A stretch of 61,990 nucleotides of DNA, counting the filler. It is 6 parts of 6 records of this genome, joined end to end, with 100 filler letters (N's around TTAATTAATTAA, not from the genome) between each part and the next. Parts side by side here need not be neighbours in the genome. Positions count along the whole stretch, not along the records: positions 39,644 to 48,800 come from DRR723986_2959; 5 more parts are not named here. One strand, 5' to 3'. A program made the position numbers and the translations under genes. Position 1 is the first letter of the stretch. Each line of letters begins with the position of its first letter. The notes below the pieces were generated by a model that saw only the letters and a list, made by a program, of their open reading frames with translations, was not told the DNA's origin and made no database searches. Of the stretch, positions 1 through 61,990 are shown one piece after another.

Positions 1-792
1 GTGCAGGTGGTGCGGACCGGCCCAGATATAGACCGCAACCAGAGCCCAGAAGTGCACGATGCTCAGGCGATAGGAGTAGACCGGCCGCTCCGCCTGCTTG
101 GGCACGAAGTAGTACATCATGCCGAGGAAACCCGCAGTCAGGAAAAAGCCGACCGCGTTATGGCCATACCACCACTGCACCATGGCATCCACGGTGCCGG
201 CATAGGCCGAGTACGACTTGGTCATGCTGACCGGAATCGCCGCGCTGTTAAGTATGTGCAGCACCGCCACGGTGACGATGAAAGCGCCGAAGAACCAGTT
301 GGCGACGTAGATGTGGTCGGTCTTGCGCTTCATGATCGTGCCGAAGAAGACCACTGCGTAAAGCACCCAGACGATGGTGATCAGGATGTCGATCGGCCAT
401 TCCAGCTCGGCATATTCCTTGGACGACGTGAAACCCAGGGGCAGGGTAATGGCGGCTGCCACAATCACCAGCTGCCAGCCCCAGAAGGTAGCCGCAGCCA
501 GGGTGTCGGATATGAGGCGCGCCTGGCAGGTTCGCTGCACCACATAATAAGAGGTCGCAAACAGTGCGGAACCGCCGAAGGCGAAAATCACCGCATTGGT
601 GTGCAGTGGGCGCAGGCGTCCGAAGCTGGTCCATGGCAGGTCAAAGTTGAGTGCGGGCCAGGCCAGCTGGGCGGCGATCAATACGCCAACCAGCATGCCG
701 ACAATACCCCACACCACGGTCATTATCGCGAACTGGCGGACGACCTTGTAGTTATAGGTCGGATGCTCCAGGGCTGAGTTAAGCTCGCTCAT
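1..792 (-). CDS. ccoN: cbb3-type cytochrome c oxidase subunit I (3' end truncated by window edge)
   Basis: Manual translation from ATG 792: [21 protein letters not shown]...[16 protein letters not shown]...[11 protein letters not shown]...WAGPHHLH. Missing from the ORF track because it has no stop in the window. Confidence 0.97.
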
Positions 793-839
793 GCTCAAAG
801 TCCATTGTCAGGTTTCAGGTCGAAATGGTTGTTCGATTT

Positions 840-1442
840 TCAGTCAGTAAACGCCGGTGCAGCACCGAAGTCCCAGAGGATGACCGAGCCAACCATCAGG
901 CAGATAAGGATGACCAGGGCGATGGCGATTACCGCGCTGGAAAACAGGAAGCCGCGCTCCTCGGGAATCCCCATCACGATAGGGATGCCGAGGTACAACA
1001 GGTACACGGACCAGCTGATTGCCGCGACCCCCAGCAGCAGGTCAAGCCACAACAGTGGGTAGAATCCAGTCAGACCAGCGATAAACAGTGGCGTGGCGGT
1101 CAGGCCGGCAATGACGATACCGCGGGCCAGGGTTGACGCAGCGCCGTAGGTCTCGGACATCCAGTGAATGAAGTAGCCGATCACCGCGACACAGCTGATC
1201 ATGGCGAGGTAGAACAGGATGCTGATCTGGCGGGCTGAAGCCATGGTGAGTTTGATCGCGTCCTCGGAGTCGCCCACCGTCCAGCCCACCCGGCTGGTGC
1301 CGTAGTACCAGGCGACCGCCGGCAGGATGGCCAGGATGCAGGGGTACAGGACCAGGGTGTTGAGGGACTTTTCCGGCAGTTCCGCGATGACGCGCCATTG
1401 GGCGCTGGGCCGGGTCAGCAGCCCGAGGGTGTGTTGGATCAT
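840..1442 (-). CDS. Yip1/DUF1282 (YohC-like) inner membrane protein
   Basis: About 5 hydrophobic segments; motifs 'GLLTRPSAQW' and 'YLLYLGIPIVMGIPEERG'; ATG 1442 preceded by GGGGAGAG. Confidence 0.85.
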   Translation of the reverse strand: MIQHTLGLLTRPSAQWRVIAELPEKSLNTLVLYPCILAILPAVAWYYGTSRVGWTVGDSEDAIKLTMASARQISILFYLAMISCVAVIGYFIHWMSETYGAASTLARGIVIAGLTATPLFIAGLTGFYPLLWLDLLLGVAAISWSVYLLYLGIPIVMGIPEERGFLFSSAVIAIALVILICLMVGSVILWDFGAAPAFTD

Positions 1443-1487
1443 TGGTGTTGGCTCTCCCCACAACAACGTTTTTTGTTTTGCGTGCGT

Positions 1488-1528
1488 ATTCTAGGCGTCT
1501 GGATTTACCAGACCTTGACTTGCGTCAA
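1488..1528 (-). promoter_or_regulatory. FNR-type class II promoter for the yip1-ccoN unit
   Basis: Palindrome TTGAC-TTGC-GTCAA at 1515-1528 and minus-strand -10 TAGAAT at 1493-1488; box centre about 41 nt upstream of the implied start. Confidence 0.75.
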
Positions 1529-1556
1529 GTGTACGAGTGACCGTGTTGCGGCCGAC

Positions 1557-2315
1557 TCAGCTGGACAGGTTGGCCATCGACTTCAGTCCATCTATATCCA
1601 GAATCTCGATTTCCTTGTTGTCGACCCGCAGGAGATCCATTTTCTGCATGCGGCTGAACACCCGGCTGACGGTTTCGACCGTGAGCCCGAGATAATTGCC
1701 GATGTCCACCCGCGACATGGGCAGGCGGAACTGGGTGGCACTGAGTTTGCGGCGTGCATTGCGGGTCGAGATGCTGAGAATCAGGGCCGCGACGCGCTCA
1801 TCGGCGGAATTCTTGCTGAGTAGCGTGATCAGCTGCTGGTCCTCGGTAATTTCCCGGCTCATCAGCTGGAAGAAATGGCGCTGCAGGCTCGGCATCAGGG
1901 AGCTGAGCTTTTCCAGTGAGCTGAAGGGAATTTCGCAGATAGCCGCGGTCTCCAGGGCTTTGGCGGAGGAGGCGTGCTCGTTCTTGCTGATTCCGTCCAT
2001 CCCCAGGATTTCGCCGGGGAAGTAAAAGCCGGTGACCTGCTCACGGCCATCGTCGGTGGTCTTGTAGGCTTTCAGGGCGCCGGAGCGGACCGCGTAGACG
2101 GACTGGAAGTCATCGCCCTCGCGGTACAGGTGTTGGTTCTTCTGCAGCGGCTTGCTGCGTTGGATAATGCTGTCGAGCTGGTCGATATCATCGGATTCAA
2201 GTGCCAGGGGCAGGCAAATGCTGTTCAGGCGACAGTTACCGCAGCTGACTGTGTAGTCATGGGGGCAGGGCTTGAGAGCCGCGTTGCCGCCAGTGTCGGT
2301 CAGGTGAATGGTCAT
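1557..2315 (-). CDS. fnr: FNR/ANR oxygen-sensing transcriptional regulator
   Basis: N-terminal C-x2-C-x5-C (CGNCRLNSIC), central Cys (AICEIP), recognition helix ETVSR. Confidence 0.95.
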   Translation of the reverse strand: MTIHLTDTGGNAALKPCPHDYTVSCGNCRLNSICLPLALESDDIDQLDSIIQRSKPLQKNQHLYREGDDFQSVYAVRSGALKAYKTTDDGREQVTGFYFPGEILGMDGISKNEHASSAKALETAAICEIPFSSLEKLSSLMPSLQRHFFQLMSREITEDQQLITLLSKNSADERVAALILSISTRNARRKLSATQFRLPMSRVDIGNYLGLTVETVSRVFSRMQKMDLLRVDNKEIEILDIDGLKSMANLSS

Positions 2316-2390
2316 AATCGATCCCGATGCGTCCTATGACGATCAGTATAATCCAAATTCAGGCGTTGAAATACTGCTCCAGCCTACCCC

Positions 2391-3821
2391 TTAGAGGGTG
2401 GCGGAAAAACGCGCCCCCGCGTCCTGGTTCTGGTCCAGGTAGGCGTCAAACGGCATGCAGATGTTGCGCAGGAACAGCCTGCCGCGCTGGGTAACCCTGA
2501 GGATTCCTGCGCTCTGTGAGAGCAGTCCGTCCGCCAGCATGGGTTCCAGTCTGTCCAGTTCACTGGCGAAATGCTGGTTGAAATCGATCCCGTACTGCTG
2601 GCCGCAATCGGCCATGTCCAGCTGCAAGTCGGTGATCAATGACATGATCACGTGGCGCCGCAGGCGGTCTTCGCGTTTCGCGAGACAGCCTTTTGCCAGT
2701 GGCAGCCGGCCCTGGTCCAGGGCCGCGTTATACGCCGGCAGATCGCGCTCGTTCTGGAGGTAGAAATCCCCCATCTGGCTGATGGCGGAAACCCCGAGCC
2801 CGAGCAGGTCATCGGCCATGTGCAGCGAATAACCCTGGAAATTACGCTGCAGCCTGCCTTCCGTCTGCGCCAGCGCCAGTTCGTCGTTTGGCAGGACGTA
2901 ATGATCCATGCCGATGTGCCGGTAGCCGGCGTCCTGCAGGGTCTTGGCAATGAGTTGGTGCAGCACCAGTTTCTCTTCCGGTGATGGCAGGGTCAGGCGG
3001 TCAATGGCCCGCTGGCTGGGGAAACGCTCCGGCAGGTGGGCATAGTTGTAGCAGGCAATCCGGTCAGGACGCAGGGCCACGACCTGCTTGAGGGTCTCCG
3101 CCATGCTGAAGCGGTCCTGGTGGGGCAGGCCGTAAATCAGGTCAAAACTCAGTGAGCGGAAATTATGATTGCGGATCGTATCGACCAGGCCGGCGACGTC
3201 CCTGAACGGCTGGATACGATTGATAGCGTGTTGCACCCTCTGGTCAAAGTCCTGGATTCCCAGGCTGATCCGGTTGAAACCGACGCCCTTCAGCAGGGCG
3301 ATCGTGCTACCAGTTACCGTGCGCGGGTCGATCTCGATCGAATACTCGCGGTAGCCTTTGTCCAGTAGCTGGAAGTGGCTGGCCAGTGCGTGCATCAACT
3401 CGGTAATTTCCGCCGCATCAAGATAGGTCGGGGTGCCGCCGCCCCAGTGCATCTGGGTTATTGGCCGCTGTTGCCCTACCAGTTGTGACTGCAGTTCAAT
3501 TTCAGCCAGCAGCCGCTGCAGATAATCAGCAGCGGAGCCTGCCTTGCGGGTGACAATCTTGTTGCAGGCGCAGTAATAACAAATGTCGTGGCAGAAGGGC
3601 AGGTGCAGGTAGAGTGACAAGGGTGCCCGGTTGTTCGCCGCGTTGCCTTGCTGCCAGTCGAGGTATTGCTGCAGCGGGAAGTCATCCCGAAACTGGGGCG
3701 CGGTGGGGTATGAGGTGTAGCGGGGTCCCTGGCAGGCGTACTTGCTGGCAAGCGCTATATCCTCCCGCCACTCGGCAGGTATCTCTCGCGCTACCGGCGC
3801 TTCGCTCAGGGGAATATTCAT
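2391..3821 (-). CDS. hemN: Oxygen-independent coproporphyrinogen III oxidase
   Basis: GPRYTSYPT, radical-SAM CHDICYYC, HWGGGTPT, GMDH, RNFQGY. Confidence 0.96.
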   Translation of the reverse strand: MNIPLSEAPVAREIPAEWREDIALASKYACQGPRYTSYPTAPQFRDDFPLQQYLDWQQGNAANNRAPLSLYLHLPFCHDICYYCACNKIVTRKAGSAADYLQRLLAEIELQSQLVGQQRPITQMHWGGGTPTYLDAAEITELMHALASHFQLLDKGYREYSIEIDPRTVTGSTIALLKGVGFNRISLGIQDFDQRVQHAINRIQPFRDVAGLVDTIRNHNFRSLSFDLIYGLPHQDRFSMAETLKQVVALRPDRIACYNYAHLPERFPSQRAIDRLTLPSPEEKLVLHQLIAKTLQDAGYRHIGMDHYVLPNDELALAQTEGRLQRNFQGYSLHMADDLLGLGVSAISQMGDFYLQNERDLPAYNAALDQGRLPLAKGCLAKREDRLRRHVIMSLITDLQLDMADCGQQYGIDFNQHFASELDRLEPMLADGLLSQSAGILRVTQRGRLFLRNICMPFDAYLDQNQDAGARFSATL

Positions 3822-3854
3822 CTACAACCACATGCCAGAAAAAACCAGGGTTCA

Positions 3855-3896
3855 AGCCTAGCAGCCCGCGCTCCAGCCAGCGTTGATCCACATCAA
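3855..3896 (-). promoter_or_regulatory. FNR box and -10 for hemN-fnr
   Basis: Perfect consensus TTGAT-CCAC-ATCAA at 3883-3896; minus-strand TAGGCT at 3860-3855 places the box at about -41.5. Confidence 0.88.
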
Positions 3897-3917
3897 GGGG
3901 GGATGGAGGGCCCGGGA

Positions 3918-5102
3918 TTAACCCAGGGAAGCGACACTTTTCAGTACCAGTCTTACCAGTTCGGCCTGGCGCGACACGCCGGTCTTGGCGAAGATGGATT
4001 TGAGCTGTGCGCGGGCCGTGTGCTGGGAAATATTCTGGGCCTCGGATACGTCGGCAAGGCTCAATCCTCGCGATAGCAGGATCGCCAGGTTGGCTTCTGC
4101 CGGCGTCAGCTCGAACAGTTCCCCCAGGGTGGCCTGGGATGCCGATTCCCGCAGATCGGGGTCGCTGATAAACACGGCTGCGCAGGGGCTGGCCTCGCCC
4201 TCGCCCCATTCTGACGCCGGGACCGGCCGGACCACCAGACCGAGGTCAGAGCGGCCGCTGGAGCGCGGCACGCGCAGCGCCCGGACGACTGCGCTCTCGC
4301 CTCGCTGTTGGGCGCTGACAATCGTCTCTACCGCCTGCTGCAAGGTCCGGTTCATGTCCCGGCCCTCGACGTGCAAGCGTTCGCCCCGCAGGCTGAGGCC
4401 ATCCGCCTGCTCCAGCAGCGCGCGGGCCACGGCATTGGTGTTCTGCAGGCGCCCCTTCTCGTCGAGGATGATGGTGGCCACTGCCAGCTGGTCTACCGCC
4501 CCGGCGTACAGGTCGCGCTCCGAGGTAGTCCGCGACAGGCGGGCATAAATGCGCAGCGCCCGTTGCAGGTGGGGTGTGATCGATTCCACGAGCTTGCGTT
4601 CGCGGCTGGTGAAACCCGCTTCCCCGGGTCGCCGTGAAATCCGCAGCCGGGCCAGCATGCCGTCCGGTTCCTGGGTGTCAACGCCCATGATATGGAACAG
4701 GCCGACGGGCTCCAGGTAGTGGGTGTAATAGTCGGAAGCCAGCAGCTGGTCGCCAGGCAGTAGATCTTCCAGGGTAACCACCGTGTCCAGTGGCAGGTTG
4801 ACGAAGGGGTCCAGGGCAAAAAACTGCTCCCGGTAGGCGGTGAGTTCCCAGTCACTGGGATCCCCTACCGAGGGTTCCTCTTTGCCTGTGTCGTTGGCGG
4901 GCCGCAGGCTATTCAATATAACCCCGCGGTCGCCTGCTGCCGGTGGTCGCAACATCAGGGATACCACCTGTGCGTCGAGTAAATCGCGCAGCAGCGGCAG
5001 GGCACTTTGCCAGGGGCGCGGTTCCAGTGCTCCCTCATACAAGAGCCCGATCAGGCTGTCGAGTTGCGCCTGGTCAGGGGCGCGATCCGGTCTCGCTGAC
5101 AT
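3918..5102 (-). CDS. LuxR-type C-terminal HTH regulator with GAF/PAS-like sensor region (TeiR/TesR-like)
   Basis: C-terminal 'FELTPAEANLAILLSRGLSL...TARAQLKSIFAKTGVSRQAELVRL'; length and motifs resemble Comamonas TeiR/TesR as recalled. Confidence 0.8.
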   Translation of the reverse strand: MSARPDRAPDQAQLDSLIGLLYEGALEPRPWQSALPLLRDLLDAQVVSLMLRPPAAGDRGVILNSLRPANDTGKEEPSVGDPSDWELTAYREQFFALDPFVNLPLDTVVTLEDLLPGDQLLASDYYTHYLEPVGLFHIMGVDTQEPDGMLARLRISRRPGEAGFTSRERKLVESITPHLQRALRIYARLSRTTSERDLYAGAVDQLAVATIILDEKGRLQNTNAVARALLEQADGLSLRGERLHVEGRDMNRTLQQAVETIVSAQQRGESAVVRALRVPRSSGRSDLGLVVRPVPASEWGEGEASPCAAVFISDPDLRESASQATLGELFELTPAEANLAILLSRGLSLADVSEAQNISQHTARAQLKSIFAKTGVSRQAELVRLVLKSVASLG

Positions 5103-5116
5103 ACCGTCAGTGTGCC

Positions 5117-8100
5117 TCAGGTCCGGATGGAGGAGAGGTCGGCGGTAACATCGGACAGCAACTTCGGCCGCCCCACACCCCAGCCCTGCAGGTAGTCGAC
5201 ACCGATTTTCCGCAGGCAGCCGATGATCTCATCATTTTCTACCGATTCTGCGATGGTTTCCTGGCCCAGGAAGTGGGCGAGATCATTGATCGAGCGCGCC
5301 ATCGCATAGTCGCTGCGGCTGCGGTGGATATTGGTGACAAAGGTGCCGTCTATCTTGACGTAGTCAACAGGCAGTTCGCGCAGGTAGTTGTGGCTGGCCA
5401 GCCCGGTACCAAAATCGTCAATAGAGAATTTGCAGCCGATATTGCGCAAGGTGCGCACGAAGTCGGCCGCCTTGACCAGGTTTGAAATCGTTCCGGCCTC
5501 GGTGATTTCAAAGCAGAGTTTGCTGGTGCCCACCCCGTACTCGGAAATCTGCTCAAGGAGATAGTCCATGAAACTGTCGTCGGTTACGCTGTGTCCAGAC
5601 AGGTTGATAGCCAGGTTGGGAATCACCTTCTGTGCATCCACCAGCTGGCTGATCCAGACGAAGGCCTCCTTCACGACCCAACGATCGACCAGGCTCATGA
5701 AGCCGTAGCGCTCTGCGGACACAATAAAGTCTTCCGGCGAGCCCAGTGACCCGTCCTTGGCGGTGAGGCTCAATAGTAGCTCGTAGTGACGCGATTCCTG
5801 TCCGCTACCATCGATTGAACTCTGCACAATGGGTTGCGCACGGAGCACGAATCGGTCCGTGGCGAGAGCCTGTTCCAGGTCCTGGCGAGAGCGCTGTTGC
5901 TCGGCTTTGTGCTGGACGATCTTCTCCTGGTCCTCGTTGTACTCCACAACCCGGTTGCGGCCCTGCTCCTTGGCCAGGCGCATGGCGCCGCGGGCAGCGC
6001 CCAGAACCTCGTCGACGTTGTTGCTGTAGTCCCGTATCGGGGCCACACCAACGGATACGGTGAAAGTGACTTTCTCGCCGTCGATGTCCACATTGCTGGC
6101 TGCGATGTCGGAGCGCACCTTCTCGGCAAACTCCACCGCCTTTTCCAGGGGTCGGTCCAGCAGCAGGATGCCGAACTCGTCGCCGCCGAGGCGCGCAGAC
6201 GAGGTTTTCTTGCCGTGGAGCTGGGTCAGCAGTTTGGCGAATTCCAGCAGCACCTGGTCGCCGTTGACCCGGTCATAAACGTCGTTCACCAGGCTGAACT
6301 GATCGATGTTCACGTACAGCACGGCGTGTTGGGAGCCACGGCGATGGGCGTGGCGAAGGGCGGCTTTCAGCTGCTCCACAAAGCTCCCGCGGTTGATCAG
6401 CTTGGTCAGCGTGTCGTGATTGCGGGCAAAACTCAGGGTTTTCTGTACATGCTCCAGGGTGCCGTACATGCTTCGGTCGACTACCGGCAGGCCGTCCGCC
6501 GGCGCCGGTGGCTGGACCCCGCGACTGAGCTGGCGGGCCAGTTGCACCGCGCTTAGTTCCGCGTTTTTCTGTCCGCGCTCATTGACGAAAACGAAGCGGT
6601 CCTTGTCCTCGCTCACCCAGGCAAGCTGCATGCGCCGTTTCTCCCCGGCCTTATCCCGGTAGGAGAGCCAGCTTCCCTGTTCGAGCTGCTCGACCCGGCG
6701 CACCCAGCGGCGCAGGCGGGGTAATTTCTCGATCTTCTCGCGGCGCTGCTCCGGGCTCAGTTCGGTAGCTACTTCCGGGGTAATGGCCTGGGTTGCCACC
6801 GGCCGCGTCCCGGCCACGGTCTCCCGGAGCTCTCGCAGCACCTCCACATGGGCCATGCTGGCGGGCGAAGCGCCGTTAATCTGCTGCTCAAGCTTGTCAA
6901 TGATCGAGCCCGCTTCCGCGTTGCGCTGTGCCAGTTGCTCAGGCTGGACATTGCCGCGTATCTGCTGATTGAGCCACAGGGCAACGGTGTCGAGCGTGTT
7001 TACCTGTTCCTGCCAGGCATCACTGCCTGGACCCTCCTTGACGTGGGTTAGTACCAGCAGGTCGCGCAAGCCGGCCCTGGCCAGGTCGGCCAGCACCTTG
7101 GGCGTCGAGGGTGGCTTGATCCGGGCATTGAGCACCCGGTCTACCTCGCGCTGAGCGCGGGACAGCTTTTCCTGGCCCTGCTGGGTGCTGACGAGCCGGT
7201 CCACGTTCCGCTGGTGGGCTTTTTCCTGCTGGTCGACCAGCTGGTCAATTCTGGTGAGCGCCTGGTCGAAAACTGAACTGTCCTCGTCATAGTTTTTGAC
7301 GATGTCATCGACGATTTCGCTGACCCGACCCTCCAGCGCCTTGTTGGGAAAATTGGCCGAGGACGACAGTTTTGATAGCTTGTCCAGCACCGCCCGCGCC
7401 GCATGGCCGCGGTCCAGGAAGAAGCCCGGTTCGTTCAGTGCCAGTTTGGCCAACGGAATCTGCAGGTCACCAATGGCTGGCTTGAGTTCCCGGGTTACAT
7501 CCAGCTGCGACCGGATCGTGCCAAACAGGTTGTCCACCAGGTCCAGTTGGTTCAGCGATTCTGCTGCCAGCCCGGAGGTGCCCTCAAGGCCGCCGATCTC
7601 CGCAGCATGCGCTGCGAGATATTCGCGCAGTGAATGACCCTGCTGGACCGCAGCACGCACCGCAGCATCCTGCTGTAACTGGCCAAGGGCCCGCGCGATT
7701 ACCCGGGGATCCGCGAGCTTACCCATGGCCGCAGGATCCACACCCTCGGCACCGGCAGCAGCACTTTGTGCCGAGTTCGAAAGGCCCTCGGCCTCGCGCC
7801 GGAAATTCAGTGCATCGATCACTGAGCGGTACAGATCGTCGGGGCTGACGTTCCTGCCGACCCGGTCGGCTGGGCTCTCGCTGACCTTGTCGCTGGCGCC
7901 CTGTTTCGCTTGCGGGCCGTCTTTTGGCTGCAGAAGATTTGGCGCTGACGTGGCTTTGCCGAGCTCCGGGCCATCGGCTTTGCCGACCGTCTCAGTGCGC
8001 GAGCCGACCGCTGCTTTGGTTTCTCTGGCCGCGGGAGAGGAGGGAGGTCTGGGTTCTGTGGCCGGTTTGCGTATCGCTTTGGGTCGCTGCAGCAGGGATC

Positions 8101-9082
8101 CCTTGTTGGCGATCTCCGCTTCGATATTTGGTCGCACGCCGCGCGCTGCCAGTTCGCTATTAAGCACGCCGTAGTAGCTATCAAGCTCTCTGACGAATCG
8201 GCGCTCGAAGAAAGTGAAAATATCCCGGACCACCGCATGCGGTATCCCATGACCATCCAGCGAGCGATGGAATGCGCGGCACATGGGTGCGACATGGATC
8301 GGCAGGCGAATACTCAGCGGGTCCGTGTCCAACAGGGTCGCGGTGCGGATGATCAGTGCTTCCAGTGCCACCTGCTGTTTTTCCTCGCCAATGGCAATCA
8401 TGCGGTCGATCGCGAGGTAATCCTCGAATTCGTTGATATCGACAAGGTCGAGTTCGCCCTTCGCTCGTGTATTCAATCCGGGCTGGGCCTGCTGATCCGG
8501 GGTCAGGTCGGCAAACAGTTCCTCGATCCTGCCACTGAACCTGGCAATGATGTCTCGGCCACTGCGTTTAAAAACATTCATTGCCTCATAGTGAACGTTG
8601 TGTCCGGAGGAGCTGGACTTGCTGGTCGCCGACAGGTCCAGCAGATGATCGACCAGGCCGGCATTGAACTGCTGCAGTTTGTCCCGCAGCAGGTGCAGGC
8701 AGCGATCCTGCAGCCAGGCGAGGCTGTCGTTAGAATCCCGCGGCGCCGGCCTGGCTTCAGGCGCGGGCTTGCTTGTCAGCCGTTGGGCCAGGGCGTTCAT
8801 TACTCCGGTCGGTGCAGCGGGATCGAGGCTGAGGACGACCGCGTCGTTCGCGGATTTGCCAACGCGCGCCGGCAGTGGCTGGGGTTTGCCGGCGGCGTTG
8901 TTTACGCCTTCGCAGTAGAGGGTGATTGTCTGGTTTGGCGGTGGAGGCTGGGCGATATCGTCATAGGGCAGAAAAGCCAGGCCGCCATCATGAGCGCGCT
9001 GCAGGCGGCCATCGACGCGGACCTTGCCCGGGAGCAGGATTATCGCCTTGATCGTCGCATGCTGTGCTGACTGTTCAGCCAT
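5117..9082 (-). CDS. DUF1631-GGDEF-EAL c-di-GMP signalling protein
   Basis: RLGGDEF intact; EAL domain with ELL, INLS, FEITE, DDFGTG, KIDG, QGW; DUF1631-like 'LQIPLAKLAL...FFLDRGHAAR'; start taken at ATG 9082. Confidence 0.85.
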   Translation of the reverse strand: MAEQSAQHATIKAIILLPGKVRVDGRLQRAHDGGLAFLPYDDIAQPPPPNQTITLYCEGVNNAAGKPQPLPARVGKSANDAVVLSLDPAAPTGVMNALAQRLTSKPAPEARPAPRDSNDSLAWLQDRCLHLLRDKLQQFNAGLVDHLLDLSATSKSSSSGHNVHYEAMNVFKRSGRDIIARFSGRIEELFADLTPDQQAQPGLNTRAKGELDLVDINEFEDYLAIDRMIAIGEEKQQVALEALIIRTATLLDTDPLSIRLPIHVAPMCRAFHRSLDGHGIPHAVVRDIFTFFERRFVRELDSYYGVLNSELAARGVRPNIEAEIANKGSLLQRPKAIRKPATEPRPPSSPAARETKAAVGSRTETVGKADGPELGKATSAPNLLQPKDGPQAKQGASDKVSESPADRVGRNVSPDDLYRSVIDALNFRREAEGLSNSAQSAAAGAEGVDPAAMGKLADPRVIARALGQLQQDAAVRAAVQQGHSLREYLAAHAAEIGGLEGTSGLAAESLNQLDLVDNLFGTIRSQLDVTRELKPAIGDLQIPLAKLALNEPGFFLDRGHAARAVLDKLSKLSSSANFPNKALEGRVSEIVDDIVKNYDEDSSVFDQALTRIDQLVDQQEKAHQRNVDRLVSTQQGQEKLSRAQREVDRVLNARIKPPSTPKVLADLARAGLRDLLVLTHVKEGPGSDAWQEQVNTLDTVALWLNQQIRGNVQPEQLAQRNAEAGSIIDKLEQQINGASPASMAHVEVLRELRETVAGTRPVATQAITPEVATELSPEQRREKIEKLPRLRRWVRRVEQLEQGSWLSYRDKAGEKRRMQLAWVSEDKDRFVFVNERGQKNAELSAVQLARQLSRGVQPPAPADGLPVVDRSMYGTLEHVQKTLSFARNHDTLTKLINRGSFVEQLKAALRHAHRRGSQHAVLYVNIDQFSLVNDVYDRVNGDQVLLEFAKLLTQLHGKKTSSARLGGDEFGILLLDRPLEKAVEFAEKVRSDIAASNVDIDGEKVTFTVSVGVAPIRDYSNNVDEVLGAARGAMRLAKEQGRNRVVEYNEDQEKIVQHKAEQQRSRQDLEQALATDRFVLRAQPIVQSSIDGSGQESRHYELLLSLTAKDGSLGSPEDFIVSAERYGFMSLVDRWVVKEAFVWISQLVDAQKVIPNLAINLSGHSVTDDSFMDYLLEQISEYGVGTSKLCFEITEAGTISNLVKAADFVRTLRNIGCKFSIDDFGTGLASHNYLRELPVDYVKIDGTFVTNIHRSRSDYAMARSINDLAHFLGQETIAESVENDEIIGCLRKIGVDYLQGWGVGRPKLLSDVTADLSSIRT

Positions 9083-9294
9083 CGGGTCCCCGGTTGCGGA
9101 TTGTTTTTTTACCTTGGGATGCAGTCGCGACACGGTGCCGCCGCCACGTGTCGAAAGTATACCCCGATGCCCCCTTCGAACAAGCCGGGAAGAGCCGCAA
9201 ACGGGGCAATTTCCGCTACTTGCCTCCGTCTTGAGAGCGCCGTGGCATCAGTTCCCGGCGAGGCGCCTGCAGGCTGGCTGCGCGGGCAGGCTGC

Positions 9295-10068
9295 TCAATC
9301 GGTGTTCGCTGCCCCCAAAAATGCCGGCTTCTCGCCGCCGCCGTGCACCGCAAAACTGGTACCGCTGACGTAGGAGGCCAATGGGGACGCGAGAAACAGG
9401 CAGGCGTTGCCGACATCCACCGGTTGCGCCATTCGCCCCATGGGGATGGTTGCCCCCACGGCGGCAATGCCCTCGGCATCGCCGTAATGCAAGTGCGCCT
9501 GCTCGGTCTCGGTAAGGCCGACAATCACGGCGTTTACCCGGACTTTTGGCGCCCATTCGACGGCCAGCGACGCTCCCAGGTTGACCAGTCCGGCCTTGGC
9601 GGCACCATAGGCTGCCGTGCCGGGGGAGGGTCGCAAGGTGCTGACGCTGGCAATGTTGATGATCGCCCCACCTTCCGCCTGCTGCTGCATCACGCTGTTC
9701 GCCGCCTGGCTGAAGTTGAGCGGCGCGATGAGATTGAGCCGGATGATGGCTTCGGAAAAGCGCGGAGATGCCGTTGCGGCGTCCGCTGGCGGGGCACCGC
9801 CGGCATTGTTGACCAGTACATCGAGGCGTCCGAAACGTTCGCCCGCTAGCGCGACACAGGATTGCACCTGATCCACATCGCGCACATCGCAGGGGGTGAA
9901 TACCGCGGTGTTGCCCCCGCTGGCAGGCAAGGTGTCGGGCTCGCTGCGGCCACAGATCAGCACCGTCGCGCCCGCCGCCAGAAAGCGCTCACTGATCCCC
10001 CTGCCGATGCCTTTGCCACCTCCGGTAACCAGTACCACCTTGCCACTGAAGTCCAGGGGATTTTCCAT
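9295..10068 (-). CDS. Short-chain dehydrogenase/reductase (similar to steroid C/D-ring-cluster SDRs)
   Basis: TGGGKGIG, NNAG, YGAAK; ATG 10068 with GGAG upstream. Confidence 0.9.
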   Translation of the reverse strand: MENPLDFSGKVVLVTGGGKGIGRGISERFLAAGATVLICGRSEPDTLPASGGNTAVFTPCDVRDVDQVQSCVALAGERFGRLDVLVNNAGGAPPADAATASPRFSEAIIRLNLIAPLNFSQAANSVMQQQAEGGAIINIASVSTLRPSPGTAAYGAAKAGLVNLGASLAVEWAPKVRVNAVIVGLTETEQAHLHYGDAEGIAAVGATIPMGRMAQPVDVGNACLFLASPLASYVSGTSFAVHGGGEKPAFLGAANTD

Positions 10069-10274
10069 TGGGTTTGACTCTCCGTACCAGCCCGGTTTCA
10101 CGCTTGTGAACGCGGTGTGATTTACCTAAGATGCCTGAGCGCTGCCATCCTAACCCAATTGCCCGGAGCTGGAAATCGACCGCACCGCCTTCAGGTGCTG
10201 CCGGGAAATCTGTCGAGGCACCGGCTGCGTAGATTGATGCTCTGTCCGACTAATTACCTGGGGATATACCTGCA

Positions 10275-10961
10275 ATGACAACTGAATCTTTACCTGTACT
10301 CGCGATACTCGGTGGCACCGGAGATCTTGGCACCGGACTGGCACGGCGCTGGTCCCAGGCCGGTTACCGGGTCATCATCGGTTCGCGCACCGTCGACAAG
10401 GCACAGGCGGCGGCTGACGACCTGCGTGAGGTCATGGCGGAGCGGGGCGTTGCCGAAGTGTCGGTGGAAGCCATGGAAAACCTGGCCGCGGCCGAGGCTG
10501 CTGACATCATTACCCTGACCGTACCGTTCGGCCACCAGGCGTCCACGCTGGAGTACGTCAAACCCGCCCTGCAGGGCAAGATCCTCATCGACGTCACGGT
10601 ACCGCTGGTGCCGCCCCGGGTCGCCCGGGTGCAGCTGCCCCCCGAGGGCAGTGCCGGCCAGATTGCCCAGGATATTCTCGGCGAGGACGTCGCTGTGGTC
10701 TCGGCATTCCAGAATGTGGCGGCGCACCACCTGCAGGAAGGGCAGGGTATCGAGTGCGATGTTCTGGTCTGCGGCAATAAAAAAGATGCCAGGGCAGAAG
10801 TCATTACCCTGGTAGAGGCAGCGGGCATGCGCGGCTATCACGCCGGCATGATTGCCAATGCAGCAGCGGCAGAAGCCCTGACCTCTGTCCTGATTACCAT
10901 TAACAAGCAGTACGGTTGTCATGCGGGGATCAAGATAAGTGGGTTGGGCAATGCTGGATGA
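10275..10961 (+). CDS. npdG: F420H2:NADP+ oxidoreductase (Fno)
   Basis: GGTGDLGTGLA, IIGSR, LTVPF, DVTVPL, GSAG, SAFQNVAA, LITINKQY; first gene of the F420 operon. Confidence 0.93.
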   Translation: MTTESLPVLAILGGTGDLGTGLARRWSQAGYRVIIGSRTVDKAQAAADDLREVMAERGVAEVSVEAMENLAAAEAADIITLTVPFGHQASTLEYVKPALQGKILIDVTVPLVPPRVARVQLPPEGSAGQIAQDILGEDVAVVSAFQNVAAHHLQEGQGIECDVLVCGNKKDARAEVITLVEAAGMRGYHAGMIANAAAAEALTSVLITINKQYGCHAGIKISGLGNAG

Positions 10962-11725
10962 CAGGCACGCTGTCACTTATCCCGCTGCGGGATTTCCCTC
11001 TGGTAGAGCCCGGCGATGACCTTGCCGGGCTGATCACCAGCGCACTGCGGGATAACGGCGAGGAACTGCGTCCCGGCGATGTGCTGGTGCTGGCCCAGAA
11101 AATCGTCTCCAAGGCCGAAGGACGCTATGTCCGGCTGGCGGATGTGACTCCCGGTCCCCGGGCGCAGGAACTTGCCGAGCGCGCGGACAAGGATCCGCGG
11201 CTGGTCGAGTTGGTGCTCTCCGAGTCTGCCGAGGTACTGCGGGTTCGTCCCGGTGTCATTATTGTCGAGCACCGTCACGGCTACGTGCTGGCCAACGCCG
11301 GCATTGATCGCTCGAACATCCGCAATTCGCGGGAGGATCCCCAGGTGTTGCTCTTGCCTGAGGATGCCGATGCCTCCGCGGCTGCCCTTCGTGAAGCGCT
11401 GGCCGGACACTGGCAGGTCGCGCCGCAAATCATCATCAACGACAGCCTGGGTCGCGCCTGGCGCAACGGTACAGTCGGCATCGCCATCGGGGTCGCTGGT
11501 CTCGATCCGCTGTTCAACCAGATCGGCGAGCAGGACCTGTTTGGCAATATCCTGGAAGTCACTGAGGCGGCTGTGGCGGACGAGTTGGCGGCCGCGGCGT
11601 CGCTGGTAATGGGGCAGGCTGCAGAGGCCTGCCCGGTGGTGCTGGTTCGCGGGGCCCGGCTAGCGCCTTCGGCTGGTGGCGCCGCTCCCTTGTTGCGCGA
11701 TAAAGCCCTGGATATGTTTCGATGA
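10958..11725 (+). CDS. cofE: Coenzyme F420-0:L-glutamate ligase (single domain, no nitroreductase fusion)
   Basis: PGDDL, AQKIVSKAEGR, ANAGIDRSN, DSLGRAWRNG, ADELAAAASLVMGQ, DMFR; ATGA overlap with npdG. Confidence 0.95.
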   Translation: MTGTLSLIPLRDFPLVEPGDDLAGLITSALRDNGEELRPGDVLVLAQKIVSKAEGRYVRLADVTPGPRAQELAERADKDPRLVELVLSESAEVLRVRPGVIIVEHRHGYVLANAGIDRSNIRNSREDPQVLLLPEDADASAAALREALAGHWQVAPQIIINDSLGRAWRNGTVGIAIGVAGLDPLFNQIGEQDLFGNILEVTEAAVADELAAAASLVMGQAAEACPVVLVRGARLAPSAGGAAPLLRDKALDMFR

Positions 11726-12684
11726 ATCCGGGCGCCGACTGGGTGCTCGCGCTGTCTGGCGGGGTGGGGGGCGCGAAGCTCTGTTTCGGCCTGCAGGCGG
11801 AACTCCCTGCGTCCTCGCTGCAGGTACTGGTCAACACGGCGGATGACTTTCGCCACCTCGGCCTGCATATCAGTCCCGATATTGACACCTTGCTGTACAC
11901 CCTGTCAGGGCGCAACAACCGCGAGCAGGGTTGGGGGCTGGAGGGTGAAACCTGGCAGGTGCTGGAGGCGCTGGGCAAGCTGGACCCTGCAGATGCCTGG
12001 TTTCGGCTGGGTGACCGGGATCTTGCAACCCACCTCTGGCGCACGGCGCGCCTCGCTGCCGGTGAATCCCTGGCCGCCGTCACCCGTGAGCTCGGCCAGC
12101 GCCTCGGTGTGCCTTCCGGCATTCACCCGATGAGCAACGCGCCGGTGGCGACGGAGGTCCTGAGTGATGAGGGTCGCTTGCCATTCCAGCGCTATTTTGT
12201 GCAGCGGCAGTGTGAGCCACGGGTGCTCGGCTTCGAATTTACCGGACTTGAGCAGGCCGAACCCACGGCAGAACTGACGAGCCTGCTGGCGGGGCCGCCG
12301 CCGCGGGCCATTATCCTGTGCCCGTCGAACCCCTTCGTCAGTATCGACCCTATCCTCGGGGTGCCCGGCCTGTGGCAGCAGCTGGCCAGCAGCCCGGCCC
12401 CGGTGCTGGCTGTATCACCGATCGTGGCCGGCAATGCACTGAAGGGCCCTGCGGCGAAAATGCTCCAGGAATTGGGGCTCCCGGTTTCTGCGCCGGCGGT
12501 CGCGCGCCACTACCAGCAGCGCTATCCCGGGCTGCTTGATGGTTTCGTGATCGATGAAAGTGACGCTAAACTGGCTGCAGATGTAGCCGCACTGGATCTC
12601 GATGTGCATATTGCACCGACCATAATGCGTACCGATGACGACAAGCAGGCGCTTGCTCGTCGCCTGCTGTCCTGGCTTGCCTGA
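11722..12684 (+). CDS. cofD: 2-phospho-L-lactate/phosphoenolpyruvate transferase (FbiA)
   Basis: LSGGVGGAKL, VNTADD, SPDIDT, WFRLGDRDLATH, CPSNPFVSIDPIL, KGPAAK; ATGA overlap with cofE. Confidence 0.96.
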   Translation: MNPGADWVLALSGGVGGAKLCFGLQAELPASSLQVLVNTADDFRHLGLHISPDIDTLLYTLSGRNNREQGWGLEGETWQVLEALGKLDPADAWFRLGDRDLATHLWRTARLAAGESLAAVTRELGQRLGVPSGIHPMSNAPVATEVLSDEGRLPFQRYFVQRQCEPRVLGFEFTGLEQAEPTAELTSLLAGPPPRAIILCPSNPFVSIDPILGVPGLWQQLASSPAPVLAVSPIVAGNALKGPAAKMLQELGLPVSAPAVARHYQQRYPGLLDGFVIDESDAKLAADVAALDLDVHIAPTIMRTDDDKQALARRLLSWLA

Positions 12685-12686
12685 GG

Positions 12687-13412
12687 ATGCATGCGCTGAT
12701 CCCGCTCAAGGACCTGGTGACAGCCAAGACGCGGCTGTCGGGTCTGCTGGCGCCCAGTGAGCGGCGGGCCCTGGCCCAGGCCATGGTCGAAGATGTATTG
12801 GCCTGTGTCTGCAGTCACCCTGCGGTGGAAAGTGTTTTCCTGGTTTCCGATGACCCCGGTGCGCCCTTGCTGGCAGCGGCGACCGGCTGTCGGCACCTGG
12901 CGGAAGATAGCCTTGGCTGCCGGGGTCTCAACGCGGTGCTGGCTGCTGCCGTGCGGTGTTTGCCTGCGCCTCGAGATGGCAGGGTGCTGCTCTTACACGG
13001 TGACCTGCCGGCCCTCGCGCCGGGAGACATTGATGCCGCCCTTGCCGCGGCGGACGCCGGGCATAAACTCGTCATCGGCTGCGACCGCGCCGGGACGGGC
13101 ACCAACCTGTTGTTGTTCCCATGCGCAGAGGCGCCGCAATTTGCCTTTGGTACGGACAGTTGTGCCAGGCACGCGGCACAGGCGGCGACCTCTGGCGCCC
13201 TTTGCAAAGTTTTGCAAGCATATGGCATTGGCCTGGATATCGACGAGCCGGCCGACCTTGTAGCCTTGCTGGAAGCGGGCCACCGGGGGGCTATCGGGGT
13301 GCATACCGCGCGCTTGCTGGCGGGCGGCCTGGAGGCGCGGCTGCAGCACGCGCTTGCCAGCCTGGGGCAGGCATCGGCGGATTCGGCCGACACCATTGGA
13401 GAGAGACTTTGA
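12687..13412 (+). CDS. cofC: 2-phospho-L-lactate/PEP guanylyltransferase (FbiD)
   Basis: IPLK...AKTRLS, GLNAVL, HGDLP, GTGTN, FGTDS, LDIDEPADL. Confidence 0.94.
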   Translation: MHALIPLKDLVTAKTRLSGLLAPSERRALAQAMVEDVLACVCSHPAVESVFLVSDDPGAPLLAAATGCRHLAEDSLGCRGLNAVLAAAVRCLPAPRDGRVLLLHGDLPALAPGDIDAALAAADAGHKLVIGCDRAGTGTNLLLFPCAEAPQFAFGTDSCARHAAQAATSGALCKVLQAYGIGLDIDEPADLVALLEAGHRGAIGVHTARLLAGGLEARLQHALASLGQASADSADTIGERL

Positions 13413-15910
13413 CGGGCAGCGGCCTAGAACACGGCGCCTGGCGCAGACTGGACGAGGCGCAGGCATTAGCGCTGGCGGATAACGCCGATACGGCGGAACT
13501 CGCCGGGCGCGCCGCGCAGCTGCGGGACGTCGGCCACGGTAACGTCGTGACCTATTCACGCAAGGTGTTCATCCCCTTGACCCAGCTGTGCCGGGATGTC
13601 TGCCACTATTGCACTTTCGCGCAGACGCCGCGGCACATCGAACAGGCCTTTATGCCGGTGGACCAGGTTCTCGACCTGTGCCGGGAGGGCGCTCGCCTGG
13701 GCTGCCAGGAAGCGCTGTTCACCCTGGGCGAACGCCCGGAACTACGCTACCGCGCCGCCAGGGAAGCACTTGCCGAGCTCGGTTTCGCCACCACGCTGGA
13801 TTATGTCCAGCACGTCGCCCGCCGCGTGCTCGATGAAACCGGGCTGCTTCCCCATATCAACGCCGGCTGTATGACGGCCTCCGAGATCGCCGGATTGCGC
13901 CAGGTCAGTGCGTCCATGGGCATCATGCTGGAGTCTGCCTCCGAGCGGCTCTGCGCCAAGGGTATGCCCCATTACGGCTCACCGGACAAACTCCCGGCCA
14001 GGCGTCTCGAAACGCTGGAGCTGGCGGGGCAGGCAGCGGTGCCGTTTACCTCCGGGATCCTGATCGGCATTGGTGAGACGCGCCGCGAGCGGATCGAGTC
14101 GCTGCTGGCCCTGCGCGCGGTGCATGAGCGGCATGGCCACTTGCAGGAAGTCATCGTGCAGAACTTCCGTGCCAAGCCAGGAACCCTGATGGTCAACGCG
14201 CCGGAGCCCGACCTCGATGAGCTGTTGTGGACCATCGCTGTTGCGCGCCTGGTATTCGGACCGCAGATGAGTATCCAGGCGCCACCGAACCTCAGTCCCG
14301 GGGTGTTACCGCAGCTGGTAGCCGCGGGCATTAACGACTGGGGCGGTGTATCGCCGCTGACCCCTGACCATGTCAACCCGGAAGCCCCCTGGCCGCATTT
14401 GCAGCAGCTTGCCGATGAAACCGCCAGAGCCGGTAAGTTCCTCGACCAGCGCCTGACGATTTACCCGGCCTATGTGCAGCACTCGGTGCGCTGGCTGGAC
14501 CCTCAGCTGCGCGCTCCAGTGTTACGGCTTGCCGATGCCCAGGGCTTCGCCAGGCGGGATGAATGGGTTCCCGGTGAGTCTCTGCCGATGCCGGCGCTGG
14601 AGCAGTCGCTGCTCACAGACGCGGTCTCGCTGCCGGTCTCAGCGTCGGTCGCCGAGGCTATCGCCTGCTGTGAGCGCGGCGAGCGGCCGGATCCCGCTCA
14701 GGTGCGCAGCCTGCTGGAGGCGCGCGGAGGAGATTTCAGCGCGGTCGTGCAGGCCGCTGACCGCTTGCGTCGCCAGCGCTGCGGCGAAACCGTCAGCTAC
14801 GTGGTCAATCGGAATATCAATTACACCAACGTGTGCTATTTCAAATGCCAGTTTTGCGCCTTTTCCAAGGGGCGTCACAGTGAGGACCTGCGCGGCCGGC
14901 CCTACGACATCAGTGGCGATGAAATAGCCCGCCGCTGTCGCGAGGCCTGGGAGCGGGGCGCCACCGAAGTCTGTATGCAAGGGGGTATTCATCCCGATTA
15001 CACTGGCCAGACCTACCTGGATATCCTGCACACGGTGCGGGCAGCTACCCCGGATATGCATATTCATGCCTTCTCCCCGCTGGAGGTCTGGCAGGGCGCT
15101 GAAACCCTGGGGATCGGTCTTGAGGAGTTTCTCCAACGCCTGCGCGACGCGGGACTGGATACCCTGCCGGGGACCGCCGCCGAGGTGCTGGACGATGAAG
15201 TCAGGGCCACCTTGTGCCCGGATAAACTGAACGCCGGTCAGTGGCTGGAGGTCATGGAGGCGGCTCATCGGACGGGTTTCCGGACGACGGCGACCATTAT
15301 GTACGGCCACATCGACCACGCGGGGCACTGGGCCCGCCACCTCCTGTCCATCAGGGATTTGCAGGCGCGCACCGGCGGATTCACCGAGTTTGTGCCATTG
15401 CCTTTCGTCCACATGGAAGCGCCCATGTACCGTCGCGGCGGTTCGCGCCGGGGTCCCAGTTTCCGTGAGGCGGTGCTCATGCACGCTGCGGCACGCCTGG
15501 TATTCAACGGCCTTATCGACAATATCCAGGTCTCCTGGGTCAAGATGGGGCTCGACGGGGTCAGTGCCTGTCTCTCTGCCGGGGCCAATGATCTCGGCGG
15601 TAGCCTGATGAATGAGAGCATTACCCGGGCGGCCGGTGCAGAACACGGCCAGGAGTGGTCGCCGTCGGAGCTCGAACAGGTCATCAGCAGTCTCGGTCGC
15701 AGGCCGCGGATGCGCACGACGCTGTATGGCGAGGCGCCCGCAGAGCGCCATGCAGTGGCTATGAGCGCGGAGGAACTGCTGCCGCTGGTGAACCAGGGTG
15801 CAGCCAGGCAGCAGAGCAGCAAGCGCCTCGACGGCCCGCAGCTGGTGCCGACGATCGACCTGCCGGCACTGGAAGTGGAGCAGGTGGTGATGATTGCCGC
15901 CTGTAATTGA
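13409..15910 (+). CDS. fbiC: Bifunctional FO synthase (CofG-CofH fusion)
   Basis: Two radical-SAM motifs ([16 protein letters not shown]), [30 protein letters not shown] 13409 overlaps the cofC stop and follows GGAGAG. Confidence 0.95.
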
Positions 15911-16611
15911 TGGCTTCGACCACGGGCGGCCGTGCCATTCGCCTTGAGGCCAGCTGGCTCGCCCGGCTGGGCGCCGAATTCGAACAGCCCTACATGCGTG
16001 AACTGCGCGCGTTCCTCGCGGCGCAGAAGCAGGCCGGAAAGCAGGTGTTTCCGCCGGGGGCCGAAATCTTCAGCGCCTTTTCACGCACTCCGCTCGACCG
16101 GGTAAAGGTAGTTATTCTCGGTCAGGACCCGTATCACGGTGATGGCCAGGCGCACGGGCTGTGTTTTTCTGTGCGCCCCGGCGTGGCGGTCCCACCTTCC
16201 CTGCAGAATATTTTCAAGGAGATCAACAGTGAGCTGGGCGTGCCGATTCCCCGGCACGGACATCTCGAGTACTGGGCAGAGCAGGGGGTACTGCTACTCA
16301 ACAGTGTGCTCTCGGTAGAGCGCGGTCAGGCGGCATCACATCGGGGCAAGGGCTGGGAGCAGTTTACCGACAAGGTGATCGAACTGGTCAACCTGGAGCG
16401 CGAAGCTGTCGTGTTCATGCTGTGGGGCAGTTACGCGCAGAAAAAAGGGGCCATCATCGATCGGAACCGGCACTGTGTGCTTAGCGCGCCGCATCCTTCG
16501 CCGCTGAGTGCGCACCGGGGGTTCTTTGGCTGCGGCCACTTCGCCGCCGCCAACGCGTACCTTGAGGCCCACGGTCAGCGCCCGATCGATTGGAGCCTGC
16601 CACCCGACTAG
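15910..16611 (+). CDS. ung: Uracil-DNA glycosylase, family 1
   Basis: [34 protein letters not shown] overlap with fbiC. Confidence 0.97.
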
Positions 16612-17534
16612 CGATCGCTCATCGGGTAGGGTGGTGCTGACAGGGTCAGGGTAGGGAGCCCTGGCGCACCGATGGCCAGGCCTTGTCCCAATGCCTCTTC
16701 TACCGCGCTTACCAGCAGAATCGCCGTGCCCTCACCGGTGCTTGCAGCATTAATCACGTGGCCCGCATTCTGTGTCTTGTCAGCCAGGAACAGTTCGCTG
16801 CCGGGTGCTGGCACAGCGCCTTTGTAGTGGGCGACATAGCTGCGGCGCTTCGCTTTGCCGCGATAGTGCAGCCGGGCCACAACTTCCTGGCCGGTATAGC
16901 AGCCTTTCTTGAAACTGATATGCCCGGTCAGGTCGTAGTTGAGCATCTGCGGTACGAACTCGCTGCTGGTGCCGGCTTCGACCCGCGCCAGACCGCAGCG
17001 GATCAGCTCGGCTTCCCAGGCGTTCTCGTCGGCGGCAGTGCAGGCCGCGGCGAGCTCAGCGGCCAGGGGGCAGCCCGCCTCGATCAGGCATTCGAAGGCC
17101 TGGCCGTCTGCGTCAGTCTGTACAATACGGTAGCCAGGTCCCGACAGCACCGCATACCTGCCTTCGGGTGTGGAGCCAGCGTGCTGGTTTAATACCGCAG
17201 CGGCATCCTTGCCCCAGCAGGCGTGAATATTCCAGACCGGATCGGCATCGGTAAGCTCGGCCTTGGAAAACACAATGTATTTTTTCAGGGTTGCCGCGGT
17301 GACATCGAGGATGTTTCGGCGCAGGCGCAGGGCCGCGTGGCCCTCGGCAATCAGCAGCAGCAGGAAATCGGCCACCACGCGTCCCTGGGGCGTACAGTAA
17401 ACGCCGGGTGCGGCACGTCCGGCGTCGACGACTCCTGTATCGCAGGTGAGCTGGCCCTGCAGGAAGGCCAGCGTATCGGCCCCCTTAATGTGCAGCAGGG
17501 CGTCACGCTCCAGGGTGGCAAATAAAGCAGTCAA
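16608..17534 (-). CDS. ygfZ: Folate-binding Fe-S maturation protein YgfZ
   Basis: Signature [17 protein letters not shown]; divergent from sdhE. Confidence 0.93.
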
Positions 17535-17668
17535 GGCATTCGTCCATCACGGTGTGAAGCTGGCCATCATAGGGGCTGGGACCGTCACTGTCAGCAGCGC
17601 CGTCGGGGCGACCGGATTTAGCGTTATACTAGCCGCTTCGGATGTTCCCTTACGAGTTGCAGGTTGCC

Positions 17669-17932
17669 ATGATCCCTGAACAGGAAATCAATCGGATGCG
17701 CTGGGCCAGCCGCCGCGGCATGCTGGAACTCGACCTGGTGCTGGAACCCTTTGTCAGCGAGTGTTATGCCACGCTCGATGAGCGGGACAGGCAGCGCTAC
17801 CAGGACCTCATGCTCTGCGAAGACCAGGAAATGTTTGGCTGGTTCCTGCGCCGTGAGCAGCCGGAGGATCCGGAAATTGCAGACATCGTCCGCAAGATTC
17901 TCGAATTCAACCAGGGTAGGGGTAAGCGTTGA
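17669..17932 (+). CDS. sdhE: Succinate dehydrogenase flavinylation factor
   Basis: WASRRGMLELD (RGxxE motif). Confidence 0.93.
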   Translation: MIPEQEINRMRWASRRGMLELDLVLEPFVSECYATLDERDRQRYQDLMLCEDQEMFGWFLRREQPEDPEIADIVRKILEFNQGRGKR

Positions 17933-18311
17933 GTCCTCCCGCTGTCGGGGCCGCTTACTGACCCTGTTGCTTGTCCTGCAATGCCTGGCCCTCGGACTGC
18001 TGGTCTATTGGGGTTATCTCCTGCTCGCTCTGGCGCTGGTGCCCATTGCAGCCCTGGCGCTCAGGGCCGAGTGGCCTCAGCCCTGGCGGGGCTGCGAACT
18101 CGCTTTTGCGGATGACGTCTGGACCTGGCGGGTCCGGGGAGGATCGCAGTCAGTGAGAATTCGACGTGCCAGGCTGACCCTGCCGTTGCTGACCTCACTG
18201 GAGCTGGAGGCGCTCGACAGTCGCCGCCGCTGGCGACTCAATCTGTTTCACGACAGTGTTCCGGAATCAGCGCTGCGCGCTCTGCGCCGCCTCATCAGGG
18301 TGCAGGGGTGA
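17877..18311 (+). CDS. YgfX/CptA-like membrane protein
   Basis: Follows sdhE; two TM segments; C-terminal '[15 protein letters not shown]'; probable TTG start at 17877 after GGAGG inside sdhE (start uncertain). Confidence 0.6.
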
Positions 18312-19895
18312 ATTGGCCGGCACCAGGATGGTGTCCTGAGCCTCTGGCAGCAGGTCCGGGTAATCCAGGGTGTAATGCAGGCCGCGGCTTTCCTTGCGCT
18401 CGATAGCACAGCGGATCATCAGCTCCGCGACCATTGCCAGGTTGCGCAGCTCCAACAAGTCGTTACTGACTTTGTAATTGCCATAGTATTCCGCGATTTC
18501 GGCCTGGAGAACATCTGCCCGATGCTTGGCTCGTTGTAATCGCTTGTTGGTGCGAACGATGCCGACGTAGTCCCACATGAAGCGCCGGAGCTCGTCCCAG
18601 TTATGGGAAATCACCACGTCTTCGTCGGAGTCGGTTACCTGGCTCTCATCCCAGGGCGGCGCTTCCGCCAAAGCCGGAATCTGTTCCATGATCGACTGGA
18701 TATGCTGGGCAGCTGATTCCGCATAGACGATGCATTCCAGCAGCGAATTGCTCGCCATCCGGTTTGCCCCGTGCAGACCGGTGCAGGATGACTCGCCCAC
18801 GGCGTACAGGCCGGCGACATCGGTATGGCTATTGCGGTCGACAACAATGCCGCCACAGGTGTAATGCGCTGCCGGTACCACCGGTATCGGCTCGCTGGCG
18901 ATATCGATCCCGAATTCCAGGCAGCGCGCCATGACGGTTGGGAAGTGGGTTTCCAGGAAGTCCCGCGGCTTGTGCGAGATGTCGAGGTAAACGCAGTCCG
19001 CTCCCAGGCGCTTCATCTCGTGGTCAATGGCCCGGGCGACCACGTCTCTCGGTGCCAGCTCCCCGCGGTCGTCGAACCGCGCCATAAACGGTTCCCCATC
19101 GGGTAGCAGCAGGCGCGCGCCCTCGCCGCGCAGGGCTTCGGTGACCAGGAAAGATTTGGCCTTTGGGTGGTACAGGCAGGTCGGGTGAAACTGGTTGAAC
19201 TCCAGATTGGCTACCCGGCAACCGGCGCGCCACGCCATGGCTATCCCGTCGCCGCTGGCGCCGTCCGGGTTGCTGGTGTAGAGGTAGGCCTTGCTGGCGC
19301 CGCCGGTGGCCAGCACCACGGCCCGGGCCTGGAACAGGTCCACCCTGTCGCTCTGTTGGTCAAGGACATAAGCGCCGTGGCAGCGGCCGTCGGCAACCAG
19401 CAGGTCCACCGCCACACGCTCAGTAAAGATTTCTATATTGGCCGCCTGCTGCGCTTTCTCGGTCAGTACCTCGGAGATGGCGCGTCCGGTGCGGTCCGCC
19501 GCGTGAATGATGCGTCGGTGGCTGTGGCCGCCTTCCATTGTCAGGTGAAACTCGCGCAGCTCCGGGTCTGGCAGATCCTCCCGCCGGTCGAAATCCACAC
19601 CCTGTTGCACCAGCCACTCGACACAGCGGCGACTGTTGCGCACGGTAAACTCAACGGCGTCACGATGGCACAGGCCTGCACCTGCGGCGATGGTGTCCTC
19701 CACATGCGAATCTACGGTGTCGCGGTCATGCAGCACCGCTGCCATGCCACCCTGCGCCCAGTAGGTCGACCCCTGGTTGAGGCCCGCCTTGGAGAGCAGG
19801 GCCACCCGGTAGTGGTCCGGCAGGTGCAGCGCCAGACTCAAGCCCGCCGCGCCGCAGCCAATGATCAGCACATCGTGATTATATCGTTGGGGCAT
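18267..19895 (-). CDS. nadB: L-aspartate oxidase
   Basis: [54 protein letters not shown]; divergent from rpoE. Confidence 0.97.
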
Positions 19896-20014
19896 GGGCC
19901 TCCCTTGCCGCCGCTTCGAGGTAAATATATTATCTGCGTCAATAACTTAGACGAGGTTTCTCGTCAGGGCGTGAGTATAGACGAGGTTCGACGCCGGAAG
20001 GAATCCACGGCGGG

Positions 20015-20099
20015 GGAACTTTTCTTCCACGCACTGTTCAGACCCGGGTCGCCGATACGCGCGGGATCTCGTGAACTAATCAACCGATACAGGGTCTAT
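20015..20099 (+). promoter_or_regulatory. Two tandem sigmaE-type autoregulatory promoters
   Basis: GGAACTT(20015-21)-N16-TCAGA(20038-42) and GAACTA(20073-78)-N16-TCTAT(20095-99) upstream of rpoE. Confidence 0.75.
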
Positions 20100-20160
20100 C
20101 CCGGCGGCAGGATGAATAACGCCAGGGCAGTTGTGTCATGGACTAGGGAGAGGAACAGGC

Positions 20161-20745
20161 ATGACAGCCGAGGTGACGGACAAGCAACTCGTCGCGCGGG
20201 TGCAGAAAGGCGATAGTCGTGCTTTCGATATGCTGGTGATGAAGTACCAGCACAAGATCCTCGGCCTGATCAGTCGGTATGTAAACGATGCGGATGAAGT
20301 CCAGGATGTCGCGCAGGAAGCCTTTATCAAAGCCTATCGGGCCTTGCCAAAGTTCCGTGGCGACAGTGCGTTTTATACCTGGCTGTACCGGATTGCGATC
20401 AACACCGCGAAGAACCATTTGGTGTCACGTTCCCGACGACCACCGGGTAGCGATATCGCGGTGGAGGATGCGGAGCATTACGAGGCCGGGGGTGCGCTGC
20501 GGGACATCGAGAACCCTGAGAACGCACTCTATGGCGAGGAGTTGAAAGCAGTGGTCGAGTCGGCGATTGCTGAATTGCCGGATGATCTGAGAACTGCGGT
20601 AACTTTACGCGAATTCGACGGTCTCAGTTACGAGGATATCGCCGACATCATGGATTGCCCCGTTGGCACCGTGCGTTCCCGGATCTTCCGGGCACGAGAG
20701 GCAATTGACAAGCAAGTCAGGGAGCAGATCGATGGGGAGAGCTGA
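20161..20745 (+). CDS. rpoE: ECF sigma factor RpoE/AlgU
   Basis: DKQLVARVQKGD, QEAFIKAYRAL, FYTWLYRIAINTAKN, CPVGTVRSRIFRAR. Confidence 0.97.
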   Translation: MTAEVTDKQLVARVQKGDSRAFDMLVMKYQHKILGLISRYVNDADEVQDVAQEAFIKAYRALPKFRGDSAFYTWLYRIAINTAKNHLVSRSRRPPGSDIAVEDAEHYEAGGALRDIENPENALYGEELKAVVESAIAELPDDLRTAVTLREFDGLSYEDIADIMDCPVGTVRSRIFRAREAIDKQVREQIDGES

Positions 20746-20826
20746 TCTGCCGGTAAGATTGCATGGCGGGAAGGGGCCCGCTTTCAAGCAAAGCCTGAAT
20801 GCGCGTGAGCGCAGAGGAAACCAAAC

Positions 20827-21426
20827 ATGAGTGAACAGCTGCGAGAGTCTCTGTCGGCATTGATGGACGATGAGGCGAATGAGCTCGAGATCGAGCGCAT
20901 CCTCGCCCGTATTGGCTCTGACGCCGAGATGCGATCCACCTGGATCCGCTATCACCGGGTCCGGGATTCACTGACGGGGCGCGAGCGTAATATCGAGGCG
21001 CTGGATATTTCCGCCGGCGTCATGGCAGCGATCCGGGATAAGCCTGAACGGGAACGGCGCGCTCCGCTGGACCGCCTGTTGCGCCCGGTGGCGAGTTTCG
21101 CGGTCGCCGCCTCGGTCGCTGCGACGGTGGTCTTCGGCGGCCAGCAGCTGGCCCAGCTGGGTGATGTCGACAATTACGAGAGCCGCACTGCCTACGCCAG
21201 TGGCGTATCGCCAGTGGGTTTGATCAACGCGGTGGGCGCGACGCCGATGCGGGCAAGTTTCGGTACTCGTCCATTGCCGGTGCTGCAACCGGCAACCAAC
21301 CAGGCCTATGGCGAGTTGGCCCGGCAGCGGCTCAAGCTGTATAGCCAGCAGCACGCCGAACATGCTGCCCTGAATACCCCTCAGGGCTTGATTCCCTTCG
21401 CGAGAGTGCCGAGGATCAGCGAATAA
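20827..21426 (+). CDS. rseA: Anti-sigma factor RseA/MucA
   Basis: ESLSALMDDE, W.RYH, single TM 'FAVAASVAATVV'; synteny. Confidence 0.9.
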   Translation: MSEQLRESLSALMDDEANELEIERILARIGSDAEMRSTWIRYHRVRDSLTGRERNIEALDISAGVMAAIRDKPERERRAPLDRLLRPVASFAVAASVAATVVFGGQQLAQLGDVDNYESRTAYASGVSPVGLINAVGATPMRASFGTRPLPVLQPATNQAYGELARQRLKLYSQQHAEHAALNTPQGLIPFARVPRISE

Positions 21427-22400
21427 TGCAGCCACTATCGACCGGGCGTCGGCCGCGGTTGACGGCGCCGCTGGCAGTGCTGTTTGGCGCATTGCTGGCA
21501 AGTGCCCCGGCGGTTCTGGTGATGGCCCGTGAGTGCCCTGAAACCGATCCCGCAGCCTTGCAATGGCTGGATAAAATGTCTCGCAGTAACCAGCAGGTCG
21601 CGTACCAGGGTGTGGTTACTTTCCAGCGAGGCGATGACCTCCAGGTCATGCAGATTGAGCGCAGCGTGTCTGGTCCCGCTGGTACCGAACAGCTTACCCG
21701 GTTGACCGGGCAGGGTGCGCAGGTACTGCGCGCCGACCACCCGCTGGACTGCGTGCACCCCGGGCACAAGCTGCTGCAACTGGGAGACCAACTTGCCGCC
21801 GGCCACTGCGGTATTGCCGAACAGTATCGGCTGAGCGTGACCGAGGGCGAGCGGGTCGCCGGCCGCGAGGCGGTGCGGGTGTCGGTGCAGCCCCGTGATA
21901 TGTATCGCTACGGCTATATCCTGGAGCTCGACCGGCAAACCGGCCTGTTATTGAAAACGACGACTATCGGTCGCGGTGACAAGGTCCTGGAACGCTTCCA
22001 GTTCGCTGACCTGAGCTTCGGCGAGCCGCGCACGCGTGACCCCGGGGTCGAGGTAGTCCACCTGGCCGAACATCCGAACCCTCACGAGGTGGCCAGTGAC
22101 CCGGGCCTCGGATTGCCCTGGGGCCTGGGCTGGTTGCCGCGCGGGTTTACCCTGACCGATACCTCAACGGCGGATGCGTCGCGCCGGACCTACACTGACG
22201 GCCTGGCGGTATTCTCGATCTTCCTGGAGCGGCTTTCCGCTGGCATGCCATCCGGCGAGGGGGTTGCCCGCCAGGGCAGCACAACCTCCTATACCCGTGG
22301 GATGGAGCTTGGTGGAGAGCCAGTGCTGGTAACCGTGATTGGTGAAGTACCGGTCAATACCGCTAGAATGGTGGCTGATTCGCTGAGCCGATTGCGTTGA
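21426..22400 (+). CDS. rseB: Periplasmic negative regulator RseB/MucB
   Basis: Signal peptide; RVAGR, D.YRYGY, TGLLLK, WLPRGF, YTDGLAVFSIF, TVIGEVP; synteny. Confidence 0.9.
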   Translation: MQPLSTGRRPRLTAPLAVLFGALLASAPAVLVMARECPETDPAALQWLDKMSRSNQQVAYQGVVTFQRGDDLQVMQIERSVSGPAGTEQLTRLTGQGAQVLRADHPLDCVHPGHKLLQLGDQLAAGHCGIAEQYRLSVTEGERVAGREAVRVSVQPRDMYRYGYILELDRQTGLLLKTTTIGRGDKVLERFQFADLSFGEPRTRDPGVEVVHLAEHPNPHEVASDPGLGLPWGLGWLPRGFTLTDTSTADASRRTYTDGLAVFSIFLERLSAGMPSGEGVARQGSTTSYTRGMELGGEPVLVTVIGEVPVNTARMVADSLSRLR

Positions 22401-22401
22401 T

Positions 22402-22881
22402 ATGCTGACCGAAACCGGACGGGTAGTAGCCGTGGAAGCCGATGGTATCTGGGTGGAGACAATCCGCCAGAGTACCTGTGGCGCCTGCGCCGCGCGCAAG
22501 GGCTGCGGGCACGGACTGCTCAACCGCTATAGTGACGGCCGGCGCGGCTACGTGCGGGTGTTGCCCGGCGAGACCCTGCAGGCGGGCGATTGCCGGGTGG
22601 ACGACCAGGTCATGATCAGTATCCCGGAAGACGTCATTTTGCAGGGTTCGATGATTGTCTACATGCTGCCCTTGCTGACGATGCTGGGCGGCGCTGCGCT
22701 TGGCTCCCTGCTGTTGGCTGGCGCCGGGGATCTGGCGACGGTCCTCGGTGGGGCGCTGGGCCTGGCCTCGGGCCTTGGCCTGGTGCGCTGGCATGCCTGG
22801 CAGCACCGCGACGATCGCCGCTTACAGCCGACGATGGTCGAAATTGTTCACACGCCCACGCAGGCGCTGCAACTTTCCTGA
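22402..22881 (+). CDS. rseC: RseC/MucC family protein
   Basis: ETGRVV, CGACAARKGCG, two TM helices. Confidence 0.9.
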   Translation: MLTETGRVVAVEADGIWVETIRQSTCGACAARKGCGHGLLNRYSDGRRGYVRVLPGETLQAGDCRVDDQVMISIPEDVILQGSMIVYMLPLLTMLGGAALGSLLLAGAGDLATVLGGALGLASGLGLVRWHAWQHRDDRRLQPTMVEIVHTPTQALQLS

Positions 22882-22926
22882 GCGGCCCACGGCCGTCTAT
22901 TGCACCTTTGGAGTTGACTAAGAATC

Positions 22927-24333
22927 ATGCTGATGCTGACTGATCGCTTTTCCTCATTTCTGTTCGCCCTTGTTTTCCTGGCCATCGCGGGCCAGGCGAC
23001 CGCATCCGGATTGCCGGAATTCCGTGACATCGTGAAGTCCGGTACGCCTGCCGTGGTCAAGATCCTGGTGGAACACAGTGGTGCCCAGGGTGGCCAGTCG
23101 CCGTTTGAGTCGGAGGAGATACCCGAATACCTGCGCCGTTTCTTCGAGTACCGTGGCGCGCCTCCCGGTCCGCGCCAGCGCATTTCCATGGGCTCCGGAT
23201 TTATCATCTCTGACGACGGCTACGTAGTGACGAATAACCACGTGGTGGAGGGTGCAGACAGCGTACTGGTGCGTTTGCTCGATCGGCGCGAATTCGAGGC
23301 GGAGGTGATTGGTACCGATCCCCGTTCCGACCTTGCCCTGCTGCGTATCGACGCGGAGGACCTGCCGGTACTGAGCCTCGATCAGGAAGATGATCTGGAG
23401 GTGGGCGAGTGGGTGCTTGCGATCGGTTCACCGTTCGGGCTCGATTACTCCGTGACTGCCGGAATCGTCAGCGCCATGGGGCGCAGCCTGCCCACCGAGC
23501 GCAATGAGAACTACGTGCCGTTCATCCAGACGGATGTGGCGATCAACCCGGGTAACTCCGGCGGCCCATTGTTCAATCTCGATGGCGAGGTGGTGGGCGT
23601 CAACTCCCAGATTTTTACCCGCAGCGGGGGATCCATCGGTCTGTCTTTTGCGATCCCGGTGAGCGTGGTGCGTAATGTCGTGGACCAGCTCAAGGCTGAT
23701 GGCCGGGTCACCCGCGGCTGGCTGGGAGTGACTATTCAGGATGTGGACAAGAACCTGGCCGAATCCTTCGGGCTCGAGCGCCCCATGGGAGCGCTGGTTT
23801 CACAGCTGGCCGAGGGCGGTCCTGCCGAGGAGGCAGGGCTGCAGCCGGGTGACGTGATCATTCGCTTCGACGGCAAGGAGATTCCCACATCCTCGGACCT
23901 GCCGCACGTGGTTGGCCTGATCAAGCCGGGCTCGACCGTGCCGGTGGATATCGTGCGCGACCAGAAGCGCAAGACCCTTAAGGTCAAGGTGGGCGGTCTG
24001 GGCGCCGAGGACAGCTTTTCTCTCAGCAGTGGCGGTATGGAGGGCGCCAGCGGCGGGCGCCTGGGGCTGATCGTGGAAACCGCGGGTGATGAGACACTGG
24101 AGCGCTTCGGTATTGGCGGCGGCGTCCTGGTGCGAGAAGTCATGCCCGAGTCGGTGGCCGCTGAAGGCGGGATCATGGCGGGTGACGTGATAACCCTGGT
24201 GGGATCGACGCCGGTTAAAACCGAGGAAGCGTTTACCCGTGCAGTGGAAGGGCTCAAGGCAGGCACTTCAGTGCCTGTGCGCCTGATTCGGCGCGGCGCC
24301 CCGATGTTCATCGGCCTAAAACTGCGTGATTGA
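22927..24333 (+). CDS. mucD: DegP/MucD serine endoprotease with two PDZ domains
   Basis: TNNHV, SDLALL, INPGNSGGPL, RGWLGV. Confidence 0.93.
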   Translation: MLMLTDRFSSFLFALVFLAIAGQATASGLPEFRDIVKSGTPAVVKILVEHSGAQGGQSPFESEEIPEYLRRFFEYRGAPPGPRQRISMGSGFIISDDGYVVTNNHVVEGADSVLVRLLDRREFEAEVIGTDPRSDLALLRIDAEDLPVLSLDQEDDLEVGEWVLAIGSPFGLDYSVTAGIVSAMGRSLPTERNENYVPFIQTDVAINPGNSGGPLFNLDGEVVGVNSQIFTRSGGSIGLSFAIPVSVVRNVVDQLKADGRVTRGWLGVTIQDVDKNLAESFGLERPMGALVSQLAEGGPAEEAGLQPGDVIIRFDGKEIPTSSDLPHVVGLIKPGSTVPVDIVRDQKRKTLKVKVGGLGAEDSFSLSSGGMEGASGGRLGLIVETAGDETLERFGIGGGVLVREVMPESVAAEGGIMAGDVITLVGSTPVKTEEAFTRAVEGLKAGTSVPVRLIRRGAPMFIGLKLRD

Positions 24334-24468
24334 GTGAGCTGGCCGCCCGGCCAGCGCCCTCTCGCGCGCATGGCAGGCGGCAGGGCATTAGGGTACAATC
24401 GCGCGTCTTTTTTCCGGCGGCCCTGGGCCGCCGGCATCATGTCCCTACTGTCTATCGAGCCTGAGTGA

Positions 24469-25536
<1,068 letters not shown>

Positions 25537-25636
25537 NNNNNNNNNNNNNNNNNNNNNNNNNNNNNNNNNNNNNNNNNNNNTTAATTAATTAANNNNNNNN
25601 NNNNNNNNNNNNNNNNNNNNNNNNNNNNNNNNNNNN
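25537..25636. other. Artificial contig linker
   Basis: 44 N + TTAATTAATTAA (stops in all six frames) + 44 N. Confidence 0.99.
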
Positions 25637-25940
25637 GGCATGGGCGGACCCATTGATTTCTCAAAGGAATCCGCCGATTTTCGCGCATTTTAGCCGCATT
25701 TTCACCGAATTGACGCAGAAAACCTCAGTTGACGAGTGGCTCATCCTTAGCTAACTCGCGACACTTCCCCAACAATTTGCCACTGGTTTTTTACTCAAAG
25801 TATTGCCGATTTCTCAAGTCTTGGACAGTGCTTTTTCAGTTAACTGCCGCTGAGTTCGCAACATAATTACAAGGTACGCTCACGGGAGTGACGCTGTTTT
25901 GTTTACTGGACTTGTGGCATATTCTTCACGGATTCTCGGT

Positions 25941-26054
25941 GAATTCTCAGTGGACCCGCAGCGCTTCCCCTTCGGGTTCAGCGCTGAATATCTCATTGGA
26001 TCTGCTACGCGCGCGCGACGGGTTGACACAGAACTCTCAGTGGACCCGTAGCGC
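25941..26054. repeat. Degenerate direct repeat, 45-bp period, three clear copies
   Basis: GAATTCTCAGTGGACCCGCAGCGC (25941), GAATATCTCATTGGATCTGCTACGC (25986), GAACTCTCAGTGGACCCGTAGCGC (26031); copies 1 and 3 are 22/24 identical. Confidence 0.75.
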
Positions 26055-26235
26055 ATGTTTTGAGCATTGCTGCCGCTTGTTGTCTGAACGCAAAATCCAC
26101 ATTGGCCACATTGGCCAGATTGATCGGCTGCAGACTCCTGACTCCACAACTAACAAAAATAAACAGCCAGCCATTGACCGTAGGAAAGGGCGCAGCGCTC
26201 AAGCTTTTGTGTTGATATTGTTAACTGTGATTGCC

Positions 26236-29064
26236 TTAATACTCCGGCAGCAGGAACTCCAGCTCGCGCAGGGCCTCGTCGGCATAGGAAAGTTTGTAGG
26301 GCATTTCGGGCAGAAGTTTAACAAGTTCCAGGTGGCGCGGAGAAAGCTGCGGCCCCTGCAGTTGCGGGTCGAGGACAATCATGATGCCACGATCGCTTTC
26401 GCTGCGAATTAAACGGCCAAACATCTGGCGGAAGGATTGGAACATCTGCGGTTTGTCAACCTCATTCCAGGCACGTGACTTCATGCGACGTTCGTCGGGC
26501 TCCTCACCACGCTCAAAAGCTATGTCGCGATACTTGCGGATTAAATTCGTCTGCAGACCGCGTGTATATGGCGTCGGAACCGCGTAAGGCATTTTGTCGA
26601 TCATCACACACTGCAGCTTGCTGCCGGGGATGTCAACACCTTTCCACATGCCACGCGCGCCCATCAGGATTGAACGCGGCGTATTCATAAACTGCTCAAT
26701 GCAGCGCTGGATCGACATGTTTGTAATGCCATGGGAAATCAGCGTAATCCCGTGCGGCATCAGCAGCGGCATTAACATTTCGTGCGTACGCCGTAGACGA
26801 TCCTTTGATGTAAACAGCACAAGTGTGCCACCGTCGAGCATCATTCCAGCCTGCGCAATAAACTCGGCGGCTTTCTGCGGAAAGCGCGGCGTATTATTCG
26901 ATGGAAAACCCTTGAGGAAAACCAGTCGTGCGTTGTTGCGGAAGTCAAAAGGCGAGTCAAAACGGTCGTGGTCCACGGGTTTATCGACCAGGTTAAGACC
27001 ACAACGCTCGTCAACATCACGCATGTCTTTGCGCGTTGAGAGGGTTGCGCTGGTCATGACCAAACCATGTGTATTGTTAACAACACGCTCGGCAAAAATC
27101 TCGCCGATGTTAAACGGTGCCACCACAACACTCCAGTCCTGATCATCGACGCGCACAAAGGCGGCGTGGACACTTTCGTCCACTTCCAGGAACATCGTTA
27201 AAGTTTCGGTGACTTCGGACAGCTCTTCATGCCGGTAAATGACTTCGGCATGTGAGGCGGTAGCTGCAGGCGAGTCGTCAACCTCGGCAAGCAGTTCGAT
27301 GAGCGCCTTCATGAATTTGTTGGCTTCGCGCATACAGTCGCGTAGCTGTTCCACGCCGACGGAGACATTACCGCGCTGGGCATCATTTAGCCAGGCGTCA
27401 CCGAGAGAAAACTGCAGCGTGTAAATGTCTTCGCGTTTAAGTGAGCGCAATAGTTCTTCCAGCTCGGCGGCAGTTTTTAACATGCGCGTACGGATCAACG
27501 GCAGCTGCGTGTTAAGTTCAGTCAGCAACTCAAACTGCGCGTCGGTATTCGCCTGTTCCTGCAGCTTGTCGAGCATGATCGGCAGGAGTCCGCGGCCCTC
27601 AAAGAGGCGCGTTATCTGTTCGCGCAGCAGGCTGTGTGCCGTTACGCGGCTGTAGGCTTCGATCGCTTCGCGGTACAGTTCGTCGGCCTCATCGGCAATC
27701 AGGCGTGTGAAGTTCGGATAAGCGGCGGGCCAGATCATGAGCAGCGAATGGTTCACCATCAGCAGGTGCGCACTTTCGGCTTCCCAGCGTTTTTTAAAAT
27801 AGAAACACTGTTCGTAGAACTCACACTGCTGGCGCGTGCAGTCGCGCGAAAGCGCGCGGCCGCCATACAGAACATCAGAAACAACGCTGTTGTTGTAGAG
27901 CGAACGCGGCAATTCATCCATTTCGCCTTCGCGGCTGACGGCCACCCAGTGTTCCAGGAAGGCGGCGGCAAAACGTGCCTCGGGGGTGTCGGCCAATTGC
28001 GCGGCAGCAACCGTCTCGCGTACTTTGCGCAGGCAGACGTAGTTATTCATGCCTTTGATGAGCACGGCGCGCAGGTCTTCGAGCCCAAAGAGTTGGCGCA
28101 GACGCGGCAATTCGCGATCAAAGAATTGATTCTGCAGGGTCTTGGTGTGTGTAGTTATGACAACCGGAGACTCGGCGTCCTGATCCAGCGCCGCCAGCGC
28201 TGCTGTTGTATACGCCAGGGTTTTGCCGATTCCCGTTCCGGCTTCAGCGGCGTACACACCACCGTCGCGCAGCGTTTTGGCGGCCTGGCGCGCCATGTCC
28301 ACCTGCGCGGGTCGCACTTCGTAATTTTCGTACACCGGCGCAAAAAATTCGGAGCTGTTTAACTGCTCGGGGGCGTCGGCCAGTTTCTGTTTAAGCGGCT
28401 GGCGCTCGCGGTCGCCATAACTATGCCGGAAGTTTTTGAGTTTGGGCAGGTTGGCCTTGGGGTGGCGCTCGCTGAACAGCGGCATCCAGGTCCAGGCCGG
28501 CTCATGTGCCAGGTGTTTACGCACGATGGCGCTCAGCTTGCCAAACTGCGCGTCTTCCAGTTCAGCGGCAGCACTATTTACAACTGCCAGCATGTCCAAC
28601 GCATCGTGGAGGCCGCGGTGACGGACTTCCCCGGCGTGCCCAAAGTGCCGCGTAAAATATTCCAGGCTATGACTGCCGGCACGCGGATACATCAGCACGA
28701 GCAATTCGTACGAATCGAGCATCGGCCGTGTGAATTCGCTGCCAAATACCTGACGCAGATAACTTAACTCAAAGGCTGCATTGTGAGCCATGAAGGGCAA
28801 GTCCCCCATGAATGCAGCAAATTCGTCGCGCAGTGCCTGCATCGACGGTTTAGCGGCTACATCGGCATCGCTGATGCCTGTTAACTGCGTTATTTCCGGC
28901 GGGATTGGACGACCCGGATTAACCAGGTGCGCGAAGCGCCCGATTTCACGTCCGTCGCGTATATGCACCGCACCTATTTCAATAATGACATGCTCGTCTG
29001 CCGAAATTCCAGTGGTTTCGAAGTCAAGCGCAATAAATTCACCCAGAGCCGCAAGTTGTTCCAT
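26236..29064 (-). CDS. dinG: DnaQ-like DEDDh exonuclease fused to an Fe-S DinG-family helicase
   Basis: LDFETTG, HNAAFE, HRGLHDA; EAGTGIGKT; Cys cluster YVC...DCTRQQCEFYEQC; IADEAD; TSATL; QMFGRLIR. Confidence 0.9.
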   Translation of the reverse strand: MEQLAALGEFIALDFETTGISADEHVIIEIGAVHIRDGREIGRFAHLVNPGRPIPPEITQLTGISDADVAAKPSMQALRDEFAAFMGDLPFMAHNAAFELSYLRQVFGSEFTRPMLDSYELLVLMYPRAGSHSLEYFTRHFGHAGEVRHRGLHDALDMLAVVNSAAAELEDAQFGKLSAIVRKHLAHEPAWTWMPLFSERHPKANLPKLKNFRHSYGDRERQPLKQKLADAPEQLNSSEFFAPVYENYEVRPAQVDMARQAAKTLRDGGVYAAEAGTGIGKTLAYTTAALAALDQDAESPVVITTHTKTLQNQFFDRELPRLRQLFGLEDLRAVLIKGMNNYVCLRKVRETVAAAQLADTPEARFAAAFLEHWVAVSREGEMDELPRSLYNNSVVSDVLYGGRALSRDCTRQQCEFYEQCFYFKKRWEAESAHLLMVNHSLLMIWPAAYPNFTRLIADEADELYREAIEAYSRVTAHSLLREQITRLFEGRGLLPIMLDKLQEQANTDAQFELLTELNTQLPLIRTRMLKTAAELEELLRSLKREDIYTLQFSLGDAWLNDAQRGNVSVGVEQLRDCMREANKFMKALIELLAEVDDSPAATASHAEVIYRHEELSEVTETLTMFLEVDESVHAAFVRVDDQDWSVVVAPFNIGEIFAERVVNNTHGLVMTSATLSTRKDMRDVDERCGLNLVDKPVDHDRFDSPFDFRNNARLVFLKGFPSNNTPRFPQKAAEFIAQAGMMLDGGTLVLFTSKDRLRRTHEMLMPLLMPHGITLISHGITNMSIQRCIEQFMNTPRSILMGARGMWKGVDIPGSKLQCVMIDKMPYAVPTPYTRGLQTNLIRKYRDIAFERGEEPDERRMKSRAWNEVDKPQMFQSFRQMFGRLIRSESDRGIMIVLDPQLQGPQLSPRHLELVKLLPEMPYKLSYADEALRELEFLLPEY

Positions 29065-29105
29065 GTTTCGAACTTAGCTAAAAATTGTGACAGGCTTGGA
29101 GAATC

Positions 29106-29129
29106 AATATTTAGACATGTCTAAATATT
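29106..29129. promoter_or_regulatory. DtxR/MntR/TroR-type operator
   Basis: Perfect 24-bp palindrome AATATTTAGACATGTCTAAATATT (core TTAG-N6-CTAA) upstream of the metal ABC operon; extra half-site TTTAGAC at about 29132. Confidence 0.8.
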
Positions 29130-29202
29130 TTTTTAGACTTGTGATAATTTTGCAGTGCTTCATGCGTTCCTAGCACCCTGACAATAATAAGGGTTGAGAA
29201 TT

Positions 29203-30165
29203 ATGCATTCCAGACAATACACTTTTACGCTGGCCGCCGTGCTGGCATTTCTACTGATTTTACCTGCCTGCGGCGACAAGTCAAAGCCGCAAAATGGCAG
29301 TGACGCTGGTGGAGAAGGCCGCGCTGATGGCCGTGTTCACATCGTAACCACAACAGCCATGATTGCCGACGCCGTGGAAAACCTGCTCGGCGAACAGGCA
29401 GCCGTTGAGTCACTCATGGGCCCCGGCGTTGACCCGCACCTCTACAAAACCACACATGGTGATCTGGAGCGCCTGGAGGCGGCCGATATCGTCATCTACA
29501 ACGGCCTGCACCTGGAAGGCAAGATGGTGGAAGTCCTGGAGCAACTGGCCGCAGACAAGCCCGTGATTGCAATGGCCGAGCTGCTGCGCACGCGCGCCCT
29601 GATGAAAGTTAATGACTTTGAAGGTTCCTATGATCCGCATATCTGGTTCAACGTTCCCCTGTGGACGCGTGCGGTTAAACTTCTGCGTGACTCGCTGGAT
29701 TCACACCCGGGAATTGACGGCGACGCGATGTTGGACCGCTCGCGCGAGTACGAAAGCCAACTCGACTCCACCCATCAGTTTATCATGGAAACCCTGGCGG
29801 ACATCCCAACCGAGTCGCGCATTCTGGTGACGGCGCACGACGCCTTCGGATACTTTGGAGCCGCGTACGACTTTGAGGTGCAGGGGCTGCAGGGACTTTC
29901 GACTCTGTCTGAATTTGGATTGCGCGACCGCGTCGAACTCGTCGACATGATCGTGCGCCGCAACATCAAAGCCATATTCGTTGAGACTTCGGTCTCAACC
30001 CAGGCCATCGACGCAGTCATCGAAAGCGCGGCCGAGCGCGGTCACGAACTCAAGATTGGCGGCAAACTGTTTTCAGACGCCATGGGAGCTCCCGGCACGG
30101 TGGAAGGCACATATATCGGCATGGTGCGCGCAAATGCACGCACAATTGCCGCAGGCCTGAAGTGA
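29203..30165 (+). CDS. troA: Mn/Zn/Fe ABC transporter substrate-binding lipoprotein
   Basis: Lipobox LPAC; GPGVDPHLY, DPHIW, TAHDAF, FSDAMG (His-His-His-Asp ligands). Confidence 0.92.
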   Translation: MHSRQYTFTLAAVLAFLLILPACGDKSKPQNGSDAGGEGRADGRVHIVTTTAMIADAVENLLGEQAAVESLMGPGVDPHLYKTTHGDLERLEAADIVIYNGLHLEGKMVEVLEQLAADKPVIAMAELLRTRALMKVNDFEGSYDPHIWFNVPLWTRAVKLLRDSLDSHPGIDGDAMLDRSREYESQLDSTHQFIMETLADIPTESRILVTAHDAFGYFGAAYDFEVQGLQGLSTLSEFGLRDRVELVDMIVRRNIKAIFVETSVSTQAIDAVIESAAERGHELKIGGKLFSDAMGAPGTVEGTYIGMVRANARTIAAGLK

Positions 30166-30173
30166 GGTAATAC

Positions 30174-30968
30174 ATGAAGGTAACGGTTGAAAACCCGGCG
30201 CTGGAAATTCACGACTTAACAATCAGTTACAACCGCCGGCCGGTTCTGTGGGATGTGGATTTAACAATTCCCGCGGGCTCGATTGTCGGGATCATCGGCC
30301 CCAACGGAGCCGGTAAAACCACACTGATCAAAGCCATAATGGGCCTGCTGCCGCCCGGCAGCGGTTATGTGCGCATTTTTGGTCAGGAGCTGGACGCCGT
30401 GCGCGATCGCGTCAGTTACGTGCCACAGCGCGAGTCCGTCGATTGGGACTTCCCTGCCTCTGCGCGTGATGTTGTGCTGATGGGCCGCTACGGCAAACTG
30501 GGCCTCTTCCGCCGGCCGCGCCGCGCCGACCGCGACAAAGCCGACGAGTGCCTGCGCCGCGTCGGCATGCAAAATTATGCCGACCGCCAGATTTCACAGC
30601 TCTCGGGCGGCCAGCAGCAACGCGTTTTCCTGGCACGCGCCCTGGCGCAGGACGCCGACTTTTACATCATGGACGAACCCTTCACAGGTGTGGATGCAGC
30701 CACCGAGGCTGCCATTGTCGAGATTCTGCGTGAGATGCGCGCACGCGGCCGCACGATTATCGCCGTGCATCACGACCTGCAGTCGGCACTCGAATATTTT
30801 GACTGGATCGTCCTGCTTAACATGCGCCTGATTGCCTCAGGCCCCAGCGACCAGGTCTTTACCTCCGGATTGCTGCAGGATACCTACGGCGGCAAACTGA
30901 CGCTGCTGAGCAAAGTCGGCAACCTGCTGGAGAAAGAAGACTTTCCGACGCGGGAAGACAGGCGATAA
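30174..30968 (+). CDS. troB: Metal ABC transporter ATPase
   Basis: [36 protein letters not shown]. Confidence 0.93.
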   Translation: MKVTVENPALEIHDLTISYNRRPVLWDVDLTIPAGSIVGIIGPNGAGKTTLIKAIMGLLPPGSGYVRIFGQELDAVRDRVSYVPQRESVDWDFPASARDVVLMGRYGKLGLFRRPRRADRDKADECLRRVGMQNYADRQISQLSGGQQQRVFLARALAQDADFYIMDEPFTGVDAATEAAIVEILREMRARGRTIIAVHHDLQSALEYFDWIVLLNMRLIASGPSDQVFTSGLLQDTYGGKLTLLSKVGNLLEKEDFPTREDRR

Positions 30969-30985
30969 GGGAGCGCGCCGCATTT

Positions 30986-32314
30986 ATGGACAGCCTCTTA
31001 ACATTTCTGGCTTTTGACGAACCCGGTGTACGCGCCGTAAGCATTGGCGCCATGCTCCTCTGCATCGGCGCGGCAGTCGTTGGTTGTTTTACGCTCCTGC
31101 GCAAACGCGCCCTCGTCGGTGATGCCGTGGCACACTCAGTTTTGCCGGGAGTCTGCCTGGCATTTATGCTGGTTGAATTTCTGGGGGAACTCGGCTGGGC
31201 ACAGATTTCACCTAAACACCCGGTGGCATTGATTGTTGGTGCCTTCATCTCCTCCTGGATATCCCTGCGTTTAATCGATGCAATCAGCGCACATTCGCGC
31301 ATCAAGGAAGACACGGCGATAGGACTGATTCTCTCCGTATTTTTTGGTGCCGGAATTCTGCTGTTAACACTAATTCAACACAGCGGCAGTGCCGACCAGG
31401 CCGGCCTGGACAGCGTGCTATTCGGCAAAATTGCGGCCCTCACAGATACGGACGTGATCCTGTTTGGCGTCGTGGCGGCCTTACTCGTGCTCGTGGCGCT
31501 GGCACTCTATAAAGAATTTCAGCTGACGTCATTTGATGAAGAATTCGCGGCCGTTATCGGTCTGCCGGTACAAAAGCTGGAGTTAACCCTCACAACCTTA
31601 ACGGTTTTGGCTGTGATTGTAGCAATTCAATCCGTCGGTGTTGTCATGACCGCAGCAATTCTGATCACGCCGCCGGCCGCTGCACGCTACTGGACTGAGC
31701 GGCTGCCGGTCATGATTTTCCTGGCCGCCGCCTTTGGCGCGCTGGCCGGACTGGCCGGAGCATTTGTTTCCTATGTTGCGCCGCGCGCACCCACAGGCCC
31801 GTGGATCGTAATTGTCCTGACCGGTTTTGCCGTCTTCTCGCTCCTGTTTGCGCCGCGCCGCGGAGCCGTGGCACGCCGCATTCGTCAGGGCCGAAATGCG
31901 CGCCGCATCCGCAATGAAAATATCCTGAAGGCCCTCTTCCATCTGGGCGAAGACGACGGGCACTTTGAAGCGCCGCGCACAAGCGGCGACATCTCACGCC
32001 GCCGCCCGATGCCCACCGGCATCCTGAAACGCGGCCTGGAACAATTGAAAAAACAAGGTTATGTGCAGCGCAGTGCCGACAGCTGGACATTAACAAGCGA
32101 TGGTCGCCGCCGCGGTGCGCGCATTACGCGTCTGCACCGCCTCTGGGAGGTGTATCTGACGCAGTACGTCGGCATTGCCGCCGACCACGTGCACGACGAT
32201 GCTGAAACCATCGAACATATTTTGACTCCGGAGCTGGAGCACGAACTCGAATCGCTGCTCAACCATCCGCAAACCGACCCGCATGCCCGCGCCATTCCCC
32301 AAAAACACAGCTGA
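30986..32314 (+). CDS. troC: Metal ABC permease fused to a C-terminal DtxR-like domain
   Basis: ABC-3 motifs GDAVAHSVLPG, KEDTAIG; C-terminal ENILKAL...RLHRLWEVYL...HDDAETIEH...DPH..IP. Confidence 0.9.
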   Translation: MDSLLTFLAFDEPGVRAVSIGAMLLCIGAAVVGCFTLLRKRALVGDAVAHSVLPGVCLAFMLVEFLGELGWAQISPKHPVALIVGAFISSWISLRLIDAISAHSRIKEDTAIGLILSVFFGAGILLLTLIQHSGSADQAGLDSVLFGKIAALTDTDVILFGVVAALLVLVALALYKEFQLTSFDEEFAAVIGLPVQKLELTLTTLTVLAVIVAIQSVGVVMTAAILITPPAAARYWTERLPVMIFLAAAFGALAGLAGAFVSYVAPRAPTGPWIVIVLTGFAVFSLLFAPRRGAVARRIRQGRNARRIRNENILKALFHLGEDDGHFEAPRTSGDISRRRPMPTGILKRGLEQLKKQGYVQRSADSWTLTSDGRRRGARITRLHRLWEVYLTQYVGIAADHVHDDAETIEHILTPELEHELESLLNHPQTDPHARAIPQKHS

Positions 32315-32316
32315 AC

Positions 32317-33204
32317 ATGAATGACTTCTGGATTATTCTGATTGGAATTCTGGTGGCCTCCTCCTGTGGCCTGCTCGGCTGTTTCCTGATCTTGCGGCGC
32401 ATGGCCATGGTTGGTGACGCAATTGCCCATGCCGTGCTGCCCGGAATTGTCGTGGCTTTTATGGTCAGTGAATCGCGCGATTCTATTCCAATGTTGGTCG
32501 GCGCAGCAGCCGTGGGATTGCTGACTACCTTCATAATTGAATCGCTGCACCGGCGCGGCATGCTCCAGATTGACGCCTCCATCGGTTTAACATATACCAG
32601 CCTGTTTGCCCTGGGTGTAATTCTTGCCAGCGCGTTTGCCGGTAGTGTTGATCTCGACCTGGACTGCATTCTGTATGGTGAAATTGCGCTGGCACCGCTC
32701 TACAAAATGCAGATAGCCGGAATGAACGTCGGCCCGCGCGCCGTCTGGATTATCGGCGGCGCACTCCTGCTGGTGTTAACACTGATTGGCATCGGCTTTA
32801 AGGAGCTGGTCGTAACTACTTTTGATCCGGCCTACGCTGCAATTATCGGTGTTTCGGTCTCGCTCTGGCACTATTTGTTAATGGGCGCGGTTTCACTCAC
32901 CACGGTAGCTGCCTTTGAATCTGTGGGCGCAATTCTGGTAGTTGCTTTTCTGATTGCGCCGCCGGCGACAGCATATTTACTGACAGACTCACTTAAACAG
33001 ATGCTGCTCCTGACTGTGGTGATTGGCAGTATTGCGGCCGTTGGCGGTTATTACCTGGCGGCGTGGTTGGACGCTTCGATTGCCGGGGCAATGACGCTCT
33101 GCATGGGCATATTATTCGCGGCGGCCTTTGGTGTTTACAGGCTGCGCTTGCGTCGCAATATGCAAACGCAGATTGACGCGGACGGCTTAAAAATTAGCGC
33201 TTAA
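32317..33204 (+). CDS. troD: Metal ABC permease
   Basis: GDAIAHAVLPG, DASIGL, DLDLDCILYGEI, FESVGAILVV. Confidence 0.92.
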   Translation: MNDFWIILIGILVASSCGLLGCFLILRRMAMVGDAIAHAVLPGIVVAFMVSESRDSIPMLVGAAAVGLLTTFIIESLHRRGMLQIDASIGLTYTSLFALGVILASAFAGSVDLDLDCILYGEIALAPLYKMQIAGMNVGPRAVWIIGGALLLVLTLIGIGFKELVVTTFDPAYAAIIGVSVSLWHYLLMGAVSLTTVAAFESVGAILVVAFLIAPPATAYLLTDSLKQMLLLTVVIGSIAAVGGYYLAAWLDASIAGAMTLCMGILFAAAFGVYRLRLRRNMQTQIDADGLKISA

Positions 33205-33298
33205 AAACGGCATTATCACCTGGCGCAACTTCTGCTCCACAACAGATTTAGAGGCAAGTCACTTCCGGCTCAACAACAAACAAAACCCTCAAAAGGCA

Positions 33299-33398
33299 NN
33301 NNNNNNNNNNNNNNNNNNNNNNNNNNNNNNNNNNNNNNNNNNTTAATTAATTAANNNNNNNNNNNNNNNNNNNNNNNNNNNNNNNNNNNNNNNNNNNN
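33299..33398. other. Artificial contig linker
   Basis: N44-TTAATTAATTAA-N44. Confidence 0.99.
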
Positions 33399-34419
33399 CA
33401 CGCCCTGGAACACGCCTTTCATGCTGTCTACCTGGAAAATTGCCCCGGCCTTGGCGGCGGGTTGCACGGTGGTGCATAAACCGGCCGAATTCAGCCCGGT
33501 GACGGCGCGTATTTTGATGGATATCGCCGAAGAGGCCGGCCTGCCCCCTGGGGTGTGGAACCTGGTGAATGGCTTTGGCGAAGAGGCCGGCCGCGCCCTG
33601 ACCGAACACCCCGATATCAAGGCCATTGCCTTTGTGGGTGAATCCAAAACCGGCAGTATGATTATGAAGCAAGGCGCCGATACGCTAAAGCGGGTGCATT
33701 TCGAATTGGGCGGCAAAAACCCGGTGATCGTTTTTGATGATGCCGATTTAGACCGCGCTTTGGATGCGGCGATCTTTATGATCTACTCGCTGAATGGCGA
33801 GCGCTGCACATCCTCGTCGCGCCTGCTGGTGCAAGACACGATCGCCGCGGACTTTACCGCCAAGCTGGTGGCGCGGGTGAACGCCATCAAACTGGGCCAT
33901 CCGCTGGACCCAACCACCGAAGTGGGCCCGCTGATCCACAAGGTGCATTTCGACAAGGTTTGCGCCTATTTCGATGTCGCCCGCAGCGAGGGGGCCATAA
34001 TCGCCGCTGGTGGCAGCGCCCCCGATCAGCCCGGCCATTACGTGCGCCCCACCTTGTTTACCAATGCCCATGCCAAAATGCGCATTGCCCAAGATGAAAT
34101 CTTTGGCCCGGTCTTAACCGCCATTCCCTTTGCCACCGAAGACGAGGCGCTGCAGATCGCCAATGATGTGGCCTATGGGCTAACGGCCTATGTCTGGACC
34201 AATGATCTGCCGCGCGCCCTGCGCGTAACGCAGGCGCTAGAGGCGGGGATGATCTGGGTAAACAGCGAAAACGTGCGCCACCTGCCCACCCCCTTTGGCG
34301 GGGTCAAGGCCAGCGGTATTGGCCGCGATGGCGGCGATTGGTCGTTTGAATTTTATATGGAACAAAAGCACGTGGGCTTTGCCCTGGGCGCGCATAAAAT
34401 CCCCCAATTGGGTGTTTAA
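33399..34419 (+). CDS. hpaE: 5-carboxymethyl-2-hydroxymuconate semialdehyde dehydrogenase (5' partial)
   Basis: TPWNTPFM, FELGGKNP, SLNGERCT, EIFGPV, WVNSENVRHLPTPFGG; upstream of hpaD. Confidence 0.92.
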
Positions 34420-34475
34420 GCCCAGCCCACACCCCATGCCGGGGCATAGCCGCCCCACCCCGAGGAGACCCAAAC

Positions 34476-35456
34476 ATGCCAGTGCCAGCCCCCAATTTAT
34501 ACCCGCCCTTCAACATTGTGCGCCTCAGCCATGTTGAATACCGCGTCACCGATATGGCGCGCTCGCGGGCGTTTTATGTCGATACGCTGGGCCTGCAGGT
34601 CAGCTTCGAGGATGACAGCCGCATTTACCTGCGCGCGATGGAAGAACGCGGCCATCACTGCATCGTGCTGGTGCGGTCCGATGCGGCCGATGTGGGCGTG
34701 CTGGGCTTTAAACTATATGACACCCCAGATCTGGATGCCGCCGCGGCCTGGTTTGCCGCCCGTGGCCTGCCCACGCAATGGGTTGATCGCCCCTTTATGG
34801 GCCGCGTGCTGCGCACCCGCGATCCGTTTGGCATTCCGCTGGAATTTTACGTGCAGATGGACAGGCTGGCCCCCATCCACCAGCAATATCGCCTCTATAA
34901 TGGCGTCAAACCCTTGCGGATTGATCATTTCAATATGTTCTCATCCGATGTCGATGCCTCGGTCGCGTTTTACAACGATATTGGCTTTCGCGTCACGGAA
35001 TACACCGAAGATGATGAAAGCGGGCGCTGCTGGGCGGCCTGGATGCATCGCAAGGGTGGCGTGCATGATGTGGCCTTTACCAATGGCCTTGGCCCGCGCC
35101 TGCACCACACGGCCTTTTGGGTGCCAACACCGCTGAATATCATCGATCTGCTTGATCTGATGTCTGCCACAGGTTGGGTGGCCAATATCGAGCGGGGCCC
35201 GGGCCGCCATGGTATTTCGAACGCATTTTTCCTCTATGTCCGCGATCCCGATGGCCACCGGATCGAGATTTATTGCAGCGATTACCAAACCGTTGACCCA
35301 GATCTTGAACCGATCCGCTGGTCGCTGACCGACCCGCAGCGCCAAACCCTGTGGGGGGCGGCCGCGCCGCGGTCGTGGTTTGAAGAGGGCTCTGCCTTTG
35401 AAGGGGTGGCGCCGGTGCCGGCTGTGCTGCAAGCCCAGCCCATCATTGCGCCCTAG
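34476..35456 (+). CDS. hpaD: 3,4-dihydroxyphenylacetate 2,3-dioxygenase (VOC-fold extradiol)
   Basis: RIDHFN, HRKGGVHDVA, LHHTAF, ERGPGRHGISNAFFLY, HRIEIY. Confidence 0.93.
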   Translation: MPVPAPNLYPPFNIVRLSHVEYRVTDMARSRAFYVDTLGLQVSFEDDSRIYLRAMEERGHHCIVLVRSDAADVGVLGFKLYDTPDLDAAAAWFAARGLPTQWVDRPFMGRVLRTRDPFGIPLEFYVQMDRLAPIHQQYRLYNGVKPLRIDHFNMFSSDVDASVAFYNDIGFRVTEYTEDDESGRCWAAWMHRKGGVHDVAFTNGLGPRLHHTAFWVPTPLNIIDLLDLMSATGWVANIERGPGRHGISNAFFLYVRDPDGHRIEIYCSDYQTVDPDLEPIRWSLTDPQRQTLWGAAAPRSWFEEGSAFEGVAPVPAVLQAQPIIAP

Positions 35457-35480
35457 CCCATGCAGCCAGGAGGAACACAG

Positions 35481-36341
35481 ATGCGCTATGCCACGGTGAT
35501 GGCCGAAGGCCAGCAATTTTGGGGGGCGATGCGGGGCGATGATTTTGCCGCCCTCTCGCCCGATTTTCCACACTGGCCCAGCCTGCGCCATGTGATCGCG
35601 GAGGGTGGCTTGCCCAGCCTGCAGGCGGCGGCGCAAACCGCCCCGATCAGCCATGCGGCGGGCCGCTTTAGCTACCTGCCGCCCATCCCCACGCCCGAGA
35701 AAATTATCTGCGTTGGCGTCAATTTTCCCGATCGCAACGCCGAATATAAAGATGGCAGCGACCTGCCCAAATACATGTCGCTTTTCCCCCGCTTTGCCCG
35801 CAGCTTTACCGGCCATGGCCAAAGCCTGATCCGCCCCCCTGAAAACCACACGCTGGATTACGAGGGCGAGGTGGCCATTGTGATTGGCACAGGTGGCCGG
35901 CGTATTGCACCCCAAGACGCCTATGCCCATATCGCCGCGCTGACGCTGGCCAACGAGGGCACCATCCGCGATTGGGTGCGCCACGCCAAGTTTAACGTAA
36001 CCCAAGGCAAAAACTGGGATAGCTCGGGCGCGCTGGGGCCTTGGATTGTGCCCTTTAGCGATGCCGCCCAGCTGGATCAGGCCAGCATCAGCACGCGGGT
36101 CAACGGTGAACTGCGCCAGCACGATCACCTGGCGCGCATGATGTTCCCGATCCGCCAGCAAATTGCCTATATCAGCACGTTCACCACGCTGGTGCCGGGC
36201 GATATCATCATCACCGGCACCCCCACCGGCGCCGGCGCCCGGTTTGACCCGCCGCGCTATCTGGTGTCGGGCGATGTGGTCGAGATCGAGGTGCCGGGCA
36301 TCGGCACCTTGCGCAACACGGTAGAGGACGAGCAATGCTAA
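35481..36341 (+). CDS. Fumarylacetoacetate hydrolase family protein (HpaG-like decarboxylase/isomerase)
   Basis: KIICVGVN, DYEGEV, GKNWD, PGDIIITGTP; AGGAGG before ATG 35481. Confidence 0.85.
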   Translation: MRYATVMAEGQQFWGAMRGDDFAALSPDFPHWPSLRHVIAEGGLPSLQAAAQTAPISHAAGRFSYLPPIPTPEKIICVGVNFPDRNAEYKDGSDLPKYMSLFPRFARSFTGHGQSLIRPPENHTLDYEGEVAIVIGTGGRRIAPQDAYAHIAALTLANEGTIRDWVRHAKFNVTQGKNWDSSGALGPWIVPFSDAAQLDQASISTRVNGELRQHDHLARMMFPIRQQIAYISTFTTLVPGDIIITGTPTGAGARFDPPRYLVSGDVVEIEVPGIGTLRNTVEDEQC

Positions 36342-37138
36342 GCCAAAATGACATTCAGCTTGCAGCCGATACGCTGTGGCAGGCCGAACAAACCGGCCAG
36401 CAATGCGGCCTGCTGTCGTTGCGGTTTCCGGGCATGGATATGGATGATGCCTATGCCGTGCAGGCGGCGCTGATCGCGCGGCGCATGCAGGCGGGGCATC
36501 AGGTGACGGGCTGGAAAATTGGCCTAACATCAAAGGCCATGCAATCGGCGCTGGGCATCGATATTCCCGATAGCGGTATGTTGATGGATGATATGCATGT
36601 CCCCGATGGGGCCACCGTGCCCGCGGGGCGGTTTATCCAGCCGCGGATCGAGGCGGAAATCGCCTTTGTCATGAAGGCGCCCTTGGCGGGCACCGATACC
36701 ACCCGCGCCGATGTGATTGCCGCCACCGATTACGTGGCCCCCGCCATCGAAATTTTAGACACACGGGTGCTGCGCGCCGATCCGGCCACTGGCCAGGCGC
36801 GGGTGATCACCGACACGATCAGCGATAATGCCGCCAATGCTGGCATCGTTTTGGGGGCCGCGCGCCATGCGCTATCGGCGGTCGATCTGCGCTGGGTGGG
36901 CGCGATTGTCAGCCGCAACGACGCGGTCGAGGAAACCGGGCTGGGCGCAGGCGTGCTGAACGACCCGGTCAATGGCATCGTCTGGCTGGCCCGCCGCATG
37001 GGCCAATATGGCCAGCGTATCGAGGCGGGGCAGGTGATTTTGTCGGGCTCTTTCATCCGGCCTGTCGAATGCCCCAGCGGCAGCCGCATCCACGCCGATT
37101 TTGGCGCCTTTGGCACGGTGCAGGTGAATTTTGCCTAA
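36335..37138 (+). CDS. hpaH: 2-oxo-hept-4-ene-1,7-dioate hydratase
   Basis: GWKIGLTSKAMQ, PRIEAEIAF, DTISDNAA, EETG, LSGSFIRP. Confidence 0.92.
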   Translation: MLSQNDIQLAADTLWQAEQTGQQCGLLSLRFPGMDMDDAYAVQAALIARRMQAGHQVTGWKIGLTSKAMQSALGIDIPDSGMLMDDMHVPDGATVPAGRFIQPRIEAEIAFVMKAPLAGTDTTRADVIAATDYVAPAIEILDTRVLRADPATGQARVITDTISDNAANAGIVLGAARHALSAVDLRWVGAIVSRNDAVEETGLGAGVLNDPVNGIVWLARRMGQYGQRIEAGQVILSGSFIRPVECPSGSRIHADFGAFGTVQVNFA

Positions 37139-37146
37139 AAGCGGGG

Positions 37147-37899
37147 TTAGCCGCGCAGTGCTGGCAGGCCCACGCCCGTGCTTTGAAACCCGCCATCGGC
37201 GGCCAGCGTTTGCCCGGTGATATAGCTGGCCTTGTCCGAGCATAAAAACACGATCGCCTCGGCAATTTCGGTTTCTGATCCATAGCGATTGAGCGGGATG
37301 GCATCGTGATAGGCATCGATGATCTCTTGCGTATGCACCGCCATCGCCAGCTTGGTGCGCACCGGCCCCGGCGCCACGGCGTTGGCGCGAATGCCATATT
37401 CGCCCAGCTCGGCGGCTTGTTGTTGGGTCAGCGCGATCACGCCTGCCTTTGAGGTGCCATAGGCCACCCGCAGGGTAGAGGCGCGCAAACCGCTGATCGA
37501 GGCGATATTCACAATCGCGCCGCGGGCCTGTTTCAGCGCGGGTGTCAGCGCCTGGGTCATCAGGAAAACGCCATCCAAATTGGTGGCCATCACGCGCCGC
37601 CATGCGGCAAAATCGGTTTCTTCGATCGGGCCAAATTCGGCCACACCGGCATTGTTTACCAGCGCATCCACATGGCCCAGCGCCGCCAGCGCCTGTGGCA
37701 CCATCTGCGCCACCTGCGCGGGGTCGGAGACATCGCATAGAATGGGGGTGGCGCCTGCCAGCACTGCGGCGGCATCAGCCAGCGCTTGGGCGTCGCGGTC
37801 GATCATCACCACCTGGCGGCCTTCGGCCAGAAACAGCTGTGTTGTGGCCAAGCCAATGCCGCGCGCGGCGCCTGTGACGATTGCGGTTGTGCGTGTCAT
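37147..37899 (-). CDS. Short-chain dehydrogenase/reductase
   Basis: TGAARGIG, NNAG, YGTSK. Confidence 0.9.
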   Translation of the reverse strand: MTRTTAIVTGAARGIGLATTQLFLAEGRQVVMIDRDAQALADAAAVLAGATPILCDVSDPAQVAQMVPQALAALGHVDALVNNAGVAEFGPIEETDFAAWRRVMATNLDGVFLMTQALTPALKQARGAIVNIASISGLRASTLRVAYGTSKAGVIALTQQQAAELGEYGIRANAVAPGPVRTKLAMAVHTQEIIDAYHDAIPLNRYGSETEIAEAIVFLCSDKASYITGQTLAADGGFQSTGVGLPALRG

Positions 37900-37957
37900 G
37901 AAACCCCCCTTGTGTTGGGCGCAGGATGGGCCTTGGCGCGGCCAGGCGCAAGAGGGG

Positions 37958-39193
37958 TCAGTGCGGGTTCAAATCCGCCGGCAGCTTGGCATAGCCGCGA
38001 AACCGGATGCGCCCGCCCCATTGCCGCGCCTCGCCCAATTGGTAGTTGGGAAAGCGCTGCAAAAACCGGCTGATGGCCACCCGCCCCTCGAGCCGGGCCA
38101 GGCTTAGCCCCACGCAGACATGCGGGCCGCCGGCAAAGGCCAAATGGCGGTTGGGGCGGCGGGTGATATCGAAAAGGCCAGGGCGGCCAAAAACCGCAGG
38201 GTCGCGATTGGCAGCCCCTATGCACAGATGCAGGTTGGTGCCCTTGGGGATGGCCATGCCATCGATGCAAATATCTGCGGTGGTTTCGCGGTTGCCAAAC
38301 TGGTTGGGTGCGGCATAGCGCAATATTTCCTCGATGGCGGGGGTGGCCAGGTCGGGTGTGGCCAGCAGGGCCTGGCGCTGATCGGGGTGATCGTGCAGCA
38401 AGGCCAGGCCATTGCCAATCAGGTTGGTGGTGGTTTCATGCCCGGCGTTCAGGATGAAGATGCAGTTTTGCAGCAATTCGGTTTCCGACAGCTGGGCATC
38501 TGCGCCCTCGCCCATAATCAGCCGCGTCAGAACGTCGGTTTCAATATCGCCCGGTCGGGCACGGCGGCGGGCCACCAGATCGGCCAGATAGGCCTTGAAA
38601 TCTGTCACAGCCTGATGCCCGCGTGCCAGCTGCTGGGCGTCAAGCGCGGGCTCTAGCGCGCCCAAAATGGCCAGCGACCAATCGCGCAGCGGCGCGCGTT
38701 CGTCTATGGGCACATCCAGCAGGTTGCCAATGATCTGAATGGGGATCGCGCTGGCAAAATCCTCGATCAAATCCACTGTGGGGGCCTGTGCCAGCCTGTC
38801 TAGCAGCTGATCCACGGTGGCCACCAAACCCGGCTCCATCCGGGCAATCGCGCGCGGGGTCAGCGCTGATGTCATGATTTTGCGCACGCGGGTGTGCAGC
38901 GGCGGGTCGTTGAACACAAGCGAGGTGGTGTGATGTTCGAACAGCGGGCTGCCCAGCCCGAATTTTGGACCAAAGGCGGTTTTCTTGTCGGATGAATACA
39001 GGCTGGTGTCGCGGTAAATGCGGTCTAGATCGGCGTGCCGGCACAGCAAAACCGAGCCATCCGGCTGCGCCAATACCGGGGCATGGGCCAAAAAGCCATC
39101 ATACCAGGGATGCGGATTTTGCACAAAACCCTCTGGCGGCGCCTTCAGATCAAAGCGCGCCACCTCTTTTGCTGAAACCCGATTATCTGCCAT
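37958..39193 (-). CDS. Cytochrome P450
   Basis: DPPLHTRVR, I-helix AGHETT, EILR, heme motif FAGGPHVCVG. Confidence 0.93.
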   Translation of the reverse strand: MADNRVSAKEVARFDLKAPPEGFVQNPHPWYDGFLAHAPVLAQPDGSVLLCRHADLDRIYRDTSLYSSDKKTAFGPKFGLGSPLFEHHTTSLVFNDPPLHTRVRKIMTSALTPRAIARMEPGLVATVDQLLDRLAQAPTVDLIEDFASAIPIQIIGNLLDVPIDERAPLRDWSLAILGALEPALDAQQLARGHQAVTDFKAYLADLVARRRARPGDIETDVLTRLIMGEGADAQLSETELLQNCIFILNAGHETTTNLIGNGLALLHDHPDQRQALLATPDLATPAIEEILRYAAPNQFGNRETTADICIDGMAIPKGTNLHLCIGAANRDPAVFGRPGLFDITRRPNRHLAFAGGPHVCVGLSLARLEGRVAISRFLQRFPNYQLGEARQWGGRIRFRGYAKLPADLNPH

Positions 39194-39260
39194 ATTGCCC
39201 CCCGCATTTTGGCGCCAGAGTGCCCGCAATAGGCAGGGGGGGCAAGCCTGTGGCGCAGGG

Positions 39261-39543
39261 CTAAAGCCCGCCCATGGTGCGGATATGGCCCAGCACGGCT
39301 TCTACCCCCTGGCCAAGACGCAAGGCGGTAAACACAAAGGGGCGGCCCGCGCGCATGCGGGTGGCATCGCGCTGCATCACCTCAAGCGAGGCACCAACAT
39401 GGGGGGCCAGATCGGTTTTGTTGATCACCAACAGATCCGATTTGGTGATGGCCGGCCCGCCCTTGCGGGGTATTTCCTCGCCTGCGGCCACGTCGATAAC
39501 ATAGATGGTCAAATCGGCCAGTTCCGGGCTGAAGGTGGCCGAC
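39261..39543 (-). CDS. ureG: Urease accessory GTPase (5' partial)
   Basis: [37 protein letters not shown]. Confidence 0.95.
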
Positions 39544-39643
39544 NNNNNNNNNNNNNNNNNNNNNNNNNNNNNNNNNNNNNNNNNNNNTTAATTAATTAAN
39601 NNNNNNNNNNNNNNNNNNNNNNNNNNNNNNNNNNNNNNNNNNN
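39544..39643. other. Artificial contig linker
   Basis: N44-TTAATTAATTAA-N44. Confidence 0.99.
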
Positions 39644-39753
39644 CAGAGGCAGAGGCAGAGGCAGAGGCAGAGGAAAACAACGCGTCCGCTGAAGGTGCCG
39701 CAACGGATGAAGCTCCGGATGCGACTGCAGACAAGACAACTCCAAAGAGCTGA
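39644..39753 (+). CDS. Probable 3' end of an unknown gene with an acidic (AE)n tail encoded by (CAGAGG)5
   Basis: Five CAGAGG units at 39644-39673; open frame EAEAEAEAEENNASAEGAATDEAPDATADKTTPKS-stop. Confidence 0.55.
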
Positions 39754-39845
39754 CACCGCCACTCGGCGGGTGACAGGCCTCAGCCCATGCACCTGCGCGG
39801 TTTCGCCCCTCGACACGGCATTCCAACCGGCTTATAGCCGCTAGC

Positions 39846-40238
39846 ATGAATGCGCGCGTCACAAAGCTGCAACAGCTAAGGCAGGAGCGCCACCCTCTGG
39901 TGGCGCTGGCAACCCTTGCCTTTGCAATGCGGCTTGTTCTGCTGGTTCTCGCCAGCGCGCTGACGCCGGACGCAGCTGTTGCCGCGGGCCTTACCAGTCT
40001 CTGCCAGCCCTCCGGGCAGGAACAAAACCTTCCTGGACCGCACAACCCGCTGACCTGCCAATGCGGCCCGGTCTGTGCTCATGGCTGTGCTATCGCGCCC
40101 TGCCTTGCAGGTGCTTTCGCCCCTCTGAATCTGTCGCCCGAAATTTCCGCCACTGAACGCGTTCCGGCAGGGCAACAGGCTGTGCTGGCGCCTCCTCATC
40201 GAGCCACCGCCATCAGGGCTCCCCCTTCCTTGATCTGA
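39846..40238 (+). CDS. DUF2946/CruR/CutF-like Cys-rich leader protein ending in the RAPP arrest motif
   Basis: N-terminal TM segment, LC, CQCGPVCAHGC, C-terminal IRAPPSLI; directly upstream of copper chaperone genes. Confidence 0.82.
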   Translation: MNARVTKLQQLRQERHPLVALATLAFAMRLVLLVLASALTPDAAVAAGLTSLCQPSGQEQNLPGPHNPLTCQCGPVCAHGCAIAPCLAGAFAPLNLSPEISATERVPAGQQAVLAPPHRATAIRAPPSLI

Positions 40239-40269
40239 AAAAGCTTCCAACTTCTCAGACCTCAAGGAA
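40226..40269 (+). promoter_or_regulatory. RBS-sequestering mRNA hairpin
   Basis: TTCCTTGA-TCTGA (40226-38) pairs with TCAGA-cc-TCAAGGAA (40255-69), which contains the AAGGA Shine-Dalgarno of the next gene. Confidence 0.78.
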
Positions 40270-40276
40270 TAGTATT

Positions 40277-40795
40277 ATGAAACTCTGGAAATCCGTTGCG
40301 GCCGCGGCCGCCCTTTCGCTTGTCTCCCTGTCCGCCCTTGCCAGTGACTACAAGGTTGGTGAACTGACCCTGACCCAACCCTGGACCCGTGCGACTCCGC
40401 CCAAAGCAAAGGCCGGTGGCGGTTTCGTCGAGATCGTCAACAACGGCACCGACACTGACCGCCTTGTCGCGGTCAGTTCAGATGTTGCCGCGAAGGTGGA
40501 AATCCACGAGATGGCGGTCACCGACGGCGTGATGAAAATGCGCAAGATGGAAAATGGCATCGACATCCCGGCTGGCGAAACGGTTGCGCTTCAACCGGGC
40601 GGCTTCCACATCATGTTCATGGGCCTGAACCAATCCTTCGAAGAAGGCACCAGCATTCCGGTTGTCCTGACCTTCGAAAAGGCCGGGGACGTTGCCATCG
40701 AACTTCCAGTTGCCAAGATGGGCGCCAAGGCACCTGATGGCGAAGCTGCGCATGGTGCGATGGACCACAGCAAGATGGATCACGGCAAGAACTAA
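40277..40795 (+). CDS. Periplasmic copper chaperone PCu(A)C
   Basis: Signal peptide; PWTRATPP, EIHEM...MKMR...PGGFHIMF; His/Met-rich tail HGAMDHSKMDH. Confidence 0.93.
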   Translation: MKLWKSVAAAAALSLVSLSALASDYKVGELTLTQPWTRATPPKAKAGGGFVEIVNNGTDTDRLVAVSSDVAAKVEIHEMAVTDGVMKMRKMENGIDIPAGETVALQPGGFHIMFMGLNQSFEEGTSIPVVLTFEKAGDVAIELPVAKMGAKAPDGEAAHGAMDHSKMDHGKN

Positions 40796-40918
40796 GCCCC
40801 GTCAGCGGGCGTTGCCTCGGCGAAGACGCAACGCCAGCAATTTCTTTTCCAAGCGCCAGAGCCGCCAGCCCGTCTCGAAGCCGGCACTGAAGGCTCTGGC
40901 CAAAGCAGGACGAAACCG

Positions 40919-41545
40919 ATGTCTGGTTTGAAACTCTTCCGGTATGTGGCCTGGGCTGCTGTTGCCGTGCTCGCTGTCGTGTCCGGTGTTCTGGTCTATC
41001 AGCAGACTGCCGGCAACAAGGGCACCGGTGCCTTGATCGAGCCGCTTGCGGCCATTGGCGGCCCGTTCGAACTTGTCAGCGGCACCGGCGAAACGGTGAC
41101 CGACGAGACCTTCTCCACCAAGCCGACAGTGATGTTCTTCGGCTTTACCTTCTGTCCGGACGTCTGCCCGACCACCCTTTCCGAACTTCAGGGCTGGATG
41201 GCTGAACTCGGACCGGATGCGGACAAGCTCAACTATGCTTTCGTCACTGTGGATCCGGAACGCGATACGCCCGAAGTCATGCGTGACTATGTCTGGGCAT
41301 TCGACAAGCGTATAGTTCCGCTGACCGGTTCGCGGGAACAGATCGATGCGATGCTGAAGGCCTATCGGGTCTACTCCAAGAAGGTGCCACTTGACGATGG
41401 CGACTATACGATGGACCATTCCGCTGCCGTCTACCTGATGAGCGCCGACAACAAGTTCGTCGGTACCATTGCCTATGGCGAGGCGGAGGAAAATGCCCTG
41501 AAGAAGCTGCGCAGGCTGATCGACAACGCACCTGCCTCTTCCTGA
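40919..41545 (+). CDS. SCO1/SenC family copper chaperone
   Basis: FGFTFCPDVCP (CxxxC), TVDPERD, MDHSA. Confidence 0.94.
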   Translation: MSGLKLFRYVAWAAVAVLAVVSGVLVYQQTAGNKGTGALIEPLAAIGGPFELVSGTGETVTDETFSTKPTVMFFGFTFCPDVCPTTLSELQGWMAELGPDADKLNYAFVTVDPERDTPEVMRDYVWAFDKRIVPLTGSREQIDAMLKAYRVYSKKVPLDDGDYTMDHSAAVYLMSADNKFVGTIAYGEAEENALKKLRRLIDNAPASS

Positions 41546-41715
41546 GACAAGTATCTGGAGCAAGCCGGACACGATGCGTATGCCGCTGTTCATGGGACTG
41601 ACCGCCGGCGCGACGGGCCTCGTCGCGCTTTCGGCGTTTCTGTGGCTATATGCCGGTGAACGGGTTTATGCCGACCGCCTGATCTCGGCAATCGCCGGCT
41701 GCTTCTGAAGACCGC

Positions 41716-42456
41716 ATGTCCAAACAACGCCTCGACCAGCATCTCGTTGATACGGGTGTCTTTCCAAGCCGCGCACGGGCGCGTGACGCAATCCTGCGCG
41801 GAACGGTGAGTGTCGATGGTCATCTATGCACCAAACCGGCGCAGAAAACTTCGGCAGACGCCAGCATCACAGTTAAAGATCCCGCTTCCGGTTATGTAAG
41901 CCGGGCCGCGCTGAAGCTGATCGAAGGCCTCGACCGGTTCACGGTCGACCCCGCAGGCCGGATCTGCCTCGATATTGGCGCGTCCACAGGCGGATTTACC
42001 CAGGTTCTGCTGGAACGTGGGGCCAAAAAGGTTCACGCCATCGATGTCGGGCATGGTCAGTTGCACGACAGTCTGAAGTCACACCCGAAGGTGGCCGCGC
42101 GCGACGGCCTCAACGCCCGGGACCTGACCTCACAGGACCTTGGAGGAGACGCCCCGGCTCTGCTTGTCTCGGATGTCAGCTTCATCTCGCTAAAGCTTGC
42201 CCTTCCTCCCGCTCTTGCGCTGGCTGCACCGGGTGCTGAAGGCGTCTTTCTGGTGAAGCCGCAATTCGAGGCGGGCAAGGACAAAATCGGCAAAGGCGGT
42301 CTGGTCGATCCGGCAATTGCCGAAGAGACTGCAAAATCCCTGCAAGCTTGGCTGGGCACCATTCCCGGCTGGCAAGCAGGCGACCTCGTCCCCTCGCCCG
42401 TCAAGGGTGGTGACGGCAATGCGGAATGGCTGCTCTACGGAAAGAAAGCCGACTGA
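41716..42456 (+). CDS. tlyA: TlyA family rRNA 2'-O-methyltransferase
   Basis: S4 domain RLD..L, YVSRAALKL, DIGASTGGFT, DVSFISL, LVKPQFE, GGDGN.E. Confidence 0.93.
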   Translation: MSKQRLDQHLVDTGVFPSRARARDAILRGTVSVDGHLCTKPAQKTSADASITVKDPASGYVSRAALKLIEGLDRFTVDPAGRICLDIGASTGGFTQVLLERGAKKVHAIDVGHGQLHDSLKSHPKVAARDGLNARDLTSQDLGGDAPALLVSDVSFISLKLALPPALALAAPGAEGVFLVKPQFEAGKDKIGKGGLVDPAIAEETAKSLQAWLGTIPGWQAGDLVPSPVKGGDGNAEWLLYGKKAD

Positions 42457-42583
42457 GGGCTGTCGCCTTTCATCTCCTTTGACGTCTGGTGAAAGCGCAA
42501 AAGCCTGTTTCCATCAAGGGAGCGGAAAGCACGTCCCATGATCAAGACTTGCCCAAACCCCTACTTGGCGTTATCGCTCGCCC

Positions 42584-43816
42584 ATGAGCGAGAGAGAGAT
42601 TGAAATCACCACGCTCGGTCACCGCGGCGACGGCGTTGCCGAGACGGAGACCGGGCCGATCTACGTGGCCGGGGCCCTGCCCGGGGAAATCGTCCGGGCG
42701 AAAGTCGTGGACGGGCGCGCCCAAAAGCATGTGATCGAAAAGCCGTCGCCGGACCGGATCGAACCCGTGTGCCGTCATTACTCCGCCTGCGGCGGCTGTT
42801 CCGTACAGCACCTTGCGGAAGAGCCGTACCTTGTCTGGAAAAGCGGGCTTGTCGAAAAGGCCTTGCGCGACCGTGGCATCGAGACCGAAGTTTCCGGGAC
42901 GATAGCTGCGACCATGGGGGGGCGACGCCGGGCTGTACTGACGGCCACCCGCGCCGGACGCCACACCTTGCTCGGTTACCATGAAAAGGCCAGCCACAGG
43001 CTGGTCGATATCGCCGAATGCCCGGTGCTCGACCCGGTCATCGTTGAAGCGCTGCCCGGTCTCAAGTCCCTCGCCTCGGAAGTGCTTCCGAAAAAGGGTG
43101 AACTGCGGATGACCGTTCTGGTAACGACCACCGGTCTGGATGTGGCCCTCGACAAGGCCGACAAGGGATACGAGCGCAAGATCCCGGCCCTGTCGCAAAA
43201 GGTCGTCGATCAGAACCTTGCGCGGCTTTCGGTCAACGGTGAAGTCATTCTGGAGTTGCGCCCGCCGCTGCTCGACATGGGCGGCATCGGCATTGTTGCC
43301 GCGCCCGGCGGGTTTGCCCAGGCGACGCTGGCAGCGGAACATGCGCTTTCCAAGCTGGTAATTGACGGTGTCGGCAAGGCCAAGACAATTGCAGATCTCT
43401 TCTCCGGCGTCGGCACATTCGCGCTCAGGCTCGGCCGACAGGCAAATGTGCATGCGGTCGAAGGCGATGCTGCGGCACTGGCCGCCTTTGACAAGGCCCT
43501 GCGCAAACCCCAAGGCCTGAAGAAGGTAACCTTTGAACGGCGAGACCTGTCACGCAGGCCGCTGGTGAAGGAAGAGCTGGAGCCTTACGACGCCGTGGTT
43601 TTCGACCCGCCGCGCGCAGGCGCTCAAGCCCAGGCAGAGCAACTGGCGCTATCCAAGGTCAAGACGATTGTTGCCGTCTCCTGCAATCCGGCGACGCTTG
43701 CCCGGGATCTGCGCATCCTGCTTGACGGCGGTTACGTGCTGCAAAGCGTCACACCGGTGGACCAGTTCCACTATTCGCCCCATATTGAAGCAGTGGCGGT
43801 GTTGACCAGACCTTGA
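42584..43816 (+). CDS. 23S rRNA m5U methyltransferase (RlmD/TrmA family)
   Basis: TRAM-like N-terminus, CRHYSACGGC, FAQ, DLFSGVG, DPPRAG, VSCNP, DQF..SPHIE. Confidence 0.9.
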   Translation: MSEREIEITTLGHRGDGVAETETGPIYVAGALPGEIVRAKVVDGRAQKHVIEKPSPDRIEPVCRHYSACGGCSVQHLAEEPYLVWKSGLVEKALRDRGIETEVSGTIAATMGGRRRAVLTATRAGRHTLLGYHEKASHRLVDIAECPVLDPVIVEALPGLKSLASEVLPKKGELRMTVLVTTTGLDVALDKADKGYERKIPALSQKVVDQNLARLSVNGEVILELRPPLLDMGGIGIVAAPGGFAQATLAAEHALSKLVIDGVGKAKTIADLFSGVGTFALRLGRQANVHAVEGDAAALAAFDKALRKPQGLKKVTFERRDLSRRPLVKEELEPYDAVVFDPPRAGAQAQAEQLALSKVKTIVAVSCNPATLARDLRILLDGGYVLQSVTPVDQFHYSPHIEAVAVLTRP

Positions 43817-43830
43817 TCAGGGAGTGAGCC

Positions 43831-44940
43831 ATGAGCGCGGCGGATGAGGAATTCGGACCTGTCAAGGGAACCCGCAGCCTGCCGCCGCTCCTGAGCCTTG
43901 CCCGGCGAACGCGCTATGCGCTTTACCAGGGCAGCCGGGTCGCGCTCTACACCCTTCATTCCGAAGCCATGCGGCAGATGAACCGGGATCTCCAGAAACA
44001 GCTTCCGGAAACGCCGAAGGTGGTGCCGACCGGCCCGGTGCCGAGCCAAAGGCGCATGCTGTCGGACATCGTCAAGCTTTTTGCGGATGATCTGAAGTCC
44101 GTCGAGGACGGGATTTATCCGCTGCCTTCCGATGGCACCATGACGCCGGGCGAGCTGATCGCGACCAGCCGTGCCTTCTTCAAGGACGTGCCGGAGGTGG
44201 CACGCCGTCGCGCAAGCGGTGCACATCAGGAGGTCAATTCCACCGAGGGGTTTGCCGCAGCACTGCCGCGCTATTACCGGCAGAACTTTCATTTTCAGAC
44301 CGATGGCTGGCTGTCGGAGGAAAGTGCCAGGCTCTATGACTTCCAGGTGGATGTGCTTTTTTCAGGTGCCACTGCCGCCATGCGTCGACGGGCCCTGGTA
44401 CCCTTCGCCAGGATCTTGCGCCGCAAGGACCAACGCCACGTTTCGTATCTGGATATCGCCTGCGGCACCGGCGGTCTCTTACGGCCCGCCCTGGCCGCAT
44501 TTCCGCGCCTCAAGGGCACGGGGCTCGATCTGTCGGAACCCTATCTGAACGTTGCCCGTGAGCGCCTGCCGTCGCGCCGTGCCGGCTATATCTGCGGCCT
44601 GGCCGAAACTCTGCCATTTGCGGACAATTCTCTCGACGTCGTTTCCTGCGTCTTCCTGTTCCATGAACTGCCGCCGAAAATCCGGCGTCAGGTCATCTCG
44701 GAGGTCGCACGCGTTCTGAAACCCGGCGGCTCCTTCCTTTTCGTCGACAGCCTGCAAACCGGAGACGTGCCGGAATATGACGGCCTTCTGTCGGTCTTTC
44801 CGCAGCTTTTCCACGAGCCCTATTTTACGTCTTATCTCAGCGAAGACCTGACAGGTATTGCCAAGGCGGCAGGGCTCGAAGAGAGCTGGATGGTGCCTGC
44901 CTTTGTCTCCCGCGTCGCGGAGTTTATCAAAAGCGACTGA
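43831..44940 (+). CDS. Class I SAM-dependent methyltransferase
   Basis: PRYYRQNFHFQTDGWLS, LDIACGTG, LDLS, FLFHELP, LKPGG, FHEPY. Confidence 0.88.
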   Translation: MSAADEEFGPVKGTRSLPPLLSLARRTRYALYQGSRVALYTLHSEAMRQMNRDLQKQLPETPKVVPTGPVPSQRRMLSDIVKLFADDLKSVEDGIYPLPSDGTMTPGELIATSRAFFKDVPEVARRRASGAHQEVNSTEGFAAALPRYYRQNFHFQTDGWLSEESARLYDFQVDVLFSGATAAMRRRALVPFARILRRKDQRHVSYLDIACGTGGLLRPALAAFPRLKGTGLDLSEPYLNVARERLPSRRAGYICGLAETLPFADNSLDVVSCVFLFHELPPKIRRQVISEVARVLKPGGSFLFVDSLQTGDVPEYDGLLSVFPQLFHEPYFTSYLSEDLTGIAKAAGLEESWMVPAFVSRVAEFIKSD

Positions 44941-44942
44941 TC

Positions 44943-45011
44943 TTTCAGTATTACTGAAAAATCTCATTCCTTCTCTTGAGACTGAAAACAATCAGGCGTA
45001 TATCGAACGCC
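44943..45011 (+). promoter_or_regulatory. Operator-like palindrome plus sigma70-type promoter implying a leaderless transcript
   Basis: TTTCAGTA-T-TACTGAAA (44943-59); TTGAGA(44976-81)-N17-TATATC(44999-45004); ATG at 45012 lies 7 nt past the -10 with no SD. Confidence 0.62.
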
Positions 45012-46331
45012 ATGAGATTGGATCTATGGCTCTTGCAGACAGGGGAAAGCCGCAGCGCCTTTGCGCGCCGCGCCAACCTGTCGCCTGCCTCCGTAACCGC
45101 CCTATGCAATGACCCCAATGTCTGGGTCTCGCGGGATATGGCCCGCAAGATCGCCATTGCCACCAATGGCGCCGTAACCCCCAACGACTTTCTCGGACTG
45201 TCTACAACCAAGGAGCATCCCGTGTCCCAGGCCCGTGTCGCAGAAGCAATCCGCGCATTCGAACGTGGTGAAATGGTGGTCGTGACTGACGATGACGACC
45301 GCGAGAACGAAGGCGATCTGATTGTTGCCGCCGCCAAGGTCACGCCGGAACAGATGGCCTTCATGGTGCGTCACACCTCAGGCATCATCTGTGCGCCGAT
45401 GACGGTTGCCCATGCACGGCGCCTGCGTCTTGACCCTATGGTTGCCGAAAATGATGCTCCGCTTGCGACCGCCTTCACCATTTCCGTGGACTACCGCCAG
45501 GGTCTGACCACCGGCATTTCGGCCGAAGAGCGCTGCTCTACCGTACGCGCACTTGCAAACCCCAATGTCGGCGCTGACGACTTCGTCCGCCCCGGGCACA
45601 TCTTCCCGCTGGTGGCCAAGGAAGGCGGTGTCATGATCCGCTCCGGCCACACGGAAGCTGCCGTCGACCTGTGCCGTCTCGCCGGCCTGGAGCAGGTTGG
45701 CGTCATCAGCGAGCTGGTGAACGACGATGGCACCGTGAAACGCGGCCAGCAGGTTGCCGAGTTTGCAGCCGAGCATGACCTGAAGATGGTTTCCGTTTCC
45801 GACCTGATCGCCTGGCGCCAGCGTACCGAGAAACTGGTGGAACGCGTCAACGAACAGCCCGTCGACACAGTTTTCGGCCCGGCCTATGCCACCACCTATT
45901 CCACCCCGTATGACCCGATGCACCATCTGGCCATCGTCTACGGCGACATTCTGGATGGCCGCAGCGTGCCGGTGCGCCTGCAACTGGAATCCGTGCTTGA
46001 TGATGTCTTCGGAGACGTCCAGCCACTCGACCAGATCATGAAACACTTTGCGGATCGCGGCCGGGGTGTCATCGTCTATCTCCGCGAAGGGTCGGTGGGC
46101 GTTGCCCGTCAGTCCAAGCGGCCGAGATCCGACTTCGAAGCCGCTGATTCCGAGGAACACAGCTCCGCACAAGCTAGACAGGAACAATGGCGTGAGGTCG
46201 GGCTTGGTGCACAGATCCTGAAGGACCTGGGCGTCAGTTCAATTCGCCTGCTGGCCTCCCGTGAGCGTCATTACGTTGGGCTGGAAGGCTTCGACATCAA
46301 GATTGACGAAACAGAGATCCTCGACACCTGA
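45012..46331 (+). CDS. ribB: Cro/XRE-like HTH fused to DHBP synthase with a degenerate GTP cyclohydrolase II domain (HTH-RibBX)
   Basis: RibB motifs DDDDRENEGD, GIICAP, AFTISVD, TTGISA, RPGHIFPL, RSGHTEA; about 70-aa N-terminal 'SRSAFARRANLSPASVTAL...IAIATNGAVTPNDFL'; C-domain lacks the Zn-binding cysteines. Confidence 0.9.
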   Translation: MRLDLWLLQTGESRSAFARRANLSPASVTALCNDPNVWVSRDMARKIAIATNGAVTPNDFLGLSTTKEHPVSQARVAEAIRAFERGEMVVVTDDDDRENEGDLIVAAAKVTPEQMAFMVRHTSGIICAPMTVAHARRLRLDPMVAENDAPLATAFTISVDYRQGLTTGISAEERCSTVRALANPNVGADDFVRPGHIFPLVAKEGGVMIRSGHTEAAVDLCRLAGLEQVGVISELVNDDGTVKRGQQVAEFAAEHDLKMVSVSDLIAWRQRTEKLVERVNEQPVDTVFGPAYATTYSTPYDPMHHLAIVYGDILDGRSVPVRLQLESVLDDVFGDVQPLDQIMKHFADRGRGVIVYLREGSVGVARQSKRPRSDFEAADSEEHSSAQARQEQWREVGLGAQILKDLGVSSIRLLASRERHYVGLEGFDIKIDETEILDT

Positions 46332-46354
46332 GGATCCTTCGGAAGGGGCCTTTC

Positions 46355-46909
46355 ATGGCGGCGAAGAAAGAGGCAGTCAAACAAGAGGAAAACGTGAAGC
46401 CGACACCGGTGCCCTTCACCGTCGGCTTTAACCGCAGTCAGAGCGAAAGCATTGTCTACGGCAGCCTCATCCTCGGCATTCTGTTCGCCGTGATCGGGAT
46501 TGTCGGCAATCTTCCCTTGCTGGCCCTCGCCGCCCTCGCCCCGCTCGCAATTGCCTTCTGGCACTATCCGATGATCGAAAAAGGCAAGCCACAGCTCGGC
46601 GCCAACGAAGACGGGCTTTATGTGGAACGCATCGGTTTCATCGACTGGGCCGCAATCCGGATGACGGACGTCAAACGGACGTCCGTCCGCAACATCGAGC
46701 TGGTCCGGCTGGACGTCCTCCTGACCCGTTCACTGGATGACGCCGTCACCAAGGCACAGACCTTTCCGGTCTGGAAAAAGTTCATGATGCGCAACTGGAA
46801 GCGCACGCCGCGCGAGCATGGCCGGGAGCTGATTGCGATCAACCTTCACACGCTTGCAGCCGACCCGGAAGAAATCCTGAGCCGCATCCGCGCCTTCAAG
46901 TTTGTCTGA
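46355..46909 (+). CDS. Hypothetical membrane protein (2 TM plus soluble domain)
   Basis: Clean ORF with GGAAGG RBS and a hydrophobic hairpin; follows ribB. Confidence 0.7.
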   Translation: MAAKKEAVKQEENVKPTPVPFTVGFNRSQSESIVYGSLILGILFAVIGIVGNLPLLALAALAPLAIAFWHYPMIEKGKPQLGANEDGLYVERIGFIDWAAIRMTDVKRTSVRNIELVRLDVLLTRSLDDAVTKAQTFPVWKKFMMRNWKRTPREHGRELIAINLHTLAADPEEILSRIRAFKFV

Positions 46910-47042
46910 GATATCGCGGCCCTGGCACCAAGCCGGGCCGCGATTTATTGGAAGACGACCAAACCAAGCCTGCTCATCGTGATCATCCCGGCCGGGCAAA
47001 GCCGGAACCGGGATGAGGTGAGACGAGCAGACCCAGGCAACC

Positions 47043-47948
47043 CTACATCAGGTTTTCCTTGAAGAAGTCGACGGTTCTCTGCTCTGCGAGCTTTGCAGCC
47101 TCTTCGTCGTAGCGCGGTGTCGTATCGTTATGGAAGCCGTGGTTCACACCCGGGTACATATGCGCCACGTAGGTCTTGCCGTTGGCCTTCAGAGCTTCCT
47201 CATACGCCGGCCAGCCCGCATTGATACGCTCGTCCAGCTCTGCATATTGCAGCATCAGGGGCGCTTCGATCTTGGAGACATCCGCAGGATCCGGCTGACG
47301 TCCGTAGAAAGGCACGCCCGCGGCAAGCTCCGGATAGGCGACCGCAATTGCATTGACCACACCGCCGCCGTAGCAGAAACCAACCGCCCCAACCTTGCCG
47401 GTACTGTCGTCACTGTTGAGGAGATACTCGAAGCCGGCGAAGAAATCATTCATCAGCTTGGTGCCATCGACCGTACGCTGCAATTCGCGGCCCTGATCGT
47501 CGCTGCCCGGATATCCGCCGACCGAGGTCAGTCCGTCCGGCGCCAGCGCCATGAACCCGGCCTTGCCGAGGCGGCGCGCAACATCCTCGATATACGGATT
47601 GAGACCTCGGTTCTCATGCACGACCAGCACCGCCGGCAGCTTGCCGGTCGCACCTGCAGGCTTCACCAGATAACCGTTGACCTCGCCATGGCCATTTGGT
47701 GACGGGTAAGTGATGCGTTCGGTGACGATCCCCGCATCATCGGGAGCAACCTGTTGTGCCAGCGCATAATTGGGCGAAAGCTGATCCAGCAGCATGGCCG
47801 CCGTCAGTCCACCAACCGCGAATTTTGCTGCCCCGTTCATGAACTCGCGCTTGGTAATCTTTCCATGCGCGTAGAAATCATAAAGATCCAGAAGCTCCTG
47901 AGGAAAATCCTTTGCCGTCATACGGCGCACAGGCGTCATTTCATTCAT
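47043..47948 (-). CDS. Dienelactone hydrolase family protein (YghX-like), Tat-like leader
   Basis: [39 protein letters not shown]. Confidence 0.9.
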
Positions 47949-48070
47949 GTCATTACTCCCTGAAATGCATGAGACGTCATGCTGGAGATAAAACTAGAGA
48001 GTTGACGGGCAAGGTCCATGGCCCTTGCCTTCCGGAATTGTAACGAGTTGTAACGCTGCGAAGTTGCCCG

Positions 48071-48800
48071 TCAGCCGATCTGGCCGCGATGACGCAGGAA
48101 ATGGTCCGCCAGAACGCAAGCCATCATCGCTTCGCCGACCGGCACCGCGCGAATGCCGACGCAAGGGTCATGCCGCCCCTTCGTCATGACGTTGACCTCC
48201 TCACCCTTGCTGGTGATCGACTTGCGCTCGGTGAGGATCGAAGACGTCGGCTTGACCGCGAACCGGACGACCAGGGGATCGCCGTTGGAGATCCCGCCCA
48301 GAATGCCGCCGGAATTGTTGCTCAGGAAGACGGGCCGGCCGACATCATCAAGACGGATCTCGTCTGCATTGTCTTCACCGGTCAGGCTTGCGGCATCGAA
48401 CCCGTTGCCGACCTCGACCCCCTTGACCGCATTTATCGACATCATCGCAGCAGCAAGATCCGTGTCCAGCTTGCCGTAGATCGGCGCGCCCCAACCGGCG
48501 GGAACACCTTCGGCAACGACTTCGATGACGGCACCGACGGAAGACCCGGCCTTGCGGATGCCGTCCAGATAGTCCGCCCAGAATGCGGCGGCCTTTGCGT
48601 CCGGAGAAAAGAAGGCGTTGTTATCGACTTCCGCCCAGTCCCAATTAGCCCGGTCGATCTTGTGCGGTCCAACCTGCACCAAAGCGCCGCGAACGGTTAC
48701 GCCCTGCAACACCTTGCGTGCGACGGCGCCGGCGGCAACGCGCATGGCGGTTTCGCGCGCCGAGGACCGTCCACCGCCGCGATAGTCGCGGATGCCGTAT
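48071..48800 (-). CDS. aroC: Chorismate synthase (5' partial)
   Basis: [50 protein letters not shown]. Confidence 0.97.
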
Positions 48801-48900
48801 NNNNNNNNNNNNNNNNNNNNNNNNNNNNNNNNNNNNNNNNNNNNTTAATTAATTAANNNNNNNNNNNNNNNNNNNNNNNNNNNNNNNNNNNNNNNNNNNN
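48801..48900. other. Artificial contig linker
   Basis: N44-TTAATTAATTAA-N44. Confidence 0.99.
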
Positions 48901-48995
48901 CCCGCGGGAACATCCAGCGACACATGGTCCACCGCCGCGTTGTTTCCAAAGCGGCGGACCAGTCCGCTGCAGGACAGGTCAGACTCTGTTGCCAT
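48901..48995 (-). CDS. ABC transporter ATPase, N-terminal fragment
   Basis: MATESDLSCSGLVRRFGNNAAVDHVSLDVPA, 5 nt after the SBP stop. Confidence 0.75.
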
Positions 48996-49000
48996 AAGGA

Positions 49001-50074
49001 TCAGTTCGCCGCCTGGACGCGATCCAGCACCTGCCCTTCCATGGCTTCCAGCCCCGGCGGTACCGGCGGATACCATTTGATGTTGTTAATAGCTTCTTCA
49101 TCGAAGCTCAGGCGATAGGCATCCCGCAGCTCGGCGTTCACAAACTCGTCGGCGCCTTTGGAGGCCGTGAAGTTACCGGAGGCATTGGTGATTTTGGCCG
49201 CAATTTCCGGCTGCATCACGAAGTTTATCCACTTGTAGGCGGCCTCTTCGTTCTCGCTGCGGCGTGGGATGGCAAAGGTATCAATCCAGCCCAGGGCTCC
49301 GGATTCCGGCGCCACAAAGCGGATGTCCGGGTTCTCCGCATTCAGCTTCCAGCCGCCGGCATCCCAGGCCATGGCAGCGGTCACTTCTCCGGTACGAAGC
49401 AGCGACAGCAGTTGGTCGCCACCGGTCCAGTAGGTTTTCACGTTGTCTTTGCAGTCGATCAGTTTGTCTTCCACTTTCGCCATGATGGACTGGTACTCGT
49501 CCCGGTCTTCATAGGCCGCAAACGGATCCATGCCCATGGCGAAGGCAAAGCCGATCAGCGTCGGCCGCTTCAGGCGGTAACTCACTTTGCCAGCCACTGC
49601 CGGGTCACACAGATCGGTGTAATCGGTAACGGTGTCCGCGACGGAACTGTGCACAATCAGGCCACTGGTGCCCCAGACCGAGGGCACACCGTAGGATTGA
49701 CCATCCAGAGCCGTCGACTCCTGAGTCGCCTTCACCATCGACGCCTGCAACTGGCCGGTATTGATGCGGCTGTAATCAATGGGCTTGTAGATGTTGAACT
49801 GGCGCTGTACACCCACGATACGATCCTGGCTCGGCTGGGCCAGATCAAAACCGGCGCCGCCGGTGGCCCGAAGCTTGGAGATCATGTCCTCGTTGTTGGA
49901 CAAGGTGATCTTTACATCAATCCCGGTTTCTTCCTCGAACTGGGCGACCACCTCATCCGGGGCGTAGCCACCCCAGGTAATCAGGCGAAGTTCTTCCGCC
50001 AGCAGGTTGCCGGAAGCTGTGGTTGCGGCCAGCAGGGTGGCCAGTGCTGATATCCGTGTCTTGCGCAGTGCCAT
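49001..50074 (-). CDS. PotD/PotF-like ABC substrate-binding protein
   Basis: Signal peptide; LITWGGY, FDLAQPS, WGTSGL, AWD, GWIDTFAIP, AYKWINF. Confidence 0.85.
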   Translation of the reverse strand: MALRKTRISALATLLAATTASGNLLAEELRLITWGGYAPDEVVAQFEEETGIDVKITLSNNEDMISKLRATGGAGFDLAQPSQDRIVGVQRQFNIYKPIDYSRINTGQLQASMVKATQESTALDGQSYGVPSVWGTSGLIVHSSVADTVTDYTDLCDPAVAGKVSYRLKRPTLIGFAFAMGMDPFAAYEDRDEYQSIMAKVEDKLIDCKDNVKTYWTGGDQLLSLLRTGEVTAAMAWDAGGWKLNAENPDIRFVAPESGALGWIDTFAIPRRSENEEAAYKWINFVMQPEIAAKITNASGNFTASKGADEFVNAELRDAYRLSFDEEAINNIKWYPPVPPGLEAMEGQVLDRVQAAN

Positions 50075-50174
50075 GGTCGTTCATTCCCCTGAAACGGTGT
50101 TATGCGAACTCGCTAAGGTTTTGTTATCAGGAAGTTATAGACCATGTATTTCAGTTTTGTGAAACCCGGATAAT

Positions 50175-50202
50175 AAAAAACGGAGGCCGAAGCCTCCGTT
50201 TT
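50175..50202 (-). terminator. Rho-independent terminator after potD
   Basis: Stem AAAACGGAGGC/GCCTCCGTTTT with a TTCG loop on the minus strand, followed by T6. Confidence 0.88.
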
Positions 50203-50225
50203 CCAGGTTCATCATGCTCTTCCGG

Positions 50226-51266
50226 TTACTGACCGGACTTCAACATTTCCCAGTATTTGGCATACACCTGCAGCGCCTCGTCGCCAATGTCGGTCTGGAA
50301 CTCGGCATTGATCATGTCGGTGGCGTTGGGGTAGCTGGCCCGGTCGTTCGCAACGGCGTCATCCAGCAGATCCCGGGCCGCCAGGTTGGGTGTGGCGTAG
50401 CCGATCTCTTCGCTGATCAGGGCCGAGATTTCGGGCTGCAGCACAAAGCTGATGAACTGGTGAGCGGCTTCCGGGTTCTTGGCGTTCTTGGGAATCACGA
50501 AGCTGTCCAGCCAGGCGATGATGCCTTCTTCCGGATACACGTATTCCAGGGAATCCAGAGTATCGCGGCCCATGACGGCTTCGCCGTTCCAGATCATGCC
50601 CACGTCGGTTTCACCTTCCAGGTACGGCATGCGGGGGGCATCCGAGTTAAAGGTACGCACAGACGGCATCAGCTCGGTCAGCTTCTCATAGGCTTCCTCG
50701 ATTTCCTGAGGGTCAGTACTGTTACCGGAGTAACCCAGTACCCGCAGGCCCACGTGGAAGACTTCACGCATGTCGTTGGTCAGCATGACCCGGCCTTCAA
50801 AGCGCTCATCCCACAGATCAGCCCAGGCGGTAACTTCGCCTTCCACATCCGCGGTATCAACGGCCAAGCCGGTGGTGCCCCACAGGTAGGGCACGCTGTA
50901 CTGGTTTTCCGGGTCGATATCCAGGTTCACCAGTTCCGGATCCAGGTTGTCGAAACCTTCAATCTTGCTGCGATCGATGGGCATTAGCAGGTCTTCCTGC
51001 CGCATCTTGCTCACGTAGTAGGTGGAGGGCACGGCCAGGTCGTAGGCGGCGCTCTCATCCAGCAGTTTCAGCCGGGCATACATGGCTTCGTTGCTGTCGT
51101 AGGTGGTGTAGACCACCTGGATACCGGTTTCCTCAGTAAAGCGATCCAGAACTTCCTGGGGCATGTACTCAGACCAGTTGTACAGGTTCAGAACCTTGGG
51201 CTCCTCAGAACCACTGCAGCCAGTCAGGCCCACCGCCAGCAGGCCGGCCAGTGCCAGTTTCTTCAT
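50226..51266 (-). CDS. potD: Spermidine/putrescine-binding lipoprotein
   Basis: Lipobox LTGC; YNWSEY, TYDSNE.MY, PSTYY, PYLWGTT, WNGEA, WLDS. Confidence 0.92.
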   Translation of the reverse strand: MKKLALAGLLAVGLTGCSGSEEPKVLNLYNWSEYMPQEVLDRFTEETGIQVVYTTYDSNEAMYARLKLLDESAAYDLAVPSTYYVSKMRQEDLLMPIDRSKIEGFDNLDPELVNLDIDPENQYSVPYLWGTTGLAVDTADVEGEVTAWADLWDERFEGRVMLTNDMREVFHVGLRVLGYSGNSTDPQEIEEAYEKLTELMPSVRTFNSDAPRMPYLEGETDVGMIWNGEAVMGRDTLDSLEYVYPEEGIIAWLDSFVIPKNAKNPEAAHQFISFVLQPEISALISEEIGYATPNLAARDLLDDAVANDRASYPNATDMINAEFQTDIGDEALQVYAKYWEMLKSGQ

Positions 51267-52033
51267 CGTTTGCTCCTTAACAGTATCCATTGAGACAAGA
51301 TCAACATGACCAGTGAGAATACCAGTAGCAGGGTGCCAAGGGCATTCACTTCGGGCTTCAGGCCCACCCGCACCATCGAATAGATGCGCAATGGCAGAAT
51401 TTCATAACTCGGGCCACTGACAAACGTACTGACCACCACGTCGTCCAGTGACAGTGTAAACCCCAGCAGCCAGCCCGCCAGCAGGGCCGGCATGATCACC
51501 GGAATCAGTACCGTGCGGGTCATGGTGAAATCGTTGGCGCCCAGATCCCGGGCCGCCTCCGGCAGGCGTTCGTCAAACCCGCTGAGCCGGGCCATCACGG
51601 TGATGACCACAAACGGCAGGCAGAAGGTAACGTGGGCCAGCAACAGGGATACATACCCCAGCTGCAGCCCCACCAGCAGAAACAGCGCCAGCAGCGAAAT
51701 CGCCAGGACAATTTCCGGCGACATCATCACCACAAACAGCATGCCATTGAGTACTTTCTTGCCCCGGAACCGGTATCGGTGCAGTGCCAGTGCGGTGAGC
51801 GCGCCGATCAACGTCGACACAGTGGCCGCGGAGAGCGCCAGCCAGAGGGAATTCCACATGGCCTGCACCATGGCCCGGTTGTTCAACAGGGCTTCGTACC
51901 AGCGCAGGCTCAGGCCACCCCATTCGTAACCGGTGCGGGAATCGTTGAAGGAGAACACCACGAGTACCACGATAGGCACGTACAGCAGCAGATACACCAG
52001 CGTCAGGTAGGTGCTGGGCAGCCAGCGATTCAT
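51263..52033 (-). CDS. potC: Spermidine/putrescine ABC permease
   Basis: FSFN.SR, MSPEIV, EAARDLGA, FTLSLDDVV, LPLRIYSM. Confidence 0.92.
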   Translation of the reverse strand: MNRWLPSTYLTLVYLLLYVPIVVLVVFSFNDSRTGYEWGGLSLRWYEALLNNRAMVQAMWNSLWLALSAATVSTLIGALTALALHRYRFRGKKVLNGMLFVVMMSPEIVLAISLLALFLLVGLQLGYVSLLLAHVTFCLPFVVITVMARLSGFDERLPEAARDLGANDFTMTRTVLIPVIMPALLAGWLLGFTLSLDDVVVSTFVSGPSYEILPLRIYSMVRVGLKPEVNALGTLLLVFSLVMLILSQWILLRSKR

Positions 52034-52887
52034 ACACCGTCCTCCCCGATCCGCCGTTTACTCAGGCGGTGGGCGAACATCAGGAACGCCATGGCCAGGG
52101 TCAGCAGGATGCTGGCAGCGGCACCAAAGGGCCAGTTGCGGGCATCCAGAAACTGGTTCTTGATGACGTTACCCACCAGCAGGTTGCGGGAACCGCCCAG
52201 AATATCAGGCACAAAGAACAACCCCATGGCCGGCAACAGCACCAGCATGATGCCCGCCAGCACCCCCGGCAGGGTCAGCGGCACGATCACATGGATAAAC
52301 GTGGACAGGCGCCCCGCGCCCAGATCGTGCGACGCCCTCAGGTAGTCTTCCCGCAGGTCTTCAAACACGGAGTAGAGCGGCAGGATCATGAACGGCAACA
52401 ACAGATACACCAGCCCGATAATCACCGCCCCCTCGGTATACAGCAGTTGCATGGGCTCATCGATCACACCAAGCGACATCAAACCATTGTTGAGCAGGCC
52501 GTTGGTGGCCAGGATCAACTTCAGGGCGTAGGTTCGAACCAGGGAATTGGTCCAGAACGGCACGATAAGCAGGAAGATCAGCAGCACCTGATTGCGTTTG
52601 CCGACCTTGGACAACGCCCACGCAAACGGGTAGCCAATCAGCAGACACACCAGCGTCGTCATGGCCGCCATGTACAGGGAGTGCAGGAACACTTCCAGGT
52701 ACAGCGGATCGAGCAGTTGCCGATAGGCATCCAGGGTCAGCGGCAGCGAAATAAAGGAGCCCGGGTCCCGGGTCATTACACTGGCACCGACCACCAACAG
52801 GTTGGGGGTCAGCACCAGAAACAGCAACCAGCCCCAGACCAGCACCAGCACCGCCGCACGGAACGGCTGCTGTGTCAGGCTACGCAT
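52030..52887 (-). CDS. potB: Spermidine/putrescine ABC permease
   Basis: [32 protein letters not shown]. Confidence 0.92.
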
Positions 52888-54001
52888 CGGTGCCTTCTTC
52901 CTCTGGCAGAGCTTCCGGCTCAGTGGGTAACAGCCATTCCCAGCCATCAACCCAGCTCACTTTGACCGGCTCGCCAAGGCGATAGTCGAAGGTAGGGTCG
53001 TCTTCGTCGAAGAATTCCGACGCCAGCACCTCGGTGCCATCCTCAAGATGAATCACCGAATCCAGGGTACTGCCCTTGTAGTTACGTTCAACGATCTTGC
53101 CAGCCACACCATCCTCATCGTCCGGCGCCAGCACACGGATATCCTCGGGGCGCAACAGCACATGCAGGGACTGGCCACCGGAGACCGGGAAATCCGGCTT
53201 GCGGAAGGTACGCTTCAGGCCGAACACATCCACGGTGATAGTGTCGTCGCCGTTGGCTTTGTCCACCCGGCCCGGGAAGAAGTTAGTTTCACCGACAAAA
53301 CGGGCGGTAAACAGGTTAGCCGGGCGCTCGTAGACTTCCCTCGGCGTCCCCAGTTGCTGGATCAGGCCGTCTTTCAACACCACCACCCGGTCGGACATGG
53401 ACAGGGCTTCTTCCTGATCATGGGTGACAAACACAAAGGTGATACCCAGCTCCCGCTGCAGGCGTTTGAGCTCAACCTGCATGGTGCGGCGCAATTTGTA
53501 ATCCAGCGCCGACAACGGCTCATCCAGCAGCAGTACCTTCGGGCGCTTGACCACCGCACGGGCAATGGCCACCCGTTGCTGCTGACCGCCGGACAACTGA
53601 TGCGGCTTGCGCCGGGCGAAATCCTCAAGCTGGACCATGGCCAGGGCATCCTCGACCCGCTCCCGGATTTCCTGCTTCGGCCGCTTCTCCATTTTCAGGC
53701 CATAGGCCACGTTGTCGAAGACCGACATATGAGGAAACAGGGCGTAGTTCTGGAATACCGTGTTCAGCGGGCGGTGTTCCGGCGGGGTGTGAGTCAAGTC
53801 CTGATCGCCCAGCGCGATGGTGCCGTCATCCGGATGCTCGAAACCCGCCATCATCCGCAACAAGGTGGTCTTGCCGCAACCGGAGGGGCCCAGGAGGGTA
53901 ATGAACTCGCCGTCAAAAATGTCCAGATCCAGTGAATCCAGCACTTTTTTGCCGTCGAACTGTTTGGTGAGATTGCTCAGAGATAGCAGTGTCTGTTTCA
54001 T
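52880..54001 (-). CDS. potA: Spermidine/putrescine ABC ATPase
   Basis: [45 protein letters not shown]. Confidence 0.94.
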
Positions 54002-54052
54002 CGGCCCTGCCCAAAGTTTGAGCGGCGTATTTTTCCAGAAACAGACGCAAAC

Positions 54053-54088
54053 AAAAAGGGGCGTGCGGATATTCCCTGACCACGCCCC
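54053..54088 (-). terminator. Probable terminator between dctP and potA
   Basis: GGGGCGTG/CACGCCCC stem followed by T5 on the minus strand. Confidence 0.6.
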
Positions 54089-54133
54089 CTCCTGTTTTCC
54101 AGCCCTGTCAGGCCCGATTGTCACGCAGCGGTT

Positions 54134-55204
54134 TTACTGCTCCGCGACACTGTTCAGATACGCCTTGTCCGAAATGTTAGTCCAGGGGCGCACCTGCTTG
54201 AGGTATTCACGCTGTGAGGTGATGATTTCATTCGCCAGTTCGTCTTTCTCGGCAAATTCATCCAACAGGCGATTGGTGGTTTCTCGAAGGGCGGTAATAA
54301 CCTCCGGAGGAAACACCTTGTGAGTCACATCCGGGTATTCCTGCTTCATCTTCTCCCAGGCCACACCGCTTTCGTGGGTGCTCTGGATATACATGTCATA
54401 CGCTGCGGTACGCATGGAGACCCGCAGGATAGCCTGCAGATCAGCCGGCAGCTTGTCCCAGGTTTTCTTGTTGATCAGGAACTGCACTTCGGCATTGGGC
54501 TCCTGCCAGCCGGAGTAGTAGTACTTGGCAATCTGGTGAAAGCCCATCTGCAGATCCAGCGCCGGGCCAACCCATTCAACCGCGTCGATAGTGTTGCGCT
54601 CAAGCGCGGTATACAGCTCGCCCGGTGGCAGGTTGGTGACCGCCACGCCCACTTCCGACATAACCTCGCCGGCAAAGCCAGGGGTGCGCATTTTCAGGCC
54701 TTTCAGGTCCTCCAGAGACTTGATCTCTTTCCGGAACCAGCCGCCCATCTGATTGGCCGTGTTGCCACCCGGGAAGGACAGCAGCCCGAAGGGTTCATAT
54801 ACCTTCTGCATCAACTCCATGCCGTCGTCGTGGTAGAACCAGGCATACATCTCCGGCGCAATCATGCCGAAGGGTATGGTGGTGAAGTACATGGCGTTGG
54901 GAATGGTGCCCTTGTAGTAATAAGAGGCGGTGTGGCCCATGTCGTACTGGCCGTTACGAACCAGATCGAAAATACCGAAAGGGGCCTTGTGCTTGTTGGA
55001 GGAATCAATCCGGATCTTCAGCCGACCGCCGGACATTTCCTCGGCCATGGCCGCCATGTTTCGGGGCGCATCCCCCAGCAGGCCGGAATTTGGCCCCCAG
55101 GTTTCCGCGAGACGCAGGGTAAAGGTTTCTTCAGAGACCGCGAAAGGGCTGGCCAGCAGGCCAAGAGTGCTGACCGCCGCCAGCAGGGTTTTACGCAGGG
55201 ACAT
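54134..55204 (-). CDS. TRAP transporter substrate-binding protein (DctP/TakP-like)
   Basis: Signal peptide; HTASYY, PFG, GNT..QMGGWF.KEI, LKGLKMR, GELYTALE, EWVGP, GWQEP. Confidence 0.9.
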   Translation of the reverse strand: MSLRKTLLAAVSTLGLLASPFAVSEETFTLRLAETWGPNSGLLGDAPRNMAAMAEEMSGGRLKIRIDSSNKHKAPFGIFDLVRNGQYDMGHTASYYYKGTIPNAMYFTTIPFGMIAPEMYAWFYHDDGMELMQKVYEPFGLLSFPGGNTANQMGGWFRKEIKSLEDLKGLKMRTPGFAGEVMSEVGVAVTNLPPGELYTALERNTIDAVEWVGPALDLQMGFHQIAKYYYSGWQEPNAEVQFLINKKTWDKLPADLQAILRVSMRTAAYDMYIQSTHESGVAWEKMKQEYPDVTHKVFPPEVITALRETTNRLLDEFAEKDELANEIITSQREYLKQVRPWTNISDKAYLNSVAEQ

Positions 55205-55268
55205 AGTGTTGGCTTCCATTGTTATCAGTTTTTGATTCAAATATGCCTGAATGATCCATCATAACGAC

Positions 55269-55304
55269 GAAAGCCGACCGCGCCAATGTGGCGGGCCGGC
55301 TTTC
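55269..55304. terminator. Hairpin terminator after the MCP gene
   Basis: GAAAGCCG...CGGCTTTC inverted repeat 12 nt past the stop. Confidence 0.6.
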
Positions 55305-55316
55305 TTATGAGGGTAA

Positions 55317-55398
55317 TCAGACCTTGAATTGGCCAACCAGCTCGCGCAGATTCTCTCCCAACCGGGCCAGTTCGTGGCTGGCCTCATTGGTCTGGGTC
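55317..55398 (-). CDS. Methyl-accepting chemotaxis protein, C-terminal fragment
   Basis: TQTNEASHELARLGENLRELVGQFKV-stop, a typical MCP ending. Confidence 0.8.
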
Positions 55399-55498
55399 NN
55401 NNNNNNNNNNNNNNNNNNNNNNNNNNNNNNNNNNNNNNNNNNTTAATTAATTAANNNNNNNNNNNNNNNNNNNNNNNNNNNNNNNNNNNNNNNNNNNN
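55399..55498. other. Artificial contig linker
   Basis: N44-TTAATTAATTAA-N44. Confidence 0.99.
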
Positions 55499-55697
55499 GG
55501 CGGCGCGAGGGCTGCACATAGGCGGCGGTCCAGGGCTGGCTGCCGAGGCTACGCAATGTGGTGGCCGGGTGGAACGTCCCTGCCCCAACTTCCATGTCAT
55601 AGGGTTGCAGAATCGCGCATCCGTGCTGCGCCCAATAGTTTTGGAGCGCCAGAATAATCGCTTGAAACGACCGGGGTGTTTGCGGCTTTTCGGACAT
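55499..55697 (-). CDS. glyQ: Glycine-tRNA ligase alpha subunit (3' partial)
   Basis: [36 protein letters not shown]. Confidence 0.96.
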
Positions 55698-55852
55698 GGA
55701 GATCCCCTTTGAACTTGCGCGACTTACCTACGAGCGCAGCCGCGCAGGGTCAATTGCAGCAATGACACATTTTCACCGTGCTTTCCCATGGCATTTTACC
55801 GGATTTCCTGCTTATCTGCGGCGAATTTTGGTGAACGAGAGCTGAGTTGACG

Positions 55853-57649
55853 ATGTTGCGCATTCTGAACGTCCTTATGACAACCCTTCTGGCCGTATTT
55901 CTGGCCGTGCCTGCCATGGCACAATCACAGTCTGATGACGATGTCGTCTGGGTGCAAATCGAGGCGCATCCAAGTCTGGCGGCCGCAACCGAACGTGCCC
56001 GCGATTTCAGCGCACAGTTTGAGGATGTAAACGGCTTTGCCCTTGGCGGTGGCTGGTACGGCATTGCCGTTGGCCCCTATCGCCGCGCCGATGCAGAACT
56101 GGTCCGGCGGACTTATGTGCGGCAAGGGTTGGTCGCGCGTGACAGCTTCATCCAGCTCTCAAGCCGGTTCCGCCAACAGTTTTGGCCGATTGGCGCAAAT
56201 GTGCTGAACCGCGGTGTGGTTGAGGCCCCCGCCAGTGTCGGCGCCCCTGCCCCGCAGACCCCGACCGAAACACCAACCGAGGAAACGGCGGTGCAAGAAG
56301 AAGCGCCCGTGGTTATTGCAGAAGAGCCTGATGAGACCCCACGCGAGGCGCGCCGGAGTGAACAGCTTTTGAACCGCGATGAACGCAAGGATCTGCAAAT
56401 TGCACTGCAATGGGCCGGATATTACAACGCTGCCATTGATGGCGCCTTCGGGCGCGGCACGCGCAATTCGATGGCCGCGTGGCAAGAGGCAAACGGCTAT
56501 GACGTCACTGGCGTTCTGACCACCCGCCAGCGTGCGGCGCTGATCGGGCAATACAACGCGGTGCTGGACGGTCTGGGCCTGCAAATGGTCCGGGACGAGA
56601 CCGCAGGCATCGAGATCATGATGCCCACTGCCGAGGTTACCTTGGCACGCTATGAGCCGCCTTTTGCCCATTACGACAGCACCGGCAACATCGGTGCCAG
56701 TGTCTTGTTGATTTCGCAGGCCGGGGATCAGAACACGCTCTTTGGTCTTTACGACATCATGCAGACGCTTGAGATTGTGCCGCTCGATGGCCCACGCGCC
56801 CGCAAGAACAATTCGTTTGAATTGATCGGCGAAAACGGCAGCATCATCAGCCAGACACAGGTATCGTTGCAGAACGGCCAGATCAAAGGCTTCACCCTGA
56901 TCTGGCCCGCCGGGGATGAGGACCGCCGCCGCCGTGTTGTGGCAGAGATGTCCAAAAGCCTGACCCGGCTGGACGGCACCCTTGATCCCGCAGCGGGCGG
57001 CAGCGACGCGCAGGCGATTGATCTGGTGGCGGGGCTGAAGATCCGCCAGCCCAAGATCTCGCGCTCTGGTTTCTTTATCGACGGGCAAGGCACCGTTGCC
57101 ACCACATCCGAGGCGGTTCAGGCCTGTACGCGCGTAACGCTTGATGGCGACACGGAGGCAGACGTTCTTGCCGATGACAGTGCCAGCGGCGTGGCGCTTT
57201 TGAAACCGCGCGACCGCCTGTCACCGATGGCCGTGGCCCGGTTTGGAAGCACCCCGCCCCGCCTGCAATCCGAAGTCTCTGTTGCGGGCTATTCCTACGA
57301 AGGCGTGTTGAGCGCGGCCACCTTGACCTTTGGCACCTTGGCCGATCTCAAGGGTCTGCGCGGTGAGGAACACCTGAACCGACTGGCGCTGGCCGCGCAG
57401 CCTGGCGATGCCGGCGGGCCGGTCTTTGACGTCAGCGGCAATGTTCTGGGCATGCTCTTGCCCAACGCGCAGGGCGGTCAGCAATTGCCGGAGAACGTCA
57501 GCTTTGCCATTGAGGGTGCCACGATTGCCGAGCTGGTACAGCAGTCCGGTTTGAGCCTGACACAAACGGACAACACCGGATCCGTTGCACCGCGCGATCT
57601 GCGGATCGCGGCGCAGGGCATGACGGTCTTGGTCAGCTGCTGGGAATAA
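55853..57649 (+). CDS. Exported SPOR-like + peptidoglycan-binding + trypsin-like protein with a degenerate catalytic triad
   Basis: Signal peptide; WVQIEA...WYGIAVGPY; LQIALQWAGYY...IDGAFGRGT; SGFFI...TTSEAV, GVALL, PGDAGGP. Confidence 0.82.
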   Translation: MLRILNVLMTTLLAVFLAVPAMAQSQSDDDVVWVQIEAHPSLAAATERARDFSAQFEDVNGFALGGGWYGIAVGPYRRADAELVRRTYVRQGLVARDSFIQLSSRFRQQFWPIGANVLNRGVVEAPASVGAPAPQTPTETPTEETAVQEEAPVVIAEEPDETPREARRSEQLLNRDERKDLQIALQWAGYYNAAIDGAFGRGTRNSMAAWQEANGYDVTGVLTTRQRAALIGQYNAVLDGLGLQMVRDETAGIEIMMPTAEVTLARYEPPFAHYDSTGNIGASVLLISQAGDQNTLFGLYDIMQTLEIVPLDGPRARKNNSFELIGENGSIISQTQVSLQNGQIKGFTLIWPAGDEDRRRRVVAEMSKSLTRLDGTLDPAAGGSDAQAIDLVAGLKIRQPKISRSGFFIDGQGTVATTSEAVQACTRVTLDGDTEADVLADDSASGVALLKPRDRLSPMAVARFGSTPPRLQSEVSVAGYSYEGVLSAATLTFGTLADLKGLRGEEHLNRLALAAQPGDAGGPVFDVSGNVLGMLLPNAQGGQQLPENVSFAIEGATIAELVQQSGLSLTQTDNTGSVAPRDLRIAAQGMTVLVSCWE

Positions 57650-57719
57650 GGTCTGATACGCTGCAGGGCTTTGAAGTCTTCGGAGAGAACGGCTGACACT
57701 GCAAAAGAACAACGCAACT

Positions 57720-57757
57720 CCCCGGAGTTTTCAAAACCTCCGGGGCGTTCTTTTTTT
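57720..57757 (+). terminator. Rho-independent terminator between convergent genes
   Basis: CCCCGGAG/CTCCGGGG stem followed by a T-run. Confidence 0.75.
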
Positions 57758-57769
57758 CAAAAGATCGGG

Positions 57770-59380
57770 CTAAGCGGTCAGCGCCGGTGTGAGATAGATC
57801 AAGGTCGGTCCATCGGCATCAAAAGCCGCCGATACCGCGCTTTGCATCTCGTCCAGTGACCCCGGCGCAACGGCCCGCGCGCCAAAGGCTTCGGCCAGTC
57901 TCACAAAATCGGGGTTCTGCGCAATCACCGCATTGGGCGCGATCTGTGCGCCGACCATACTGTCTTCGATCTCTTTCAGCTTGCCATTGTCCCAAAGGAT
58001 GATCGGCAGGCTGAGGCCCAATTCCACAGCGACGCCCAGTTCCTGCATCGTGTAGTGAAAGCCGTAATCGCCAATGATCGCCATCGTCGGTTGCCCGCGC
58101 CGCGCCACCGCGCCGCCAATTGCCGCTGGCGTGGCATAGCCCAAGGTGCCAAAGCCATAGGGGTGGTGCCAATGGCCGGGGCGGTCCATATCCCAGACCT
58201 CTTTGGCGACATAGGCAAACTGGGTCATGTCCGAATAGATCATCGTATCGGCTGGCACCGCCGCCCGTAGGGCGTCACAAATCGGTACGATGCCCGGACG
58301 CTCCGCATCGGTTTCGGCCCGCCAGCGGGCGCGGGTTGCAGCCACCTGTTCTGCGGACCATTCACTGCTGCCTGCTCCGTCTGGCATGGCCCGGGACAAT
58401 GCAGACAGGAACGCTTGCGCGTCCGCGTGGATGGCAAAGCTGGCCCCCTGCGGATCGCAGAGCACTTCAGGGTCCAAATCAACCCGGATCATCGGTGCGG
58501 TGTGACCCAAATGCGCCCGCCACAGATCGACCTCCACCAGTTCGGTGCCGACCGCCAGCACCAGATCAGTTTCGGCCATCACTGCGGCGCTGTCAGCCCG
58601 CGCCAGACAGGCTCCGAAATGCAGGGGCGCATCCGGCCCGACGACCCCGCGCCCGGCATAGCTGGTTGCGGAGGCCGCGCCGCTTTTGCGCAGCACCTCA
58701 CGCGCGGCATCGGAGGCCTGCGCCGCCCCGCCACCAAACACGATCATCGGCTTTTTCGCTGCCGCCAGCATCGATGCCACCTCCGCCACGTCATCGGCGT
58801 GAGGCGCGGGTCTTTGCCGTTTTGATGTCTGCACCAAATCCGCCGCGGGCGCCTGCGCCTCCAACTGCGCAATCGGCACCTGAATATGCTTGGAGCGTGG
58901 GCGTTTGGTCTCAAACTCGACCAAGGCACGGTCAATCAGCGCATAGGCCGCGTTCGCCGACAGGGCCGTTTCGGACCAATCGCACACCGTGCCAGCGGCG
59001 ATTTCCTGATCCTTCATCTGGTGCAGTTGCCCGCGCCGCGCCGCTGTTTCATCGAGACAGGACGACAGCACCAGCATCGACACCGAATCCGAATAGGCCT
59101 GCCCCATCGACGTCATGATGTTGCACACCCCCGGCCCGGTGATCACATAGGCCACCCCCGGCCGCCCTGTCGCACGGGCATAGCCATCCGCCATGAACCC
59201 GGCACCCTGTTCGTGACGGGCCAGCACATGGGTGATGCCTGCCTCCTCAATCCCGCGATACATTTCCTGATTGTGCACCCCCGGAATGCCAAAGATCACA
59301 TCGACCCCGCGATCCTTGAGCATGTGAGAGATTTGCGCACCCAAAGGACGGGTGCGGTCCGCGCCGGTTTGATCAGCCAT
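57770..59380 (-). CDS. ThDP-dependent enzyme, 5-guanidino-2-oxopentanoate decarboxylase (AruI)-like
   Basis: FGIPGVHN, RHEQGAGFMADGYAR, GQLH, DMTQ, GFGTLGY, GDYGF...WDN. Confidence 0.8.
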   Translation of the reverse strand: MADQTGADRTRPLGAQISHMLKDRGVDVIFGIPGVHNQEMYRGIEEAGITHVLARHEQGAGFMADGYARATGRPGVAYVITGPGVCNIMTSMGQAYSDSVSMLVLSSCLDETAARRGQLHQMKDQEIAAGTVCDWSETALSANAAYALIDRALVEFETKRPRSKHIQVPIAQLEAQAPAADLVQTSKRQRPAPHADDVAEVASMLAAAKKPMIVFGGGAAQASDAAREVLRKSGAASATSYAGRGVVGPDAPLHFGACLARADSAAVMAETDLVLAVGTELVEVDLWRAHLGHTAPMIRVDLDPEVLCDPQGASFAIHADAQAFLSALSRAMPDGAGSSEWSAEQVAATRARWRAETDAERPGIVPICDALRAAVPADTMIYSDMTQFAYVAKEVWDMDRPGHWHHPYGFGTLGYATPAAIGGAVARRGQPTMAIIGDYGFHYTMQELGVAVELGLSLPIILWDNGKLKEIEDSMVGAQIAPNAVIAQNPDFVRLAEAFGARAVAPGSLDEMQSAVSAAFDADGPTLIYLTPALTA

Positions 59381-60828
59381 CAGGCCCTCCAGAATTTAAC
59401 GGTGAGAATGACGTAGACCGCCATAAGTTCGAGACGCCCGATCAGCATTGCGGCTGTCAGAATCCATTTTGCAGTGTCATTGAGGCTGCCGAAATTGCCC
59501 GACGGGCCGATAATGTCGCCCAGCCCCGGACCAATATTGGCCAGCGCCGCCGCCGCACCGGAGACCGAGGTCACAAAATCCAGTCCCGTCATGCTCAGCG
59601 CCACAGCCACCAATCCCATCGTCACCACAAAAAACATAAAGAACGACATCACCGAGCTTAAAACGTCTTGCCCCACAGGTCTGCCGTCATAACGGGGGGT
59701 GAAAATGCCATGCGGCGACCGGATGCGTCGCAATTGGGCGCGGATCGAGGCAAACAGCAGCTGGTAACGGAAGATTTTGATCGAACAGGCGGTTGACCCC
59801 GCGCAGCCGCCAATCAGCCCGATGAAAAAGAACAGCGCCACCGCGAAGGGGCCCCACTGCATATAATCAACAGAGGCATAACCCGTGCCCGAGATAATTG
59901 AGGTGATGTTGAACAGCGCCTCTCGAAAACTGCGTTCCCAACCAAAGGAAAAGGTCTGTTGCAACGAGATGACAATCACGGCGACGAGGATCACGATGGT
60001 CACCAGGAACCCACGCACCTGCGGATCGCGGTGCAGCGCCAGCGGGTTGCCATTGATCAATTGCACATAGCGCACGAAGGGCAGTGCCGCGAGGATCATA
60101 AATACCGTGGCCACATATTCCATCGGCCCCGAAAACGCCCCAAAGGAGGCATCGTAATTGGAAAACCCACCGGTCGAGATCGTGGTCAGAGCATGTACCG
60201 TGGCGTCGAACGCATTCATCCCCAGCGCGAGATAGCTCAGGATACAGCCCATGGTCAGCCACAGGTAGATCACCGCGATCTGGGTCGCGATTTCACCGGC
60301 ACGGGGAAGGATTTTGCCAAAGGTATCAAACCCTTCGGAGCGGAAGATTTGCATGCCGCCCACCTTCAGCTCTGGCAGGAACACCATTGCCACAACAATG
60401 ATACCGATACCGCCCAGCCATTGCAGAATACCGCGCCACAAGAGCAGCCCCTTGGGCAAGCTGTCCAGCCCCGACAAAACCGTGGACCCCGTCGTGGTCA
60501 GCCCTGACATCGCCTCAAACACCGCGTCAGTGACGCTGGAGTTCGTCTCGCCCAGAATGAAAGGCAACGCACCAAACAGCGGCAGCATCAGCCAGACACC
60601 CGTGGTCAGCAAGAACGTCTGTTGGATCGTCAGCCCTTCGCGCACGCCATTGGAACAGGCCAGCGCAATCATGCCGCCGCCCAGCGTGGTGATCAAAAAG
60701 GTCTCGACAAAAACAAAGGCATGGCCGCGCCCTTCGGCCAGATCAACCAGCATCGGCAAGAGCATGAAAAGCCCCAGCACCGCCACCAGCAGTCCAACAA
60801 CATATCCAACAGGGCGCAGATCCATCAT
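59380..60828 (-). CDS. trkH: TrkH potassium uptake membrane protein
   Basis: SGLTTTG, QWLGGIG, STGGF, GTGY, GGCAGST, NIGPG, GRLE. Confidence 0.94.
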   Translation of the reverse strand: MMDLRPVGYVVGLLVAVLGLFMLLPMLVDLAEGRGHAFVFVETFLITTLGGGMIALACSNGVREGLTIQQTFLLTTGVWLMLPLFGALPFILGETNSSVTDAVFEAMSGLTTTGSTVLSGLDSLPKGLLLWRGILQWLGGIGIIVVAMVFLPELKVGGMQIFRSEGFDTFGKILPRAGEIATQIAVIYLWLTMGCILSYLALGMNAFDATVHALTTISTGGFSNYDASFGAFSGPMEYVATVFMILAALPFVRYVQLINGNPLALHRDPQVRGFLVTIVILVAVIVISLQQTFSFGWERSFREALFNITSIISGTGYASVDYMQWGPFAVALFFFIGLIGGCAGSTACSIKIFRYQLLFASIRAQLRRIRSPHGIFTPRYDGRPVGQDVLSSVMSFFMFFVVTMGLVAVALSMTGLDFVTSVSGAAAALANIGPGLGDIIGPSGNFGSLNDTAKWILTAAMLIGRLELMAVYVILTVKFWRA

Positions 60829-60950
60829 GCCGCAGCGTTGGCGTGGGGGCGGGCCAGTGTCAAGCCACGCCAGCCAAACAAAAAGACCCCACCGCGCCGC
60901 GAAAACGCGACGTCAGGCAGGGCCAATTGCGTGTTGGGCGGCGGGGCCGC

Positions 60951-61202
60951 TCAAACGTAGTAGATGTCTTTGAACACGTAATGCACGATGTCGTCGCGTT
61001 TGAGGTTCATTTCCGCCAGTTCGGCGTCCGATTTTGCCCGCAGCCGTTCCACACGGTCGATCCGCCGTTGGCCGGCGGAATTGGTCATGATCGCGCGGCC
61101 AAACTTCAAAAAGCCATTGGCAATTGTATCCAGCAGATTGCGGGTCATGGTGATTTCCCGGCCCAGTACTTCGGCGGGGGATGCGATGTCGTTATATGCC
61201 AT
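60951..61202 (-). CDS. Small DUF1127-like protein
   Basis: 'RLRAKSDAELAEMNLKRDDI' resembles the DUF1127 L..LSD..L.D.G..R.DI pattern; start uncertain (61202 or 61148). Confidence 0.65.
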   Translation of the reverse strand: MAYNDIASPAEVLGREITMTRNLLDTIANGFLKFGRAIMTNSAGQRRIDRVERLRAKSDAELAEMNLKRDDIVHYVFKDIYYV

Positions 61203-61327
61203 TGTTTTATCTCAGCAAATGATTGGGTTGTCTTGACCTCTACATAGGGGCCGACATCACCGGGCAGTACCGACAATACTGCATAGCCGCCGCCCACCCC
61301 GCACAGGGCAGCGGCGCGCCAGACAGA

Positions 61328-61783
61328 TCAATCTGCTGCGTTCACGCGGACCAGGGCGTCACGGGCGATCATGATGTGAAACGGCAGGATCATCCGCAGA
61401 TAAAGCTGACCGCCGATGTTGTGGGGATGCACCCTGGTGGCCAATGACACCTGCCCGCCCTGCCGCAAAACCGACACGCGAAAATCAAGGTGGCGGTCGT
61501 TGAACCCTGCGATCAACTCGCCTTCGGTGTCGATCTCAACCGGAAAAATGCCAACTTTGTCTTTGCTATCCGGCCCGTCGTTGGACAAACCAAAGGGGGT
61601 GGTGACCCAGCGGCGGATCATCAACAGAAATTGCGCCCAACCGGGAAAGCTGGTGATGATCTCGGCGGCGCGGCGCGGCGGCATATCCGCGGCAACTGTA
61701 TAACAATCGACAAAATCATGCGGCCCGACCCGCGACCAAAGCTGGCTGTGGATGGGTAGATCAATCTTGCGGACCCGTGTCAT
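61328..61783 (-). CDS. DUF2867-like protein
   Basis: DFVDCY, P.W...L..IR....PFGL, GIFPV, E.IAGFNDRHLDFRVS, HN..G.LY...I.PFH. Confidence 0.75.
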   Translation of the reverse strand: MTRVRKIDLPIHSQLWSRVGPHDFVDCYTVAADMPPRRAAEIITSFPGWAQFLLMIRRWVTTPFGLSNDGPDSKDKVGIFPVEIDTEGELIAGFNDRHLDFRVSVLRQGGQVSLATRVHPHNIGGQLYLRMILPFHIMIARDALVRVNAAD

Positions 61784-61875
61784 GTCGGCGCTCCCTGGCT
61801 GATTAAGGTCAGCCTAGCCGCGCCCGGCCTCCGCTGCAGTGCGGCATAGGGGCGCAGCACCCCCCGCCCTGCCCG

Positions 61876-61990
61876 TCAACCGACGTGGAACAACGTGTTG
61901 AACAGCTTGGGGTCGATGCTTTGCATCTCAAAGGTTGGCCCCTCGGTCAGAACGCTGATCGCATCATGGCTGTGCAGGCTTTCCTGATGG
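61876..61990 (-). CDS. folE2: GTP cyclohydrolase IB, C-terminal fragment
   Basis: Manual translation HQESLHSHDAISVLTEGPTF...FHVG-stop; ESLHxHDA signature. Confidence 0.8.
   Translation of the reverse strand, partial: HQESLHSHDAISVLTEGPTFEMQSIDPKLFNTLFHVG

What the first reader, a model, noticed from the sequence alone, without database searches (positions are those of the whole stretch)
44943..46331. Cro-like HTH fused to RibBX with its own operator-like palindrome: candidate protein-based riboflavin autoregulator
Seen: a ~70-aa Cro/XRE-like domain is in frame with DHBP synthase. The 71-bp upstream gap is too short for an FMN riboswitch and holds a perfect inverted repeat TTTCAGTA-T-TACTGAAA plus a second half-site ACTGAAAA (44981-88) abutting the -35. 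Established: bacterial rib genes are usually controlled by FMN riboswitches; HTH-enzyme fusions such as BirA, NadR, PutA and archaeal RbkR use the enzyme domain as sensor; RibB is dimeric. Inference: a trigger enzyme that binds its own promoter in response to a pathway metabolite. I know of no characterised HTH-RibB regulator.
Basis: partly seen in the sequence, partly recalled or inferred. Interest (0 to 1): 0.8.

Follow-up and report, generated by a model that had tools for sequence, protein, structure and literature searches.

The report
Self-regulating DNA-binding riboflavin synthesis enzyme
A vitamin B2 pathway enzyme here carries a phage-type DNA-binding head, and a matching conserved DNA site sits before its own gene and before a riboflavin importer gene in related bacteria, which points to an undescribed protein-based control of riboflavin supply.

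Summary
ORF 45012-46331 (+) encodes a 439-aa protein with three parts: a 63-aa five-helix XRE/Cro-type HTH, a flexible linker, and RibBX (DHBP synthase plus a GTP-cyclohydrolase-II-like domain that lacks its three zinc cysteines).

The fusion is real and widespread. At least 560 genome stretches encode it, and 62 of 401 sampled genomes of the order carry it. The HTH codons are under purifying selection.

The palindrome at 44943-44959 is significant through conservation, not on its own. Of 101 fused loci, 91 carry TTTCAGT-N3-ACTGAAA (at least 11 of 12 arm bases) at a fixed distance, about -61 from the ATG, whatever the upstream gene. None of 20 unfused ribB upstream regions has it.

The same palindrome precedes the FMN-riboswitch/EamA (RibN-like) importer gene in 7 of 7 fused genomes that have one. 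It is not found before nrdR-ribD-ribE-ribH.

A second fusion clade has a different recognition helix and a different palindrome (TATTAGC-N3-GCTAATA).

Best reading: a domesticated prophage Cro-like module makes RibBX an autoregulator, probably a repressor, of DHBP synthesis and riboflavin import. Ligand sensing, the sign of regulation, a leaderless mRNA and an internal second start are inferred, not shown. Six literature searches found no report of it.

The parts
44943..44959 (.). Operator O1: palindrome TTTCAGT-ATT-ACTGAAA, centre 61 nt before the ATG
   Evidence: At least 11/12 arm bases conserved in 91 of 101 fused loci, at -61/-62 in most. In 78 non-redundant sites the arms carry about 1.3-2 bits per position and the left flank about 0.
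44976..44981 (+). -35-like hexamer TTGAGA (inferred)
   Evidence: TTGAGA-17 nt-TATATC scores 9.5. The strict scan does not call it.
44981..44988 (.). O2: second half-site ACTGAAAA, overlapping the -35 by one base. It is a full near-palindrome over the -35 in Stappia, Breoghania, Labrys and Phreatobacter loci.
   Evidence: D2 repeat. CTGAA starts at -33..-26 in 67 of 96 clade-1 loci, against 35 of 4,800 shuffles. Full second sites at -32/-34 are listed.
44999..45004 (+). -10-like hexamer TATATC, 7 nt before the ATG (inferred). It implies a leaderless or nearly leaderless mRNA.
   Evidence: 68 of 100 loci have a promoter score of at least 8 with the -10 ending 4-10 nt before the ATG (6-7 nt in 60 of these 68), against 378 of 5,000 shuffles. 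An SD-like 4-mer lies before the first ATG in only 7 of 100.
45012..45200 (+). XRE/Cro-type HTH domain, residues 1-63 (helices 3-10, 14-20, 25-33, 41-50, 57-60)
   Evidence: dN/dS is 0.06-0.62 in 12 pairs.
45192..45224 (+). Variable flexible linker, residues 61-71. It contains AAGGAG (45210-45215) and an in-frame GTG (45222-45224), a possible internal start for an HTH-less RibBX.
   Evidence: pLDDT below 50 for residues 61-71. In-frame ATG/GTG in 90 of 91 distinct linkers and an SD-like 4-mer in 88. SD strength ranks in the top 3 in only 14 of 24 representatives, so this is suggestive only.
45243..45815 (+). DHBP synthase (RibB) domain, residues 78-268
   Evidence: PF00926, 277 bits; TIGR00506, 235.6 bits, above its cut-off. 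The DDDDRENEGD and SGHTEAAVD blocks are invariant in alignment A1.
45840..46310 (+). RibX domain: GTP-cyclohydrolase-II-like, residues 277-433, without the zinc cysteines
   Evidence: PF00925, 111 bits. TIGR00505 ribA scores 36.9 bits against a cut-off of 205.85. In the alignment to 4i14 and 2bz0 the HSEC cysteine is replaced and the C-x-C stretch is deleted.
46329..46331 (+). Stop codon

Best explanation
The gene encodes one polypeptide in which a prophage-Cro-like helix-turn-helix domain is tethered by a flexible linker to RibBX, an active-looking DHBP synthase plus a degenerate GTP cyclohydrolase II domain. DHBP synthases are dimers (established knowledge). The two HTH heads of a dimer would therefore fit the two arms of the 17-bp palindrome TTTCAGT-N3-ACTGAAA. 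That palindrome sits in the gene's own promoter as O1 at about -61. In most relatives a second site or half-site, O2, lies over the -35. In relatives that carry an FMN-riboswitch-controlled EamA (RibN-like) riboflavin importer gene, the palindrome also sits in that gene's promoter. I read this as a protein-level feedback loop: the amount, and possibly the ligand state, of the first enzyme of the DHBP branch sets transcription of its own gene and of the importer, most likely by repression. Shown: the fusion, the fold, the conservation, position and genomic specificity of the operator, and its co-variation with the HTH type. Inferred: that this HTH, rather than another factor, binds it (about 0.8); that the net effect is repression (about 0.55); that a metabolite, perhaps acting through RibX, modulates binding (about 0.4); that the mRNA is leaderless (about 0.6).
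For: FUSION; 125 proteins match residues 1-75, and all 120 listed also carry PF00926; at least 560 genome stretches; 77 of 401 sampled genomes match; 55 are strong matches in open frames of 428-644 aa, and 7 are weak matches in frames of 426-506 aa; the N-domain has 23 invariant columns, while the linker varies in length and always stays in frame; dN/dS 0.06-0.62.

FOLD; pLDDT 85.7, five helices; all top PDB matches are XRE-type HTH DNA binders (HigA, SinR, Stl, YdaS, C proteins) with TM 0.64-0.74; match to a PHROG transcriptional repressor family.

OPERATOR; at least 11/12 arm bases in 91 of 101 fused loci at a fixed register; the arms are conserved in sequence while the centre and flanks vary; the upstream genes differ between loci.

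SPECIFICITY; 0 of 20 unfused ribB upstream regions reach 11/12; 0 of 18 riboswitch loci from unfused genomes reach it; of the 9 full 12-base palindromes in five genomes, 7 are at ribBX or the riboswitch-importer promoter.

REGULON; the palindrome (at least 11/12) lies upstream of the FMN riboswitch plus EamA gene in 7 of 7 fused genomes that have that pair.

CO-VARIATION; clade 2 has a different helix 3 and a different palindrome; the TTAGC-N3-GCTAA core occurs once per genome, at its own promoter, in 5 of 5 genomes. In L103 both arms change symmetrically (TTTAG/CTAAA) together with helix-3 changes.

ORIGIN; the closest standalone relative (L120) is a small cro-position gene followed by a cII-like gene, and TTTCAG/CTGAA sites lie over its promoter.
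Against: There is no binding or expression data. Sequence matches of the N-domain to the curated HTH families are all below threshold: HTH_26 17.5 bits against 22, and PDB profile E 0.18. Foldseek E-values are only 0.06-0.3. The strict promoter scan finds no promoter in the window. O2 is missing in 29 of 96 clade-1 loci. In those loci, and at most importer promoters, the only site lies about 60 nt upstream of the start, a place better known for activators than for repressors (recalled: CRP class I at -61.5). The sign of regulation is therefore open. The loci are related by descent, so the counts are not independent events. In clade 2 the reversed control pattern also occurs 1-3 times per genome, so what counts there is the site's location, not its uniqueness. 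Nothing bears on a ligand. The operator is not found before nrdR-ribD-ribE-ribH or before ribA, so this is not a whole-pathway regulon.
Confidence: 0.7

Rival explanations
1. The protein is mainly an activator, or acts both ways like lambda CI. Bound at O1, centred about 61 nt upstream of the presumed start, it would recruit RNA polymerase to the weak ribBX and importer promoters when riboflavin supply is low. Occupancy of the weaker O2 over the -35 at high protein levels would then shut the promoter off.
For: O1 is the nearly universal, highest-information site, and its centre is fixed at -61/-62, or -72 in Phreatobacter-like loci. O2 is absent in 29 of 96 loci. At importer promoters the single site lies 63-76 nt upstream of the riboswitch 5' end in 5 of 7 cases. 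The -10 and -35 hexamers are poor. Positions near -61.5 and -71.5 are classical class I activator positions (recalled).
Against: XRE/Cro-type proteins are mostly repressors. In Phreatobacter-like loci the perfect palindrome contains the -35 TTGACT itself. In the Roseibium aggregatum and R. suaedae importer promoters the site lies 6-18 nt before the riboswitch start, that is, over the core promoter. The standalone prophage relative has its sites over its core promoter.
Confidence: 0.2
2. The palindrome is the site of some other regulator. On this reading the N-terminal HTH has another role, or is only tolerated baggage from a prophage insertion.
For: No direct binding evidence exists. The HTH matches known families only below their thresholds.
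Against: The palindrome occurs only where the fusion occurs: 91 of 101 fused loci against 0 of 20 unfused ribB and 0 of 18 unfused riboswitch loci. It changes when the HTH type changes. The HTH is under purifying selection across families. The standalone relative of the HTH sits next to the same half-sites.
Confidence: 0.07
3. The long frame is an annotation artefact. On this reading only RibBX is made, from AAGGAG-N6-GTG at 45210-45224, and the upstream 70 codons are an untranslated leader.
For: A good Shine-Dalgarno sequence and an in-frame start sit in the linker. There is no Shine-Dalgarno before the first ATG.
Against: The 63 N-terminal codons show third-position-dominated change and dN/dS mostly below 0.3, with dS near saturation. 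They have 23 invariant residues and fold confidently. Linker indels are always in frame. An ATG at the end of a conserved promoter-like register fits leaderless translation.
Confidence: 0.03

Closest known systems
RbkR, the archaeal riboflavin kinase/regulator (Rodionova et al. 2017, PMC5397151; passages read)
   Same: A riboflavin-pathway enzyme fused to an N-terminal DNA-binding domain. Predicted or shown palindromic sites lie before riboflavin biosynthesis and transport genes, including ribB. It acts as a protein-based alternative to the FMN riboswitch.
   Different: RbkR is archaeal, has a winged HTH, and its enzyme is the CTP-dependent riboflavin kinase. Its regulon covers much of the pathway, and its binding and effectors (CTP, FMN, riboflavin) were measured. 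Here the organisms are bacteria, the HTH is XRE/Cro-type, and the enzyme is DHBP synthase-RibX. The regulon is ribBX plus the importer only. The operator coexists with an FMN riboswitch at the importer, and nothing has been measured.
Bacterial trigger enzymes BirA, NadR and PutA (named as such in PMC5397151)
   Same: The architecture is a DNA-binding domain plus a metabolic enzyme, with autoregulation or pathway regulation. The enzyme part supplies dimerisation and, in those cases, ligand sensing.
   Different: The enzymes, DNA-binding domains and pathways differ. For those proteins the coupling of ligand or catalysis to DNA binding is demonstrated. Here it is conjecture.
Phage and prophage Cro/YdaS-type repressors (PDB 8co2 and 8c7k YdaS; PHROG 2328 and 35)
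   Same: The fold is similar (TM 0.68-0.72 to YdaS). These are the best, though weak, sequence matches. They use short palindromic operators over their own promoter. The closest standalone relative (L120) uses the same TTTCAG/CTGAA half-sites and sits in a cro-cII-like gene order.
   Different: Those are free-standing proteins of about 70-100 aa within a lysis-lysogeny switch. Here the domain is the N-terminus of a housekeeping enzyme in a chromosomal, non-prophage context.
RibBX of Shewanella oneidensis, Aeromonas salmonicida, Bradyrhizobium and Rhodopseudomonas palustris (as described in PMC10012899, and bioRxiv 10.1101/2025.05.05.652280)
   Same: An active RibB is joined to a RibA-like X domain that lacks the zinc and ring-opening residues. 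Those papers say the X domain modulates RibB activity by an unknown mechanism.
   Different: The passages read mention no DNA-binding N-terminal domain for those proteins. The window's protein adds the HTH and the operator.
FMN riboswitch (RF00050) control of ribB and ribN
   Same: Both provide feedback control of the DHBP step and of riboflavin import.
   Different: The riboswitch is RNA-based and senses FMN. It is absent before this ribBX. It is present together with the protein operator at the importer gene of relatives.

Membership tests
XRE/Cro-type helix-turn-helix DNA-binding domains | Compact four- to five-helix fold with the helix-turn-helix at helices 2-3 | tested here: met
   AF2 model with pLDDT 85.7 and helices at 3-10, 14-20, 25-33, 41-50, 57-60. 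The top Foldseek PDB matches listed (ranks 1-49) are all XRE-type HTH proteins with TM 0.63-0.74, though their E-values are only 0.06-0.3.
XRE/Cro-type helix-turn-helix DNA-binding domains | Sequence match to a curated family model above its threshold | tested here: not met
   HTH_26 17.5 bits (cut-off 22), YdaS_toxin 16 (30), HTH_3 14.7 (23). TIGR04111 18.1 (34). PDB profile best E 0.18. PHROG 2328 E 6e-4. Some homologues do carry a precomputed PF13443.
XRE/Cro-type helix-turn-helix DNA-binding domains | Sequence-specific binding to a palindromic operator | not testable with these tools
   Comparative support only: conservation, specificity and co-variation of the palindrome.
DHBP synthase (RibB, PF00926 / TIGR00506) | Full-length domain match above threshold, with the conserved acidic and His-Thr-Glu blocks | tested here: met
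   PF00926 277 bits over model positions 2-191 of 191. TIGR00506 235.6 bits against 177.45. The blocks are invariant in A1. Catalysis was not assayed.
GTP cyclohydrolase II (RibA) | Three zinc-binding cysteines and an equivalog-level match | tested here: not met
   TIGR00505 36.9 bits against 205.85. In alignments to 4i14 and 2bz0 the first cysteine is replaced and the C-x-C segment is deleted. I therefore do not file it as RibA or RibBA.
RibBX (RibB plus a degenerate RibA-like X domain) | An intact RibB followed by a PF00925-like domain without the zinc and ring-opening residues | tested here: met
   The definition is taken from passages in PMC10012899.
Trigger enzymes (enzyme plus transcription regulator, of the BirA/NadR/PutA/RbkR type) | DNA-binding domain and enzyme in one polypeptide, with operators at its own or pathway genes | tested here: met
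   Fusion. Operator at its own promoter in 91 of 101 loci and at the importer promoter in 7 of 7 genomes.
Trigger enzymes (enzyme plus transcription regulator, of the BirA/NadR/PutA/RbkR type) | DNA binding controlled by substrate, product or catalytic state | not testable with these tools
   No data. The RibX domain is only a candidate sensor.
FMN-riboswitch-regulated ribB | An RF00050 element in the 5' leader | tested here: not met
   No Rfam match at gathering score in the whole window. The gap is 71 bp.
Leaderless mRNA | Transcription start at or within a few nucleotides of the start codon, and no Shine-Dalgarno sequence | tested here: inconclusive
   A promoter-like register ends 6-7 nt before the ATG in 60 of 100 loci, and an SD-like 4-mer is present in only 7 of 100. 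However, the strict scan calls no promoter, and the RNA runs were available only as long contigs.
RibN riboflavin importer | EamA/DMT-family membrane protein behind an FMN riboswitch, with transport shown | tested here: inconclusive
   An EamA domain and an upstream RF00050 are found in 7 loci. Homology to the characterised RibN proteins and transport were not tested. NCBIfam gives only a weak general transporter match.

The most novel reading that the evidence does not exclude
A prophage cro cassette, consisting of promoter, operators and a leaderless cro gene, was captured in front of ribBX and read through into it. One leaderless mRNA would now give two products. The first is a low-yield long form starting at the 5'-terminal AUG, the DNA-binding regulator-enzyme. 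The second is a high-yield short form starting at the retained ribBX Shine-Dalgarno/GTG in the linker, the enzyme alone. Because RibB dimerises, long-short heterodimers carry one head and cannot fill a palindrome. Operator occupancy would then report the ratio and state of the two forms, perhaps tuned by a ligand on RibX. Together with the FMN riboswitch this would form a two-layer control of riboflavin import. It would be the first dedicated protein transcription factor for riboflavin biosynthesis in bacteria, and it may have arisen more than once (clades 1 and 2).
Probability: 0.25. Interest if true: 0.88.

Novelty: new variant of a known kind. Interest (0 to 1): 0.75.

Why it matters
In bacteria, riboflavin biosynthesis is taught as riboswitch-controlled. 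The only enzyme-fused riboflavin regulator I found described is the archaeal RbkR. Two recent reviews of riboflavin regulation contain neither "helix-turn-helix" nor "HTH". Here a large group of marine and soil Hyphomicrobiales carries a DNA-binding DHBP synthase with a sharply defined, genome-specific operator. The group includes Roseibium/Labrenzia, Pannonibacter, Pseudovibrio, Stappia, Bosea, Labrys, Xanthobacter and Phreatobacter. All these proteins are annotated simply as DHBP synthase. If confirmed, the finding has four consequences.

- It adds a new trigger enzyme.
- It explains how ribBX is controlled where no riboswitch exists.
- It shows a transcription factor and a riboswitch stacked on one importer gene.
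- It documents the domestication of a phage switch module for vitamin homeostasis.

It also gives a compact, portable operator/repressor pair and a handle on the unexplained regulatory X domain of RibBX. The hypothesis can be tested directly with a gel shift and a reporter.

Tried and rejected
- **Own genome.** None is held for the window. Regulon scans were therefore done in relatives reached through loci.
- **RNA evidence for the transcription start.** 14 RNA runs hold the stretch, but all are kept as contigs. The four I laid give contigs of 0.9-72 kb that span or run through the region, so they say nothing about start, strand or isoforms.
- **Complex prediction on two copies of the 66-aa HTH.** No verdict: score 0.26 against a mark of 0.32. 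This is no evidence either way.
- **Full-length AF2 model.** It is poor (mean pLDDT 64, pTM 0.49). I used it only to show that the linker is of low confidence.
- **Strict promoter scan.** It finds nothing.
- **Palindrome as an RNA hairpin or terminator.** One search lists it as terminator-like on the minus strand. I rejected this for three reasons. The arms are conserved in sequence rather than through compensatory pairing. The stem is AT-rich, with 3 GC pairs out of 11. The site recurs in promoters of a different gene.
- **Complementary distribution with the FMN riboswitch.** This was not borne out. 3 of 19 fused and 37 of 132 unfused genomes in the sample have a riboswitch.
- **Operator before the other rib genes.** Nothing at 11/12 or better lies in the 2.6 kb upstream of ribE in five genomes, or before ribA in two.
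- **Extra full palindromes.** One lies in a coding region (L156). One lies between a MarR-family gene and a TPR gene (L155). Neither has a visible flavin link.
- **Internal Shine-Dalgarno.** Its strength is not exceptional among in-frame ATG/GTG codons: rank 1 in 6 of 24 and top 3 in 14 of 24.
- **Earlier findings of this scan.** None.
- **Papers not held.** Brutinel et al. 2013 was not held. Nouwen et al. 2021 was not looked up. Either might mention N-terminal extensions.
Full report
**1. What is in the window**

The ORF listed from TTG 44976 to 46331 has its first ATG at 45012, and from there it encodes 439 aa. The upstream ORF (43831-44940) is a class I methyltransferase-like protein. It ends 71 bp before that ATG.

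Pfam places DHBP_synthase at residues 78-268 (277 bits) and GTP_cyclohydro2 at 277-433 (111 bits). The first 70 residues match HTH_26, YdaS and HTH_3 only below threshold. NCBIfam adds the ribB equivalog domain above its cut-off and the ribA equivalog far below it.

Aligned with solved RibA2 (4i14) and RibA (2bz0), the C-terminal domain has lost the first zinc cysteine, and the C-x-C segment is deleted. The enzyme part is therefore RibBX as defined in the literature (passages in PMC10012899), not RibBA.

No Rfam family is matched anywhere in the window.

The palindrome TTTCAGTATTACTGAAA is at 44943-44959, and ACTGAAAA recurs at 44981-44988. Taken alone the palindrome is not significant: 0.12 matches are expected, and 11 of 100 shuffles give one.

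**2. The fusion is real**

A search scoring only residues 1-75, among proteins of RibBX length, gave 125 hits. All 120 listed also carry PF00926. The source names include Roseibium, Pannonibacter, Polymorphum, Pseudovibrio, Stappia, Breoghania, Bosea, Xanthobacter, Prosthecomicrobium, Microvirga and Siculibacillus.

In a 19-sequence alignment the N-domain has 23 invariant positions. The linker (about residues 61-75) varies in sequence and length but never breaks the frame.

In an even sample of 401 genomes of the order, 77 matched. Of these, 55 were strong matches in open frames of 428-644 aa. Seven were weak matches in frames of 426-506 aa (a second clade). The rest lay in small frames or unrelated proteins.

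Across 14 pairs, N-domain differences concentrate at third codon positions. dN/dS was 0.06-0.62 in the 12 pairs where dS could be computed.

The window's N-domain is identical to loci titled Roseibium sp. and Roseibium aggregatum (L001, L002).

**3. The N-domain is an XRE/Cro-type HTH of phage ancestry**

AlphaFold2 on the 12-sequence alignment gives five helices with pLDDT 85.7. The top PDB matches listed (ranks 1-49) are all XRE-type DNA binders, among them HigA, SinR, SaPI Stl, C proteins, YdaS and CylR2. Their TM-scores are 0.63-0.74, although Foldseek E-values are only 0.06-0.3 for so small a domain.

The best profile hits in the PDB are the prophage YdaS/Cro entries 8co2 and 8c7k (E 0.18-0.26). 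PHROGs gives a transcriptional-repressor family (E 6e-4).

Standalone relatives in the same order are 68-100-aa genes with their own inverted repeats. The closest is L120 (E 6.6e-16). It is followed two genes later by a cII-like gene (PHROG 101, E 2e-13). Over its promoter it has TTTCAG-N5-CTGAAT-type sites.

**4. The palindrome is a conserved, fusion-specific operator**

I read the 250 nt before the start codon in the window, in 80 loci and in 20 more distant fused loci.

The best match to TTTCAG-N5-CTGAAA was 12/12 in 70 loci, 11/12 in 21, 10/12 in 4 and below 9 in 6. Shuffled upstream regions reach 11/12 in 2 of 10,000. That run used 100 loci, because L100 was left out for its uncertain start.

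In most loci the centre lies 61-62 nt before the ATG.

After thinning to 78 sites less than 80% identical over 47 nt, arm positions carry 1.3-2.0 bits, the three central positions 0.2-0.8, and the 15 positions to the left 0-0.4. The consensus is TTTCAGT-N3-ACTGAAA. The best window per locus was selected, which inflates the arm values somewhat.

The gene upstream differs between loci. It is the methyltransferase gene in many Roseibium loci, and a gene ending ...HRGQ(V/N)G in Pannonibacter, Stappia and Phreatobacter loci.

Controls:
- 20 upstream regions of unfused ribB(X) genes from the same order score 6-10.
- 18 FMN-riboswitch loci from 16 unfused genomes score 6-10.

A second site or half-site lies over the -35. 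CTGAA starts at -33..-26 in 67 of 96 clade-1 loci, against 35 of 4,800 shuffles. It forms an 11/12 palindrome in Stappia-, Breoghania- and Labrys-like loci. In Phreatobacter-like loci it is the perfect palindrome and contains TTGACT.

**5. Co-variation**

The four clade-2 loci I read have a different helix 2-3 (…SQSELARRLGVTQGRVSQLVAG…). The source names for two of them are Aestuariivirga and Taklimakanibacter. Instead of the clade-1 site they have TATTAGC-N3-GCTAATA directly before the ATG.

The core TTAGC-N3-GCTAA occurs once in each of five clade-2 genomes, each time at that promoter. The reversed control pattern occurs 1-3 times per genome, so the location is what counts, not the uniqueness.

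Within clade 1, L103 has helix 3 changed from VTALCND to ITQFCND and carries ATTTAG-N5-CTAAAT, the same base pair changed in both arms. L104 has a hybrid site.

**6. Regulon**

The 10-base core occurs 6, 6, 1, 1 and 11 times in five fused genomes (G001-G005). The reversed control occurs 5, 0, 0, 0 and 3 times. The full 12-base palindrome occurs 2, 3, 0, 1 and 3 times.

Of those nine full palindromes, four are at ribBX. The fifth genome, G003, has 11/12 there. Three lie 11-60 nt upstream of the only FMN riboswitch in their genome. One is inside a long ORF, and one lies between a MarR-family gene and a TPR gene.

The gene behind each of those riboswitches is an EamA-family transporter. This is the family and context of the RibN riboflavin importers (intro of PMC4418817). 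Homology to characterised RibN proteins was not tested.

Four more fused genomes with a riboswitch plus EamA gene also have the palindrome, at 12, 11, 12 and 11 of 12 bases. That makes 7 of 7.

Two riboswitches before ribH2-like genes in fused genomes lack it, scoring 8/12 and 7/12. Four riboswitch/membrane-transporter-like loci in unfused genomes also lack it.

Nothing at 11/12 or better lies in the 2.6 kb upstream of ribE, a stretch that holds ORFs of nrdR and ribD size. Nothing lies before the canonical GTP cyclohydrolase II genes of G003 and G004 either.

The predicted regulon is therefore ribBX itself plus the importer.

**7. Promoter geometry and translation (inferred)**

With relaxed scoring, the window reads TTGAGA-17 nt-TATATC-7 nt-ATG. 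In 68 of 100 loci a promoter-like pair scores at least 8 with the -10 ending 4-10 nt before the ATG (6-7 nt in 60 of these). Shuffles reach this in 378 of 5,000. Only 7 of 100 loci have an SD-like 4-mer before the first ATG, and those are mostly Pseudovibrio. This suggests a leaderless mRNA, as is common for cro/cI-type genes (recalled). However, the strict scan finds no promoter, and the RNA data were uninformative.

In the linker, AAGGAG (45210-45215) precedes an in-frame GTG (45222) by six bases.

Among 91 distinct linker sequences, 90 keep an in-frame ATG/GTG 10-24 codons before the GE motif of RibB, and 88 have an SD-like 4-mer before it. Five loci were dropped because my motif pattern missed them, and five were duplicates. 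This holds even though the linker residues differ: KEHPV, RDEERAM, SRGLLM, GDQTM.

By duplex energy this site ranks first among all in-frame ATG/GTG codons in 6 of 24 representatives and in the top three in 14. One further representative has no such codon. A second, HTH-less product is therefore possible but not established.

**8. Evolution**

On a quick maximum-likelihood tree of the RibBX part, all fused proteins fall in one of two deep lineages. The tree has 41 rows: 18 clade-1, 4 clade-2 and 19 unfused. L102, L109 and L186 were left out because my extraction failed on them.

Seven unfused proteins are interspersed with the fused ones. Clade 2 is sister to an unfused protein (SH-aLRT 96). 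At least three changes of state are needed, but the backbone is unresolved. A single origin with losses, or several captures, cannot yet be told apart.

**9. Mechanism**

The simplest reading is negative autoregulation. A RibB-mediated dimer places two HTH heads on the palindrome. Sites over the -35 (O2) or over the core promoter block RNA polymerase, while O1 adds affinity or interferes with upstream contacts.

Against a pure repressor model, O1 at about -61 is the universal site, and it is the only site at many promoters. I therefore keep an activator or dual model at about 0.2.

Whether a metabolite modulates binding is unknown. The X domain is the obvious candidate sensor. It is reported to modulate RibB activity in Shewanella, and it is the target of flavin-raising mutations in R. 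palustris (passages read).

**10. Novelty**

Six full-text searches returned no paper describing an HTH-RibB or HTH-RibBX protein. Term look-ups in two recent reviews of riboflavin regulation found no occurrence of "helix-turn-helix" or "HTH". The RbkR paper lists BirA, NadR and PutA as the bacterial analogues.

Public records name these proteins only as DHBP synthase or RibBA.

The original RibBX paper was not held and the Bradyrhizobium RibBX paper was not looked up. Supplements were not consulted. This leaves a small gap in the claim that the fusion is unreported.

Noticed in passing
G001, G002, G005 versus G003, G004 (genomes of L002, L061, L066 versus L067, L065): The three fused genomes that carry the FMN-riboswitch/EamA importer show no canonical GTP cyclohydrolase II. 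The only PF00925 match at E<=1e-10 is the RibX domain. The two genomes without riboswitch and importer each have a canonical copy (E about 1e-50). Only five genomes were examined. The source of GTP cyclohydrolase II activity in the first three is unexplained.
   Followed up: partly
L120 (G081:C21, minus strand): The closest free-standing relative of the HTH is a 90-aa gene. Several TTTCAG/CTGAA sites lie over its promoter, and a cII-like gene follows two genes downstream. It looks like a prophage immunity region that uses the same operator half-site.
   Followed up: partly
L116-L119, L208: A second clade of HTH-RibBX fusions has a more typical Cro-like helix 3 and a different palindrome, TATTAGC-N3-GCTAATA, overlapping the -10 directly before the ATG. 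No importer site was found for this clade.
   Followed up: partly
window 44995-45011: A short inverted repeat, GGCGT-N7-ACGCC, brackets the -10-like hexamer just before the ATG. One search lists it as terminator-like on the minus strand. Its complementarity is not kept in the other loci printed.
   Followed up: no
window about 48800-48845: A masked stretch (X in the translations of ORFs 48089-48856 and 48849-49076) interrupts the region next to ORF 48071-48745 (-). The C-terminus of that ORF...[12 protein letters not shown], resembles the gene that lies directly upstream of HTH-ribBX in Pannonibacter, Stappia and Phreatobacter loci. From memory it looks like chorismate synthase; this was not tested.
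   Followed up: no
L155 (G002:C18, positions 1501-1517): A third perfect 12-base palindrome in the Pannonibacter genome lies in the intergenic region between a MarR-family gene and a TPR-repeat gene. It may be chance or an extra target.
   Followed up: partly
L135 (G050), L212 (G408): In two fused genomes an FMN riboswitch precedes a ribH2-like lumazine synthase gene and has no operator. The protein operator and the riboswitch overlap only at the importer.
   Followed up: yes
window 45012-46331 versus unfused L195, L190, L184, L189: Some unfused RibBX proteins are very close to the fused ones. Two of them sit directly after the same upstream gene end (...HRGQ..G*), as if the HTH-promoter cassette had been inserted into, or lost from, that short spacer.
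   Followed up: partly
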